Origin: an uncultured Sphingomonadaceae bacterium
GTDB lineage: Bacteria; Pseudomonadota; Alphaproteobacteria; Sphingomonadales; Sphingomonadaceae
Length of the DNA stretch: 64,000 nt
Assembly: GCA_947503245.1 (NCBI GenBank)
Contig: CANNCV010000003.1
Span: forward strand, 6,283-70,282
Direction: 5' to 3'
Shown here: piece after piece, positions 1 to 64,000 of the stretch
How the letters are laid out: each line of letters begins with the position of its first letter
How positions within the stretch are numbered: position 1 is the stretch's first letter
The notes under the pieces: model-generated
What the model was told of the DNA's origin: nothing
The model's database searches: none
What the model saw: the letters and a program-made list of their open reading frames with translations, nothing else
Program-made: the position numbers and the translations under genes

Positions 1-2
1 TC

Positions 3-602
3 GCATCTGTTGTCTCGGAAACAGGCGTTAGGTTAACATTGCATGCGCACATTATCTCACATCACCAAATTACGCCCGAAGCTGTGGAAGCGGTGTTGAA
101 GTTAAGAAATCGTGGCATCTCAGTTTATAGCCAAACCCCCGTGAAGGAATATATCAATTTCAATGCTGACGATATTTCCCAAACAGTTGATGAATTTGCA
201 AAGATGTATCGCGGGTTGGTTGCTTGTGGCGTTGACCCCTATATGATGATCGCGGATATGCATCCGACAACATCTAAGCAATACGTTCCATTTGAGCGAA
301 TTGTTACGATGTGGGGTCGCCTTGTTGAAAGTCACAAGTATCCCGGAACTGAACGTCCAAGAACGCTGAGCATACTCTACAAAGGAGGTAATATTATACT
401 TTCTGGTTCTTCTTTGCTGGCCGCCTGCAAGGAGGTGGATGTGTCTAAGGAATTGGTGCGATATCGCTTCCCAGTTATTGGTCCTGATATTAACAACAAC
501 CCCAAAATATGCGAATGGCACATATATGAAGAGCCATTGTCGAAATATAATTCCAATCCAGATTCACTCACAGTTTTAAGGCGCAGCTTAAGCTGTATAT
601 AG
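3..602 (+). CDS. KamA/lysine 2,3-aminomutase-family radical SAM protein, C-terminal part (5' truncated by window)
   Basis: Frame is open from base 3. LHAHIISHHQITPEAVEAVLKLRNRGISVYSQT aligns with the KamA HxNHPxEIT...L..aGi...NQ motif; GVDPY, GGNIIL and terminal IYEEP also match. CxxxCxxC is not in the window. Confidence 0.7.
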   Translation, partial: ASVVSETGVRLTLHAHIISHHQITPEAVEAVLKLRNRGISVYSQTPVKEYINFNADDISQTVDEFAKMYRGLVACGVDPYMMIADMHPTTSKQYVPFERIVTMWGRLVESHKYPGTERPRTLSILYKGGNIILSGSSLLAACKEVDVSKELVRYRFPVIGPDINNNPKICEWHIYEEPLSKYNSNPDSLTVLRRSLSCI

Positions 603-614
603 TTAGAAAATGGA

Positions 615-1481
615 ATGAATCTACTGCATGAACAAATCATAATAAATGGCCTTTTGTTTTCACCAGCTTATGCTTTGTTCGCGCTAGCTTTTTTATTAAA
701 ACTAAAAACTCTAAAATATTGGCCTTTGGCGCTAGCAACAATTGCCACCTTATCACCCTATATATTTTTCAGTGTATTTGAACTCAGCGGGTCCGTTATG
801 TTGGCGGCGGCCATCGCCATTTCGATATCGATTTTGTTTGGCTGGTTTTTTGATCAAATCATTTTTTTGAGGTTGATATCTTGGAATGCACAACCGACGG
901 TTTTGATCGTCGCAGCAATTGGGATCAATGTTATCGGTGAAAGCCTCTTCGGACTAATTTATGGAGATCGACCGCTTGTTCTCATTTCCAATCCAGTGCA
1001 TATTGCCGTTAGCTCAAGAGTTTTTTTAACTTCAAATCAGCTGTCCATTTTTGTATTTGCTTCCGCGGTTTGGATTGTCGTCATGTTGATGTTGAAGCGC
1101 AGTCGTTTGGGTTTGTTCCAACAAGCTATTGAATCATCGTTGAAGCTATCAACAATCCGGCATGTTCCGGTTCGTCGTACCATTCAACTTTTGTCCATTC
1201 TATCTTATGGCTGCGTTAGCATGGCAGGGCTGTTAATTGCATCAGAACGGCAGATATACCCTCAACTGGGGATTGATATTATGCTAGCAGCATTGGTAAT
1301 AGCAGTCGCTGTAAACAAGGTTTCTTTTGGAAGGCTGGTATTATTTTCAATAATAATCTCAATCGCCAATCAGTATATTGGTCAAATTTTCCCGAACGAA
1401 TGGCGAAACTCTATCTTATACCTCGCACTGATATCGCTGCTCATAATTCGTTTTGATAAAAGAAAGATCGTGGATGCGTAA
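615..1481 (+). CDS. Branched-chain amino acid-type ABC transporter permease (LivH-like)
   Basis: 288 aa, multi-TM; IVAAIGINVIGESLFGLIYGD and RSRLGLFQQAI match LivH motifs. Confidence 0.8.
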   Translation: MNLLHEQIIINGLLFSPAYALFALAFLLKLKTLKYWPLALATIATLSPYIFFSVFELSGSVMLAAAIAISISILFGWFFDQIIFLRLISWNAQPTVLIVAAIGINVIGESLFGLIYGDRPLVLISNPVHIAVSSRVFLTSNQLSIFVFASAVWIVVMLMLKRSRLGLFQQAIESSLKLSTIRHVPVRRTIQLLSILSYGCVSMAGLLIASERQIYPQLGIDIMLAALVIAVAVNKVSFGRLVLFSIIISIANQYIGQIFPNEWRNSILYLALISLLIIRFDKRKIVDA

Positions 1482-2330
1482 ATGTTGAGCTATCTGATAT
1501 TTCTTCTGGCTTTGTTGTCCTGCTTCGCTTCTGCATCCATTGCGCTCTCATTGCTTGTAAACACGGGAAAGCGGCCTGTAATTCTAGCTGCTTCGGCAAT
1601 GGCGATTGGAGCCTACTCGACATCCGTGCTCTTAGGTGGGCAATCTTTACATCTACTGATTCTTATGGCTGTCCTTTATATTTTTTTTATATGTATGATA
1701 TTCTGGATGTATTTCCGGATGGACGAGGATGTAATAATTTTATGTACTTTACTTATGAGCTTAATATTTTCGGGTTTACTGGTCAATTTGAGTGATATAA
1801 CAAATGGAGTTAAGGGACTATATATCGGAATTGATACTTTTGACGAAAGGATCGTATGTTTTATATCAATTTCAATATTAGTAGTATGCTGTTGGTTACA
1901 TAAATTTTTTAACTCGGGTCCGATTTCCTTGGAACTTAAAGCAGTTGTAAATAACAGAAATTTTGCGGAAATAATTGGAATAAATCCGTATAAAGCAAGT
2001 TTCATTTTGACTTTTAGCGCGATAACCATTTTAGCAATTGTCGGAGCAAATTACGCCATAGTCATTGGATATATTCACCCTTTATCTTTTAGCGACAGCC
2101 TTTCTCTGGGATTGTTGGCCGCCGTGCTGCTGGCAGCCAATGGCAGAGTTTGGCCTGTAATCGTATGCTCCATAGTGATTTTTGGGATACCTGAGGCCGT
2201 TAGTTTTTTGGAAGTTCCGTCTTCCGTCCTCGGCCATATCCGCAATTTAATCTTCGGTGTGATTTTGATATCAATAGTGTTGTTAAGAGGTTGGTTGGAA
2301 CGTGACATGGAGTACGACGATGCTTCTTAA
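1482..2330 (+). CDS. Branched-chain amino acid-type ABC transporter permease (LivM-like)
   Basis: LCTLLMSLIFSGLLVNLSDITNGVKGL and AVVNNRNFAEIIGINPYK match LivM motifs; ATG directly follows the previous TAA. Confidence 0.8.
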   Translation: MLSYLIFLLALLSCFASASIALSLLVNTGKRPVILAASAMAIGAYSTSVLLGGQSLHLLILMAVLYIFFICMIFWMYFRMDEDVIILCTLLMSLIFSGLLVNLSDITNGVKGLYIGIDTFDERIVCFISISILVVCCWLHKFFNSGPISLELKAVVNNRNFAEIIGINPYKASFILTFSAITILAIVGANYAIVIGYIHPLSFSDSLSLGLLAAVLLAANGRVWPVIVCSIVIFGIPEAVSFLEVPSSVLGHIRNLIFGVILISIVLLRGWLERDMEYDDAS

Positions 2331-3015
2331 GATAGCAGATGCAACGAAAAAATTCGGAACCTTTTGTGTTTTGGACGGCATAAGTTTGAGCATAAAAGCC
2401 GGAGCTCATTTATTTGTCGGCGACAACGGCTGCGGTAAAAGCACACTCTTTAAGTGTATTGCAGGTTTCATCAAATTGGATGGCGGGCAAATAACGATAG
2501 ATGGAAAAACCATAGTTGGTTTGCTCCCTTATCAGATATCCAGATTGGGCCTTATTTTTAATACACAGCAACCGCTATTGGTAGATGACTTAACTGTTAT
2601 CAATCATTTGCAGCTAACCTCATCGAAACTGAGATCACGTAATTGGGACGCAAATTGTGACGTAGAAGTTGGAAGAGATCGCTCTTTGCAGGAATTCCGT
2701 CATGATATGGAAATATCCGTCTTAAAGATGGCCAGCATATCTGAACCTCTAACGGAGAAATTAGGCAATTTGTCATTTGGTCAAAAAAAGGCTGTCCAAT
2801 TTGCCTGCGCAATCAGATCGCAGGCCCGATATTTACTATTGGACGAGCCTTTCGCTGGTGTGGACAAGAATGTCCGTGATTTGATGTTGGGGTATATCAG
2901 AGAAGAGAAGCAAAATCGGACCATTATGGTTTGCGAACATAGAGAAAAGGATAATTCGAAAGTTTTTGATGAGGTTTACGAAATGCCTCTAAAAAATATT
3001 GTAAAAATAAGATGA
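2320..3015 (+). CDS. ABC transporter ATP-binding protein (LivG-like)
   Basis: Walker A GDNGCGKST, signature LSFGQKK, Walker B LLLDEPFAG; ATG at 2320 overlaps the upstream gene end. Confidence 0.85.
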   Translation: MLLKIADATKKFGTFCVLDGISLSIKAGAHLFVGDNGCGKSTLFKCIAGFIKLDGGQITIDGKTIVGLLPYQISRLGLIFNTQQPLLVDDLTVINHLQLTSSKLRSRNWDANCDVEVGRDRSLQEFRHDMEISVLKMASISEPLTEKLGNLSFGQKKAVQFACAIRSQARYLLLDEPFAGVDKNVRDLMLGYIREEKQNRTIMVCEHREKDNSKVFDEVYEMPLKNIVKIR

Positions 3016-3626
3016 TAGAGTTTGATAGTATATCTATTGGTTATAAAAGCCATGTTGTCGTGAGTGAATTTTCTATGGAAATGAGCCGTGGTACGATCAC
3101 GTGGTTACAAGGAAGCAATGCCTCTGGTAAAAGTACAGTATTGAAATGCCTAGTGGGGAAATCTTCATTTTTCAAGGGAGCAATATATATAAATGGCGAC
3201 AGAATTGACCCGAATAAATATCATTTGGAAAACAACGATATATGCTATGTTCCTCAACAAGACGCTGTTTTTTACGATTTAACGGTGAGTCAAAATATTG
3301 AAATAGTTAAGCAGGCCAATCTTGATGTTGGCGAAACTTTCAAGAAAAATTCTTTTGTTTCGAAATTTTTAGGAGATAACTGTGATAAATTGGCAAGTGA
3401 GCTTTCCGGTGGATTGTCTAAAACCCTCAGTTTATTAATGGCATTATTAACTTCACCAAAAATACTTTTGCTGGACGAACCATTCGCGGGAGTCTCGGAT
3501 GAAACTTCTAAGGAAATATCTTCAATAATTTTAGATTTTTCGTCTCAAGGTGGCTGTGTGCTTTTGGCCGAGCATGTTGATGTTCACGACCTCCTACCTC
3601 AAGCCAATTTAGTTAGAATAGACTGA
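3012..3626 (+). CDS. ABC transporter ATP-binding protein (LivF-like, short)
   Basis: Walker A GSNASGKST, LSGGLSK, LLLDEPFAG; ATGA overlap with the previous gene. Confidence 0.85.
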   Translation: MIEFDSISIGYKSHVVVSEFSMEMSRGTITWLQGSNASGKSTVLKCLVGKSSFFKGAIYINGDRIDPNKYHLENNDICYVPQQDAVFYDLTVSQNIEIVKQANLDVGETFKKNSFVSKFLGDNCDKLASELSGGLSKTLSLLMALLTSPKILLLDEPFAGVSDETSKEISSIILDFSSQGGCVLLAEHVDVHDLLPQANLVRID

Positions 3627-3836
3627 GATATCTAAAATAGTATGCGTCAATGGGTGCTGAGAGGTAAAACGCGCAGCATCTTTCCAGTAGCGCAAGGGTT
3701 TAACCATAATTTGTTTTGCAACCCCTTCGCATTCCGAGAGCACCTCTATCGCATCAAAAGAAAGAAATTAACTTTAGAATAAAGTTATCTCAATTTAAGA
3801 ATTTTACCTCGCAATGTTGTCTTGGTTCGGGAGACT

Positions 3837-4393
3837 TTATTTAAACTCACGGTTGTTCAGGTAACGATACAAAGTAGACCGTCCAATACCGAACTGATTG
3901 GCTACGTTGGTAACGGATTGACCTTTGCCGACTAGATATATCGCTTCCATTAACTCCTCACCATTCAATGCTGGCGCGCGTCCGAGCTTCACGCCCTCGC
4001 TTTTGCTGAGGCCATGCCTGCCCTTGTTCTCTCTACAATCAATGACCTTTCGAATACGGCTACTGCCCCCAATATGTGCAGTACGAACTCACCATAAGCT
4101 GTGCCGGTATCGATATACTCGCAGATAGAATGAAAGCCGATTTGGTGATTGTGTAGCGTCGTGATGGTATCGGTTAGATCGCGCATTGATCTTGCAAGAC
4201 AGTCGAGCCTCCGCACAACCAATGTATCGCCCGGCTGCAATGCCTTCATTGCATCACCATAGCCTTCACGGTCGGTTTTTATGCCGCTGATATAGTCTTT
4301 GAATATCTTTTCGCATCCTGCCTTTTCGAGCGCATAAATCTGCAAATCGATGTTCTGGTCCGTTGTTGATACGCGCGCATAGCCTATTCGCAT
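3837..4393 (-). pseudogene. Resolvase/invertase-family small serine recombinase, frameshifted
   Basis: MRIGYARVSTTDQN catalytic domain stops at AKARA* (3989). The shifted frame continues VKLGRAPALN...GIGRSTLYRYLNNREFK* (HTH) to TAA 3837-3839; one G is missing in gcgagggcgtg. Confidence 0.85.
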
Positions 4394-4574
4394 TGGGCCT
4401 CATTGGTTTTCGGTTGTTTGCAAAATGACGGTGAGTGCGCCCTTTGGCGTCTTTTTAGGCTTCCCCTGTGGGATAGCTGAAATTGCGACTTTAGCCGCAA
4501 ACGCAATCCGCTAAATCCGTGCCATTTTGGTTCTGTTATCAGCAGAACCCAATTCGTCCCTAGACGGAACGGAT

Positions 4575-4987
4575 ATGAGACAATTGCATACCATAGTATG
4601 CACGGCACTTGTCATGACAGCGAGCATGGGGTTTTCGAGCAGTATTGCTGCCAATACGGCTAACGGGATTGTATTTTTGAAAGATGCGGATTTGCCCGCA
4701 AAGCGATGGGCAGATGCCAACCCGAAAGCCATTGCAGTTGCCATCCGCCTTGGCCCATCAACACCCGTTCGCCGGATATTGTTGAAAAAGCCCTACGTTC
4801 TGATTTCGGTAAACAGGGTGTAACCAACGTCAGGTTTTTTTGGGAAAAAGGCTGTGATGGTGGTTCTTCCGTCGTTTATGTGACCCGCAATCATGCATTC
4901 GGACCATTTGGTCTGGCGACCTCACGCAAGGAAGTTCCAAAAGCGGCGGCGCAGCTTCTATTCGAAGTGAAGCGCGGATTGCATTGA
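4575..4987 (+). pseudogene. Secreted hypothetical protein split by a 1-nt frameshift
   Basis: Signal-peptide-like MRQLHTIVCTALVMTASMGFSSSIAA...LGPSTPV runs into a second frame SPDIVEKALRSDFGKQGV...KRGLH at about 4770. Confidence 0.6.
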
Positions 4988-5132
4988 TACTGCTAACTTA
5001 TGCCAAAGGCGTTGCTCTCTGCGGTCGCATCAGAACTTGCAATATTCCTTCGCGCATCGACAGGTCAATATCTTGCGAGGTTTTTGCCTGAGCTTCTAAC
5101 AACGCATTGATTGATGATCTGCCTCTGAAGAA

Positions 5133-5696
5133 CTAGGTGTCGAGCGCTTCGCGTTCGTTACTAGGCAAGGCAGGATCACTGCGTTGTTCCATATAAGCAT
5201 CCACTTCGCGCTTCTGATGCTGTGCCTTCGCCCATTCGGCATAGCGAGCTGTTTCGGGATCATTAGCATATTCGAGTTTAATCTGGCCCGTTGCTGGGTC
5301 GATCGTGGTCGCAATCAATATATTTTCAAGCCGCTTTCGATAGTCGGTAATGCTTTCACCATCGCGTCGGTCGGGAATGTCATCGGGGTCCATGACCTTA
5401 TTCGCAATGACTTCGCGCTATGCGTCATGACCCATTTCTTTTTCAAAGGCGCTTTCCATAGCCGCAATTTGTTGTGCAAGTCGTTCAGATACGCGCTGTG
5501 CTTGCTCGAACAAGGTCATCTGTAGCTGCTGGTCTTGGCGTTTGCGTTTGTCGGTATGGCCTGATTGAACTTCCACTGTCGCTTGCTGCGAAGCGGACAA
5601 GATAATCTGCGCTTCCTTATCAGGCGCTATGTTGGCCGCTATCACTTTGCTGCGCAGTTCATGCGCATTCGCGGTTTCTGCAAACTCGCTCTTCAA
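5133..5696 (-). pseudogene. Hypothetical helical protein interrupted by an in-frame TAG
   Basis: ORFs 5696-5418 and 5393-5133 are in one frame, joined by TAG plus 8 sense codons (GHDA*REVIANKVMDPDD). Confidence 0.6.
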
Positions 5697-5824
5697 ATTG
5701 ATCTTTGGATCTGTTTCCCTGCCGTTATCCGGTATTCTCCCTCATTCGCCGTGCCTTATGGGCATCTGACAAAATTATTTTCTCACATTTGGAGTAAAAA
5801 TAAGGTTAATATAGAGATGGTTAG

Positions 5825-6124
5825 TTAGATATTGCCTGTCGGCGCAGATATCCAATTCTCGCGCGAATGGCGAATGCGCAGGATATAGGCCTTTTCGCCG
5901 GTGATCTCATAGACGATCAAATGACTCTTGAAGGGATGTATGCGCACTGGCGGCGATATCTCTTCGCGCAATCGCGCCATTTCAGGAAACTCGCCTAGCA
6001 GTCCAAACACCGCCGCCAAATCATCATGATATCTATTGGCCTGTTCAATCCCAAACTGCTGTGCGCCTTCGATATAGATATCGATCAGGTCGGTTTGGGC
6101 ATGAGTGGACAGGCCGTAAGGCAT
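5825..6124 (-). CDS. parE: Type II toxin, RelE/ParE family
   Basis: YGLSTHAQTDLIDIYIEGAQQFGIEQANRY...HLIVYEI...ILRIRHSRENW. Confidence 0.85.
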   Translation of the reverse strand: MPYGLSTHAQTDLIDIYIEGAQQFGIEQANRYHDDLAAVFGLLGEFPEMARLREEISPPVRIHPFKSHLIVYEITGEKAYILRIRHSRENWISAPTGNI

Positions 6125-6130
6125 ATATGT

Positions 6131-6373
6131 TTATTGCTGCAAGCGTTGGCGTGCTAAATCCTTTATCTCGTCCATGGATAGGTCGCTTGTGCCGCCTGCG
6201 CGGGCTTCATCGACCAGCTTTTGCATGGCGGCTATCTTGCTGCCACGTTCCTGATCGCGGCGGATGAGATCACGGATAAGCTCGCTATCATTGGTATAGT
6301 GGCCTTCGCCTATCTGTGCCTTGATCCATGCGTCTTGTTGTTCTGTAACTATAATGGTTTTGCGTATCGTCAT
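6131..6373 (-). CDS. parD: Type II antitoxin, ParD family (ribbon-helix-helix)
   Basis: TEQQDAWIKAQIGEGHYTNDSELIRDLIRRDQ; lies 6 bp upstream of the toxin. Confidence 0.85.
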   Translation of the reverse strand: MTIRKTIIVTEQQDAWIKAQIGEGHYTNDSELIRDLIRRDQERGSKIAAMQKLVDEARAGGTSDLSMDEIKDLARQRLQQ

Positions 6374-6383
6374 ATTTGCCTCT

Positions 6384-6411
6384 TATCATACTATCTACGC
6401 ATTATATCATA
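6384..6411 (-). promoter_or_regulatory. Putative parDE promoter/operator
   Basis: Two TATCATA copies (6384-6390, 6405-6411), the second overlapping a minus-strand TATAAT (6401-6406), just upstream of parD. Confidence 0.45.
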
Positions 6412-6671
6412 TAACTGATCTGCGTTGCAACTTGCTCAATTAGCGCTGTTGAATATCCCATTCTTCATTCTGTCGTGATTCCCGCTCAGTGGCGAGTGCC
6501 TTTTTGTTTTCTGTCGTCTTACCCTTTTTCCTCCCCGTAGCTTCAAGCGCGTATCCGCGCTGCTGCTCTTCGTTGCGCTGTCCATGACATGAAACCGGGC
6601 AAGCAATCGGGTGTTTCAGCCTCCAACAAAGGCATCGCCAACAGGCGGGCCTCAGAAAACAGGAGGTAGAT

Positions 6672-6830
6672 ATGCAATCAACATTCAACAGCGCCGCATT
6701 GACCCATTTTACCCGGTCGGAACTATACGCCATGCTAGCGCAACATCGCGGCCTGCTTAATCAGGCAGGCGAAAGCGAGCGCCCGCAAATCGTTGCTGCT
6801 ATCTCGGCGACTAAAGCCGCCATCGGGTAG
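6672..6830 (+). CDS. Small hypothetical protein, 52 aa (below the ORF-track cutoff)
   Basis: AGGAGG at 6661-6666, ATG at 6672; MQSTFNSAALTHFTRSELYAMLAQHRGLLNQAGESERPQIVAAISATKAAIG*; followed by a GC hairpin. Confidence 0.65.
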   Translation: MQSTFNSAALTHFTRSELYAMLAQHRGLLNQAGESERPQIVAAISATKAAIG

Positions 6831-7093
6831 CGCGGCGGGCCGGGTTAATCCGGTCCTTGCGTATAAATATCACCAATTTGCACAAGCTGCCCTGAATGTA
6901 GAGCTATATCCCCCCAACTGAGCTGAACAATAGAGTGGAAAGCATCACAATGAATTCTCTTCATACAAAGCCACCCAATACGCCTGTATGTTTTTTGCAT
7001 CCGGCACGGCGTTCATGCAATAATTGTCATATAGCCATAGGGAGGCTGTGCCGGGTCAGCATTGAATCAACCGCTAAACAAAAAGTGGATATA

Positions 7094-7462
7094 ATGACTG
7101 ACTATGACGACCCTCGCATCAGCGACAAATTTGCGGCGCAAGATCAGGCGCTCAGCTTGTATGAGCCCAGTGCGACTGTGCCCGACAGCAATATCCGGGA
7201 ATTCCTGTCCTATCTGGAAAAGGAAAGGCTGACGCAGCCGCAAAAGATTGAACTGATCCAGACCTATTGGAACATCGCCATGTATTTTGTGAAAATGGGC
7301 CATGGCGTGCTGCCATTCCAGATGTTCAATGAACTGGCAAAGCCTTGTGGAGAAACCCGGAAATCTGGCGTTTTATTGAGTGATTCTGGTCCTGATATGC
7401 TATGCTTGGATCATCAAAAGAATGATACTGGAAGCGAGAAGGGGGCAAGCCATGAGCATTGA
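7094..7462 (+). CDS. Hypothetical protein immediately upstream of the large serine recombinase
   Basis: Likely start MTDYDDP (7094) inside ORF 6935-7462; its stop overlaps the recombinase start by 11 nt. Confidence 0.6.
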   Translation: MTDYDDPRISDKFAAQDQALSLYEPSATVPDSNIREFLSYLEKERLTQPQKIELIQTYWNIAMYFVKMGHGVLPFQMFNELAKPCGETRKSGVLLSDSGPDMLCLDHQKNDTGSEKGASHEH

Positions 7463-8975
7463 AACGATGACCAAGACAAAATCCGTTATTTACGCGCGTG
7501 TCTCCTCCGTCAATCAAGTGCTCAAAGGCCATGGCGCAGAAAGTCAGGCGGCTCGTTGCAAAGATTTTGCCAAGCATCGCGGCTATACGGTCGTCAAAAC
7601 CTTTACCGACAAAGCGGTGTCGGGTTCATTGATTGATCGTCCAGCAATGAAGGAATTGCTGGGTTTCCTGCGCAAGCACAGAAAAGACAATGTGCGGGTT
7701 ATCATTGATGATATCTCAAGGCTTGCAAGAGGGCTTGAATCCCATCTGGCGCTGCGCGCTGCAATCTCCAGTGCGGGCGGTGTGCTGGAAAGCCCGTCTA
7801 TCGAATTTGGTGAGGATAGCGACAGTCAGTTGATTGAGCATCTGCTCGCCTCTGTGTCCCAACATGCGCGGGTTAAAAATGCCGAACAGGTCCGCAATCG
7901 CATGGAAGCAAGAATTCGTAATGGCTATTATCCCTTTATCCCGCCACCGGGCTACAAAATGGCCCAGACACAGGGTCAAGGCAAGCTATTGGTGCGCAAT
8001 GAACCGATAACCTCTATTATTCAGGAAGCGATGGAAGGTTATGCCAGCGGTCTCTATCCCTCTCAGGCCGATGCTACCCGCTTCTTGAAATGTCAGCAAG
8101 ACTTTCCCAAAACGCACCATGGCACAGTGACCAACGAAACGGTGAACCGCATGCTGAACAAGGTGATCTATGCCAGAATGGTCGAGCGGGCTGAATTGGG
8201 CGTATCATTGCGTCCGGCTCAGCATGAAGGCCTCATCAGTTTTGAGACCTTTGAGAAGATACAAGAACGCCTCAAGGGCAAAGCCTATGCCACCGCACGG
8301 CATGATGTCAGCGAGGACTTTCCGCTTAGAGGTGCCGTAAATTGCGCTGACTGCGAAAATCCGATGACGTCTTGCTAGTCCAAATCAAAGACGGGCAAGA
8401 AACATGCATACTATATGTGCTTCAAGAAAGGCTGTGAAAGCTATCGCAAGTCTATCAGGTGTGAGACAATCGAAGGGGAGTTTAACAGCCTCCTGAAAAA
8501 TCTATCGCCCACAAAAGGTAATATCGCTTTGTTCAATGCGATATTTAGCAAGCTTTGGGATATGCAGGCCAAACAGGTAAACACCATGAAAGCGCAGCTA
8601 GAACGCAAAATAACGGACACAGGCAGCGAAGTGAACCAATTGCTCAAGCGCATTGTCAGTGCATCCAATGAAAGTGTGATCGCTGCCAATGAGGGTGAAA
8701 TCGAAAAACTGGAACGTGATAAGCTTGTTTGGGCTGAAAAGGCGCAAAATATCACTCGGCAAAAGAGCACCTTCAGCGAAATGTTCGAACTCGCTATCAA
8801 TTTTCTCGCAAACCCGCAGAATCTCTGGAAAAATGGACAGCTAGCGGGCCGTAAAACATTGCTCAGACTGGCCTTTAGTGGCCCTCTGACTTACAAGCGA
8901 AATGAGGGGTTTCGAGCCCCTGAAGTATCCAGTATATTCAAAGCTTTAGAAGGGTTTTTCCAGCGCAAATTTTAA
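7452..8975 (+). pseudogene. Large serine recombinase (integrase) with an in-frame amber stop
   Basis: VIYARVSS catalytic motif and recombinase domain. The zinc-ribbon CADC...PMTSC*SKSKTGKKHAYYMCFKKGC is broken by TAG at 8376-8378 and the same frame continues through 8415-8975. Confidence 0.9.
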
Positions 8976-8977
8976 AA

Positions 8978-9067
8978 TGGCGGACAGGGTGGGATTCGAA
9001 CCCACGGAGAGCTTGCACCCTCGGCGGTTTTCAAGACCGCTGCATTCGACCACTCTGCCACCTGTCC
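8978..9067 (-). tRNA. tRNA-Ser (UGA)
   Basis: Reverse complement GGACAGG...GCGGTCTTGAAAACCGC...GGTTCGAATCCCACCCTGTCCGCCA; long variable arm, 90 nt. Confidence 0.97.
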
Positions 9068-9244
9068 GCTGGGCGTTGCCTTTAGCCAATTTTTTCCGGC
9101 CATGCAAAAGCTATCTCACAATAATGTAAAAATTATCAAAACTGTCGAATATTCTGGCCAATAGCTTGTTATCTCGATAGCCGAGAGCGCATAAAAGGCT
9201 AATGCGCAATGGCCCATTCAGAATGAAACTGGCAGAATGACATC

Positions 9245-10291
9245 ATGAACTTTATAAAGACATTACCACGCTTTTGCGCCCTTAGCGCAATGTGCATGAT
9301 CCTCATATCTGGTTCGGCGGCCTCTGCCCAAGACGATCAGAGCTTTGCAACCTATTTTGCGACATTGTTGGAAAAGGCCAAAGATCAGGGAATTACCGAA
9401 AGCACAATTGAGCAAGTTCGGCCCAGTGTATCGCTTAATACAACAGCTTTGCGAATTGAACGCAGAGCCAGAGGCGGCAGCACAGACCCTAATCGGCGCA
9501 TTCCACCATTTACCGGATCAGATGAGCAACGCGCCATTATCGGCAAGGCGCGGCCCGGGCGTGCAGTTTATCAACGCCTGCAATCACAGTTTAGTCAGAT
9601 AGAGCGGGACATTGGTGTGCCGTCCTCCATCATCCTCGCGATTTATGGCAAGGAATCAAATTTTGGTTCTTATACCGGCAATTTTGATACGCTCGGAGCG
9701 CTGGCATCTTTGGCTTATGAGGGGCGCCGCCGCGCTTTATTTGAAAAAGAGTTTCTTGCCGCATTGCGCATGATTGATCGTGGTACACCGCGTAATTCAC
9801 TGAAAGGCAGCTTTGCCGGCGCCATGGGCAAGCCGCAATTCTTGCCATCTGTCTATCTTCGTCTGGCTGTAGATGCCGATGGCGATGGACAGAAAGATAT
9901 TTGGAACAGTGAAGCCGATGCTATGGCTTCTATTGCCAATTATCTGAAAAATGCGGGTTGGAAGCGTGGCCAGCGTTGGGGCATGGCAGTTGCTGTCCCA
10001 TCCACATTTGATCGTTCATCAGTCCGGTCTACTGCGGTGCCGCAAAGATGCCCGCGCGTCTTTGCACGGCATAGCAAATGGCTTACTGTCGCTGAATGGC
10101 GCGCACTGGGCGTAGTGCCCGTTTCTGCAAGAACATTGGCAGATGACGAATTAGCGACATTACTTGAACCAGATTTTGAGGGCAAAACCGCATATTTGCT
10201 CACTGGCAATTACCGCGCTATTCTAGATTATAATTGTTCGAACTTTTATGCATTATCGGTGGGGTTATTGTCAGATGAAATTGCTTCTTAA
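9245..10291 (+). CDS. Lytic murein transglycosylase (MltB/SLT_2 family)
   Basis: Signal peptide; AIYGKESNFG, GSFAGAMGKPQFLPS, DADGDG, YNCSNFYALSVG. Confidence 0.92.
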   Translation: MNFIKTLPRFCALSAMCMILISGSAASAQDDQSFATYFATLLEKAKDQGITESTIEQVRPSVSLNTTALRIERRARGGSTDPNRRIPPFTGSDEQRAIIGKARPGRAVYQRLQSQFSQIERDIGVPSSIILAIYGKESNFGSYTGNFDTLGALASLAYEGRRRALFEKEFLAALRMIDRGTPRNSLKGSFAGAMGKPQFLPSVYLRLAVDADGDGQKDIWNSEADAMASIANYLKNAGWKRGQRWGMAVAVPSTFDRSSVRSTAVPQRCPRVFARHSKWLTVAEWRALGVVPVSARTLADDELATLLEPDFEGKTAYLLTGNYRAILDYNCSNFYALSVGLLSDEIAS

Positions 10292-11276
10292 ATGCGCATT
10301 ATTGGGGAGTGCCACTCTTGCTCTGGCTGGCTGCGCGACAGGGTCATCAGGGTCATCACAAGGCCGGATTGGTTCAGCGCCATCGGCCACTGCAGCCGTG
10401 TCTGATGAGATTGTCAAAATTGGTGATACTTATAAGGTGGGTGGCAAAAGCTACACACCGGAAGATGTGACCGATTATGATGAAACCGGATATGCCAGCT
10501 GGTATGGTGAAGAGCTTGCAGGGCAGCCAACTGCTAATGGTGAGATTTTTACCCCTTCGCGGGTCTCCGCTGCACATAAGACACTGCCTTTACCAAGCTA
10601 TGTAGAGGTGACAGCATTGGAAACAGGACGCACCATCCTTGTTCGCGTGAATGATCGTGGCCCGTTTGCGAATGATCGGTTGATAGATTTGTCGCGCGGC
10701 GCCGCAGAGCAGTTGGGTATAGTAGACCAAGGCGTTGCTGGAGTGCGCGTACGCCGGGTATTCCCACCACAAGATGAACGCGCGCAATTAAGGGCAGGGC
10801 GCCCTGCCAATTTGCGCCCAGATACTAGCGAAGGCCTGTTGACTGTATTGCGGCAAAGACTGGCTGCCCTGCCAAAACCGGTTGTTCCAGAGCGCCGCGT
10901 AACACGTGCTCCAGCACAAGCATCAGCGCCACGCGCGCCGTCTGCGCAAACCCGTTCAGGCCGATTTGTGATAGAGAATTCGGATGGTACAGTGACTCAG
11001 CGCCCAGTTGTACAACGCCCAGGCAACAGCACAGGAAATAACCGTGTAGATATCGCCAATACTGTTTTTGTTGTCCAAGTCGCAGCATTTTCATCACGCA
11101 GCCGAGCAGATGCGCTGGCTAAAGAGATTGGTGCAAAAGTTTTTCCTAGTGAAGATAATAGCATATGGCGTGTTCGCTATGGTCCATATGCCAATGCCAG
11201 TGCAGCAGAGAGCGATTTGCAAAAGGTTCGGCAAAATGGCTATCCCAATGCACGAATATTGCGCGCATCACGTTAA
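10275..11276 (+). CDS. rlpA: Septal ring lytic transglycosylase RlpA with SPOR domain
   Basis: Lipobox LALAGC; GYASWYG, AAHKTLPLPSYVEVT, VRVNDRGPF, IDLS; C-terminal VQVAAFSS SPOR. Confidence 0.92.
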   Translation: MKLLLKCALLGSATLALAGCATGSSGSSQGRIGSAPSATAAVSDEIVKIGDTYKVGGKSYTPEDVTDYDETGYASWYGEELAGQPTANGEIFTPSRVSAAHKTLPLPSYVEVTALETGRTILVRVNDRGPFANDRLIDLSRGAAEQLGIVDQGVAGVRVRRVFPPQDERAQLRAGRPANLRPDTSEGLLTVLRQRLAALPKPVVPERRVTRAPAQASAPRAPSAQTRSGRFVIENSDGTVTQRPVVQRPGNSTGNNRVDIANTVFVVQVAAFSSRSRADALAKEIGAKVFPSEDNSIWRVRYGPYANASAAESDLQKVRQNGYPNARILRASR

Positions 11277-11302
11277 ATTAGATTAAAGAAGCTATAATTT
11301 TT

Positions 11303-12454
11303 ATGTTAAAACAATCGATTATTGCAATAACCTCTATTGCAGTGGCCACAACGCCTATAGCAATATATGCGGCAAAACCTGTTTACCGCAGCAACGCCCC
11401 TATTGCTTATATGACGGACCTGTCCTCAGGCGCGACGCTTTTTGAAAAAGATGCAGATAAACGCATTCCACCAGCATCAATGGCAAAGATGATGACGGTA
11501 TATGTCGCCTTTGACCTGCTAAAAAAGAAAGAGATTGCGCTTGAAGACGAATTTATCGTCAGCAGCGGCGCATTCAAAAAATGGAATAATCAAGGGTCCA
11601 CCATGTTCCTGAGTGAGGGTCAGAGCGTAAGTGTCGCTGATTTGTTGCATGGTATCGTTACCCTATCAGGCAATGATGCCTGTGTGGTGCTGGCAGAGGG
11701 TATTGCAGGCAGTGAGGAATCATTTGTCGAGATGATGAATGATGCCGCAGAATCTCTTGGCATGAAGAACAGCCGTTTTGGCAACAGCAATGGCTGGCCA
11801 GATGAAGGGCGCACTTATGTGACTGCGCGTGATCTCACCAAATTGGGCGCAAGCACGATTAGCGATTTTCCAGATCTTTATACAGAGTTTTACGGGCAAG
11901 AAGAATTCACCTGGAATGGCATCAAACAAGATAACCGGAACCCTATTCTAGGCCGTGTACGCGGTGCTGATGGGCTAAAAACCGGCCATACTGAAGAAGC
12001 CGGCTATGGCTTCGCAGGAACGGCAGAGCGTGACGGACGGCGTATCGTAATGGTTGTGGCCGGACTGGACAGCTATAATGGCCGCATTCAGGAATCTGTG
12101 CAATTTTTGACTTGGGGTTTTCGCGCTTGGAAGGCGGAGGATCTTTTCAAAACCGGGTCAGTTGTTGGCAGTGCAGATGTGCAATTGGGTTCTGCGACGG
12201 AAGTATCTTTGGTTGCTCCGCGCGATCTGGCCATAGCTTTGCCGCGGCGTGCAGCCTCCAATTACACTATGAAAATCGTGTATGATGGACCGATCAAAGC
12301 GCCAATCAAGGCTGGTGATGTTGTAGCGCAGCTCATTGTCACTTCACCCGATGATGATGAGCCACAGTCCTTACCCCTTGTTGCTGGAGAAGATGTCGCC
12401 GAAGCAGGTTTTTTCGGGCGTATCTGGAATGGCTTAAAGTCCATATTTGCCTGA
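11303..12454 (+). CDS. D-alanyl-D-alanine carboxypeptidase (PBP5/6)
   Basis: PPASMAKMMT (SxxK), SGNDA, GLKTGHT. Confidence 0.93.
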   Translation: MLKQSIIAITSIAVATTPIAIYAAKPVYRSNAPIAYMTDLSSGATLFEKDADKRIPPASMAKMMTVYVAFDLLKKKEIALEDEFIVSSGAFKKWNNQGSTMFLSEGQSVSVADLLHGIVTLSGNDACVVLAEGIAGSEESFVEMMNDAAESLGMKNSRFGNSNGWPDEGRTYVTARDLTKLGASTISDFPDLYTEFYGQEEFTWNGIKQDNRNPILGRVRGADGLKTGHTEEAGYGFAGTAERDGRRIVMVVAGLDSYNGRIQESVQFLTWGFRAWKAEDLFKTGSVVGSADVQLGSATEVSLVAPRDLAIALPRRAASNYTMKIVYDGPIKAPIKAGDVVAQLIVTSPDDDEPQSLPLVAGEDVAEAGFFGRIWNGLKSIFA

Positions 12455-13080
12455 TGAGGGGCTATTTCATCAGCTTTGAAGGTGGTGAGGGGACGGGTAA
12501 ATCGACCCAGATAAAGCGCCTCGCCAACTGGCTGATCGAACAGAACCAACAAGTCATCACAACCCGTGAACCGGGCGGTACGGATAGTGCAGAGGCTATC
12601 CGTACATTGCTGCTCAATGGGGATGCAGATAGGTGGAATAAAAGAAGTGAAGCGCTTCTCTTTGCCGCTGCCCGCGCTGACCATGTAGATCGCCTTATCA
12701 AGCCTGCTCTTGCGCAAGGGCAGTGGGTGCTGACCGACCGCTATATTGATAGCAGCAGAGCCTATCAAAGCGCGGCAAGCGGGTTGGATGATAAAGATAT
12801 AATGGCGCTGCATGAATTTGGCAGTGATGGCCTATTGCCCGATCTTACATTTTTGATGACCATAGACCCTGCGGTCAGCAAGGATCGCTTGCATAAGCGC
12901 GATGGCGACAAAGGCGACCGTATTCAGGACCGCGAAACTGATTTCCATGACAGGGTACGCAACGGTTTTCTGGACTATGCCCGTCAAGAGCCGAGGCGCT
13001 TCCGCATCATAGACGGTGATGGTTCGATAGACGCCGTTCACGCCCGTATTACCGCCCATTTAACGCCATTGCTTTCATGA
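12454..13080 (+). CDS. tmk: Thymidylate kinase
   Basis: FISFEGGEGTGKSTQ, TREPGGT, DRYIDSS. Confidence 0.95.
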   Translation: MRGYFISFEGGEGTGKSTQIKRLANWLIEQNQQVITTREPGGTDSAEAIRTLLLNGDADRWNKRSEALLFAAARADHVDRLIKPALAQGQWVLTDRYIDSSRAYQSAASGLDDKDIMALHEFGSDGLLPDLTFLMTIDPAVSKDRLHKRDGDKGDRIQDRETDFHDRVRNGFLDYARQEPRRFRIIDGDGSIDAVHARITAHLTPLLS

Positions 13081-13084
13081 CGTC

Positions 13085-14113
13085 ATGACACCTATATTCG
13101 GTCATATTGATCAGCAGAAATGGCTGATTTCCTCTATGGGAGAGGGAAAATTACACCATGGTATAATCTTGGCAGGGCGCAAGGGACTAGGCAAATTCCT
13201 CTTCGCTCAGCATGCCGCCGCGGCGATATTATCACAAGATGATGGGACGCAAATAGCGCAGAATGCCGATGCAAAAACACTGTCAGACTTGGCCGTTCCA
13301 AGAGTAAAAAAACTGATCACCAATGATCATCATCCAGACCTGCACATTATAAAGCGCGGACCGAAAAATGATACAGAACGGAAAAAGGCTGAAAAGGGCA
13401 ATGCCTTTGAACGCGGCCGCAATATCAAGGTCGACCAGATACGCTTATTACAGCGTCGATTTTCCACACGGCCCACCTTGGGAAGCAATCGTGTCATCAT
13501 CATTGATGCTGCTGATGATATGGAGCGCGGTGCAGCTAATGCCTTGCTAAAATCGCTAGAAGAGCCGTCTGAGAACATTCATTTTCTGCTCATTTCCCAT
13601 AACCCCGGAAAATTATTACCTACCATTCGCTCACGCTGCCAGTTACTGAGGTTTGAGCCGTTACCCGTTGAACATATGGTGGAATTTCTTAATTCCAGTG
13701 CTGCAAAAGTTAGTAATGATGCGCGTGAATCAGTGTTACAACATAGCAATGGCATTCCTGGTGACATCATCGCTATGCAAGATAGCAAACAGGCCGAGAT
13801 GTTAGCCATTGCCAACCGGATTATAGAGGAAGGTGACAGCAATCACAGCCAGCGCACGGCATTGGCTGTCGCAGCGGCGAAACTGGGGGGATTAGAGCCC
13901 GTTGTCGCATTCATGCAGACATTACCGCCATTACTGGCAGAGCATGCCAAATCATCACATGGTCCTGCCAGACAGGCCGCTCTTGACAGCTGGTCATCCT
14001 TGCGCAAGCTGATTGATACGGCAAAATTCTACAATTATGATAATCAGGCGCTGATTTTCCATATTGCCGGGTTGCTGGCAGAGCCTGCGCGGATTAGGAC
14101 GGAGCATAATTAA
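13085..14113 (+). CDS. holB: DNA polymerase III subunit delta'
   Basis: HPDL, IIDAADDMERGAANALLKSLEEP, LLPTIRSRC; follows tmk. Confidence 0.92.
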   Translation: MTPIFGHIDQQKWLISSMGEGKLHHGIILAGRKGLGKFLFAQHAAAAILSQDDGTQIAQNADAKTLSDLAVPRVKKLITNDHHPDLHIIKRGPKNDTERKKAEKGNAFERGRNIKVDQIRLLQRRFSTRPTLGSNRVIIIDAADDMERGAANALLKSLEEPSENIHFLLISHNPGKLLPTIRSRCQLLRFEPLPVEHMVEFLNSSAAKVSNDARESVLQHSNGIPGDIIAMQDSKQAEMLAIANRIIEEGDSNHSQRTALAVAAAKLGGLEPVVAFMQTLPPLLAEHAKSSHGPARQAALDSWSSLRKLIDTAKFYNYDNQALIFHIAGLLAEPARIRTEHN

Positions 14114-14151
14114 GCCCTGTTGGCTATAAACTCTGTTTGAGTATCTGTTTG

Positions 14152-15732
14152 ATGACCGAAAATTTTTATATCACCACTGCAATTAGCTACCCTAATGGTC
14201 CGCCGCATATCGGTCATGCTTATGAGGCCATAGCCGCCGATGTCATTGCCCGCTTTCAGCGCCTTTCGGGGCGCAATGTACGTTTCCAGACGGGTACTGA
14301 TGAGCATGGCTTAAAAATGGCACAAAAAGCCGAAGAGTTAGGAGTTACGCCTGCACAGCTCGCTAATGAGATGAGCGCGCAATTTATCGCAATGTGCGAT
14401 AGCCTTAATATCTCCTATGAGCGCTTTATCCGGACGAGTGAAGAAGACCATCACCGCGCATCGCAAGCGATATGGCAGGCCATGGTCGATAAAGGCGATA
14501 TGTATCTTGATCGCTATGAAGGCTGGTATTCAGTCCGCGACGAGGCTTTTTACAATGAAGATGAGTTGATTGAAGGGGTTGATAGCGAAGGCCAGTCCGT
14601 CAAACTATCACCACAAGGCACCGCCGTTGAATGGACGGCGGAGGAAAGCTGGTTCTTCCGATTGTCGAAATATCAGGACCGGTTAATAGCTCTCTACATC
14701 GAGAACCCCAATTTTATAGCTCCTGAATCCCGCCGTAATGAAGTGATGAAATTCGTTGAAGGTGGGTTAAGAGACCTGAGCGTTTCGCGTACCAGCTTTG
14801 ATTGGGGCGTGAAAGTTCCCGGCAGTCCCGAGCATGTTATGTATGTTTGGGTCGACGCACTCACCAACTATTTGACAGGCCTTGGCTATCCCGATCCATC
14901 GGATGATATGGCCAATTACTGGCCGGCCAATGTGCATTTGATTGGCAAAGATATTACCCGCTTTCATGCGGTTTATTGGCCAGCATTTCTTATGAGCGCA
15001 GATATCGCTCTGCCAAAACAGGTTTTCGCCCATGGCTTCTTGCTGAACAAGGGCGAGAAAATGTCCAAATCGGCAGGCAATGTCGTGGCACCGCTGCAAT
15101 TGGCCGAGGATTATGGCGTCGATAGTTTACGCTATTTTCTGATGCGGGAAGTCATCTTCGGAAATGATGGGAGCTTCTCTGCTGAAACCATTGTTAATAT
15201 AGTGAATGCTGATCTTGCCAACAGCTTTGGCAATCTGGCGCAGCGCACATTGTCCATGTTGTTCAAAAATTGCGATGGCAAATTGTTATGGCCATTGCAG
15301 CAGGCGGAGGCAGACATTGCGTTGGAAAGCAAAATAGCATCTGCATGCGCATCAGAATTGCCACAGGAATTTGCTGCCATGCGCTTTTCACAAGGCATCG
15401 AGGCTTGGCTTCGCGCTGTTAATGCCTGCAACCAATATGTTGATGAGCAAGCGCCCTGGGCATTGAAAAAGACGGATCCTGAGCGGATGCATGTCGTCCT
15501 TGTCACGGTCTATCGGTGCTTGAGATATCTTGCATTGGCTATTTCACCCGTTGTTCCTGCTTCAGCGACGCATTTGTTGGATCAGCTGGGCGTAGCAACA
15601 GATCAGCGCGACTTTGCGGCTTTTGACGATGAAAACTGGTATGCAAATATTGCGCAGAGCGATTATCTGGTTGCCAAGCCAGTCGCCATATTCCCACGAC
15701 AAGAGGTCGTTCAAGCTAAGGATAATAGCTGA
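14152..15732 (+). CDS. metG: Methionine--tRNA ligase
   Basis: YPNGPPHIGH, GTDEHG, KMSKS. Confidence 0.96.
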   Translation: MTENFYITTAISYPNGPPHIGHAYEAIAADVIARFQRLSGRNVRFQTGTDEHGLKMAQKAEELGVTPAQLANEMSAQFIAMCDSLNISYERFIRTSEEDHHRASQAIWQAMVDKGDMYLDRYEGWYSVRDEAFYNEDELIEGVDSEGQSVKLSPQGTAVEWTAEESWFFRLSKYQDRLIALYIENPNFIAPESRRNEVMKFVEGGLRDLSVSRTSFDWGVKVPGSPEHVMYVWVDALTNYLTGLGYPDPSDDMANYWPANVHLIGKDITRFHAVYWPAFLMSADIALPKQVFAHGFLLNKGEKMSKSAGNVVAPLQLAEDYGVDSLRYFLMREVIFGNDGSFSAETIVNIVNADLANSFGNLAQRTLSMLFKNCDGKLLWPLQQAEADIALESKIASACASELPQEFAAMRFSQGIEAWLRAVNACNQYVDEQAPWALKKTDPERMHVVLVTVYRCLRYLALAISPVVPASATHLLDQLGVATDQRDFAAFDDENWYANIAQSDYLVAKPVAIFPRQEVVQAKDNS

Positions 15733-16508
15733 TGTTGGTCGATTCCCATTGTCATCTCAACTATAAGGGCATGGCTGAAGATCAGCCTGAAATCCTTGCT
15801 AGCGCCAGAGATAATGGCGTTAGCGCCATGCTCAATATATCGACACGGCAGAGTGAATGGGATGATGTTATCGCTACAGCAGTAAGAGAACCCGATGTCT
15901 GGGCCAGTGTTGGCATTCACCCACATGAAGCCGATGACCATCATGGTATGACATCTGAATTGCTCATTACAGCGGCCGAGCATGAGCGTGTTATTGGCAT
16001 TGGTGAAACCGGGCTTGATTATTATTATGATCATAGCGACCGCGATCAGCAGAAAAGCTGTTTTCGCGAGCATATACAAGCAGCACGGGCAACAGGTTTG
16101 CCCATGATCGTGCATATGCGCGATGCTGAAGACGATTGTCTTGCGATATTTGAGGAAGAGCGGGAGAGGGGGCTGTTTCCTGTCCTAATCCATTGCTTTA
16201 CAGCCAGTGCCAATTTTGCAGAGCGCATGGTGGAATGGAATATCCCCATGTCGATTTCCGGCATTGTTACATTCAAAAATGCCAAAGACTTGCAATCGGT
16301 CGCATCGCAAATTCCTGACCATCTATTATTGGTTGAAACCGACTCACCTTTTCTGGCACCAGTACCTCATCGCGGCAAACGTGGTCAGCCGGCATTTGTC
16401 CGCGACACTGCACAGTTTTTGGCTGATTTGCGCGGTGTAAGCATTGAAGAACTGGGTGCGTTGACTAGCCAAAACTTCTATAATCTGTTCACCAAGGCTG
16501 CGCCATGA
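15732..16508 (+). CDS. tatD: TatD family hydrolase
   Basis: DSHCH, IGETGLDY, HCFT, ETDSPFLAP. Confidence 0.93.
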   Translation: MLVDSHCHLNYKGMAEDQPEILASARDNGVSAMLNISTRQSEWDDVIATAVREPDVWASVGIHPHEADDHHGMTSELLITAAEHERVIGIGETGLDYYYDHSDRDQQKSCFREHIQAARATGLPMIVHMRDAEDDCLAIFEEERERGLFPVLIHCFTASANFAERMVEWNIPMSISGIVTFKNAKDLQSVASQIPDHLLLVETDSPFLAPVPHRGKRGQPAFVRDTAQFLADLRGVSIEELGALTSQNFYNLFTKAAP

Positions 16509-17293
16509 AGGTGACGCTGTTAGGATCGGGAACCTCTGCCGGAGTGCCGCGCGTCGGCAATGTTTGGGGTAAATGCAATCCTGACAATCCCAAAAACAGG
16601 CGTTCACGCGTATCACTGCACATTCAGATCGACCCTGTTACTGGCGTTTTGATCGACACATCACCAGATTTGCGCCAACAATGCCTTGATAATGATATAG
16701 ACTGCGTGACCCATGTTGTGTGGACGCATGACCATGCTGATCATTGCCATGGCATTGATGATTTGCGCGGTTTCTTTTTCCTCAATCGTGAGCCGATCAC
16801 TGGCTATGCCCGCGATTATACATTTGAACGGTTAGAGCGCCGTTTTGATTATGTATTTGAAGGAACCGGGGGCTATCCTTCCATTGTTGATATTCAGCCA
16901 TGGGATGATGCGGTCCCACTAAGCAGCGGCTGCATTCTCGATTTTGCAGATCAGCCACATGGCGGCACCAGATCAACCGGTGTTATCATTAAAAATGATA
17001 TCAGCAAAGTTTGCTATGCTACTGACTTTTCAATGATAAAAGACGATATGGTGGAGCAATATCGTGATTGTGATCTGCTGTTTGTTGATTGTTTGCGCAT
17101 GGAATCGCATCCGACTCATGCAAATTTGGATATGGCTTTGGAATTGGCGCGGCACAGCAATGCCAAGGAAACAATATTGATCCATATGGATAACTCCATG
17201 GACTTTGATACGCTTTCAAATAGTCTTATTGATCGCAGAATGAGCCACAGGGTTTCTGTTGGCTATGATGGACTTGAGCGAGAATTGGTATGA
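16505..17293 (+). CDS. MBL-fold metallo-hydrolase (PhnP/YycJ-like)
   Basis: LGSGTSAGVP, THDHADHCHGIDDLR, HMD. Confidence 0.9.
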   Translation: MKVTLLGSGTSAGVPRVGNVWGKCNPDNPKNRRSRVSLHIQIDPVTGVLIDTSPDLRQQCLDNDIDCVTHVVWTHDHADHCHGIDDLRGFFFLNREPITGYARDYTFERLERRFDYVFEGTGGYPSIVDIQPWDDAVPLSSGCILDFADQPHGGTRSTGVIIKNDISKVCYATDFSMIKDDMVEQYRDCDLLFVDCLRMESHPTHANLDMALELARHSNAKETILIHMDNSMDFDTLSNSLIDRRMSHRVSVGYDGLERELV

Positions 17294-17529
17294 CGGATTA
17301 TGAAGGCTTTCATATAATATATTCGGTTATGTTGCTGGTATTGGTCGGCAGCGCGCTTATCAGTTATAGATTGCCGCTAAAGCAAACGGTCAAAATGGCG
17401 CTCGTCTGGGTTTTGATTTTCGCAATTGGTGTCGCTGTTGTCTACGGTATTGAAAATGTGTTCAATCTTGGCGCTGGTTCAGAAGCGCCTGCAAGCGAAG
17501 ATGGCAGCCAGGGCGGCGCATATGTTTAA
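17290..17529 (+). CDS. Small two-TM membrane protein resembling the N-terminal anchor of TIGR02281-type aspartic proteases
   Basis: LLVLVGSALISYRLPLKQTVKMALVWVLIFAIG; no DTG protease domain follows. Confidence 0.55.
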   Translation: MTDYEGFHIIYSVMLLVLVGSALISYRLPLKQTVKMALVWVLIFAIGVAVVYGIENVFNLGAGSEAPASEDGSQGGAYV

Positions 17530-17551
17530 CGCCGTAAGGATATGATAATTA

Positions 17552-17579
17552 ATTTAACATAATATATATTATCACACTT
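17552..17579 (-). other. dif site (XerC/XerD chromosome dimer resolution site)
   Basis: Minus strand AAGTGTGATAA-TATATA-TTATGTTAAAT; the right arm equals the E. coli XerD arm TTATGTTAAAT and the 11-6-11 spacing is exact. Confidence 0.88.
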
Positions 17580-17651
17580 AAACACATATCATTCATTTGA
17601 ACCTTCACTCGTCCCTGCAATCAGCATATCCCAATCCTTCAGGATAATATC

Positions 17652-18434
17652 ATGTCCCGCAAACCTCCGGCAGAGCCAAGCAACAATTTTGATATTATGC
17701 CTTTGGTAAATATCATGCGGCAACTGCGTGATCCAGACAATGGATGCCCTTGGGATGTTGCGCAAAACTTCTCCACTATAGCCCCCTACACCATTGAGGA
17801 GGCTTATGAGGTCGAAGACGCCATCGCTCAGGGTGACATGAATGAGCTGAAGAATGAATTGGGTGATTTGCTGCTACAAATCATATTTCATAGCCAAATG
17901 GCCGATGAAGCAGGCAGTTTTGCACTGAATGATGTGATTACAGCCATTTGTGACAAAATGACACGGCGTCACCCGCATGTTTTTGGTGAAGCGGATAAAA
18001 AAGATTGGGATTGGGAAGAACTGAAGACGGAAGAACGCGGTGCTAAAGGCCAAAATAGCGCTATGGACGACATTGCGCTCTCCCTCCCTGCCGCAATGCG
18101 CGCTCAGAAAATACAGAAACGCGCCGCTAAAACGGGCTTTGACTGGCCAGATGCAGCCAGTTGTGCAGAAAAAATTGCAGAGGAACAGCGCGAATTGTTT
18201 GAGGCCAAAAATGCAGCAGAACAGCATGAGGAAGCTGGCGACTTGCTTTTTGCCGCGATCAACCTCGTACGGCACTATAAAGTCGATGCAGAAACGGCTT
18301 TGCGCGATGCTAATCGCAAATTTGAGCGGCGTTTTCGCGCAATGGAAGATATGGCAGATGGGCGTTTCAACGCGCTAACATTGGATGAAAAAGAGGAACT
18401 TTGGCAGGCTGTAAAACTCAAGCAGCATCCATAA
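17652..18434 (+). CDS. mazG: Nucleoside triphosphate pyrophosphohydrolase MazG
   Basis: LRDPDNGCPWD, IEEAYEV, ELGDLLLQ, RRHPHVF, EAGDLLF. Confidence 0.95.
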   Translation: MSRKPPAEPSNNFDIMPLVNIMRQLRDPDNGCPWDVAQNFSTIAPYTIEEAYEVEDAIAQGDMNELKNELGDLLLQIIFHSQMADEAGSFALNDVITAICDKMTRRHPHVFGEADKKDWDWEELKTEERGAKGQNSAMDDIALSLPAAMRAQKIQKRAAKTGFDWPDAASCAEKIAEEQRELFEAKNAAEQHEEAGDLLFAAINLVRHYKVDAETALRDANRKFERRFRAMEDMADGRFNALTLDEKEELWQAVKLKQHP

Positions 18435-19758
18435 TGATGTTATCATTCTTCAGTTTTTGCCGGAAATAGGACCAATCGGCATTTTCCATACGCACGATAA
18501 GGTTGTGATATTGCTCATCGCTATAATCATTCAAAATAGTGCCATGCCTATATAACCAAGCCAGAGCTTCACCTTCTTTGTGATCCAGGCTAACCTTATA
18601 GCTATGATGGCCCTCCGTCAGCAACGCACTCATCAAGTTGCTTGCCTTGTCGACGCCATCCCCATTGATGGCCGACACCAATTCAACCGGATAAGCTTGC
18701 GATTCTGCATGCATCGCCAATTCGGCGAGCCGCTCATCATCTAGCAAATCCGTCTTGTTCCACAGCTCAATCAGCGGGGTACCGTCCAGATTATCTTCAT
18801 GGCGCAAATCCACCCCAATTTCAGCCAACACAGTCTCAACATCATCCTTTTGCGACAATGTTAAAGGGTGCGAAATATCGCGGACATGGACAATGATATC
18901 AGCGCTCAAAACCTCTTCAAGCGTGGCACGGAATGCTGCGATCAATTGGGTTGGCAGGTCTGAAACAAAACCAACGGTATCTGACATCATAGCCTTGCCA
19001 AAGGATGGAAGCTCAATCGCCCGCAATGTTGGGTCCAAAGTGGCAAACAGCATGTCTTTGGCCATGACATCACTATCCGTTAACCGGTTGAACAGCGTTG
19101 ATTTTCCAGCATTTGTATAGCCAACAAGAGCGATTAATGGCCGCCCTTCCCTTTGTCTCCGGCTGCGGTGTAGAGTACGCGTTTTGATGACCTGTCCGAG
19201 TTCCCGTCGTAATTTTGCACGGCGGGTATTGAGCATACGACGGTCAGATTCAATCTGAGTCTCACCTGGACCACCAAGAAAGCCATAACCACCGCGTTGG
19301 CGTTCCAAGTGAGTCCAGCTGCGCACCAAGCGGCCGGCCTGATAATCAAGGTGCGCCAGCTCGACTTGCAAACGTCCCTCTTGCGTGGCTGCACGCTCTC
19401 CGAATACTTCCAAAATCAACCCGGTACGATCGATCACTTTAACTTTCAGTCGCTCTTCCAGATTTCTTTGTTGGATAGCGCTTAAAGCGCCATCGACAAT
19501 GAGTAGCTTGAGCGAGTGCGCAGCAATTATGCTTGCAATTTCATCAAGCTGACCGCCGCCGAACAAAATACCCGGCTTTATAGTCCGCAGCCGATATGCG
19601 CGCATTTCAACCACATTTATGCCAATTGCACGCGCAAGCCCTTCTGCTTCAAGAAGCCGCTCTTCATGCGAAATCATTGGATGATGACCGATATCGGGAT
19701 AAACGATAACCGCAGCGGCGCCCTGATCTATATTAGTGCGTTCATCCGAAAATATCAT
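18418..19758 (-). CDS. hflX: GTPase HflX
   Basis: IDRTGLILEVFGERA, LVRSWTHLERQRGG, GYTNAGKST, DTVGF, NKTD. Confidence 0.96.
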   Translation of the reverse strand: MIFSDERTNIDQGAAAVIVYPDIGHHPMISHEERLLEAEGLARAIGINVVEMRAYRLRTIKPGILFGGGQLDEIASIIAAHSLKLLIVDGALSAIQQRNLEERLKVKVIDRTGLILEVFGERAATQEGRLQVELAHLDYQAGRLVRSWTHLERQRGGYGFLGGPGETQIESDRRMLNTRRAKLRRELGQVIKTRTLHRSRRQREGRPLIALVGYTNAGKSTLFNRLTDSDVMAKDMLFATLDPTLRAIELPSFGKAMMSDTVGFVSDLPTQLIAAFRATLEEVLSADIIVHVRDISHPLTLSQKDDVETVLAEIGVDLRHEDNLDGTPLIELWNKTDLLDDERLAELAMHAESQAYPVELVSAINGDGVDKASNLMSALLTEGHHSYKVSLDHKEGEALAWLYRHGTILNDYSDEQYHNLIVRMENADWSYFRQKLKNDNIIMDAA

Positions 19759-19791
19759 AAAGAAAACTGGGTTAAGAGCATAAAGACTGCC

Positions 19792-20274
19792 TTAATCCTC
19801 AATCTCCGTTGCTGATTGAAGATCTAGCTCTTCATTGGGCTGTATCGTCGAAACGGCGTGCTTATAGGCGAGTTGAGCCATGCCTTCACGCTCTAGCAAC
19901 ATGCAAAACAGATCATATGCAGCGACATTGCCTTGCAACATTACACCATTGACCAAAAACATGGTGACAGCAGTATCAGACTGCCGAACAGCATTCAGGA
20001 AAATATCCTGTAGGCTCGGCGTCTTGGCAAGCTTCTGAGAATATTCATAAAACTCAGCCAAATCCATACGCCCTGAAGGCATGATGGTAGAAATAGCATG
20101 CTTATAAACCAGCTGTGTTTGGCCATCCCGCCGCAGCAGGATCGAGAAATTGTCAAACCATGTTACCACGCCTTGCAATTTCACGCCTTTTACCAAAAAC
20201 ATGGTTACTGGAATGCGCTGTTTGCGCAGTGCATTCAAAAACATATCCTGTAAAGATGTCGGTTTCGCCGCCAT
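19792..20274 (-). CDS. hfq: RNA chaperone Hfq with two tandem Sm domains
   Basis: SLQDMFLN...YKHAISTI followed by SLQDIFLN...YKHAVSTI; start MAAKP at 20274. Confidence 0.95.
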
Positions 20275-20395
20275 TATTCCCCCTGATGAAACAGTGCCAG
20301 TTTCGCAATATCGATCACTGCCAGTCCCATAAATAAGATATTGCGCCAATAGCACAAGAGACAAGTAATATAGTTTTTGGTGTCTACAGTCCGAA

Positions 20396-21763
20396 TTAGT
20401 TGATTTTACGTTCGTTGAGGCCGAGTAATTTCAATTTGCGGTGCAAGGCAGAGCGTTCCATCCCCACAAATGTGGCGGTCTTGGATATATTCCCAGAGAA
20501 GCGGCGAATCTGTGTGCGCAAATATTCACGCTCAAAATTTTCTCGCGCCTCTCTCAAAGGCACGCCCGTCAAGGAAGACACTCCAAAGCCTTGCATATCT
20601 TCGTCATGCAGAATTTCGGCGGGCAGCATTTCCAGCTCAATCTGAACTTCGTGTCCCTGCGGCGCCAAAATGATGGTGCGTTCAATTACATTGCGCAATT
20701 GGCGGACATTACCAGGCCAATCATAGCTTTGGAAAGCGGCCATGGCTTCACTCCCAATTCTGGGCGAGGACATATTATGCTCGACCGCAAAACGGGCTAA
20801 GAAATGCTCTGCAAGAGCAGGAATATCATCGCGACGCTCTTTCAATGGCGGAATAGCGACAGGCACAACATTCAATCTGTAGAACAAATCTTCTCGGAAG
20901 CGCTGCTCCGCAATTTCCTGTTGCAGATCTCTTGATGTTGCGGAAACAAAGCGAACATCGACCTTAATTGGCCGGTTTCCCCCTACCCGTACAAAACTCT
21001 GATCAGTCAGGACGCGCAATATCTTCGCTTGCGTTGAAAGCGGCATATCCGCCACTTCATCAAGAAATAATGTGCCGCCATGCGCATTTTCCAGTAATCC
21101 AGCACGAACAAGCTGGCCTTGCTCCTCAAGGCCAAATAGCAATTCTTCAAAGCTGTCAGGTGTAATTCTGGCAGAATTCACCGTCACAAATGGTGCTTTG
21201 GCTCTTGGACTCCAGCTGTGCAATAAGCGGGCGGCCACTTCTTTACCCACACCGGCAGGACCGGTGATAAGCAAGCGGCTGCCTGTATTCGCAACTTTTT
21301 TTAATGTTGCGCGCACGGCATTTATCGCACTGGAATGGCCGTTTAACTCTTCTGCAACGCCCAATTTGCTCCGCAGCTGAGCATTTTCACGTTGCAAACG
21401 GTCTGTCTCTGTTGCTCGCCCGATAAGGTGTACCAGACGTTCGGTTTCAAACGGTTTTTCGATAAAGTCTAATGCACCGCGTGAAAGCGCGGAAACTGCT
21501 GTGTCAATATTGCCATGGCCAGAAAATATCAAAATGGGCATTTCCGGATGGATCAGCTTGACCTCATCAAGCAGTTCAAGACCATCTAATTTGCTGCCTT
21601 TCAGCCATACGTCAAGCAGCAGAAGTGTTGGCCTGCGTTCATTGATCGCAGCCAGTGCAGAATCGCTGTCATGCGCAGTTCTACAGCTATACCCATCATC
21701 CTCAAGCACACCTGCAACGAGTTCGCGAATATCCTGCTCATCATCGACAACTAAAATATCCAA
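20396..21763 (-). CDS. ntrX: Sigma-54-interacting response regulator NtrX
   Basis: REC domain, AAA+ ([17 protein letters not shown]), C-terminal [14 protein letters not shown]. Confidence 0.93.
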
Positions 21764-21786
21764 AACTGATATCCTTCTAACTTCAC

Positions 21787-24057
21787 TTAACTATTCCGAT
21801 CATCCGGCATATTTTCATTCGCCAGCATTTCAGCAGCAGCCGTTTTATCCCCATCAAAGCTGAGCGTTACCATCGCGCCGCCAATATCAGACGCACTGAA
21901 CTCAATTTCACCAAAATGCTCTTCAACAATCTTTTTAACGATAGCGAGGCCAAGCCCCGTACCTTTGGCCCGGGTAGTGACATAGGGTTCGAAAATATGG
22001 TCGTGATCCTCAGGTAAGCCAATGCCGTTATCGGCTATGGTAATGATGGTTTTTCCATTTTCACGGCCGACAGCAACCCTTATTTCACCAGTATGAGTAT
22101 CATCTTGCTGGTCGCGATTGCCTTCCCGCGCCTCGGCGCGTGACTGGATAGCCTCCACCGCGTTTTTCAATATGTTGGTAATGGCTTGGGAGATTTGCCG
22201 GCGATCACAAGCCATCTCAAGCGCAGCGTCACTTTCTGGCGCATCAAAGATAATCTCACTATGCGCGACCTTTTGCATAAACACCGCTTGCCGCACCAGA
22301 TCAATGATATTCTCGTCTCTGAAAACCGGCTTCGGCATACGCGCAAAGGACGAAAATTCGTCAACCATGCGCCGCAAGTCACCCACCTGCCGAACGATAG
22401 TTTCAGTCAATTTGGCAAAAACATCCTCACCCTCTGTGATTTGCGAGGAAAATCTGCGTTTCAATCGTTCAGCCGCCAATTGTATAGGTGTCAGCGGGTT
22501 TTTAATCTCATGCGCAATTCTGCGCGCTACGTCTGACCAAGCCGCCTGTCTTTGATCGAGCAATTGCTGGGTGATATCTTCAAAAGTGATAACCTTACCC
22601 ATGCCGCCCTCGCCAATGCGAACGGCGAGCGTCAACAGATCATTATGCAAACGATATTGCACGACACCGCTGGTCTGTTCTGAAGCTAATAAATCAGTCA
22701 AAAATGGCGCTATGCTTGATAATGGCTGAGCATGATATTCTTGCTTACCTTCCAATAGCAACGCCTCGGCCGCGCTGTTCATCAATTGTATCCGCTCTTC
22801 ATCATCAACAGATATAATTCCGGCAGTCACTGACTCTACAACAGTCTGCATAAAGGCCCGGCGATCATCCAGCTGATGGTTGGCCGTGACCAGTGCCTTA
22901 TGCTGTCCGTCCAGCCTTTCGGTCATGGAATTAAAGGCGCGGCTCATAATAGCCAACTCATCCCGAGAGTCTTCGGTTTTTACTCTGGCCGAGAAATTGC
23001 CTTGGCTAATTTCTCGTGACGCAGCAACCAACTCCGCCAAAGGCGCCACCAGACGATCAGCAAATTTTAACGCGACCCAGAGAGCAATCGCCAATAGCAG
23101 CAATGATGCGACATATAGTGCGCCATTAAAGCGCAATTGCAAAGATTGGGTTCTTCCAGCCAGCGCATCATAATCGCGCAAGATTTCCTCTGCCCTCTCC
23201 CATTGGCTCAATGAGGATTGGCTTGAAGCACGAGAAACAAACAGAAAGATATTGGATTGCAGGTCAACCGGAGCCAGAGCTCTGATGCTATCACTGCCAT
23301 AGATTAAGGATACATCCTGCCCTTTAGCAAGATCGCTAAACATTTCATCAGTAATGCGTTCGGCCAATTCCCCTTCAGCAAGATCGACTCCGACAATGGT
23401 CCGCAAAACACCATCGCTACCACGCTCAAAAATCGCAGACTCTTGGAAACGGCGCACCAATACTTGAAAACTATATGCTTCTGCCAGTTCCGGGCTGTCT
23501 TGGTCCGCTTCCAACAGGGAGATACGCATATCTTTGGCCATGGCATCCGTTTCGGCCCGCACATTTTCTGCGCTTTGATCGCGATAACCCAATGCGAGTT
23601 CATTGGCATTTTCAAGGACCAAGCGCGCACGATCTGAATACCAAAACTCAACGCCATATTGAAACATGAGCGAAGCAAACAGCACAACCAGCAAAGTGGG
23701 CACTGCGGCAACTACCGCAAAAAGCCCGACAAGACGCGTGTGATACAGCCCTTCAGAGCCAGCAATGCTTTGCCTTGCCCGATATTTGGCAATTCTGCGC
23801 GCCAATAAGACAAGAACCAGCATGGCCGGTATTAAATTTGCAATGAGCAAGGTGGATGCCCAAACGGCCGGCAAAACACCATTGGCAACAGTACGGCTGC
23901 CTATAATATTGGTTGTAACGGCCAGCATAACCAACAAGGTAATCGCAGACGCCCATTCGAGTATCGCAAAGCTGCGCTCTCGACCAATAGCATCTTCATC
24001 TGCATGGTCTGATTTGAACCATTTGGCAACAGGGGTCAGAAAGGTTGCTGCATTCAT
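21787..24057 (-). CDS. ntrY: Sensor histidine kinase NtrY
   Basis: Periplasmic domain, HAMP, PAS, WSDVARRIAHEIKNPLTPIQL, DNGIG, GTGLGL. Confidence 0.92.
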   Translation of the reverse strand: MNAATFLTPVAKWFKSDHADEDAIGRERSFAILEWASAITLLVMLAVTTNIIGSRTVANGVLPAVWASTLLIANLIPAMLVLVLLARRIAKYRARQSIAGSEGLYHTRLVGLFAVVAAVPTLLVVLFASLMFQYGVEFWYSDRARLVLENANELALGYRDQSAENVRAETDAMAKDMRISLLEADQDSPELAEAYSFQVLVRRFQESAIFERGSDGVLRTIVGVDLAEGELAERITDEMFSDLAKGQDVSLIYGSDSIRALAPVDLQSNIFLFVSRASSQSSLSQWERAEEILRDYDALAGRTQSLQLRFNGALYVASLLLLAIALWVALKFADRLVAPLAELVAASREISQGNFSARVKTEDSRDELAIMSRAFNSMTERLDGQHKALVTANHQLDDRRAFMQTVVESVTAGIISVDDEERIQLMNSAAEALLLEGKQEYHAQPLSSIAPFLTDLLASEQTSGVVQYRLHNDLLTLAVRIGEGGMGKVITFEDITQQLLDQRQAAWSDVARRIAHEIKNPLTPIQLAAERLKRRFSSQITEGEDVFAKLTETIVRQVGDLRRMVDEFSSFARMPKPVFRDENIIDLVRQAVFMQKVAHSEIIFDAPESDAALEMACDRRQISQAITNILKNAVEAIQSRAEAREGNRDQQDDTHTGEIRVAVGRENGKTIITIADNGIGLPEDHDHIFEPYVTTRAKGTGLGLAIVKKIVEEHFGEIEFSASDIGGAMVTLSFDGDKTAAAEMLANENMPDDRNS

Positions 24058-24255
24058 TCTGTTATGATTAACGCAGGGACGTGGCAGAAGAAACACAAAT
24101 GTTGCAAAAATTCATCGCTTGGCCGTGATAAAACTGCATTTTACCGGAAACGCAGCGCTTAAACATAGCTTGCATCAAATAATATGACATATATTCGTTG
24201 CAAATCTGCATCGACACAGTTCTGTAACAATTATTTTTACACAGAAAGTGATCTA

Positions 24256-25266
24256 TTAAGCCGCAGCTGCGCGCCGCCAAGGTGCGTAGAAACGCGCCAG
24301 ATTATCCAAGACTTCACGGCCTGATTCCAACCTGTTTACATGGTTGCGAAACTCAGCTGAACCTGTCAGCCCTTTGGTGTACCATCCCAAATGTTTGCGC
24401 GCGACGCGAACGCCGATATCTTCACCATAAAGCTGCAACATGGCCTGATAATGTTCGATCAAAGTCTGATATTGCTCTTCCATATCCGGATCGGGCAGCG
24501 CCACCTTGTCCGGCCCCGATTGCATGAACCAGTGCATTACTTGTCCTAGCAACCATGGCTTTCCATATGCACCGCGACCAATCATCACACCGTCTGCCCT
24601 GCTCTGCTCTAACGCAGTTTCAGCATCGGCAATGCTGCAAATATCGCCATTAACAATAACCGGTATATTCACAGCCTCTTTAACGCTGCGGACAAAGGCC
24701 CAATCAGCCGAGCCTTTATACATTTGGTTGCGGGTTCGGCCATGCACAGTGATCATTTTAGCACCCAGATCTTCAGCAATATGGGCGAGCTCAGGCGCAT
24801 TCAGGCTATCATGGTCCCAGCCCATACGCATTTTCACGGTCACAGGCACAGAGACAGCCTTAACCGTCGCATCAATAAGCGATGCTGCCAATGGCAAGTC
24901 GCGCATGAGTGCAGAGCCAGCATCACCATTGACCACTTTCTTGACCGGACACCCCATATTGATGTCAATAATCGCTGCCCCGCGATCTTCATTAAGCTTC
25001 GCGGCTTCTGCCATTGGCCAAGGAGAGCAACCTGCCAATTGCATGGAAACCGGTTCTTCACTTGCATCCCAAGCTGCCTTTTGCAGTGATTGCCGCGTTT
25101 CGCGGATCATGGCTTCACTCGCAATCATCTCAGTAACATTTAAACCGGAACCATAACGCCGAACCAAGGTACGAAACGGCCTATCGGTCACACCAGTCAT
25201 AGGTGCCAAAATCACAGGGCATTCAATACGATGCTGACCGATGGATATAGGTGTCAAGACTGTCAT
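24256..25266 (-). CDS. dusB: tRNA-dihydrouridine synthase DusB (NifR3)
   Basis: [34 protein letters not shown]. Confidence 0.95.
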
Positions 25267-25373
25267 AAAATCTGCTATGCTGCGCTAGGGTTGAGGAATA
25301 AGCGCCAAATAGCGCTCAATTCATGCAATCGCAAGCGTGGACATGATGTGAGCAATTTGCCAAGAGATGGGTC

Positions 25374-26597
25374 ATGAAACAATTTTACGCCGTCATCGTT
25401 GCGGCAGGCCGCGGAGAGCGCGCCGGCGGCGATATACCAAAACAGTTCCGCATCGTTCACGGTAAACCGTTATTGCTCCATAGTGTCGAAGCATTTTTGC
25501 GCTTCCCTACACTAGTAAAGCTAGTGATCGTATTGGGCGAAGGCCAGCGCGAACAAGCCATAGCCTTTCTGCCTAACAATCCCAAAATCCTCTACACACA
25601 AGGCGGAGCATCACGCCGCGAGTCCGTACATGCAGGGCTAAAATCTTTGGAAACAATAGCAAGTGACGACGCACCAACGCTCATCCATGATGCAGCGCGC
25701 CCATTTGGGCTTGATGTTGACGGCACGATATCAGCACTAATCCAAGCTCTGAATTCTGAAAAAGCCGCCGTGCCCACCCTTCCCATAGCAGACAGCATGG
25801 TGACAAATAATGGTGGCATTCTTGGACAAGCTGTTGATCGCGATGATTTTCTGCGTGTGCAAACACCGCAAGCATTTCATTTTGGCATCATCAAACATGC
25901 CCATGATATTTGGCAGGCAGATTCTACAGAACCTACTGATGATGCCCGCATGGCCCAGCATTTCGGCCATGAGGTTGCGACAGTGCGCGGCGATGAACGA
26001 TTGGCAAAGATGACCTTTGCTGAAGATTTTACCAATAATCTACCCGAAAGAATTGATGTGACAGAAAGCTCTGTACCCCCCCCTCTCTCATCAACCACCC
26101 CTTCATCCATTCGCATGGGCAATGGCTATGATGTGCATCGTTTTGAGCCGGGCGATCATATCTGGCTTTGCGGCATCAAAATTCCGCACGATCATGGGCT
26201 TAAAGGTCATAGTGATGCCGATGTCGGCCTGCACGCTCTGACCGATGCTATATTAGGCGCATTGGCGATGGGCGATATTGGCGACCATTTCCCCGATACT
26301 GACCCAGAATGGAAAGGCGCCTCTTCAGATCGGTTTTTGCAACATGCTGGCAAATTGGCACAAGCGGCCGGCTATCACATTTCCAATCTGGATGTGACTT
26401 TGATCTGTGAAGCACCCAAAATAAAACCGCACCGCGAAAATATGCGCATGAGGATTGCTGAAGTATTGGATGTGCGGCCTGATCAAGTCAGTGTAAAAGC
26501 CACTACAACAGAAGCTCTAGGGTTTACAGGACGCAAAGAAGGTATAGCCGCACAGGCCAGCGCACTTATCGTTGCCGCGCGTGAACAAGCTGATTGA
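25374..26597 (+). CDS. ispDF: Bifunctional IspD/IspF
   Basis: AAGRGERAGGDIPKQF, IHDAARP, QTPQAF, then GYDVH, HSDADV, GDIGDHFP, KATTTE. Confidence 0.95.
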   Translation: MKQFYAVIVAAGRGERAGGDIPKQFRIVHGKPLLLHSVEAFLRFPTLVKLVIVLGEGQREQAIAFLPNNPKILYTQGGASRRESVHAGLKSLETIASDDAPTLIHDAARPFGLDVDGTISALIQALNSEKAAVPTLPIADSMVTNNGGILGQAVDRDDFLRVQTPQAFHFGIIKHAHDIWQADSTEPTDDARMAQHFGHEVATVRGDERLAKMTFAEDFTNNLPERIDVTESSVPPPLSSTTPSSIRMGNGYDVHRFEPGDHIWLCGIKIPHDHGLKGHSDADVGLHALTDAILGALAMGDIGDHFPDTDPEWKGASSDRFLQHAGKLAQAAGYHISNLDVTLICEAPKIKPHRENMRMRIAEVLDVRPDQVSVKATTTEALGFTGRKEGIAAQASALIVAAREQAD

Positions 26598-26603
26598 CTG
26601 ACG

Positions 26604-27113
26604 ATGCGAGAGACCAACAATATAGACACAAATCATCAAGCTATTCCACTGTTGGCTAACCGCATTATTCAGGCCAACATTGCCGCTAACAGATTGGTAG
26701 CCGTGGCAGAAAGCTGTACTGGCGGCATGGTCAGCGCTGCGCTGACGGGCATTGCGGGTAGCTCTGCCGTGGTGGATCGCGGCTTTGTGACATACAGTAA
26801 TGAAGCAAAGTCAGAGATGTTGGGCGTCGATCCGCACATCATTACCAGTAATGGCGCGGTTTCAGAGATCGTAGCCCGTGAAATGGCCGTTGGTACCTTG
26901 CAGCACTCTCGTGCCGATATTGCTGTGTCTATAACTGGTATTGCGGGGCCCGGCGGTGGTTCGGAAGAAAAGCCGGTGGGCACAGTTATGTTTGGGCGCG
27001 CAATGAAAGGGCAAACGCCAGAAAGCTGGCACAAAGACTTTGGCTCAGAGCTTAGCCGCGCTGATATTCGTGATCAGGCGGCGTTGTTCGCATTAGAATT
27101 GCTGCTGCCATAA
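26604..27113 (+). CDS. CinA-family NMN deamidase domain protein
   Basis: AESCTGG, GFVTYSNEAK, GAVS, SITGIAGPGG. Confidence 0.92.
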   Translation: MRETNNIDTNHQAIPLLANRIIQANIAANRLVAVAESCTGGMVSAALTGIAGSSAVVDRGFVTYSNEAKSEMLGVDPHIITSNGAVSEIVAREMAVGTLQHSRADIAVSITGIAGPGGGSEEKPVGTVMFGRAMKGQTPESWHKDFGSELSRADIRDQAALFALELLLP

Positions 27114-27535
27114 AGCTCAGCCGCACGCTCTTCAAAAGCAGAGACCATTTTGCGGAAAGCCTTATCAAAATATTGCCCTGCCAGATTTTCAAAAATGCGA
27201 TTTTTGAATGCAAAGCTGACACTGAAATCCACTGCACATTGTCCGTCACCATGGGAACGAAACTTCCAGATATTCTCCAGATTGCGCAACGGCCCATCGA
27301 GATACTCCACACATATGGATTGGCCCGGCTCCTTCTTCACATGTGATGTGAATTTCTCGCGCAAATGCTTAAAACCGACGATCATATCGGCAATCATCTC
27401 AGTTTCACTATCAGATTTGATGCGGGTGCCGATAACCCATGGCAAAAACTCAGCATAGCTGCCCACATCTGCCACCAGCGCATAAACTTGCTCTGGTGTA
27501 TAAGGCAGATACCGTGTTTCGGAGTGTTGGGGCAT
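27074..27535 (-). CDS. ratA: RatA/PasT/COQ10 START-domain coenzyme Q-binding protein
   Basis: YTPEQVYALVADVGSYAEFLPW, GPLRNLENIWKF; downstream of lipA. Confidence 0.88.
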   Translation of the reverse strand: MPQHSETRYLPYTPEQVYALVADVGSYAEFLPWVIGTRIKSDSETEMIADMIVGFKHLREKFTSHVKKEPGQSICVEYLDGPLRNLENIWKFRSHGDGQCAVDFSVSFAFKNRIFENLAGQYFDKAFRKMVSAFEERAAELYGSSNSNANNAA

Positions 27536-27552
27536 GATGCGTTTGGCTTTAC

Positions 27553-28536
27553 CTAAATAGCCTTGGCCGCAAGCTGCTTATCACGCGCAGCTTTCATCTT
27601 CGCAAAATCGTCACCAGCATGATAGCTTGAACGCGTAAGCGGGCTGGATGCGACCAGCAAAAAGCCTTTCGCGCGGCCAATGGCTGCATAAGCGTCAAAG
27701 GCCTTTGGCGTTACAAAATCTATGACTTTGGCATGCTTTGGCGTAGGTTGCAGATATTGACCCATAGTCATAAAATCAATGTCCGCAGAGCGCATATCAT
27801 CCATCACCTGATGCACTTCCAGCCTTTCCTCACCCAGCCCCAACATGATGCCGGACTTGGTAAAGATGCTGGGGTCATGGCGCTTAACCTGTTCCAGCAA
27901 TCGCAAGGATGCATAATAACGCGCACCCGGACGAATGGTTGGGTAAAGGCGCGGCACCGTCTCCAGATTGTGATTATAAACATCGGGCCGTGCAGAGACG
28001 ATGGCCTCAATCGCGGCCTCTGATTTGTTCCGGAAATCGGGCGTCAAAATCTCAATAGTTGTGTTCGGGCTGGTGCGGCGCAGCGCCTCAATCACCTTCA
28101 CAAATTGGCTAGCGCCGCCATCGGGCAGATCGTCACGATCAACCGAAGTAATAACAATATGTTCCAACCCCATTTTGCCTGCTGCAATCGCTAGGTTTTC
28201 CGGCTCCATCGGGTCAACAGGGCGCGGCATACCCGTTTTCACATTACAAAAAGCGCAGGCGCGCGTGCAAACATCGCCAAGGATCATCACTGTGGCATGT
28301 TTTTTGGTCCAGCATTCGCCGATATTGGGACATGCCGCCTCTTCGCACACGGTATTCAGATTAAGCTCACGCATCAATTTGCGTGTTTCGTGAAAACCCT
28401 TGCTGACCGGTGCTTTTACACGGATCCAGTCAGGCTTACGAACCCGTTGGGAATCGGGGCGTTTATCGGGCGTTGCAGACATATCGTTCATGCAGTTGCA
28501 AATAGCGACGAGTTGGAAGTGAATCAATGCCAGCAA
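27553..28536 (-). CDS. lipA: Lipoyl synthase
   Basis: [30 protein letters not shown]-like TRSSYHA. Confidence 0.96.
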
Positions 28537-28607
28537 ACGGTAAAAGCATCATATCTCTTCCCCGTTGGCGTTGCTCACCCTCTCTAGATCGTCTATCGAA
28601 CATCGCC

Positions 28608-30068
28608 ATGCAGACAGGAACGCTCGTTACGCTTGCCCTCTATTTTGTGGGTATGATCGCCATCGGCTTATATGCTTGGCGCAAATCCACCAATGATATT
28701 GCGGGCTATATGTTGGGCGGCCGCCAATTATCACCCTCAGTTGCGGCTCTGTCCGCTGGTGCATCGGATATGTCTGGTTGGCTTTTATTGGGTCTGCCGG
28801 GCGCACTATATGTGTCTGGCCTTGTCGAAGCGTGGATTGGCATCGGGCTTTTTGCAGGTGCCCTTGCCAATTGGATCATTGTCGCGCCGCGCCTGCGTGA
28901 ACAAACTGAACAGCTTGATAACAGCCTGACCATTCCACAATTTCTGGGGCGGCGTTTCCCCGATGAAGCAATATGGCTGCGCAGTATTTCGGCCATTGTG
29001 ATCATCGTGTTTTTCACGGTTTACACTGCTGCAGGTCTGGTCGGGGGCGGCAAATTGTTCGCCAGCGCCTTTGGTCAGGACTATCTGCTCGGTGTGTGGC
29101 TAACCGCTGCCATAGTGCTGGCCTATACAATGTTTGGCGGCTTTCTTGCCGTTAGCCTGACCGACTTTGTGCAAGGCTGCATCATGGTCGTTGCGTTGGT
29201 GCTGATGCCGATTGTCGCCATGTCTGATCTGGGTGGATGGGCTGCTACGGGCGATATTCTGTATGCAATAAACCCTGAATTGACCAGTCTGACGACAGGA
29301 CTGACATTTATAGGGTTTATGTCTGCTACAGCGTGGGGCCTTGGCTATTTTGGGCAGCCGCATATCATTGTGCGCTTCATGGCATTGCGCAGCGTGTCCG
29401 ACGTGCCGCGCGCCCGCGCTATCGGGATGAGCTGGATGGGCGCTGCATTATTGGGGGCGATTGGTATTGCGCTTGCTGGCCGCGCTTATGTGGAAAGCAA
29501 TGGCCTGCAACTGGATGATCCAGAGACGATATTCATATTGCTGGCCGACACTCTGTTTCACCCTTTGATAACAGGCTTTTTGCTGGCGGCCTTGCTCGCC
29601 GCGATTATGAGCACCATTTCTTCGCAGCTTTTGGTGTCATCATCATCTTTGACCGAGGATTTTTATCGGCAATTCCTGCGCAAAGATGCCAGTGAGGGTG
29701 AGCTGGTTACGATTGGCCGCCTTTCGGTCGCGGCAGTGGCGATATTGGCAGGGCTGATTGCCATTGACCCTGATAGTCAGGTGCTGGGTCTGGTTTCCAA
29801 CGCATGGGCCGGCTTTGGCGCGGCATTTGGGCCGCTGATATTATTATCGCTTTGCTGGCGTAAAACTACTGGCGCTGGCGCCGTTGCTGGGCTTGTAACA
29901 GGTGCTGTCACTGTCATTATATGGATAGCCTTGGGGCTAAACAGTGACTTTTTGGGCTTTGGCGGCATTTACGAGATTATTCCCGGCTTTTTGGTGGCAA
30001 TGACGGCGATCATCATTACCTCTTTGGCAACCGCAAAAGATGAAATCGTGATAGGCACCACCGCATGA
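28608..30068 (+). CDS. putP: Sodium/proline symporter
   Basis: ALSAGASDMSGWLLLGLPG, WGLGYFGQPHI, AAIMST, WAGFGAAFGP. Confidence 0.93.
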   Translation: MQTGTLVTLALYFVGMIAIGLYAWRKSTNDIAGYMLGGRQLSPSVAALSAGASDMSGWLLLGLPGALYVSGLVEAWIGIGLFAGALANWIIVAPRLREQTEQLDNSLTIPQFLGRRFPDEAIWLRSISAIVIIVFFTVYTAAGLVGGGKLFASAFGQDYLLGVWLTAAIVLAYTMFGGFLAVSLTDFVQGCIMVVALVLMPIVAMSDLGGWAATGDILYAINPELTSLTTGLTFIGFMSATAWGLGYFGQPHIIVRFMALRSVSDVPRARAIGMSWMGAALLGAIGIALAGRAYVESNGLQLDDPETIFILLADTLFHPLITGFLLAALLAAIMSTISSQLLVSSSSLTEDFYRQFLRKDASEGELVTIGRLSVAAVAILAGLIAIDPDSQVLGLVSNAWAGFGAAFGPLILLSLCWRKTTGAGAVAGLVTGAVTVIIWIALGLNSDFLGFGGIYEIIPGFLVAMTAIIITSLATAKDEIVIGTTA

Positions 30069-30682
30069 GCAATGATCTTATCATGGACAATCATGATGAT
30101 ATTTTGGCGCATATCTGGCAGCAATTGCGCCGCGGCGGGAAAGACCGTCGCCATAGCTTCCATGTGTTGACCATTGCCAACGCCCTGCCCGATGGCAAGG
30201 CAACACAGCGCGTCATGGTGTTGCGCGAAGCTGATCCAGAAACGCGCCTTCTGCGTTTCCATACCGATCTGCGTGCTGCCAAATCTGATATGATCGGCGA
30301 CGGCATTCCGGTCTCAGTTCTGGCCTATGATGCAAAGGGCAAAACGCAACTGCGCATGCAAGGCCATGGCCGGATTGATCATGATAGCCCCCGTGCAGAC
30401 GATGCCTGGCAAAAATCGGTACCATTCTCACGCCGTTGCTATCTGGCAGACCCAGCACCGGGCAGCCCGACAGATACCCCCATATCCGGCCTTCCCTCTG
30501 ACCTTGAAGGTGTTGAACCCACTATGGAACGGAGCGAAGAAGGCCGCAAAAACTTTGCGTTGCTATTGACCGAGATCACAACAATTGAATGGCTCTACCT
30601 GGCCCATACTGGGCATAGACGCACGGTGTTTACCTATGACGAAAAGGTCGATAGTTGGAATAGTCAGTGGTTGGTGCCTTGA
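30065..30682 (+). CDS. Pyridoxamine 5'-phosphate oxidase-family FMN-binding protein
   Basis: RVMVLRE, LRFHTDLRAAK, QLRMQG, EWLYLAHTGHRR. Confidence 0.85.
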   Translation: MSNDLIMDNHDDILAHIWQQLRRGGKDRRHSFHVLTIANALPDGKATQRVMVLREADPETRLLRFHTDLRAAKSDMIGDGIPVSVLAYDAKGKTQLRMQGHGRIDHDSPRADDAWQKSVPFSRRCYLADPAPGSPTDTPISGLPSDLEGVEPTMERSEEGRKNFALLLTEITTIEWLYLAHTGHRRTVFTYDEKVDSWNSQWLVP

Positions 30683-30723
30683 TGTTAGGCTGAGATATTT
30701 AAGCTTTCGCTATCAAATAACGT

Positions 30724-30809
30724 TCGTCACCCCAGACTTGACCCGGAGTCCAGAGCCAAAATTCTTAGCGCATACTGCTCTGGATCGAGATTCGAGTTCA
30801 GGATGACGA
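30724..30809. repeat. Degenerate palindromic (REP-like) element
   Basis: Left arm TCGTCACCCCAGACTTGACCCGGAGTCCAGAG and right arm CTCTGGATCGAGATTCGAGTTCAGGATGACGA are imperfect inverted repeats, each with an internal hairpin. Confidence 0.65.
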
Positions 30810-30880
30810 TGCACTTTCCAATATTATTTAACTTGGAATTTGGTCAATCAATCATAAATGCTGTCTGCTATATGAGGGCA

Positions 30881-31438
30881 TCAAATTCTGACATACGCCA
30901 TGTATCCAATTTTTTGGATCGGGCAGTAATAAAAGTTAAACCTCGTAAAATATCCTGAGCTTAGATCAACTGAATGATAGGCTTTACCATCTTCACAATC
31001 TTGATCTGGCATCCAATCAGGAGTTACTCCACCCGCAACGGTCAGGTAATTATTATATCCATGTGGATCCGCACCGCTCGTAAGAGAATATTTAGATACA
31101 AAGCTGTCAAAATTCTCAGGTTCTATGGAAAACATATAGTATTCTCCATCAGAAAGATAATCAATCCACTCATGTCCTCGGATGCCTTTCGCACCATGCT
31201 GGACTAGCTCAGGAAAGGAACTATCAAAACTTGAGACTTCAATATCTGTATGATGCTCTCCAAAGGCACTCCACATTAACCAAAATGCTATGCAAAAAGA
31301 GATGGATAGGCCTGTCAGAAAACTTGTTGTTTTTGAGGTTTTGAACAGAGATCGGCATATAGCGAAAATAACAAGAGTTGCGAAGATAACAAATATCGCG
31401 GCAAAAATTATCGCACCAACCTTAACAAATCCGGGCAC
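30881..31438 (-). CDS. Hypothetical membrane-anchored protein
   Basis: 185 aa, two N-terminal TM segments, GTG start 5 bp after the ettA stop, visibly AT-richer than its neighbours. Confidence 0.65.
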   Translation of the reverse strand: MPGFVKVGAIIFAAIFVIFATLVIFAICRSLFKTSKTTSFLTGLSISFCIAFWLMWSAFGEHHTDIEVSSFDSSFPELVQHGAKGIRGHEWIDYLSDGEYYMFSIEPENFDSFVSKYSLTSGADPHGYNNYLTVAGGVTPDWMPDQDCEDGKAYHSVDLSSGYFTRFNFYYCPIQKIGYMAYVRI

Positions 31439-31443
31439 CTACC

Positions 31444-33123
31444 TCACCGTGTCAGCTTTTTATATGCCAGTCTTGTCGGGCGATCTGCTGCATCACCCAA
31501 TCTGCGGCGCTTATCTTCCTCATAGCTTTCAAAATTTCCTTCAAACCATTCAACATGGCTGTCGCCTTCAAAAGCGAGGATGTGCGTTGCCAAGCGGTCA
31601 AGGAAGAAGCGATCATGCGAGATGACCACGGCGCAGCCGGCAAAGCTCTCCAGAGCGTCCTCAAGCGCACGCAGCGTTTCCACGTCAAGATCGTTTGTCG
31701 GCTCATCGAGCAGCAGCACGTTGCCGCCTTCTTTAAGCATCTTGGCCATATGCACGCGGTTGCGTTCACCGCCCGATAGCTGACCGACTTTCTTCTGTTG
31801 GTCCGTGCCTTTAAAGTTAAATGCCCCCACATATGCGCGGGTTTGTACGTCATGTTTGCCGAAGGTGAAGAAATCCAGCCCATCGGAAATCTCTTCCCAG
31901 ACATTCTTATTCGGGTCCAAATCATCACGGCTTTGGTCAACATAGCCCAGTTGCACCGTGGAGCCGACCTCTATGGTGCCGCTATCGGGTGTTTCTTGCC
32001 CCGTAATCAGTTTGAACAATGTGGATTTACCCGCACCATTTGGCCCGATAACCCCAACAATACCGCCCGGTGGCAGCGTGAAGTTCAGATTTTCAAACAA
32101 CAATTTATCGCCATAGGCCTTGGTTAGACCCTCAGCTTCAATGACTTTGCCACCCAGACGGGCCGGTGTTTGGATAAGGATTTGCGCTTTGCCCGGATCG
32201 CGATTTTCCTGCGCTTCGACCAATTGATCAAAGCTCTTAATCCGCGCTTTGGACTTTGTTTGGCGGCCTTTCGGGTTTTGCCTGATCCAGTCCAGCTCCT
32301 GATTAATCGCCTTTTGACGCCCTTGGTCTTCGCGCGATTCCTGCTCAAGCCGCTTGGCCTTTTTCTCCAAATAGCCTGAATAGTTGGACTCATAAGCAAA
32401 ATAGCGTCCGCGATCGAGCTCCAGCACCCATTTCACTACATTGTCGAGGAAATAGCGATCGTGGGTGACCATGATAACATTGCCTTTATACTCAACCAAA
32501 TGGTTCTCCAGCCAAGCGACGCTTTCGGCATCCAAATGGTTGGTAGGCTCATCGAGCAACAGGATTTCCGGCTTATCAAGCAGCAAGCGACACAATGCGA
32601 CACGGCGGCGCTCACCGCCTGAAAGATTGGTCACCTGAGCATCACCCGGCGGGCAGCGCAGCGCCTCCATGGCGATTTCCAGCTGGTTATCCAGCGTCCA
32701 GCCATCAACGGCATCAATTTTGCCTTGTAGGTCGCCCATCTCTTCCATCAATGCGTCAAAATCCACATCTTCTGGTGGGTCCGCCATCAGGCCAGTAATT
32801 TCATTAAAACGGTCGACAAGGTCTGCCACCTCACGCACACCGTCCATAACATTCTCTTTGACAGTCTTGCTGTCATCAAGATGTGGCTCCTGTGCCAGAT
32901 AGCCAACACGAATGCCCTCACCTGCCCATGCTTCGCCGGCAAATTCGGTATCCATGCCCGCCATGATTTTCATCAAGGTCGATTTACCCGCGCCATTTGG
33001 CCCGACAATACCGATCTTCGCATCCGGTAAAAATTGCAGATTAATATCATTAAGAGTCGGCTTATTGGCGCCGGGATAGGTCTTAGTCAGACCTTTCATA
33101 ACGTAGCTATACTGCACGGCCAT
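31444..33123 (-). CDS. ettA: Energy-dependent translational throttle ABC-F ATPase
   Basis: Two ABC domains (GPNGAGKST x2, LSGGE, LLDEPTN), GIRVGYLAQEP, no TM segments. Confidence 0.95.
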   Translation of the reverse strand: MAVQYSYVMKGLTKTYPGANKPTLNDINLQFLPDAKIGIVGPNGAGKSTLMKIMAGMDTEFAGEAWAGEGIRVGYLAQEPHLDDSKTVKENVMDGVREVADLVDRFNEITGLMADPPEDVDFDALMEEMGDLQGKIDAVDGWTLDNQLEIAMEALRCPPGDAQVTNLSGGERRRVALCRLLLDKPEILLLDEPTNHLDAESVAWLENHLVEYKGNVIMVTHDRYFLDNVVKWVLELDRGRYFAYESNYSGYLEKKAKRLEQESREDQGRQKAINQELDWIRQNPKGRQTKSKARIKSFDQLVEAQENRDPGKAQILIQTPARLGGKVIEAEGLTKAYGDKLLFENLNFTLPPGGIVGVIGPNGAGKSTLFKLITGQETPDSGTIEVGSTVQLGYVDQSRDDLDPNKNVWEEISDGLDFFTFGKHDVQTRAYVGAFNFKGTDQQKKVGQLSGGERNRVHMAKMLKEGGNVLLLDEPTNDLDVETLRALEDALESFAGCAVVISHDRFFLDRLATHILAFEGDSHVEWFEGNFESYEEDKRRRLGDAADRPTRLAYKKLTR

Positions 33124-33239
33124 GGCGAATTGTCCTGTTTTCAAATTTCTTATTGATGCGAGCGCTGCCTAGCGAAGGCTGACCAGTGCTGCAAGAGAGG
33201 CATTTGCAAAAATTCAGACGCTGGTTAAACACATTGGCT

Positions 33240-34625
33240 ATGAAACATCTCAGCACCGGATTCGCCGCGCTTGCCAGCGCCCTTATTTTTTCTGCCCCTG
33301 CCTATGCACAGTTTAATGTCGCAGAGCTTCAGGAAAAGGCTCTTGCCGATGATACTGCTTATGAAATTGTTGAGGGACTTACGACCGAAGTCGGGCCTAG
33401 ACTAGCCGGAACAGAGGCTGAGGCACGCGCCCGCGATTGGGCCGTAAAGAAACTTACGGCTTTGGGTTTTGAAAATATTCGGGTTGATAATTTTGAGCTC
33501 CCGACATGGGTTCGCGGCGAAGAGGTCGCGCAAATCATCGCTCCCTTCCCGCATAATATGCACATCACCGCATTGGGTAACAGCGCATCCACTGGCGAAG
33601 ATGGCATGGAAGGTGAGATTGTCCATTTCCGCACTTTGGCCGATCTACAAGCCATTCCTGATAACAGTCTGAATGGCAAAATTGCTTATGTCAGCCATGA
33701 TATGACGCGCACGCAGGATGGATCATCCTATGGCTATTTTGGCGGGGTGCGCTTTTTTGGACCGCGCGTTGCTTCTGAAAAAGGGGCATCTGCTATGGTC
33801 ATCCGCTCTGTTGGAACGGATTATCATCGCAATCCACACACAGGAAACACCAGTTTTGGCGATGCAAAGCCCATACCGGCAGGGGCGATATCCATTCCTG
33901 ACGCAGAGAATCTGGACCGGATTATAGAACGTGCAAAAACATTGGGTGAGCCTGTGCGCATCCGCATGAAGATGACACCGCGCAATATAGGCGTGCAAAC
34001 ATCGGGCAATGTGATCGCCGAAATTCCAGGTAGTGACCCTAGCCTGCCCATCATTGTGATTGGTGGCCATTTAGACAGTTGGGATTTGGGCACTGGCGCT
34101 GTTGATGATGGTGCAGGTGTGGCCATTACAACTGCCGCAGCGAAGCTGATTAAAGATGCGGGTCAACCCAAGCGCACAATACGCATTGTCTGGTTTGGGT
34201 CAGAGGAAGTGGGCATATGGGGCGGCCGCGCCTATGCCGAAAAATATGGCGCAAAGGGCCATGCGATCGCCATGGAGTCAGACTTTGGCGCAGGGCGCAT
34301 TTACCGCGTTGAATTTAAACTGCCAGAGGGCAATCACGCTCTCAAAACAGAAATCACCAATGCGTTGTCCACTTTGGGGATAGGGCCATGGGCTGCTCCG
34401 GCTAGCGGCGGCCCTGATAATGGTCCACTAGTGCGTTTGGGTGTAAACGCAATCGATCTTCAGCAGGATGGCACAGACTATTTTGATCTGCATCACACGC
34501 CTGATGATACGCTTGATAAAATTGACCCGGCCATGATGAAACAGAATGTCGCCGCTTGGGTGACGGTTCTTTCTATCATCGCCAATAGCGAGGCCGATAT
34601 TGCGGCCAGACCGGTTGAGCAATGA
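33240..34625 (+). CDS. M28 family metallopeptidase (carboxypeptidase Q-like), secreted
   Basis: Signal peptide, GPRLAGT, GGHLDSWDLGTGAVDDGAG, SEEVG, HHTPDDT. Confidence 0.9.
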   Translation: MKHLSTGFAALASALIFSAPAYAQFNVAELQEKALADDTAYEIVEGLTTEVGPRLAGTEAEARARDWAVKKLTALGFENIRVDNFELPTWVRGEEVAQIIAPFPHNMHITALGNSASTGEDGMEGEIVHFRTLADLQAIPDNSLNGKIAYVSHDMTRTQDGSSYGYFGGVRFFGPRVASEKGASAMVIRSVGTDYHRNPHTGNTSFGDAKPIPAGAISIPDAENLDRIIERAKTLGEPVRIRMKMTPRNIGVQTSGNVIAEIPGSDPSLPIIVIGGHLDSWDLGTGAVDDGAGVAITTAAAKLIKDAGQPKRTIRIVWFGSEEVGIWGGRAYAEKYGAKGHAIAMESDFGAGRIYRVEFKLPEGNHALKTEITNALSTLGIGPWAAPASGGPDNGPLVRLGVNAIDLQQDGTDYFDLHHTPDDTLDKIDPAMMKQNVAAWVTVLSIIANSEADIAARPVEQ

Positions 34626-34885
34626 CTTTGAATATCCGCTTTTGTTGTGCCCTTATCGCGCTGGCCTTTGTCACAGCATGCAGCAAAGTGCCGGAAGATG
34701 TGGCTTCAGAAGATACTAACCTTACCGAAGAACAGCAAATTGATAAGAGCGCAGAAACATTAGAAGAAGCAGCGGACGCAGCGATGCAAATTGAAATTGA
34801 TTCCCTCAATAATGTGGAACCGGAGGCCAATAGCGGGAAGGTCGAACAGAATGATAAGGGCCAAAACTCCGAAGATGCAGAGTGA
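34622..34885 (+). CDS. Small acidic lipoprotein, hypothetical
   Basis: Lipobox FVTAC; ATGA overlap with the peptidase. Confidence 0.65.
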   Translation: MTLNIRFCCALIALAFVTACSKVPEDVASEDTNLTEEQQIDKSAETLEEAADAAMQIEIDSLNNVEPEANSGKVEQNDKGQNSEDAE

Positions 34886-34910
34886 TACTGGGCCGGAATA
34901 TCTCCAGTGA

Positions 34911-36152
34911 TTATATCGGACTATCCATCTTAGCCGACAATAATTGTGTTCTATCATCACGGTTGTAGATGTCATCGCGATAATCCAAACCAAATGGTGT
35001 CGGCATAACGGTAAAATAGGTCAGATAGACAGGCATCGGCTGCGGCAAAGGAACATTCTGTTCAGGCTCCAAAGTATTGGTAACCGGTCGCTCACCATAT
35101 ATCCATTTGGCGAGTAGCCATGGAAACTCCACCCTTACACAACCCGCGCTTAATGCCCTGCTCTCACGTGTAAACAGGGTCTTGCCAGGCGTGTCATGCA
35201 GATAGACGCCAAAGTCATTGGGAAACATAAATTTAATTGCGCCCATGCCATTGCCCGGGCCAGGTCGTTGCCGCAGGCGTAATTCTGTTTCGCCTTTTGC
35301 TACAGCTTGCCAATTGACCTCATCATGCTGCAATATTGTGGCTTCACTGGTCCAGTCAGACAGAGCTTCGAACCCGGCACTTTGTAAATAGCTCTCACCG
35401 CGGGCAATAACCCGCGGGGCATAACGATCTCTGGTTAGATCGGGCGGGATATTCCAATAAGGATTGAGCACGGAATATCGTATCAAACCAGCCATCATTG
35501 GTGTGGGGTCGCTAGGCTTACCCACAATGACTCGCATGGATTTTACAGAGCGGCCATCTTCGAACATGTAAAGCTGCTGCTTGGCTGCATCGACCAATAT
35601 AAATTTCTTGCCCAAAAAAACTGGCAATTCTTTTGCACGTTGCAAATTAACATTGAGCACGCGTCTATGCGCTCCATGCCCTTTATTTAATGAGATAATC
35701 AGGGCCTCATCCGCATGAAAGCCTGACGCCAGACCATGATCACGCCGATATGCAAATATCTTTTCTGACAAAGCGGGATCATAAAACGGCTTTGACGATA
35801 GCCCAAGGCGCAGCCTCAGCTGCGTAACATCATCGCCGCTAGCGCCCTCAGCCAATCGCCGCGTGTAAACCAAGTCAAATTGTGGCAGAACACCCCATCG
35901 CCGATCAAAATCACGAATGGCAGCCGCAAAACGCGTGACCAGCAGATTGTTTTGCTGCTGGCTCTTTCCAAATTCACCATAATCCAGAATCGGCGGAGAA
36001 TATTGGTTAGCGATATTCGCGAGTTCTTGGTCCGCATAATATGTTGTCAGATCCCCGTCACCGCGGGCCAAAGCGGTGCTTCCCATAGCAGTGAAAGCCG
36101 CTATGGCAAGCACGCTCAAGCGCACGATATTTTGGGGAATCTTTAGGCGCAA
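34911..36152 (-). CDS. L,D-transpeptidase (YcbB/LdtD-like) with PG-binding region
   Basis: SMRVIVGK, WNIP, PGPGNGMGAIKFMFPN, YLHDTP, SAGCVRV. Confidence 0.9.
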   Translation of the reverse strand: MRLKIPQNIVRLSVLAIAAFTAMGSTALARGDGDLTTYYADQELANIANQYSPPILDYGEFGKSQQQNNLLVTRFAAAIRDFDRRWGVLPQFDLVYTRRLAEGASGDDVTQLRLRLGLSSKPFYDPALSEKIFAYRRDHGLASGFHADEALIISLNKGHGAHRRVLNVNLQRAKELPVFLGKKFILVDAAKQQLYMFEDGRSVKSMRVIVGKPSDPTPMMAGLIRYSVLNPYWNIPPDLTRDRYAPRVIARGESYLQSAGFEALSDWTSEATILQHDEVNWQAVAKGETELRLRQRPGPGNGMGAIKFMFPNDFGVYLHDTPGKTLFTRESRALSAGCVRVEFPWLLAKWIYGERPVTNTLEPEQNVPLPQPMPVYLTYFTVMPTPFGLDYRDDIYNRDDRTQLLSAKMDSPI

Positions 36153-36153
36153 A

Positions 36154-36576
36154 TTAACCGCGTTCCCCGCGTTGAACTGGTGCCACCTCTTGCTGAGGCG
36201 CGGGCGGTGGTGGATTTACAGAACGCGCAGTCCACCGCGACGTTTCGTTACAGCTGCTGGCCAAAGATAATGGCCGTCCAGCAACAAAGCGCTGACTATA
36301 ATTCCAACATTCCTGCATATTTCCGCTCTGCAAGCACAGTTGATTACCACGAACTGACCAGCTCCCTGTGGCATTAGCCCCAGCGCCATTTATCTGCGCT
36401 TGGCCATTGGGTGCAAAAAAGACACTGTTGCTAGTACCATCTGCAAAGACAACATCAACAGTGTGCCCGCGCAGTTCGCTGCCATCCAATGGCCCAGTTT
36501 GCGCATAAGCATTTCCCCCGCTCATGCCCAGCGCAATCATGCCGGTCATGCATAAAGTTCTTTTAGATAATTGCAT
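36154..36576 (-). CDS. Secreted hypothetical protein
   Basis: Signal peptide, beta-rich domain with Cys pairs (CLQ, ECW, SCN); 1 bp upstream of the L,D-transpeptidase. Confidence 0.7.
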   Translation of the reverse strand: MQLSKRTLCMTGMIALGMSGGNAYAQTGPLDGSELRGHTVDVVFADGTSNSVFFAPNGQAQINGAGANATGSWSVRGNQLCLQSGNMQECWNYSQRFVAGRPLSLASSCNETSRWTARSVNPPPPAPQQEVAPVQRGERG

Positions 36577-36869
36577 TGATGATCCTTTCCTACACACATT
36601 TCAATCACAATAAATTCCTATTGTATGATATTATGGATCGTCAAGGTTATATACACAAAGTTACTCTTATTGATTTGTATATACATGTAAACCTAAATTT
36701 AATATAGTTACTTATTTTTACAATGCCATATATAGTGATTTATGTAAGTTTACTTTTTGTTTTTTCTTAATGACTCTATAAAATATCCAGATCGCTCACA
36801 ATGGGCTTTCAGTATTATTACGTAACATAGGTTTTCAAGAATGTTACTATGTAGATATGGGAGTTTAAA

Positions 36870-37178
36870 ATGAAACTTTTTGCAAAAATTGCTACGGTTG
36901 CTGCAAGTTTGATGCTAGTTATTGGCTCAACTGCAGTGCAGGCACGCGCCGGTCTTATCGCTACAAATTATAGCGGTATTTGCGCTTCCAGTCCTGCGGG
37001 GTGCGTTTTGCCAGTCAAGGCAGCGCCAGCTGCTCCCGCCGCCGCTGAAGAAGCCGCAGCAGTTGCTGCTGAAGAAGGTGGCTTCCCGATCATATTATCA
37101 TTGATCGCCGCCGCCGCTGTAGTGGGCGGTATCATTATTCTTGCCGATGACGACGATGATATACCAACTTCACCATAA
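36870..37178 (+). CDS. Small secreted/membrane-anchored hypothetical protein
   Basis: RBS GGGAG; signal peptide, two Cys, Ala/Pro/Glu linker, C-terminal TM and DDDDDIPTSP tail; own terminator. Confidence 0.75.
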   Translation: MKLFAKIATVAASLMLVIGSTAVQARAGLIATNYSGICASSPAGCVLPVKAAPAAPAAAEEAAAVAAEEGGFPIILSLIAAAAVVGGIIILADDDDDIPTSP

Positions 37179-37202
37179 GCTACTTGAACTATAAAATATT
37201 AT

Positions 37203-37237
37203 GGCAGGTGTTCCAGTGGAGCATCTGCCTTTTTTTT
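37203..37237 (+). terminator. Intrinsic terminator
   Basis: GGCAGGTGTTCC-AGT-GGAGCATCTGCC followed by a T8 tract. Confidence 0.8.
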
Positions 37238-37281
37238 ATTTTCTGAAGAATCTGGTTTCTGAAAAGACCTTAGTGACAATA

Positions 37282-37358
37282 TGGTCGGGGAGACAGGATT
37301 TGAACCTGCGACCCCCTGTACCCAAAACAGGTGCGCTACCAGGCTGCGCCACTCCCCG
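37282..37358 (-). tRNA. tRNA-Pro (UGG)
   Basis: Reverse complement CGGGGAGTGGCGCAGCCTGGTAGCGCACCTGTTTTGGGTACAGG...CCCCGACCA. Confidence 0.97.
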
Positions 37359-37420
37359 ACATATTGACATTGCATCAGCTTTTTACAGCAAATGCATTTA
37401 CCGGTTAGACCGATAAATTT

Positions 37421-37497
37421 TGGTGGGCCCGGAGGGACTCGAACCCCCGACCTAGCCGTTATGAGCGGCCAGCTCTAACCAACTGAGCTACAGGCCC
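37421..37497 (-). tRNA. tRNA with CAU anticodon, most likely tRNA-Ile2 (lysidine)
   Basis: Reverse complement GGGCCTGTAGCTCAG...GGCCGCTCATAACGGCT...GGGCCCACCA; paired G1-C72 and no GGG-CCC anticodon stem, so not the initiator. Confidence 0.9.
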
Positions 37498-37596
37498 AAA
37501 CCCATTGCCAGCCCCCTAGCCGAAAGGATATTCTCTTGGCAAGCGACAAAACCATATTTTCCCAAAATAGCACTGACAAAATCGTAAAAGCGGCCT

Positions 37597-38598
37597 TTAT
37601 GAAAAGGCCGCAGCTTTAATATCATGCAAAGATGCAGGCTTGATGTTGCGCAGCCCACAATAGGCAAAGACCCGCCGCCACCAATCATATAGCCGGTCAA
37701 GGTCATCCCTATTTCTGACATATGGGGTATGTCCTGGCTGTAAAGATGGTGAGTGAAAAGAAAATGTTAGCAACTGCAAATGCTCATCAAGCGCCATATC
37801 TATCGCACGAATGGCTTCATCGACGGTTATCCCTTCGGGGGTAAGTGCAATACGCTCAAGCAGATTCGTACGCGCTAAAGCCGCGCGCAATGTTGGCCGG
37901 TTGGAAAGGCGCGGAAAAATAAAGTCCCCCTGCCGCCTTAATAAACCCCAGAACATGGTCGTCAAAGGCAGTTCCAACAGATTATGCCCTTCATCCAACC
38001 AATATGGTTTTACCGGATGATCTTTATAGTCCGGTCCATCCGACCCACTATAATCAAATTTGCTCCTAACAGAGGTGTCGATCAAAATTCCGGCCTCATG
38101 AAGGATCTGCGCCGTATTTGGCCCCGCTCCATAGCGTCCTGCGCGATAGATAATGGGCGCTTGCCCAATAGACTGTTCTATTTTTTCAACCAGCGAAAGC
38201 AATTTCGCACGCTCAAGCTCTTTAGGAAGGTTGCCTGCAAAACTGTTGAAGTTATTCGTCTCTTCAGAAAATGGCGGACTAACCCAAGGATGCAATTGTG
38301 CTCCTACTGCCGCAACACCTTTGCTAACAAACTCGCGCAACCGTTCCGCGGCTGGCTCATGCGTAATAACGGGATAATCAACCAAATAAATCGGTATGAC
38401 GCCATGACCTTCACAAAATTGTTGAAACCGGTCTAAGCGTTCGAGACTGTCCAAACCATAGCCTGTGCGGGATATAGGTTTGTTCCAGTCAAAATCTTCT
38501 TCTGTATCAACAGTGACGATAAAACGCTGACCGAAAGAATCTGGAAATGAAAACCATTCCGGCTTCTTCGGTGGAAGATTGAGCGCGCTAAATGACAC
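37597..38598 (-). CDS. Polysaccharide deacetylase family protein (WalW-like)
   Basis: FIVTVDTEEDFDW, GAQLHPW, YRAGRYG, DTSV, FSFHSPSLQPG. Confidence 0.85.
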   Translation of the reverse strand: MSFSALNLPPKKPEWFSFPDSFGQRFIVTVDTEEDFDWNKPISRTGYGLDSLERLDRFQQFCEGHGVIPIYLVDYPVITHEPAAERLREFVSKGVAAVGAQLHPWVSPPFSEETNNFNSFAGNLPKELERAKLLSLVEKIEQSIGQAPIIYRAGRYGAGPNTAQILHEAGILIDTSVRSKFDYSGSDGPDYKDHPVKPYWLDEGHNLLELPLTTMFWGLLRRQGDFIFPRLSNRPTLRAALARTNLLERIALTPEGITVDEAIRAIDMALDEHLQLLTFSFHSPSLQPGHTPYVRNRDDLDRLYDWWRRVFAYCGLRNIKPASLHDIKAAAFS

Positions 38599-38618
38599 AA
38601 ATATTGCCTAAGAATCCC

Positions 38619-40400
38619 TTATACTGTTGTTGTCATAACAGGGATAACCGGCAAGTCCATAATCGTGTGATGATGATCGCTCTCAATCTTGAGGCCAGCC
38701 TCTAAAAGTCTTGCTTCGCCCAATAATAAAGCAAAGGCCCGCATTTCATCATTGCGCTTGTCTATCCTGCCGTCAGTCGCGGTGACTTTGCCGGAAAACT
38801 GTGCACGAACAATATTTTCATCTTTGCCAGTTTCGAAGGTAACGGTGATATGATCAGCATAGCCGGCCGCAAAATATTCGAACCAATGCGTAAGCGCTTC
38901 GCAAGTCTCTCGCCCCAACAGCAATTTGCCACCAGAATATATGTTAATTTCTGTGGCAACTGCAGGCACCATGACTTCAGTGACTTTATAAAGTGACTGC
39001 ACATATTCCGCCACGGGCGTGGCAGATGGTGCGGCTGTCGATGCATTGTCTTGCTCAAAATATTTCAGATGATGGAAATGCGACAGTAATATATCGCTGT
39101 CTCTCACGATAGTTTTCGCCATTTGACGATATTGCTGCGAAACAGGACCGAATAGCTGGCTTTCCAATATTTCGGCGAACCCCTTTAACGCACCAACAGG
39201 TGTACGCAATTCATGAATGAGTTGCCGATAATGGTCACTGCGCGATTCATTCACCACATCTGTCGCATCGCTTTCAGAGTGGCTCTGAGCTTTTGAAATT
39301 GCTCCCAAATAACCCACAAAGTCGCTGTTCTGATCAAATTGTGGATGAGCGGTCATTTGCAAAACCTGCCCTTCGCTATCCGGTAAGATAGTGAACCCCT
39401 TTTTGATCGCCATACGCATTGCAAAACGTTTGCACGTCGCTACATCGCAGCCCCAAATTGCCTCCTCAGCATTGTTGAAGAGATTGATACCCGTCAATTT
39501 ATCGTGACTGGCGACAATGATCATACCCTTTTGATCGGTTAGAAAGACCTGCTTCCGCTCCAGACCGTCCGGATTATCCAAATCATGAAATGGCAATTGC
39601 GTCATCGCATTGGGAAAAGCATCTTGCTGGCTTTTGCTTTTCTTAAAGGTCTCTATGCGGGCAACGATATCGCCAATATTCTGCTGCTTTTGCCGGCTTT
39701 GACCAGCGATAGACTGTTTACCTAAATGCGTGTCTTCAGCATCTGACGCGTTGAGCACCTCTGGCTGCTTTTCTTGATCATTCACATCCAGTATGAGCAA
39801 GTCTGCCGGGTTATCTGATGGTGACTGACCGCTTACAAAGCTTATCTTGTTAGTCTTTTCAGCAATGACATTTACAAGCTTTGCATCTGCTGTACCCAAC
39901 AAACCTTCACTTATAAGAAATTGCTGCGCTTTCTCTCCAAATAATGGCTGCATCGAACGCCATTGCTCTGGCGTGAATTGACATTTTTTGATCGCGGCTT
40001 GCTGTGTTGACGATTTCGAGAAAAGATAATTTAACAGTGCAGGTGATTGTATTGGCTTGTGAAGCTCATCTATTGCGTCACTCTTTTGCTGATCCGTCAT
40101 CCGTAATGACAATTGATGCAGCCTGGTAATCCCAGCGATCATTTGATCGGGAGAGAAGGAAATCCCGGTCTTTGGCTCAGCCTGCTTTGAATCATATCCG
40201 GGTATATTACTCAGCAAATCAAGAAGTTGCCGATATTGTACACGTGCTAATGCCCGCTCTGGCACAGGACCAGCTAGCACTGTCGATAATCTGTCATCAT
40301 AATAAGGCAGCACTGGTGGTTTTCCGGTATCGAATGTTAATAAATGCAGCTTAGCTGTGGTTTCCGGAAAGTTAAAGCCGCCATAAAAGGACCGTTGCAA
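38619..40400 (-). CDS. Cytoplasmic HisKA-domain protein (PleC/DivJ-like H-box) with degenerate ATPase domain; true start may be about 90 nt downstream
   Basis: HELRTPVGALKGFAEILESQLFGP H-box after a PAS-like region; no N, DxGxG or GxGLGL boxes; no TM segments. Confidence 0.7.
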   Translation of the reverse strand: MQRSFYGGFNFPETTAKLHLLTFDTGKPPVLPYYDDRLSTVLAGPVPERALARVQYRQLLDLLSNIPGYDSKQAEPKTGISFSPDQMIAGITRLHQLSLRMTDQQKSDAIDELHKPIQSPALLNYLFSKSSTQQAAIKKCQFTPEQWRSMQPLFGEKAQQFLISEGLLGTADAKLVNVIAEKTNKISFVSGQSPSDNPADLLILDVNDQEKQPEVLNASDAEDTHLGKQSIAGQSRQKQQNIGDIVARIETFKKSKSQQDAFPNAMTQLPFHDLDNPDGLERKQVFLTDQKGMIIVASHDKLTGINLFNNAEEAIWGCDVATCKRFAMRMAIKKGFTILPDSEGQVLQMTAHPQFDQNSDFVGYLGAISKAQSHSESDATDVVNESRSDHYRQLIHELRTPVGALKGFAEILESQLFGPVSQQYRQMAKTIVRDSDILLSHFHHLKYFEQDNASTAAPSATPVAEYVQSLYKVTEVMVPAVATEINIYSGGKLLLGRETCEALTHWFEYFAAGYADHITVTFETGKDENIVRAQFSGKVTATDGRIDKRNDEMRAFALLLGEARLLEAGLKIESDHHHTIMDLPVIPVMTTTV

Positions 40401-40433
40401 TATGAGACAATTGCGCTAAATAATAATATTATT

Positions 40434-40472
40434 ATGGTTAAAACCTACATTCTTTCATTAAATTACATTTAA
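40434..40472. promoter_or_regulatory. CtrA-like binding sites in divergent promoter region
   Basis: TTAA-ATTACAT-TTAA (40458-40472) plus ATGGTTAA (40434-40441, reverse complement of TTAACCAT); the region is AT-rich. Confidence 0.45.
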
Positions 40473-40521
40473 TGTAAGCGCTTTGGGCGATAATCACAAT
40501 TTTAGGCAAATGGGGTAAATC

Positions 40522-40998
40522 ATGGCTAATCACAATCTTGATGACATAGATCGCATGCTGCTGTCTGAGTTACAATCTGAAGGTCGCATAACCAATGTCG
40601 ATCTGGCAGTTCGGGTTGGTCTTACCGCTCCCCCATGTCTGCGCCGTGTGCGCGCCTTGGAAGAAGCAAAAATTATACGCGGTTATCATGCCGATATTGA
40701 CCCCGTTGCGCTTGGATATGCGATTACCGTTTATGCTATGGTCAGTTTGAAGAGCCAGGCCGAATATGCTCTGCGAGAATTTGAAGAACATGTCACTGCG
40801 TTAGAGGAAGTGCGCGAATGTCATATGTTGAATGGCGAAGTTGATTTTATATTGAAAATATTATCACGTGATTTGCAGAGTTTTCAGGAGTTTCTAACCT
40901 CCAAGCTAACCGTTGGCCCGCATGTGGACAGCATCAAAACATCTTTGACGATACGAACTTCTAAAAACCTGCCCGGCGTACCGTTTGAAGGCAAATAA
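40522..40998 (+). CDS. Lrp/AsnC family transcriptional regulator
   Basis: LDDIDRMLLSELQSEGRITNVDLA..VGLTAPPCLRRVRALE, ECHMLNGEVDFILK. Confidence 0.93.
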   Translation: MANHNLDDIDRMLLSELQSEGRITNVDLAVRVGLTAPPCLRRVRALEEAKIIRGYHADIDPVALGYAITVYAMVSLKSQAEYALREFEEHVTALEEVRECHMLNGEVDFILKILSRDLQSFQEFLTSKLTVGPHVDSIKTSLTIRTSKNLPGVPFEGK

Positions 40999-41030
40999 TC
41001 TAATCCAGTTATGATTTTATAGGTTTATAA

Positions 41031-41078
41031 AAAACCGGCGCAAATGGGTTTAGCCAATTTGCGCCGGTTTTGTTTTTT
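41031..41078. terminator. Bidirectional intrinsic terminator
   Basis: 15-bp perfect inverted repeat AAAACCGGCGCAAAT / ATTTGCGCCGGTTTT between convergent genes, with A- and T-tracts. Confidence 0.85.
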
Positions 41079-41094
41079 GAAGAGAGCTTGGTTA

Positions 41095-42396
41095 TCAACC
41101 AGCGGCAGGAGCCGCCGCACTCGCGGCAACTTGATTATCTACCCAGATGAGCCAGAATTTTGCCAAATCTGTACGCGCTCCGCCAACTTTTGCAAATGCG
41201 CCTTTCGCAGCGTCCCAATTGCCAGCCATGGCATTGCTAATGCCAATACGTGTATTTACCAGATCGCTATCTACGCCAGGTTTTTCAAGCGCGACATTGT
41301 ACAGCGCAATGGCTTCTGCATATTCACCATAACCCAAATATGCATCTGCGGTACCGATCGCAATACGTGGATTTGATGAACTGCGAGAGGACGCGCCGCC
41401 TGATGCCAAAGAACTGCGATCTTCTGCAACGCGCGATCTTGCCATGCCGAGCTGCTCACCAAAAAATTCATCGCCGGATTTTAGCGTGCCTTTGGCAATA
41501 CCTTCCTCAATGATACTAAGCACTTCACCTGGCAATCGCCTAGGATCAGCATTTTCAACATATTCTGCATAATCTCTTTCACTGACTAGGGCATTTGATG
41601 CCCGCATCAATCGCATGAGGTCAACATTGGTTTGTGAACCAAAGCCTGATGCATCACGAAATAAAACCAGCGCATCACGCCAGCTGGTTTTGTTGGGATA
41701 TGCAGCGACCCACTTTTGGCTCCATGCTGTCGTCGCTTGTGTGTTTTTTGCGTTATATGCACGGCGAACACCTCGCCGGTAATAATCTTCAGGTACCGCA
41801 GCACCGCTTTGCTGAATACGGCGTACTGTGGCTTCCAGCAGTTGTAAGCCTTCTTCGTTACGTCCCTGTTGAAAAACTGAATCAACATATAACAATTCTG
41901 TATTGTCGCCGTAATATCCACCATCGATAGCAGTCTTCAGACGGCTTTCGGCCAGTGCATAATCGCCCGCGCCATAGGCAAATCTACCGGAAGCTGAGCT
42001 TAGTCGCGGCATGTCTGTAGGTGAAACGCGCCCGCTGTCCAGCATCAAATCCAGACCTTTACGCTGAATAGAAGCGTCACTCTTCATACCGCCGAGTTGA
42101 ACATAAGCATTGCCCAGACGAAATTTTTCGTCCGTTGTGTTTGCAACCAAAGCAGCTTGACTTAATTGTGATTCAGTGGTGGCAGCATCTTTTGCGCCAA
42201 GCGCTGTCAAAGCAGCATTATAAGGTGTGATAAATTCGGGTGATAGCTGCTCTTGCGGCTGCTCATCCTTCTTTTTCTTCTTCTTCTTTTTCTTTTTTTG
42301 CGCAAAAGCTGCGTCTGCGGGCAGCAATACCGACGTCATTGCAAATCCGGACACAGCAAGGCCCAACGTTAAACTGTATAAAAAGTGTGTTCGCAT
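41095..42396 (-). CDS. Secreted TPR-like alpha-helical repeat protein
   Basis: Signal peptide, Lys10 tract, TPR-like helices (YLGYGEYAEAIALY, GNWDAAKGAF). Confidence 0.75.
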   Translation of the reverse strand: MRTHFLYSLTLGLAVSGFAMTSVLLPADAAFAQKKKKKKKKKKDEQPQEQLSPEFITPYNAALTALGAKDAATTESQLSQAALVANTTDEKFRLGNAYVQLGGMKSDASIQRKGLDLMLDSGRVSPTDMPRLSSASGRFAYGAGDYALAESRLKTAIDGGYYGDNTELLYVDSVFQQGRNEEGLQLLEATVRRIQQSGAAVPEDYYRRGVRRAYNAKNTQATTAWSQKWVAAYPNKTSWRDALVLFRDASGFGSQTNVDLMRLMRASNALVSERDYAEYVENADPRRLPGEVLSIIEEGIAKGTLKSGDEFFGEQLGMARSRVAEDRSSLASGGASSRSSSNPRIAIGTADAYLGYGEYAEAIALYNVALEKPGVDSDLVNTRIGISNAMAGNWDAAKGAFAKVGGARTDLAKFWLIWVDNQVAASAAAPAAG

Positions 42397-42566
42397 AAAA
42401 ACTCTCCAAAAATGCTTCGGCCAAGGCCGACCTAGATTTTGCGGCAGTATCTGCCTCCAGGGTTAATCCTATGATGCCATTATATGTAAGGTGCTCTGAA
42501 TAGAAATTGAATAGAAAGTTATTATCGCCTCTAGCGAAATCATAATATGTTATCTAGATTATCAAC

Positions 42567-43325
42567 ATGATTATACTCATCTCCCCAGCCAAATCGCTCG
42601 ATTTTGAGAGCCCTTCGCCCGTTGATACAATCAGCGAGATACCATTTCCCGAAAAAACCGAAGCCTTGGTATCGGCACTGAGCCGCTTTTCCGGCCCCAA
42701 ACTCAAAACCATCATGCCTGTTTCCGATGCTTTGATAGAACTCAATAGAAAGCGTTATAAAAACTTTTTCGAACAAGCTGAAAAACAAGCATTATTTGCC
42801 TATAATGGTGATGTCTATACAGGCTTTGATGCGGAAACTATAGATGAACCTGCCCTGGATTATGCGCAGAATCACTTGCGGATATTATCGGGTTTATATG
42901 GCTTGCTTCGCCCATTAGATCCTATTCGCCCACATCGCTTAGAGATGGGTACACGCTGGGCGCCGCGTCGCAAAAAACTTACTGATTTTTGGGGTGATGC
43001 TCCAGCCAAATCGGTTCAACACAGTGCAGCAGAAGCTGGTTCAAAAGCGATCATCAATCTGGCGAGCCAAGAATATTTTGCAGCAATTGAAACGGGCAGG
43101 AAACACATAACATTGCCGGTCATCACTATGGATTTCCGGCAAAATGGACCTGACGGACCCAAATTCCAGAGTTTTGCAGCAAAACGCGCTCGCGGCCTTA
43201 TGGCTCGCTATATTTGTGACAATCGCTTGGTAGAGCCGGAAGATATCAAGCATTTTGATGTTGATGGCTATGCATTTGATGCCGAAAACAGCGATCAACA
43301 TAGCTGGCGATTTATACGCACATGA
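42567..43325 (+). CDS. yaaA: Peroxide stress protein YaaA (DUF328)
   Basis: LISPAK, AYNGDVYTG, LRILSGLYGLLRPLD, RLEMG, INLASQEY, AKRARG. Confidence 0.93.
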   Translation: MIILISPAKSLDFESPSPVDTISEIPFPEKTEALVSALSRFSGPKLKTIMPVSDALIELNRKRYKNFFEQAEKQALFAYNGDVYTGFDAETIDEPALDYAQNHLRILSGLYGLLRPLDPIRPHRLEMGTRWAPRRKKLTDFWGDAPAKSVQHSAAEAGSKAIINLASQEYFAAIETGRKHITLPVITMDFRQNGPDGPKFQSFAAKRARGLMARYICDNRLVEPEDIKHFDVDGYAFDAENSDQHSWRFIRT

Positions 43326-44032
43326 CGTCACGGCGTCATGATGCCGTGGTCATAGGTGCAGGCGGTGCCATCGGCAGTGCATTGGCAAATAGTCTTGAAG
43401 AATCAGGCGATTACAACCACGTTTTCCGGTTATCGCGTCATTCGTCAGACGATCATTTTATCGATATCAGCGATGAGCAATCTATAGCAGATTGTGCACA
43501 ATTTGTCGCTGACAAGAACGCTAGCCCTAGCCTGATTTTGTGTGCCACTGGCATTTTGCATCAGCAAGACAAGCAGCCTGAAAAATCACTGCGCGAACTG
43601 GATGGCGAGTGGCTTTCCCATGTATATCAGGTCAACGCCATCGGCCCTGCCATGGTGGCGAAACATTTTATGCCACTTTTGCCGCGCAAGGACCGAGCTA
43701 TATTTGCAGCGCTAGGCGCGCGCGTTGGCAGTATTTCTGATAATCATCTTGGTGGATGGTATGGCTACCGAGCCTCCAAAGCCGCTTTGCATATGTTTAT
43801 CCGCAATATTGCTATTGAATGGGTTCGCAAAAATCCAGCAGCCCTTGCCATTGCTATTCATCCGGGAACCGTTGACTCATCTCTCAGCGAACCTTTTCAA
43901 CGCTCTGTCCCCGATAATACATTATTTACACCGGCATATTCTGCTGAGAAAATGCTTCGCGTTATCAAACAGTTAAATCCTGCACAATCTGGCAAGGCCT
44001 TTGCTTGGGATGGTCAGGAAATCACGCCATAA
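43322..44032 (+). CDS. SDR oxidoreductase (C-factor CsgA-like)
   Basis: GAGGAIG, QPEKSL, ARVGSISDNHLGGWYGYRASKAAL, HPGTVDS. Confidence 0.9.
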   Translation: MTSRRHDAVVIGAGGAIGSALANSLEESGDYNHVFRLSRHSSDDHFIDISDEQSIADCAQFVADKNASPSLILCATGILHQQDKQPEKSLRELDGEWLSHVYQVNAIGPAMVAKHFMPLLPRKDRAIFAALGARVGSISDNHLGGWYGYRASKAALHMFIRNIAIEWVRKNPAALAIAIHPGTVDSSLSEPFQRSVPDNTLFTPAYSAEKMLRVIKQLNPAQSGKAFAWDGQEITP

Positions 44033-44177
44033 TATCATACATGGCTTGCTGAGAACCAGCTTATGATGCACCCGCAAATTAGCTGTCGATAAACCCTCTC
44101 CTTTAGGCTCTATGGCTGGTCAAAGACCGGTCAATCGCCTAATAATTATGGGAGTTTTTTGATAGGATATTTCTATA

Positions 44178-46931
44178 GTGACGGATGACCCCATTGGCCC
44201 TGAAAGTTTTGATCCAGGACCATCTGACATAGCGCCAATCGATATTGTCGACGAGATGAAGTCCAGCTATCTGGACTATGCCATGTCGGTTATTGTCAGC
44301 CGCGCCTTGCCTGACATCCATGACGGTCTAAAGCCGGTTCACCGCCGTATCCTCTGGACCTGCCGCGAAAACAGCTATTATTTTAACCGGCCTTATCGCA
44401 AATCTGCGCGTATTGTCGGTGATTGCATGGGTAAATACCACCCGCATGGCAATCAGGCGATCTATGACGCTCTTGCGCGCCTTACACAGCCTTGGTCGAT
44501 GCGGGTTCCTCTCATTGATGGTCAAGGCAATTTCGGATCAATGGATCCTGATCCGCCAGCAGCAGAACGTTATACCGAAGCACGCTTGGCAAAGGTCGCC
44601 AACTTCCTGCTCGATGATCTCGATAAAGATACTGTTGATTTTACGCCAAATTATGATGGTAGCGAGCATGAACCTCAGGTTCTCCCTGCCCGCTTCCCCA
44701 ATTTGCTGGTCAACGGCGCTGGCGGCATCGCTGTCGGTATGGCAACCAATATTCCGCCGCACAATTTGGGCGAAGTAATCAACGCCTGTTTAGAATTAAT
44801 GGACGATCCGACCACCAGTGACGAACGGCTAATGGAAATTGTTCCCGGCCCTGATTTTCCGACTGCCCCCTTAATCTTAGGCAATGCTGGCGCGCGCTCG
44901 GCTTACACAACTGGCCGCGGATCTGTTCTTATGCGCGCTCGGCACACTATTGAAGAAAGGCGCGGCGAAAAGCGTTCTATCGTATTGACCTCCATTCCTT
45001 ATCAAGTTGGCAAATCTGGACTTGTTGAAAAAATAGCAGATGCTGCCAAAGACGGCCGTATTGAAGGTGTGTCAGACATCCGCGATGAATCGAGCCGAGC
45101 CGGTGTGCGCGTCGTGGTCGATCTAAAACGCGATGCTACGGCAGAAGTCGTGTTGAACCAATTATGGCGTCATACGCCAGCCCAGACCGGTTTCCCGGCA
45201 AATATGCTGGCTATCCGCAATGGCCGCCCAGAGACATTTACATTGCGCACGGCCCTTACAAGCTTTGTGAGCTTTCGTGAGCAAATCATTACGCGGCGTA
45301 CAAAGTTTGAATTGAAAAAGGCACGTGACCGCGCACATATCTTGCTCGGTCTTGTTGTTGCAGTCACCAATTTAGATGAAGTCGTGAAGATTATTCGCGG
45401 TTCATCCAGCCCTGTTGAAGCGCGGGGCACATTGCTGGCACGCAAATGGCCAGTAGCAGAGATTGCACCTTATATCCGCTTGATCGAAGCTTTAGAGAGC
45501 GATGTCGAAGGTGATAGCTATCAATTAAGCGAAGCCCAGGTGCGCGCAATTCTTGATTTGCGCTTGCATCGCTTAACCGCTCTGGGGCGTGATGAAATCG
45601 GCAATGAATTGAAAACTCTCTCCGATGATATCGCTGAATATCTAGCAATTTTGGGTGATAGAGAGAAACTCTATGCCGTCATGCGCGAAGAGCTGATTGC
45701 CGTGCGTGAAGAATTTGCCACGCCGCGCGTTAGTGAAATCATGCCGGCCTGGGATGGTTTAGATGATGAAGACCTGATGGAACGTGGTGACATGGTCGTC
45801 ACAGTTACCCATGATGGCTATATTAAACGTACTGCGCTGGAAACCTTCCGTGCGCAAAGGCGCGGCGGCAAAGGCCGTGCCGGCATGTCGACCAAAGATG
45901 AAGACGTCGTGACGTCACTTTTTGTGACCTCTACCCATACGCCGGTGCTGTTCTTCTCCAACCACGGTCAGGTTTACCGTCTGAAAGTGTGGAAATTGCC
46001 GGAAGGTGGCCCGCAAACACGTGGCCGCCCGATGGTCAATTTGCTGCCCTTAGCGCAAGGCGAGACCATATCGACAGTGCTGCCGCTTCCGGAAGACGAG
46101 GATGAGTGGGAAAATCTGCATGTCATGTTTGCCACGGCAAAAGGCACGGTGCGCCGCAATTCCATGGCGGCATTCACCAACATCCCTTCCAATGGCAAGA
46201 TTGCCATGCGTTTTGATGATGATAGCGACGATCGCTTAATCGGTGTCGAACTGTTGACGGAAGATGATGATGTCTTGCTTGCAACGCGTCTGGGTAAAGC
46301 CATTCGCTTTGGCGCGACACAGGTTCGCGAATTTCAGAGCCGAACATCGCAAGGTGTGCGCGGCGTAACCTTGAAAGGCGACGATGAGGTCATCTCGCTG
46401 TCCGTATTGCGCGGCGTTGATGCGACACCTGACGAACGCGATGCCTATCTGCGCAGCGCTGCGTGGAAGGAAAATGACACAGCGTCAACTTTGTCTGATG
46501 AGAAAATGCAGACATTGGCCGAGAGTGAAGACTTTATCCTGACTGTTTGCGCCAATGGCTATGGCAAGCGTTCTTCGGCCTATGAATATCGTCAATCAGG
46601 ACGCGGCGGCCAAGGCATTGCCAATATTGACAATATCAAACGCAATGGCCCGGTCGTAGCCAGCTTCCCTGCCGCTAATGGCGAGCAATTGATGCTGGTC
46701 ACCGACCAGGCCAAGCTAATCCGTATCAATATTGACGGTATGCGGGTTATTGGGCGCAACAGCTCTGGTGTAAAACTGTTCGATGTTGCCAAGAATGAGC
46801 ATGTGGTCAGCGCAGCACGCATTCAGGAAAGCGATGGTGAAGACGATGACGAGGCGGATGGCGATTTGGAAGCGCCAGAAGGTGAAGCAGATGGCGCGTC
46901 GAATGATGAGAACAGTTCAACTGAGGATTAA
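44178..46931 (+). CDS. gyrA: DNA gyrase subunit A
   Basis: [23 protein letters not shown], GyrA box QRRGGKG, C-terminal beta-pinwheel and acidic tail. Confidence 0.97.
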
Positions 46932-46954
46932 ATTTTGAGAGGTTAAGCGGGACT

Positions 46955-46978
46955 GCGCGGGTTCATCCGCGTTTTTTT
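46955..46978 (+). terminator. Intrinsic terminator after gyrA
   Basis: CGCGG-GTTCAT-CCGCG followed by T7. Confidence 0.65.
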
Positions 46979-46988
46979 CCATCATCTT

Positions 46989-47690
46989 TTATCCTATCTG
47001 CACTGCTCGATCGGCTCTCAAAGCCCGCACTACGCCCGTGCAGATCATCAATTGCCCGATATAATATAGCGGCCAGACAAGTATGCTTGCCAGCTGAAGA
47101 TTATCTAACGTTCCCATAGAGAGAATTGCTAGCATATCATATATGACAACTAGAATGACGCCAATACCCACTTGATAGCGAGGATAGGCACTAGTCCATG
47201 CCGTGACAATCATCATGCCAACTGACAATCCATATATGAAAGTGAGCCAGGTTCCATCTGGGTTACTGAAGGCGAAAATAACGGTGAATACGGCGAAAAT
47301 CAAAAAATTCGTGAAAATTGATTGGCCCTTAGTAAATTTACCACCGTGATAATGATCGAACATAATAATCGCAGAAATATGCGCCGCAAAAAAAGCTGCT
47401 CCGCCCCATACCATATCAATGATAATCAAAGCATCGCCAAGTGCAGACAGGGCCAGATAAAGCACTAGGAAAAGAGCCTTTTTACCCGATAAACGCCGCA
47501 AAGCATAAGCGGCCAAGCTGGCCACGGCGCCCGCTTTCCACACCATTAAGAAAACATCGCCCAGACTGCTATCACGCAGAAAGGGGAATCCAATAGCCAA
47601 TATCAGACTTAAAACCAGAAATGGTCTGTCTTCAGACAATGCGCGGCGCATTATAAAGCTCCTCCAGTGATGCAAATTTTGCATAAACAC
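46989..47690 (-). CDS. Lysoplasmalogenase-like membrane protein (YhhN family)
   Basis: WKAGAV, LSALGD, GGAAFFAAH, GVILVVIYD, LYYIGQLMI. Confidence 0.8.
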   Translation of the reverse strand: MFMQNLHHWRSFIMRRALSEDRPFLVLSLILAIGFPFLRDSSLGDVFLMVWKAGAVASLAAYALRRLSGKKALFLVLYLALSALGDALIIIDMVWGGAAFFAAHISAIIMFDHYHGGKFTKGQSIFTNFLIFAVFTVIFAFSNPDGTWLTFIYGLSVGMMIVTAWTSAYPRYQVGIGVILVVIYDMLAILSMGTLDNLQLASILVWPLYYIGQLMICTGVVRALRADRAVQIG

Positions 47691-47734
47691 TCAAAAGAAT
47701 TGCCGCAACAGCTGCTTATTGGCATAGGGCTTAA

Positions 47735-49096
47735 ATGCAAAATGTTACGCAAAAATATGATGTCCACATTATTGGCGGCGGACTGGCTGGTTCAGAAGCT
47801 GCATGGCAGCTGGCTAAGGCTGGCGTAAAAGTCCGTTTGTCAGAAATGCGTGGATCGGGTGAGATGACCCCTGCCCACCAAACCGATGGCTTGGCTGAAC
47901 TGGTCTGCTCCAACAGCTTCCGCTCTGATGATGCAGAGCGCAATGCGGTCGGTCTGTTGCATTCGGAAATGCGGCAGCTTGATTCTATAATCATGCACTG
48001 CGCAGAACTGGCCAAAGTGCCCGCAGGGTCCGCCTTGGCTGTGGACCGCGATATATTCTCAGATCATGTTTCCAAGATATTGAATGAACATGAAAATATT
48101 GATGTTGTTAGAGAGTGCGTTAAACAATTGCCCGAAGCGGGTTTAACAATTGTTGCCACTGGTCCTCTTACAGCGCAGTCATTGGCAGAAAGTATTGGCG
48201 CAGCGACAGGCAGTGACGCCCTCGCCTTTTTTGACGCTATCGCCCCCATCGTCCATCATGACAGTATTGATATGGACATTGCATGGAAGCAATCCCGCTG
48301 GGACCGGGGAAGCGAAGATGGCGATGGCAAAGACTATATCAATTGCCCAATGAACAAAGATCAATATCTTACCTTCCATCAGGGTTTGATGGATGGCGAA
48401 AAGACAGAATTTAAGGAATGGGAACAAAATACCCCGTATTTTGAAGGCTGTATGCCGATTGAAGTCATGGCGTCACGCGGGGTTGATACCCTGCGCTATG
48501 GCCCGATGAAACCGGTCGGCCTTGATGATCCGCGCACTGGTCGCTGGCCCTATGCGGTGGTGCAGCTGCGACAAGATAATAAATTGGGCACATTGTGGAA
48601 TATGGTCGGGTTTCAGACCAAATTGAAATATGGCGCGCAAGTAGAATTGTTCAGAACAATTCCTGGCCTAGAAAATGCAGAATTTGCACGATTGGGCGGT
48701 CTTCATCGCAACACATTTATCAATTCACCAACCTTGCTGGACCGGCAATTGCGGTTAAAGTCAGCGCCGCATATACGCTTTGCCGGCCAGATCACTGGCT
48801 GCGAAGGTTATGTTGAGAGCAGCGCAATAGGCCTTTTGGCAGCGCGCATGGCCTTAGCAGAATTGCGCAACCTGCCTTTTGAAACACCGCCATTTACAAC
48901 ATCATTGGGCGCTTTATTGGCGCACATTACGGGCGATGCAGATGCCAGTGATTATCAGCCAATGAATATCAACTTTGGTCTTTTCCCCCCTATTATGGGC
49001 AAAAAGATACCGAAGAAACAGCGTAAAGAGGCTTATACAGCAAGGGCAAGAACCGATTTGACCCAATGGATGACGTCATTAGCGCCATACGGCTAG
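47735..49096 (+). CDS. trmFO: tRNA (uracil-5-)-methyltransferase TrmFO
   Basis: [53 protein letters not shown]. Confidence 0.96.
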
Positions 49097-49554
49097 CAAG
49101 CGCATCTGGGCTTTTTACGGGCCTTTGGTTTGGTTGTTGCAAATTCTTCCGGGGTTAACTCACCATCTGCGTCGGCATCGGCACTTGCGAACCGATTTGA
49201 TGTGCGCACCGCCCATTCTTCAAATGTCAGCAAATTGTTGCCATCCTTATCCAGCTTGCGAAAATCTGCTGTGCGCGAAGCCATCATTTCCATGCGGGTA
49301 ATAATCTTATCAAAGTTACGATCATAGCGGCCAAAACGACGCTGTTCCTTGGTAAGATTAGTGGCTTCTGGAGGTGCGGGGCCGACCAGCCCTTCTGTAT
49401 CAGCACTGGGCAATTCCAAAGGAGCTTCTGCAATTGGTTCGGGTGGTTCAGGAGCCAAAACAGGCTGTTCCTCTTGCGCTTGGCTGTAAAAGAAAAGAAA
49501 ACCACCCAGCATCAAGATTATCGACGCTATACCACCAACAAAATATTTGCCCAT
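49093..49554 (-). CDS. EF-hand domain membrane-anchored protein
   Basis: N-terminal TM; [36 protein letters not shown]. Confidence 0.85.
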
Positions 49555-49597
49555 ATATCCCTCCCTTGCGACTATGCGGAATAGTATCGCAGAGAAT

Positions 49598-50266
49598 TCA
49601 GGTCAGTCCATAGTATATAATACGAAGTGCTGTGGAAGGGCGCAAAAGCGGCTTATTGATATTTTTTAACGCAAGGTCATTATTAATCAGCTTTGCGAAT
49701 ATTTTAATTGGTTTAGGAATATTTCTCAGACGCTTAGACATGAGTTCCAATATTTTTTCGCGGCTGTCCTGCAAAAGCATATTTCGCTTAACCTCATCTT
49801 CAATTAACGCCGTTCTGCGCAATATTTGCCATTGAGCATAGGTTTTGAGTGTCGTGTTCAACACCTCCATATCGCCTATATGTGTATAACCGCTCAAGAA
49901 ATTGCAAAACGCCTTGGCGCGTGATGTCACAAGCTCATCAATATCCGCTACGGACCGGTTAGATACCAGAAAAGCCTCCCAGCAATTCACCAAGTCATCC
50001 AAACAGCCAAGCTGATCATTGCTGGGCAGTTGATTCAACACGCTTATATAAGGGTGTCCTTTGGGCCGGTTTGCAGGATCTTTAGCGATGACGTCACGCC
50101 ACCAGGCCAGACGCATCTGTCCGATAAGCATTTCACTCGTTGAAGCCGCGACTTTTGCACATTGTGAATCGAGTCCGAAAATGACTTCAAAAGGCACGCG
50201 CTCTTTCGCCTTAGCATAAGCAAATACTAGCTTTTGCAAGGGATAATCAGGGTTATTATCAATCAT
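49598..50266 (-). CDS. Squalene/phytoene synthase-fold protein (NDUFAF6-like)
   Basis: EMLIGQMRLAWWRD, GHP motif. Confidence 0.7.
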   Translation of the reverse strand: MIDNNPDYPLQKLVFAYAKAKERVPFEVIFGLDSQCAKVAASTSEMLIGQMRLAWWRDVIAKDPANRPKGHPYISVLNQLPSNDQLGCLDDLVNCWEAFLVSNRSVADIDELVTSRAKAFCNFLSGYTHIGDMEVLNTTLKTYAQWQILRRTALIEDEVKRNMLLQDSREKILELMSKRLRNIPKPIKIFAKLINNDLALKNINKPLLRPSTALRIIYYGLT

Positions 50267-50301
50267 AGTGACTGCTCATAGCGCGCTCTGGCGGGCTTAT
50301 C

Positions 50302-50321
50302 ATGGTTAATCGCTTCGTAAC
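50302..50321. promoter_or_regulatory. CtrA-like site upstream of the tad trio
   Basis: ATGGTTAA half-site overlapping TTAA-TCGCTTC-GTAAC (one mismatch to TTAA-N7-TTAAC). Confidence 0.4.
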
Positions 50322-50426
50322 CCTGTTATTAAGAATTCAATTTACCAGAATTGGCTAAAAGGATCGCAAGGTCGAGGGCATTTTCTGTCTTCAGAAGGTG
50401 TTTTAGAATTTTGGGGTCATGCGTAC

Positions 50427-52256
50427 ATGTCGTTTAAAAAAGATCAGTCTCGCTCAAATATTACGACTATATTGCAGTCGCTAATACGTAATAAGTCGGG
50501 CAACACACTGGCTATGGTAGCGGCGGGCTTAGTGCCTATGACCGCAATGATCGGTAGTGGCGTTGATATCAGCCGCGCCTATATGGTGCAAACCCGTTTA
50601 CAACAAGCCTGTGATGCCGGTGTGCTGGCAGGGCGACGTGCTGTCGGTGACGGCAGTTTTGATACAGCTGCGGCAGATGTTGCCGGTGACTATTTCAATG
50701 TGAACTTCCCTGGCGGTTATCTCAATACAACAAATTTGGTATTTACGCCAACTGCGGGCAATGGCGATTCAAGCGTGAATGGCGTTGCGACTGTAACCAT
50801 GCCGACTGTGGTCATGGATATGTTCACTATTGACGATTTAGATATCAGTGTTGATTGTCAGGCGCAGTTAGAGGTTGCAAACTCCGACATTACCTTCGTC
50901 TTGGATACAACCGGGTCCATGGCTTGCCCAGAAGATGCAAACTCTTCAGAATGCAGTTCCTATTTTGCCAGCTTTGGCACGCAAGAGGGGCGTAGTTTCA
51001 ATTCATTATCAACGACCTCGCGCCTTGGCGCTTTGCGTTCGTCTCTCGATTCTTTTTACAATATTGTGCAGGGCGCGGCGGCGAGCAGCAATGCACGTAT
51101 CCGCTATTCCTTTGTACCCTATTCGCAAACTGTAAACACAGGATATCTCCTCAATCCGGACTGGATTGTCGATAGCTATGATTATGAGACTGCGGAAACG
51201 ACAAGCCGCACAGAGGACGAGTTACTATTTTTCACAAACCGTCCTCAAAGTACCTGTAGCGGCAATGCCCGCACTACAAGCGGCGTTGATGTGGTTTTGC
51301 GATGGGAATTTCATAGTGGTCAATTCCGCTGCGCGGTTTATGAAGAAGACGTTACCACTTACGATATTGTTTTAGAAGAAAGGGAACTTGATGTCAGCAC
51401 GTATAAGACTGGCGCTGCGACTCCAGACCCTACAAATCTTTCTTCCAGCAATTTTACATGGGCGGGATGTATAGAAGAGCGTGATACGGTAGCGAGCAAT
51501 AGTGTTGATTTTGTGCCATCTACTGGTTTTACGCCAGCGGGCCTATTGGATCTGGACATTGATGGTGTACCTACCAGTGATGCAGGGCGTTGGAGACCAT
51601 ATTGGCCGGAAGCATATGTGCGCCGTAACTTTAATACGACACAATTATCTGGCAGCTCTAGCAATCCGTGGACACGAAGCTCAATTAGCAGTTTTCTGCC
51701 GCAGACAGCATGCCCTCAACAGGCAGCTTTGCTAGCCGAATATGGTGCTTTAACGGATATCCAAGGGTATACCAACGCTTTACGGCCTGATGGCGGTACA
51801 TATCATGATATCGGCTTGATCTGGGGCGCACGCCTTTCCAGCCCTGATGGTTTGTTTCAAGTCAATGTCAATGAAACACCGTCCAATCTGGGTTTTGTTG
51901 GCCGTCATCTTATTTTCATGACCGATGGCGACTTGGTTCCGTCGGACGGTACGGTATCGGCTTATGGCATAGAACGCCATGATGGCCGCATTTCCGGCAA
52001 TACAACCGGCACGAGTAGCGCGGCATATTCTCCCGAGTTGTTTAACCGTCATACAACCCGCTATACGGAAATGTGTGAAGCCATTAAGGCAAAGGGCATT
52101 CGTGTTTGGGTCATCGCATTTAACACCGCATTGACCAATGAACTGACCCGCTGTGCCAGTACCGACAGCTCATTCACAGCCGAAGATGCCTCTACTTTGA
52201 ATGACGCATTTGCCAGCATTGCCGAACAGATCGCAGAATTGAGGCTGACACAATGA
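50427..52256 (+). CDS. TadG-like pilus protein with VWA domain
   Basis: GNTLAMVAAGLVPMTAMIGSGVDISRAY..QTRLQQACDAGVLAG; VLDTTGSM, MTDG, VWVIAF. Confidence 0.88.
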   Translation: MSFKKDQSRSNITTILQSLIRNKSGNTLAMVAAGLVPMTAMIGSGVDISRAYMVQTRLQQACDAGVLAGRRAVGDGSFDTAAADVAGDYFNVNFPGGYLNTTNLVFTPTAGNGDSSVNGVATVTMPTVVMDMFTIDDLDISVDCQAQLEVANSDITFVLDTTGSMACPEDANSSECSSYFASFGTQEGRSFNSLSTTSRLGALRSSLDSFYNIVQGAAASSNARIRYSFVPYSQTVNTGYLLNPDWIVDSYDYETAETTSRTEDELLFFTNRPQSTCSGNARTTSGVDVVLRWEFHSGQFRCAVYEEDVTTYDIVLEERELDVSTYKTGAATPDPTNLSSSNFTWAGCIEERDTVASNSVDFVPSTGFTPAGLLDLDIDGVPTSDAGRWRPYWPEAYVRRNFNTTQLSGSSSNPWTRSSISSFLPQTACPQQAALLAEYGALTDIQGYTNALRPDGGTYHDIGLIWGARLSSPDGLFQVNVNETPSNLGFVGRHLIFMTDGDLVPSDGTVSAYGIERHDGRISGNTTGTSSAAYSPELFNRHTTRYTEMCEAIKAKGIRVWVIAFNTALTNELTRCASTDSSFTAEDASTLNDAFASIAEQIAELRLTQ

Positions 52257-52858
52257 GCCTTTTCTCTCAGATCCAAAAACTGCGCAAAGATCAAAAAGGC
52301 GCAACCCTTGTGGAATTTGCTATCATTGCACCCAGCTTCATGCTGTTACTGATGGGTACATTCGACATCGGATATACCGTCTTTTTGAGAGCAACATTTT
52401 CAGGGGCTGTGCTTGATGCTGCACGCGATTCTACGCTTGAGACAGCGCCAGCAAGCCAGAGCTCAATCGATGCAGAAATCACACGCCGGATGCAGACGAT
52501 CAATTCCAGCTCGTCGCTCAGTTTCTCGCGCCAAAGCTATTTTGACTTTGCCGATGTTGCGCGCCCTGAAGCTGTTATCAATGATGTTGATAGTGACGGT
52601 GAATGCGATACCGGTGACTCTTTTGAAGACGAAAATGGCAATGGTACTTGGGACGCAGATTTGGGTGCGTCAGGTATTGGCGGACCAAATGACGTTGTGC
52701 TCTATACGGTAACGCTGACCTATGACCGTATTTTCCCGCTTTACGGTCTCTTGGGACAGTCCCAATCTAACAGCATGGATTTAACAACGGTGCTGCGCAA
52801 CCAACCATATGGCATCCAATCAGGCCGTGACCAAGTTTCAGTGGAGCCATGCCCATGA
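52253..52858 (+). CDS. TadE-family pseudopilin
   Basis: KGATLVEFAIIAP prepilin motif; DSDGECD and DENGNGTWD Ca-binding-like loops; RNQPY. Confidence 0.9.
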   Translation: MSLFSQIQKLRKDQKGATLVEFAIIAPSFMLLLMGTFDIGYTVFLRATFSGAVLDAARDSTLETAPASQSSIDAEITRRMQTINSSSSLSFSRQSYFDFADVARPEAVINDVDSDGECDTGDSFEDENGNGTWDADLGASGIGGPNDVVLYTVTLTYDRIFPLYGLLGQSQSNSMDLTTVLRNQPYGIQSGRDQVSVEPCP

Positions 52859-53541
52859 TTATCAAACCCCTTAAACGGTTCCGCAAAACCTTAGGTCAAC
52901 TTCGATCCAGCAAAAGCGGTTTGGCCCTTATAGAATTTGCATATAGCTTACCTATTTTCATGGGCTTAGGCCTATATGGGACGGAAATCGCCTTTCTGGC
53001 AGTGACGCAAATGAATGTGAGTCAGTCTGCGCTTACCTTGGCAGATAACGCATCACGCATGGGCCAAACGGTGACCGGTAGTAATGGACGCGTTGTGTTT
53101 GAAACTGACATTGGTTCAGTTTTTGCCGGTGTTCGCTTACAGGGTGAACGGTTTAATCTTTTGCAAAATGGCAGGGTCATTTTGTCGAGTCTTGAGACCA
53201 ATACTAATGGTCGCTTTCAACGGATAAGATGGCAGCGTTGTATTGGGTTGCTGCAAGTGCAATCCGATTATGGCGTGCAAGGTACTTTTGAACGCAATAC
53301 ACCTAGCTTTATCGGCATGGGTCCGGCAGGTAACGAAATACGCGCAGAGCGCGGAAGCGCCGTCATGTATGTTGAAATCTTTTATGACTATAACGGATTG
53401 TTTGGCGACACATTCGTTTCCGGCAGACGGTTAAAGCAGGAAGCGGCCTTCTCGATAAGAGATGACCGCGTAACCAACCAAGCTATCACTCGCGATGGTA
53501 GTTTTGTTTACAGCTGCGGTAATCGTTTTACCGACGTCTAA
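52849..53541 (+). CDS. TadE/TadF-family pseudopilin
   Basis: SGLALIEFAYSLP prepilin motif. Confidence 0.88.
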   Translation: MPMIIKPLKRFRKTLGQLRSSKSGLALIEFAYSLPIFMGLGLYGTEIAFLAVTQMNVSQSALTLADNASRMGQTVTGSNGRVVFETDIGSVFAGVRLQGERFNLLQNGRVILSSLETNTNGRFQRIRWQRCIGLLQVQSDYGVQGTFERNTPSFIGMGPAGNEIRAERGSAVMYVEIFYDYNGLFGDTFVSGRRLKQEAAFSIRDDRVTNQAITRDGSFVYSCGNRFTDV

Positions 53542-53598
53542 TGAAATTAATGTTTAATGAGAGGCTGGGCAATTTATCTACCTAGCCCCTCATTCTCA

Positions 53599-54960
53599 TC
53601 AATCTTTATAGCAAACTGTCTTGGCCGCAGACACAATCTTTGGAACATCTACCAGCATCGCCGCTTCAAGGTTAGCAGCATAAGGCATTGGTACATCTTC
53701 ATTAGCAACCCGCAATACAGGCGCGTCCAGATCGTCAAATCCTTGCTCCATGGCCAGCGCTGAAATCTCGCTAGCGATTGAGCAGGTTGGCCAACCCTCT
53801 TCAACTACAATCATGCGGTTTGTTTTCGCAAGGCTGTCCAATACGGCTTTCGTATCTAATGGACGAAGGGTTCTGAGGTCGATAACCTCCGCATCAATCC
53901 CCTCACCCGCCAATTGCTCAGCTGCTTCCAAAGCCAAGCCGACACCGATGGAATAGCTGACAATAGTAAGGTCATTGCCTTCACGCATAATACGTGCCTT
54001 GCCAATAGGCAGGACATGATCATCCAGTTGCGGAACATCAAAACTGCGACCGTAAAGCAATTCATTTTCCAAGAAGACAACCGGATCTTCAGTGCGGATA
54101 GCTGCTTTCAAAAGGCCTTTGGCATCAGCGGAATCATAAGGCGCGATCACGATGAGACCCGGTACACTAGCATACCATGGGCCATAATTTTGACTATGCT
54201 GCGCGCCAACCCGGCTAGCCGCGCCATTGGGTCCACGGAACACGATAGGGCACCGCATCTGGCCGCCCGACATATAATTTGTCTTGGCCGCAGAATTAAT
54301 GATGTGGTCAATCGCCTGCATCGCAAAGTTGAAGGTCATGAATTCGATCACAGGGCGCAATCCGCCCATGGCTGCGCCTGAGCCTACGCCGGCAAAACCA
54401 TATTCGGTTATAGGCGTATCAATAACTCTGCGATCGCCAAATTCTTCCAACAGACCTTGCGTGACTTTATAAGCGCCTTGGTATTCAGCAACTTCTTCAC
54501 CCATTACGAAAACGCGATCATCAGTGCGCATTTCTTCAGCCATTGCATCGCGCAAGGCCTCACGCACTGTTGTTGAAACCATTGGCGTACCTTCTGGAAT
54601 GGCGGGATCCGCTGCCGTTTCCGTGCGCTCTGGAGCAGATACAGTTATAGGGGCCGCATCTTTGGTTTCAGCTGGCTTTTCAGCAGCAGGTGAAGTTTGT
54701 GCAGGCTCTTCTTCGTCATCTTCGCCAGCCATACGCGCAATGACAGTGCCAACGGCAACGTTTTCCGTGCCTTCTGCAACAAGCAATTCTGTAATTTCGC
54801 CCTCGTCAATGGCTTCAAATTCCATTGTGGCCTTATCAGTCTCAATCTCAGCAATGATATCGCCAGAGGAAACTTCGTCCCCCACTTTAACCAACCATTT
54901 GGCCAAAGTGCCTTCTTCCATAGTTGGCGACAAAGCAGGCATTTTAAGTTCGATAGCCAT
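53599..54960 (-). CDS. pdhB: Pyruvate dehydrogenase E1 beta subunit with N-terminal lipoyl domain
   Basis: [42 protein letters not shown]. Confidence 0.96.
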
Positions 54961-56006
54961 TAGTATTTCTCCACCAAAATATCGGTGTAAAGCTCAGACA
55001 GCTCCGGTTCTGGCGAGTTTTCTGCAAAGTCAGCTGAGTCCGCAACTATTTTACGTATCTCTTTATCAAGTGCCTTCAACTCTTCCTCGCTAACCTTCAT
55101 TTTCAACAATTCAGCCTTGGCACCCTCAATCGGATCAGACTTATCACGCATTTCCTGCACTTCATCACGGCTACGATATTTTGCAGGATCAGACATTGAG
55201 TGCCCGCGATAACGATATGTTTTCAACTCCAACAAGATCGGGCCATTACCCTCCCTTACCCATTTAAGAGCTGTTTCCGCTGCACCGCGAACCTCCAGCA
55301 CATCCATGCCGTTAACTTGAATACCAGGAATGCGGAAACTCTCACCACGGCGGTAAAGCTGATCTTCGGCAGAGGCACGGTTCACACTTGTGCCCATGGC
55401 ATATTGATTGTTTTCGATAGCAAAAATAACAGGCAGCTTCCAAAGCTCAGCCATATTAAAGCTCTCATAAACCTGCCCTTGGTTGGCAGCGCCATCACCA
55501 AAGTAAGACAAGCAAACGCCGCCATCATCACGATATTTGTGCGCAAAGCCCAGTCCGGCGCCCAAAGAGACTTGAGCACCAACGATACCGTGCCCGCCAT
55601 AAAATTTCTGTTCGACACTAAACATGTGCATCGAACCGCCCTTGCCTTTGGAAATACCTGCCTGGCGGCCGGTCAGTTCCGCCATGATAACCCGTGGATC
55701 GATCCCATATGCTAACATGTGACCATGATCGCGATAGCCAGTGATAACACTGTCTTCACCTTCGTTCATTGCTGATTGCAGGCCTACAGCAACAGCCTCT
55801 TGTCCGATGTAAAGATGGCAAAAGCCGCCAATCAGGCCCAATCCGTAAAGTTGCCCTGCCTTTTCCTCAAAGCGTCGGATCAGAAGCATTTGCCGGTAAA
55901 GTTCCAACAATGTTTCTTTATCAGCCTTAAACCGTTTAGGTTTGCCAGGCTTGCCTTTTGCGGCGCGCGTAACAGGGGTTTTTTCACTGGAGTCAGTCAA
56001 TGCCAT
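54960..56006 (-). CDS. pdhA: Pyruvate dehydrogenase E1 alpha subunit
   Basis: [39 protein letters not shown]. Confidence 0.96.
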
Positions 56007-56112
56007 GTCCTTAAAGGGGAGGAATATCCTGAAAGGATATAGTCGAAGTTGCGCCAACTGCGCAACGCACAAATATAGGTTAATTGATGTTACTTTTAAC
56101 CTATTTGGGAAA

Positions 56113-56424
56113 TTATTTTAGCGGGATAATAATCTCATCAGGATGCACGACATTTAGCTCTTTACGGATAAGTTCGCCAGCAAGGTCTGGATCTGCATTA
56201 CCTGGCGCGAGCAACCGTATCCGGTTGGCAAGAGCATGCTCCCGCTCTTCCAGAACAGCCAGTTCTTGCTGCCGTTCCTGCAATTGCTTTTGATATTCGC
56301 CCCACGCCAAAACGCCTGTAGGGCCAACCATCGCATAAGCCGCAATCGCCAAAAGCGCCAACATAGCTAGTCCAGAGCCCAAGGATGAGCGCAAGGTTGA
56401 TTTTACGTGACGTTTGCGTTGCAT
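56113..56424 (-). CDS. ftsB: Septum formation initiator FtsB/DivIC
   Basis: TM, GPTGVLAW, coiled coil, DPDLAGELIRKELNVVHPDE; lies between eno and pdhA. Confidence 0.85.
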   Translation of the reverse strand: MQRKRHVKSTLRSSLGSGLAMLALLAIAAYAMVGPTGVLAWGEYQKQLQERQQELAVLEEREHALANRIRLLAPGNADPDLAGELIRKELNVVHPDEIIIPLK

Positions 56425-56533
56425 ACGCCCTTGAATCACAATTGATTCGGCGTGACAAGCGTTAATTGCAGCGATGGCCGGAAAATGCGCTTAATGGCAT
56501 CATTCCCGGCCTAAAAGCTCTGCCAAATGCCGT

Positions 56534-57907
<1,374 letters not shown>

Positions 57908-58067
57908 CTAATTGCGACCTTCTGGCACCATCTTGGCAAATTATACATTTATCCGGTCATTTTACGCCTATTATCTATGGTTGCTTCTTGAATTTCTGGG
58001 GAAATAGCGCAGATTAATAAGTGCAAGGGATGTTGGGACCAGATGCCTTTTTTCAGGCACGTCCGTA

Positions 58068-58694
58068 ATGATGGAGGGCTTTATGCCTATAGAAGACGAA
58101 AATGAAGCTGCAAAAGCCGCGCCAAAGACCCCGCGAAAGCGTGCACCGCGTAAGACTGCGGCCAAAACCACAGCAAAAACAGCCGCCAAGACAAGCGCGA
58201 AAGCGACCACAACCAAACGCACTGCCGCCAAAAAGACAGGCACCACTGCAAAGAAAACTCCTGCTAAGGCGACGACTGCTCAATCAGGGGCAAAAACAGC
58301 GTCGACCAGCATTATTAAAGGCGTTGATTTGAAAAAAACTGGTGAAGACTTGACCGAGAAAAGCGCAAACCTGGCGAATGAAGCCAAAGAAAAGGCCGCT
58401 GAATTTGCCAAGGAGTCCCAAAAACGTGCTGGTGCAGCCATTGCCAATGTCGCTGAACTTATCAGTGAAAGTGCTGGCGCCATTGATGAGCGTCTTGGCG
58501 AACGTTATGGCGATGTTGCTCGTTCAGCATCGGACACTGTCGCTGGTGTTGCCGCAAAAGTTGATGAAAGCGATCTGAGTGAACTGGCTGAAGAAGCCCG
58601 TGATTTTGTCCGAAAAAGCCCTGCATTGGCAATTGGTTTGGCAGTCACAGCAGGTCTGGTCGTTGCGCGCTTAGTGAAATCAACAAAAGACTAA
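58068..58694 (+). CDS. Protein with histone H1-like Lys/Ala/Thr N-terminus and DUF883/ElaB-like C-terminus
   Basis: KTAAK/KTTAK repeats; FVRKSPALAIGLAVTAGLVVARL tail anchor. Confidence 0.75.
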   Translation: MMEGFMPIEDENEAAKAAPKTPRKRAPRKTAAKTTAKTAAKTSAKATTTKRTAAKKTGTTAKKTPAKATTAQSGAKTASTSIIKGVDLKKTGEDLTEKSANLANEAKEKAAEFAKESQKRAGAAIANVAELISESAGAIDERLGERYGDVARSASDTVAGVAAKVDESDLSELAEEARDFVRKSPALAIGLAVTAGLVVARLVKSTKD

Positions 58695-58700
58695 GGCCCC

Positions 58701-59222
58701 GTGGCTGCTGCAAGTGATCCTTCTCAAGCGCAGGAAGCGGCCAGGCAAACCATGCCTGCCGCTGATGAGAATACATGTGCGGCAGCGGCTGGAGATAATG
58801 CCGGCCAAGGAAATCCGCAACCCGGCATTATCGAACAGGTCAAGCAGACCGTTGATGATAGCAAGGAATGGATAGAGTCAGAGCTCGCATTTCATAAAGT
58901 ACGCCTGCGCGAGGGTGGTCAACGGGCGAAGTCCATCGGACTGTTTATCGGGGTCGGGGCTGCTCTTTTCATCTGCTCATTTACAACCTTGCTGCTCGGT
59001 ATATTCCTTACTGTCACATATTATTTCGGCCCGATTGTCGCGGTTATTTCTGTACCGGCCGCTTATGCCATATTTGGCTATTTAGCATTGCGGGCAGCCT
59101 TGGCCAAAATTGGCCAGTTAAAAACCATGGTTCAAGAAACAGGCGGTATCACGGGTATGAAAGCCAGTAATGCAGACAATCCGGTTGATGATCCACTAAC
59201 AACTGAAGATGTACGGTCATGA
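58701..59222 (+). CDS. Phage-holin-like (YqjE-type) membrane protein
   Basis: ESELAFHKVRL followed by two TM helices; operon context. Confidence 0.7.
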   Translation: MAAASDPSQAQEAARQTMPAADENTCAAAAGDNAGQGNPQPGIIEQVKQTVDDSKEWIESELAFHKVRLREGGQRAKSIGLFIGVGAALFICSFTTLLLGIFLTVTYYFGPIVAVISVPAAYAIFGYLALRAALAKIGQLKTMVQETGGITGMKASNADNPVDDPLTTEDVRS

Positions 59223-59506
59223 AAAAAAGTCTGAGCAATGCCTTGGTGCAGCGTAATCATAAGCGCAGAGCCGCGCTGACTGCAATCACTGCGACCCGGC
59301 AAAGATTAAAACCCGCGAATCTGAAGCAAGAAGCGAAAGATAATATTGCCAAAAAGGCTAAAGCAGCCGCGAACACGGCAAAGCAGTCAGCTTATCGCCA
59401 TCGCTTTAAGTTGATGGCGGCCACAGGCATTACTTTGGGTGCGGGAGCAGCAGCCTTACTATACACTCCGCTTAAAAAACGGCTTTCAGAGGATAGAAAG
59501 GAATAA
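59219..59506 (+). CDS. Hypothetical protein (DUF3618-like)
   Basis: ATRQRLKPANL motif and C-terminal hydrophobic segment. Confidence 0.6.
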   Translation: MKKSLSNALVQRNHKRRAALTAITATRQRLKPANLKQEAKDNIAKKAKAAANTAKQSAYRHRFKLMAATGITLGAGAAALLYTPLKKRLSEDRKE

Positions 59507-59565
59507 TCTGTTATAGCGGTGTAACAAAACATCATTATAGGCAATGTCACAAGAGTGAGAGCATT

Positions 59566-59907
59566 ATGACCAATCAGAAATCCAAAGCCGAAACCAAAAG
59601 CCGTAACATTATCGAAGAGCATCCTTTAGCAGCTGCAACAGGCGCACTTATCGTCGGCATGGCATTGGGGGCTCTCATCCCGCGCAGCGAAAGCGAACGC
59701 AAAGTTCTACGCAATACTGGCGATAAGCTACGTGAGCGCACTAAAGAAGCCGTCTCCGCCGCACAAGAGGCTGGTAAAACAGGCTTGGAAGATGCTGGTA
59801 TTACCGTTGAAGAAGCAAAATTGCAGGTTCGCGACCTTGTTAGACGGGCCAGTGAAGCCGTTCATGGTGCTAGCGATGCGGCGCGCGATACTCTGCTTAA
59901 AAAATAA
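59566..59907 (+). CDS. Hypothetical ElaB/YqjD-like protein
   Basis: IEEHPLAAATGALIVGMALGALIPRSESE. Confidence 0.7.
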   Translation: MTNQKSKAETKSRNIIEEHPLAAATGALIVGMALGALIPRSESERKVLRNTGDKLRERTKEAVSAAQEAGKTGLEDAGITVEEAKLQVRDLVRRASEAVHGASDAARDTLLKK

Positions 59908-59934
59908 ACCAATCACATTATAAATGGGGAAAAT

Positions 59935-60168
59935 ATGAGCAAATTACACCTTGTGCTGGGCGGACGTGTATCTGACCCGCAAACACTGGACTTTTGTGAG
60001 CTGGATAAAATGGATCTGGTGGGAGTCTACCAAGACTATGCCACGGCCGAAGATGTCTGGCGCGGCTGTGCACAGCGCACGGTTGATGATGCCGAAATGA
60101 AATATGTGGTTGTTCACTTGCACAAATTGCTGGAACCAACTCTCGAAACAGACGAAACAGAGAGCTAA
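59935..60168 (+). CDS. DUF4170 family protein
   Basis: LHLVLGGRV, DLVGVY.DYATA.DVWRG.AQRTVDDAEMKYVVVHLHKLLEP. Confidence 0.88.
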   Translation: MSKLHLVLGGRVSDPQTLDFCELDKMDLVGVYQDYATAEDVWRGCAQRTVDDAEMKYVVVHLHKLLEPTLETDETES

Positions 60169-60174
60169 TTTATA

Positions 60175-60819
60175 TCAGCTATACCGGGATTTCCCAATTG
60201 CATTGCGCATCAAAGGCCTGCCTATGAGCAGGCCAACGATGAAACCACCTATATGTCCACCTATTGCAATGGATGCTCCGCCGGCCGTGAAAAAGCCAAT
60301 ATATAGCTGGTAAATGATCCATAAGGTCATCAGTAAGACTCTAAAGACTGTATCCAGAGCATATTTGCCGATACGTCTTTTGCCCAAATTAATGTTGATT
60401 GTGACTGCCGCCGCAATCAAGGCGCTGATGACACCACTTGCACCAATAGCGACATTGCCACCTGTAAATGGATAAAGCGCATAGCCCAGTGCTGAACCAT
60501 AAGCGCCCAAAATAGCCAATATAACCGTATGCTTCGTGCCAATACGCAGTTCGACCATCAAGCCTGCGAACAACAGAAAAGGCATATTTGATGCAAGATG
60601 ACCATAATCACCGTGCAAAAAAGCGCTGCTAATAGGCGTTAATATTGCAGGCAGAGCCAGATGCGCACCGCCAAAATTGATATCGCTTATTCCGCGCGAC
60701 GGCCAAAAACCTGCCCGTAATGTAGCTTGCTCGTCCAGCCCAAGAAAAACGAATAATGCCCAAATGACTATGCAAGCTACCAGATAATAGCTTGTGAATT
60801 TCGGCAATTTAAAATTCAT
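60175..60819 (-). CDS. Rhomboid family intramembrane serine protease
   Basis: FLHGDYGHLASNM, GASG, GHIGG. Confidence 0.9.
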   Translation of the reverse strand: MNFKLPKFTSYYLVACIVIWALFVFLGLDEQATLRAGFWPSRGISDINFGGAHLALPAILTPISSAFLHGDYGHLASNMPFLLFAGLMVELRIGTKHTVILAILGAYGSALGYALYPFTGGNVAIGASGVISALIAAAVTININLGKRRIGKYALDTVFRVLLMTLWIIYQLYIGFFTAGGASIAIGGHIGGFIVGLLIGRPLMRNAIGKSRYS

Positions 60820-60829
60820 AATGAGCTGA

Positions 60830-61303
60830 TCAAATAAACTCAATTTTGTCGACGAGATAATATTTATCGCCCGATGGAACGCTGACTTCAACTTCATCTT
60901 CGACTTGACGCCCGATAAGAGCGCGGCCAATCGGGCTGTTATAGCTGATCTTGCCTGAGCGTGCATCCGCCTCTGCTTGGCCGACAATCTGATAGCGCAC
61001 AGGCTTATCATCTTCATCAAGAAGAGTAACCGTAGCGCCAAACACAATCTTATCGCCGCTTAGCGTTGTCGGATCAATAATCTGTGCACGGCTTAACTTA
61101 TCTTCAAGGTCACTTATGGTCGCTTCGACTTGGCCCTGACGTTCTTTCGCTGCGTGGTATTCCGCATTTTCGGAAAGATCACCATGCGCACGCGCTTCTT
61201 CGATGGCATCAACAATCTTTGGACGCTCTTCTTTTAATTCTTTCAGCTGGGCACTTAGTTTTTCATAGCCCTCTGCCAACATAGGCATTTTTTCATTCGC
61301 CAT
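60830..61303 (-). CDS. greA: Transcription elongation factor GreA
   Basis: [28 protein letters not shown]. Confidence 0.97.
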
Positions 61304-61393
61304 AACGGCAAGTCCTTCATCTCTCTGTGCATCCACACAATAGCTTTCTTTCGGTCAGACTTTGACCGCAACATAAGCAATTTGTCGGGATTG

Positions 61394-64000
61394 CTAAGCA
61401 AGCCCTATATTATAGTCCTGTAAAGGTTTGACTTCAAGGCTTGCGTCACGCAGCGCCAAGATTGATTGCGAAGCGGCCAGACTTGACGAGGCTGTTGTGA
61501 AATATGGCGTTCGTGTCGCCAGCGCCGATCCACGGATAGATTGCGAGTCCTTGAGGCTTTGCCAGCCCTCTGTCGTATTGAAAATAAGAGCAACATCACC
61601 ATCCAAAATACGATCCACAATATGCGGACGGCCTTCTGCGACCTTATTGACTACGGTGACGTCAACGCCATTTTCTTGCAGAAATGCAGCCGTTCCGCCT
61701 GTCGCAATAATATCAAAGCCCAAGCCTTCCAATATTTGCGCTGCCGGCAGGATATTCGGCTTGTCGCTATTTTTCACCGAGATAAAGACTGTACCTGAAT
61801 CTGGCAATATGGCCCCTGCCCCCAATTGCGATTTTGCAAAAGCAATGGCGAAACTGTCATCAATACCCATAACTTCGCCCGTTGATTTCATTTCAGGAGA
61901 AAGCACCGGATCAACCCCAGGGAAGCGCGCAAATGGGAAGACTGCCTCCTTTACAGCCATATGGCTGATGTGGCGGTTTATTTTCGGCAAATCAGCCAGT
62001 TTTTCACCAGCCATAACCCGGGCAGCAATTTTGGCGATCGGTGCACCAATGGCCTTAGCCACAAATGGCACTGTCCGGCTTGCCCGTGGATTGACCTCAA
62101 TCAAATAGACTTTGCCATCTTTGACCGCGAACTGGATGTTCATCAGGCCGCGCACTTTTAATCCATGCGCCAGTTTAACCGCTTGCTGCTCCATCTCCGC
62201 GATAATATCGTCATCAAGGCTGTAAGGCGGCAAGGTGCAGGCACTATCACCAGAATGTACGCCAGCCTCTTCAATATGCTGCATAACGCCAGCGATGACC
62301 ACATCGTCGCCATCACAAATAGCGTCCACATCCACCTCTATCGCATCGCGCAGATATTGATCTATCAAAACCGGACTGTCGCCAGACACTTGCACCGCAG
62401 TTGAAATATAATCTTCTAATTGCGCAGGGCTATCGACAATTTCCATCGCCCGTCCGCCCAGAACATAGGATGGGCGCATCAGCACTGGATAACCAATCCG
62501 TTCTGCGACGGCCAAAGCCTCTTCCCGGCTACGGGCAATGCCATTGGCCGGCTGCAACAGGCCCAGCTTATTAACCAGCGCCGCAAATCTCTCGCGATCC
62601 TCTGCCAAATCAATGGCGTCTGGCGATGTTCCTAATATAGGGATGCCCGCATCTTCTAAGGCCTTTGCAAGTTTCAATGGCGTTTGTCCGCCAAATTGCA
62701 CGATAACACCTTCAAGCGTTCCCTTGCTTTGTTCACAACGCAGGATTTCCAGAACATCTTCTGCTGTCAAAGGCTCGAAATACAAGCGATCAGAAGTGTC
62801 ATAATCGGTTGATACCGTTTCGGGATTACAATTGACCATGATCGTTTCATAGCCAGCGCTATCACTATCATAGTCGCCCAGAGCAAAGCAGGCATGGCAG
62901 CAACAATAATCAAACTCAATCCCTTGGCCGATCCGGTTAGGACCACCGCCCAATATGACAATTTTGCGCCTGTCTGTCGGGTTAGACTCATTTTCCGGTT
63001 CACCAAAAATCGGGGCCTCATAAGTAGAGTACATATAAGGTGTTTTGGCATGGAATTCTGCCGCGCAGGTATCGATACGTTTATACACGGGATGAACCCC
63101 CAAACGAGCCCGCAGCGCGCGCACTTCCTCTTCGCTCGTCGCACCAGCCATGGCCTGTATGGTATCGTGCAAAAGCCCGTGGCTACGTGCCTGTGTCTCA
63201 CCAAGTCCGCCAGCTACTTTGACCGAACGCACAGCCAGCGTTGCCAGCCTCTTGTCCGAAAAGCCCATAGATTTCAATTTGCGCAGTGCTTGTGCATCAT
63301 TGGGCAGACCTTCATCAAGCACGCTTTTTTCGGCAGTGATAATGTCTTCAATTTGGCGCAGAAACCATGGGTCATAATGGGTGATTGCGTGAATATCTTC
63401 GACCGAGAAACCTTCGCGGAATGCCTGCCCAATCACCAATAATCGACGTGAATTCGGCTTGGACAGCTCACTGGTCACCACATCGCGGCTCACCCCTTCC
63501 AATGAAGAAATGCGGTTAAATCCATCCAACCCCGTTTCAAGACCGCGCAATGCCTTTTGCAGTGATTCTTGGAAATTGCGGCCAATGGCCATAACTTCAC
63601 CCACCGATTTCATCGCTGTGTGCAGATAGTCTTCAGAACCCTTGAATTTCTCAAAGGTAAAACGCGGGATTTTTGTGACGACGTAATCAATTGTTGGTTC
63701 AAATGATGCCGGTGTCGCGCCGGTAATATCATTGTCAATCTCGTCCAACGTAAAGCCGACAGCAAGTTTTGCCGCCACCTTGGCAATGGGGAAGCCCGTT
63801 GCTTTTGATGCCAGCGCAGAAGAGCGCGAAACACGCGGGTTCATCTCAATCACAACCAGACGGCCTGTCTTTGGGTTGACCGCAAATTGCACGTTAGAGC
63901 CGCCGGTTTCCACCCCAATTTCGCGCAAAACCGCGATCGATGCATTGCGCATGATCTGATATTCTTTGTCTGTCAGCGTCAATGCTGGTGCCATGGTGAT
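61394..64000 (-). CDS. carB: Carbamoyl-phosphate synthase large subunit (5' part outside window)
   Basis: [55 protein letters not shown] domain. Confidence 0.97.

What the first reader, a model, noticed from the sequence alone, without database searches (positions are those of the whole stretch)
3..3626. Island cargo operon: divergent KamA-family radical SAM enzyme coupled to a LivHMGF-like ABC transporter
Seen: five intact, tightly packed, AT-rich genes on an island whose other genes are decaying, which suggests the cargo is under selection. The KamA-like tail departs from canonical KamA/EpmB (SQTPVKEYINF where NQSVLLKGVND is usual; PYMMIADMH where PYYL is usual). Known: KamA homologues make beta-amino acids for natural products and for EF-P modification, and Liv-type ABC systems normally import with a periplasmic binding protein, none of which is visible here. 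Inference: this is the end of an uncharacterised amino-acid-derived biosynthetic or utilisation cluster with its own transporter, and the best candidate here for a new system.
Basis: partly seen in the sequence, partly recalled or inferred. Interest (0 to 1): 0.72.

Follow-up and report, generated by a model that had tools for sequence, protein, structure and literature searches.

The report
Importer-linked lysine-less KamA-like radical enzyme
A strain-specific genomic island carries a compact eight-gene cassette that joins an amino-acid-type uptake pump to a rare, undescribed relative of the radical "aminomutase" enzymes. This relative has lost the lysine that holds the vitamin-B6 cofactor, so it probably does chemistry not yet seen in this enzyme family.

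Summary
The five ORFs at 3-3626 are real, intact, tightly packed and AT-rich. They are the last five genes of an eight-gene operon that starts 4.4 kb left of the window (contig C3:1911-9908). Its order is: Liv-type binding protein, NMNAT-like protein (unkA), small membrane protein (unkB), KamA-fold radical SAM enzyme, two permeases, two ATPases. The "missing" binding protein is therefore the first gene, and this is a whole cassette rather than the tail of a 20-30 kb cluster.

The radical SAM protein belongs to a rare family: about 55 clusters among 5.8 billion proteins. A 100/100-supported branch deeper than the KamA-EpmB split separates it from KamA and EpmB. It keeps the KamA fold, the CxxxCxxC motif and SGGEP. 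The PLP-binding lysine, K in 31/31 canonical proteins, is Asn in 34/34 family members, and an invariant Cys327 is specific to the family.

Linkage to the binding protein and ABC genes recurs in 13 of 28 distinct loci from several phyla. In DPANN archaea and CPR bacteria the enzyme instead pairs with a TrmB-type regulator, a class IV aminotransferase or a racemase-fold protein.

Best reading: an imported amino-acid-like solute undergoes radical conversion that does not use the canonical PLP route. Substrate and product are unknown. I found no description in the papers searched.

The parts
3..602 (+). C-terminal 199 codons of the KamA-fold radical SAM gene. The full gene is contig C3:5244-6884, 546 aa, so it starts 1038 bases left of the window. 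Three further operon genes lie outside the window: binding protein C3:1911-3065, NMNAT-like unkA C3:3071-4705, and membrane protein unkB C3:4702-5244.
   Evidence: Searches give the ORFs. TIGR00238 84.5 bits, below the 199.2 cutoff. Foldseek best match 2A5H, E 6.5e-17. Asn477 sits where canonical proteins have the PLP lysine; the start overlaps the unkB stop (TAATG).
615..1481 (+). LivH/UrtB-like ABC permease, 288 aa
   Evidence: PF02653, 37.7 bits (cutoff 26.8). UrtB 36.6 bits, far below the equivalog cutoff; 23-26% identity to the permeases of three other cassettes.
1482..2330 (+). LivM/UrtC-like ABC permease, 282 aa
   Evidence: PF02653, 42.6 bits; 22-25% identity to cassette homologues. 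The start abuts the previous stop with no gap.
2302..3015 (+). LivG/UrtD-like ABC ATPase, 237 aa
   Evidence: PF00005 80 bits; UrtD 97 bits and LivG 91 bits, both below equivalog cutoffs.
3012..3626 (+). LivF/UrtE-like ABC ATPase, 204 aa; last gene of the operon
   Evidence: PF00005 87 bits; UrtE 103 bits, below cutoff.
3837..4393 (-). Context: small serine recombinase split into two ORFs (catalytic domain 3989-4393, HTH_7 3837-3992)
   Evidence: Resolvase 3.9e-40 and HTH_7 6.8e-13 on separate ORFs.
5825..6373 (-). Context: intact ParE toxin / ParD antitoxin pair
   Evidence: PF05016 7.5e-16; PF03693 1.9e-07.
7380..8975 (+). Context: large serine recombinase interrupted between 8378 and 8415; likely the island integrase
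   Evidence: Resolvase domain 2.1e-23 in the first ORF, with the rest in a second ORF.
8978..9067 (-). Context: tRNA-Ser(UGA), right-hand boundary of the island
   Evidence: ARAGORN.

Best explanation
This is a horizontally acquired, self-contained uptake-and-conversion cassette.

Proposed mechanism:
1. Shown by homology: a membrane-anchored Liv/HAAT-type binding protein captures a solute, and two permeases with two ATPases import it. That the solute is amino-acid-like, carrying a carboxylate and an amine, is inferred.
2. Shown by sequence and fold: in the cytoplasm a KamA-fold radical SAM enzyme carries the [4Fe-4S]-binding CxxxCxxC and the SAM-binding SGGEP. It also keeps the basic residue (K231) and the acidic residue (D432) at the positions of KamA's carboxylate- and amine-binding Arg134 and Asp293.
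3. Inferred: the enzyme makes a 5'-deoxyadenosyl radical and abstracts a hydrogen atom from the imported compound.
4. Inferred: the PLP-anchoring lysine is an invariant Asn and its glycine loop is shortened. The rearrangement therefore probably does not go through the classical PLP aldimine route. The family-specific invariant Cys327 is a candidate hydrogen-atom donor, as in radical SAM epimerases. The outcome would then be an isomerisation or epimerisation, or another PLP-independent change.
5. Inferred: in about half of the transporter-linked cassettes an NMNAT-like nucleotide-binding protein (unkA) and a small membrane protein (unkB) act as accessories. unkA may nucleotidylate or ligate the product, by analogy with EpmA working after EpmB.

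Substrate and product are unknown.
For: Operon anatomy:
- Eight same-strand genes with gaps of 5, -4, -1, 12, 0, -29 and -4 bases.

Binding protein:
- Peripla_BP_6 at 2.7e-65. The nearest solved structure is a branched-chain/aromatic amino-acid binder, 3TD9, at 5.7e-47.

Radical SAM enzyme:
- The AF2 model has pLDDT 82.8. 2A5H is the best structural match by 12 orders of magnitude.
- hhalign against canonical KamA gives 99.5% probability.
- In the joint alignment the lysine column is K in 31/31 canonical proteins and N in 34/34 family members.
- Retained invariants are K231 (canonical Arg), D432 (canonical Asp), H363, Q391, N399 and Y427. C327 is family-specific.

Conserved linkage, at only 39-47% enzyme identity:
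- L003, L004, L006, L008/L066, L009, L011, L013, L067, L068, L071 and L024.
- Binding proteins are 48-51% identical across cassettes. Permeases are only 22-26% identical, which suggests that the binding protein and the enzyme track the same ligand.

Amino-acid theme in distant members:
- Class IV aminotransferase (3e-35) or an alanine-racemase-fold protein (1.6e-15) lies downstream, and a TrmB regulator lies upstream.

Horizontal acquisition:
- The gene is absent from 5 same-genus and 16 same-family genomes.
- GC is 0.426 against 0.508 for the genome.

unkA:
- hhalign against archaeal NMNATs gives 94.5% probability, E 8e-08.
Against: - No substrate, product or cofactor is demonstrated. PLP could still bind non-covalently.
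- The role of Cys327 is inference only.
- The roles of Arg134, Asp293 and Lys337 in KamA come from my memory of Lepore et al. 2005, which the library does not hold.
- unkA has no significant fold match (best E 0.07) and lacks the first His of HxGH. It may bind a nucleotide rather than catalyse anything.
- unkA and unkB are missing from L008/L066 and L024, and L067 and L071 carry a different 531-589-aa membrane protein in that slot.
- The window's own copy is the most divergent of its group (terminal branch 1.23), so activity in this strain is not assured.
Confidence: 0.55

Rival explanations
1. It is a classical PLP-dependent amino-acid 2,3-aminomutase with a new substrate. It would make or degrade a beta-amino acid that the transporter imports, with PLP held without a lysine Schiff base or by another lysine such as the near-invariant K490.
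For: The fold and core are KamA-like. The counterparts of Arg134 and Asp293 are kept. A near-invariant Lys490 lies 13 residues after the Asn. Downstream aminotransferases in distant members would suit amino-acid catabolism. Other windows of this scan show lysine-bearing KamA enzymes paired with importers (unchecked notes).
Against: The lysine column is Asn in 34/34 members and K in 31/31 canonical proteins. The glycine-rich loop is two residues shorter. K490 lies in an insertion with no canonical counterpart. The Asp330 counterpart is hydrophobic. As far as I know, natural PLP enzymes without a Schiff-base lysine are almost unknown.
Confidence: 0.15
2. The cassette, or its unkA/unkB part, belongs to an inter-genomic conflict (anti-phage or similar) system rather than to nutrient metabolism. 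The radical SAM enzyme would make a modified metabolite or nucleotide, and the NMNAT-like protein would handle NAD-type molecules.
For: The cassette sits on mobile islands beside defence-type genes. L004 has an MmeI-type restriction-modification gene and an SNF2 helicase. L003 has VapBC. L068 has SIR2_2 immediately downstream. L071 has a Dam methylase and IS66. This window has ParDE and recombinases. Two unkA-family members carry C-terminal TIR domains and one carries an N-terminal trypsin-like peptidase. Distribution is patchy and strain-specific. Viperins are the second-best fold match.
Against: None of the four signature proteins matches PADLOC. Only the ATPases give generic hits. Binding-protein-dependent HAAT importers are nutrient systems, and I know of no defence system that contains one. 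Distant members sit among housekeeping genes in small archaeal genomes with aminotransferases. The viperin match is generic radical SAM core similarity, 12 orders of magnitude weaker than KamA.
Confidence: 0.1
3. In this particular strain the cassette is inert cargo on its way to decay. The family is real, but this copy may no longer function.
For: This copy has the longest terminal branch of the transporter-linked group: 1.23 against 0 to 0.66. It departs from at least 90% of the family at K90, F140, F343, V350, Y397, N401 and F503. Its unkA has LRQH where most relatives have xxGH. Its LivF-like ATPase is short, 204 aa against 240-268. Neighbouring recombinases are broken.
Against: All eight ORFs are open with overlapping or abutting junctions. 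All cluster, SAM-binding and family-specific invariants (C222, C226, C229, SGGEP, C327, D432, N477) are kept. Both ATPases keep recognisable Walker A, signature and Walker B motifs (translations).
Confidence: 0.15

Closest known systems
Lysine 2,3-aminomutase KamA (Clostridium subterminale, PDB 2A5H) and the KamA family (NCBIfam TIGR00238)
   Same: Same overall fold: Foldseek E 6.5e-17, TM 0.68 on the target, about 480 aligned columns. Also shared are the N-terminal DWxxWxW/HxxR motif, CxxxCxxC, SGG(D/E)P, and the counterparts of Arg134 (K231) and Asp293 (D432).
   Different: It scores 84.5 bits against a cutoff of 199.2. A 100/100 branch of about 4.2 substitutions per site separates it. The PLP lysine is Asn in all members and the Gly loop is shorter. 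The Asp330 counterpart is hydrophobic. It has an invariant Cys327, a roughly 40-residue insert after the cluster motif, and extra N- and C-terminal segments (546 aa against 416).
EpmB (YjeK) with EpmA: the EF-P beta-lysylation pair
   Same: A KamA-family radical SAM enzyme is encoded next to a nucleotide-using partner from an aminoacyl-tRNA-synthetase-related superfamily. unkA is NMNAT/HIGH-fold-like, which offers an analogy for activating the product.
   Different: EpmB keeps the lysine (E-x-x-S-K in every EpmB-type sequence). The TIGR03821 score here is 58 against a cutoff of 369. No efp gene is linked. EpmA is a class II LysRS paralogue, not an NMNAT-like protein. EpmB has no transporter linkage.
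AblA/AblB (N-epsilon-acetyl-beta-lysine synthesis) and other aminomutase-plus-importer operons
   Same: An aminomutase-family gene sits in a small operon with an uptake system. Unchecked notes from this scan describe such pairings.
   Different: Those enzymes are canonical and lysine-bearing. Here TIGR03820 scores 62 against a cutoff of 525, and there is no acetyltransferase.
LivJHMGF / UrtABCDE (HAAT family, TC 3.A.1.4) ABC importers
   Same: Same five-part architecture: a Peripla_BP_6 binding protein, two BPD_transp_2 permeases and two ATPases.
   Different: All five proteins fall far below every equivalog cutoff. For example, the binding protein scores 148 bits against 477 for the LivJ/K model and the permease 36.6 against 250 for UrtB. 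Enzyme genes are inserted between the binding protein and the permeases.
Radical SAM epimerases that use a cysteine as hydrogen-atom donor (for example PoyD and YydG; recalled from my own knowledge, not tested)
   Same: A possible working analogy only: 5'-deoxyadenosyl radical abstraction followed by hydrogen return from a conserved Cys, without PLP.
   Different: They belong to a different branch of the superfamily, act on peptides, and have no sequence relationship beyond the radical SAM core. The analogy rests solely on the invariant Cys327.

Membership tests
KamA family / PLP-dependent amino-acid 2,3-aminomutases | Radical SAM CxxxCxxC cluster motif | tested here: met
   C222, C226 and C229 are invariant in 34/34 members and align to the canonical cysteines.
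KamA family / PLP-dependent amino-acid 2,3-aminomutases | KamA fold, including the N-terminal DWxDWxWQ segment and the domain after the barrel | tested here: met
   Foldseek gives 2A5H at E 6.5e-17 over about 480 columns; the next match is at 1.9e-05. hhalign gives 99.5%.
KamA family / PLP-dependent amino-acid 2,3-aminomutases | Score above the curated NCBIfam cutoff (TIGR00238 subfamily; equivalogs AblA, EpmB, Glu and Arg aminomutases) | tested here: not met
   84.5 against 199.2; 62.1 against 525.4; 58 against 369.3; 58.1 against 650; 62.4 against 600. It is the lowest hit among 151 genomes of the phylum.
KamA family / PLP-dependent amino-acid 2,3-aminomutases | Schiff-base lysine for PLP (Lys337 of 2A5H, in the GGGGK / ExxSK motif) | tested here: not met
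   K in 31/31 canonical KamA- and EpmB-type proteins. N in 34/34 family members in the joint L-INS-i alignment, with a loop two residues shorter. Ungapped extension of the hhalign result agrees to within one residue.
KamA family / PLP-dependent amino-acid 2,3-aminomutases | Substrate-binding residues: Arg134 for the carboxylate, Asp293 and Asp330 for the distal amine (roles recalled from Lepore 2005, which is not held) | tested here: inconclusive
   The Arg134 counterpart is K231 (K or R in all members). The Asp293 counterpart is the invariant D432. The Asp330 counterpart is a hydrophobic residue, I471.
KamA family / PLP-dependent amino-acid 2,3-aminomutases | Monophyly with characterised members | tested here: not met
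   Canonical KamA plus EpmB form one side of a 100/100 branch of length 3.23 + 1.02. The KamA-EpmB split is only 1.14 + 1.22.
HAAT (LivJHMGF/Urt) binding-protein-dependent ABC importer | Type I periplasmic binding protein (Peripla_BP_6) encoded with the transporter | tested here: met
   C3:1911-3065, PF13458 at 2.7e-65, with an N-terminal hydrophobic anchor. It lies outside the window.
HAAT (LivJHMGF/Urt) binding-protein-dependent ABC importer | Two BPD_transp_2 permeases and two ABC ATPases | tested here: met
   PF02653 at 37.7 and 42.6 bits; PF00005 at 80 and 87 bits.
HAAT (LivJHMGF/Urt) binding-protein-dependent ABC importer | Equivalog-level identity to the Liv or Urt systems (which would assign the substrate) | tested here: not met
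   All scores are far below the cutoffs: LivJ/K model 148 against 477, UrtB 36.6 against 250, UrtD 97 against 304, UrtE 103 against 286.
NMNAT-type (HIGH-motif) nucleotidyltransferases, for unkA | Profile-level homology to bona fide NMNATs | tested here: met
   hhalign of 48 unkA-family sequences against two archaeal NMNATs (187 and 134 bits to TIGR01527) gives 94.5% probability and E 8.2e-08 over 74 columns.
NMNAT-type (HIGH-motif) nucleotidyltransferases, for unkA | Catalytic (H/T)xGH motif | tested here: not met
   Only the last His is near-invariant. The first position is T, N or L, and this copy reads LRQH.
NMNAT-type (HIGH-motif) nucleotidyltransferases, for unkA | Pfam or structural match to the family | tested here: inconclusive
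   No Pfam or NCBIfam hit. The model is confident only for residues 21-230, with mean pLDDT 59.9. The best Foldseek E is 0.07, to generic Rossmann folds; NadD and cytidylyltransferases appear only at E about 0.5.
Known anti-phage defence systems (PADLOC-DB 2.0) | A match of any signature protein to a defence model | tested here: not met
   The binding protein, unkA, unkB, the radical SAM enzyme and both permeases give no hits. The ATPases give only generic ABC/AAA hits.

The most novel reading that the evidence does not exclude
This family would be the first branch of the aminomutase (KamA) lineage that works without the canonical PLP route. The enzyme would be a radical SAM isomerase or epimerase of a free, imported amino acid. 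It would use the invariant Cys327 as hydrogen-atom donor, with Asn477 in place of the PLP lysine. The binding protein would define a new ligand specificity. The NMNAT-like partner would activate the product for ligation. The TrmB-paired versions in DPANN archaea and CPR bacteria, followed by a class IV (D-amino-acid/branched-chain) aminotransferase or a racemase-fold protein, would reveal an unrecognised route of amino-acid (possibly D- or allo-amino-acid) salvage in these reduced genomes.
Probability: 0.2. Interest if true: 0.8.

Novelty: new variant of a known kind. Interest (0 to 1): 0.62.

Why it matters
KamA-type enzymes are the textbook case of radical SAM and PLP working together. A deep, phylogenetically wide sister family keeps the fold and the substrate-anchoring residues, has exchanged the PLP lysine for an invariant asparagine, and has gained an invariant cysteine. 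That combination points to chemistry not yet assigned to this scaffold.

The family comes with its own high-affinity binding protein. This gives a direct experimental route to the substrate: screen ligands against the binding protein. Such a route is rarely available for orphan radical SAM enzymes.

Its presence in DPANN archaea and CPR bacteria, next to a dedicated regulator and amino-acid enzymes, suggests a role in the metabolism of organisms whose biochemistry is poorly known.

For the genome at hand, the cassette is a strain-specific island cargo that may confer use of an unusual solute.

Tried and rejected
- PADLOC scan of all eight proteins gave only generic ATPase hits, so there is no support for a known defence system.
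- The Foldseek search with the unkA model found nothing significant. The NMNAT link rests on the profile-profile comparison only.
- Pfam and NCBIfam found nothing for unkA, unkB, or the large unknown proteins downstream in L008/L066.
- Four literature searches found no description of the family or cassette. One more search failed on term syntax.
- The KamA structure paper (PMC1236562) and Behshad 2006 (PMC2553251) are not held. The roles of KamA residues are therefore cited from memory.
- The left end of the island could not be defined. Contig C3 starts 1.9 kb upstream of the operon. BLAST of the tRNA region found only two partial 30-32-base matches on C1, which are other tRNA-like sequences and not an att repeat.
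- Model coordinates are not exposed to scripts. The distances from Cys327, Asn477 and Lys490 to the cluster could not be measured.
- I considered and dropped the idea that the window holds the tail of a long biosynthetic cluster.
- I considered a fused unkA-unkB reading for the 531-589-aa proteins of L067 and L071. They do not match the unkA profile.

Full report
**Observation.** ORF listing confirms five open, same-strand genes at 3-602, 615-1481, 1482-2330, 2302-3015 and 3012-3626. The first is the tail of a KamA-family protein, the next two are BPD_transp_2 permeases, and the last two are ABC ATPases nearest UrtD/LivG and UrtE/LivF. This stretch has GC 0.38-0.42, against about 0.49 for the rest of the window and 0.508 for the genome. 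The neighbours to the right are island-type genes. They include a small serine recombinase split into catalytic and HTH ORFs, an intact ParDE pair, and a large serine recombinase split in two beside tRNA-Ser(UGA).

**Extension to the left.** The window is C3:6283-70282 of an 11-contig, 2.96-Mb genome. I fetched C3:1-10500 as L002. The operon starts at C3:1911 and has eight genes:
- a 384-aa Peripla_BP_6 binding protein with an N-terminal hydrophobic anchor (E 2.7e-65);
- a 544-aa protein with no Pfam or NCBIfam match (unkA);
- a 180-aa protein with two to three hydrophobic segments (unkB);
- the full 546-aa radical SAM protein (ATG at C3:5244, motif CPIGCADC);
- the four transporter genes seen in the window.

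Junctions are 5, -4, -1 (TAATG), 12, 0, -29 and -4 bases. Upstream lie two opposite-strand DUF5681 genes at GC 0.53, then the contig end. The cassette is complete at about 8 kb and is not the tail of a long cluster.

**The enzyme is a remote KamA relative.**
- It scores 84.5 bits on TIGR00238 (cutoff 199.2) and 58-62 bits on the AblA, EpmB, Glu- and Arg-aminomutase equivalogs (cutoffs 369-650).
- Against PDB sequences only 2A5H matches: 36 bits for the single sequence and 74 bits for the family profile. The match covers the N-terminal DW..W.W motif, the cluster motif and SGGEPL.
- A family alignment of 34 sequences gave an AlphaFold model with pLDDT 82.8 and pTM 0.87. Its best structural match is 2A5H at E 6.5e-17 over about 480 columns. 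The next matches are viperins at 1.9e-05.
- Profile-profile comparison with three canonical KamA proteins from same-order genomes gives 99.5% probability.

**The PLP lysine is gone.** I collected 31 canonical KamA- and EpmB-type proteins from 151 genomes of the phylum. All 31 have lysine in the GGGGK / ExxSK column. In a joint L-INS-i alignment that column is Asn in 34 of 34 members of the new family (Asn477 here), and the preceding loop is two residues shorter. Conserved in both groups are DP175-176, the three cluster cysteines, K231 (canonical Arg), SGG(E/D)P, R325, T328, R338, H363, Q391, N399, P426, Y427, D432 (canonical Asp) and P466. Family-specific invariants include C327 (canonical H or G), Y165 (canonical Glu in 31/31), T236-R237-E238, H458, K490 and Y501. 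From memory of the KamA structure paper, which is not held, Arg134 binds the substrate carboxylate, Asp293 and Asp330 bind the distal amine, and Lys337 binds PLP. On that reading the anchors for a carboxylate and one amine are kept, and the PLP anchor is lost.

**Phylogeny.** Canonical KamA plus EpmB sit on one side of a 100/100 branch of length 3.23 + 1.02 substitutions per site. This is deeper than the KamA-EpmB split of 1.14 + 1.22. The window's copy has the longest terminal branch of the transporter-linked group (1.23). It also differs from at least 90% of the family at seven positions.

**Rarity and distribution.** A search of 5.8 billion protein clusters found 55 relatives. The best is 48% identical, nearly all are metagenomic, and most have no Pfam hit. 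A scan of 185,579 species genomes found 19 loci. They come from Acidobacteriota, Ignavibacteriota, Armatimonadota, Brocadiaceae, several Patescibacteria (CPR), DPANN archaea, Methanosarcinales and Gammaproteobacteria. None of 5 same-genus or 16 same-family genomes has any KamA-like hit. The cassette is therefore a strain-specific acquisition.

**Gene context is conserved.**
- Of 28 distinct loci, 13 have the enzyme next to the binding protein and/or the Liv-type permeases: L002, L003, L004, L006, L007, L008/L066, L009, L011, L013, L024, L067, L068 and L071.
- Binding proteins are 48-51% identical between cassettes and the enzymes 39-47%. The permeases are only 22-26% identical and the ATPases 27-33%.
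- The slot between the binding protein and the enzyme varies. It holds unkA plus a small membrane protein in eight loci, a different 531-589-aa membrane-anchored protein in two, and nothing in three.
- Optional extra genes are a molybdopterin oxidoreductase in L004 and a methyltransferase in L006 and L071.
- In 11 loci, mostly DPANN and CPR, the enzyme is instead paired with a divergently transcribed TrmB-family regulator. In three it is followed by a class IV aminotransferase, and in two by an alanine-racemase-fold PLP protein. In the tree these copies form a nested clade with 97/100 support.

**unkA.** An exhaustive profile search of 1.84 billion representatives found only 62 members. Their near-invariant motifs are RxRFQPxxxxH, FNPL and WxxPxFDxxDxxD. 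Profile comparison with two archaeal NMNATs, taken from genomes behind my loci, gives 94.5% probability and E 8.2e-08. RFQP..H aligns on GRFQPFHxGH and FNPL aligns on NPF. The fold search was not significant, and the first histidine of HxGH is not conserved. Two family members carry C-terminal TIR domains and one carries an N-terminal trypsin-like domain.

**Interpretation.** The most economical reading is an uptake-and-conversion cassette. A HAAT-type importer, whose binding protein is nearest to amino-acid binders (3TD9), delivers an amino-acid-like solute to a KamA-fold radical SAM enzyme. Because that enzyme lacks the Schiff-base lysine, it probably works without the canonical PLP route. 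The invariant Cys327 suggests hydrogen-atom return, as in radical SAM epimerases, but this is inference.

Rivals are:
- a true PLP aminomutase that binds PLP in another way;
- a conflict-system role, suggested by island neighbours such as the MmeI-type restriction-modification gene, SIR2_2 and toxin-antitoxin pairs, and by the TIR fusions, although PADLOC gives no support;
- functional decay of this particular copy.

**Prior knowledge.** Four literature searches found no description. No window of this scan holds a similar sequence. Notes from other windows describe lysine-bearing KamA enzymes paired with importers. The pairing theme is therefore not unique, but this enzyme family is.

**Limits.**
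- The left end of the island is unresolved.
- KamA residue roles are cited from memory.

Noticed in passing
Proteins P0080, P0090 and P0099 (unkA-family representatives): Two relatives of unkA carry a C-terminal TIR_2 domain (1.7e-13 and 3e-10). One carries an N-terminal trypsin-like peptidase domain. The NMNAT-like unkA domain therefore also occurs fused to effector-type domains typical of conflict systems.
   Followed up: partly
L008:8304-14546 and L066:10951-19093: In the Acidobacteria-type cassette (permeases and ATPases, then binding protein, then enzyme) the enzyme gene is followed by a conserved run of large proteins (175, 751, 543 and 569-601 aa). None has a Pfam match.
   Followed up: partly
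L068:14352-15410; L004:1-4188; L071:15518-17384: Defence-type neighbours flank other copies of the cassette. L068 has a SIR2_2 protein directly after the last ATPase. L004 has an MmeI-type methylase/restriction gene and an SNF2 helicase. L071 has a Dam methylase, a faint nucleoside deoxyribosyltransferase-like hit and an IS66 remnant.
   Followed up: no
L067:7400-8995 and L071:7232-9001: A second, mutually homologous (5e-23) family of 531-589-aa proteins with N-terminal membrane segments occupies the slot where other cassettes have unkA and unkB. It has no Pfam match and does not match the unkA profile.
   Followed up: partly
L002:295-819 and 1061-1450 (contig C3, left of the window): Two paralogous DUF5681 genes on the minus strand at GC 0.53-0.56 lie immediately upstream of the cassette, at the very start of contig C3. 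The left boundary of the island is not assembled.
   Followed up: no
window 3837-4393 (-) and 7380-8975 (+): Both serine recombinases of the island are interrupted. The small one is split between its catalytic and HTH_7 domains. The large one is split between 8378 and 8415, ending 2 bases from tRNA-Ser. The ParDE pair between them is intact.
   Followed up: partly
L019 and L021: An 'uncultured archaeon' bin and a Patescibacteria bin carry nearly identical enzyme genes (terminal branches 0.028 and 0.059), each followed by the same class IV aminotransferase. This is either very recent transfer or a binning error in one of the two assemblies.
   Followed up: no
L027:335-1333, L028:2622-3638, L029:2579-3640: In three same-order genomes the canonical, lysine-bearing KamA gene is immediately followed by a roughly 335-aa gene. 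By eye its translation looks like a D-Ala-D-Ala-ligase-type ATP-grasp enzyme. I did not scan it.
   Followed up: no
places G088:C13:40336-41172, G163:C78, G177:C4, G097:C72, G143:C10: Several genomes of the phylum hold other KamA-like genes that score 120-146 bits, below the family cutoff, with ORFs of 400-490 aa. These are further unassigned branches between canonical KamA and the family studied here.
   Followed up: no
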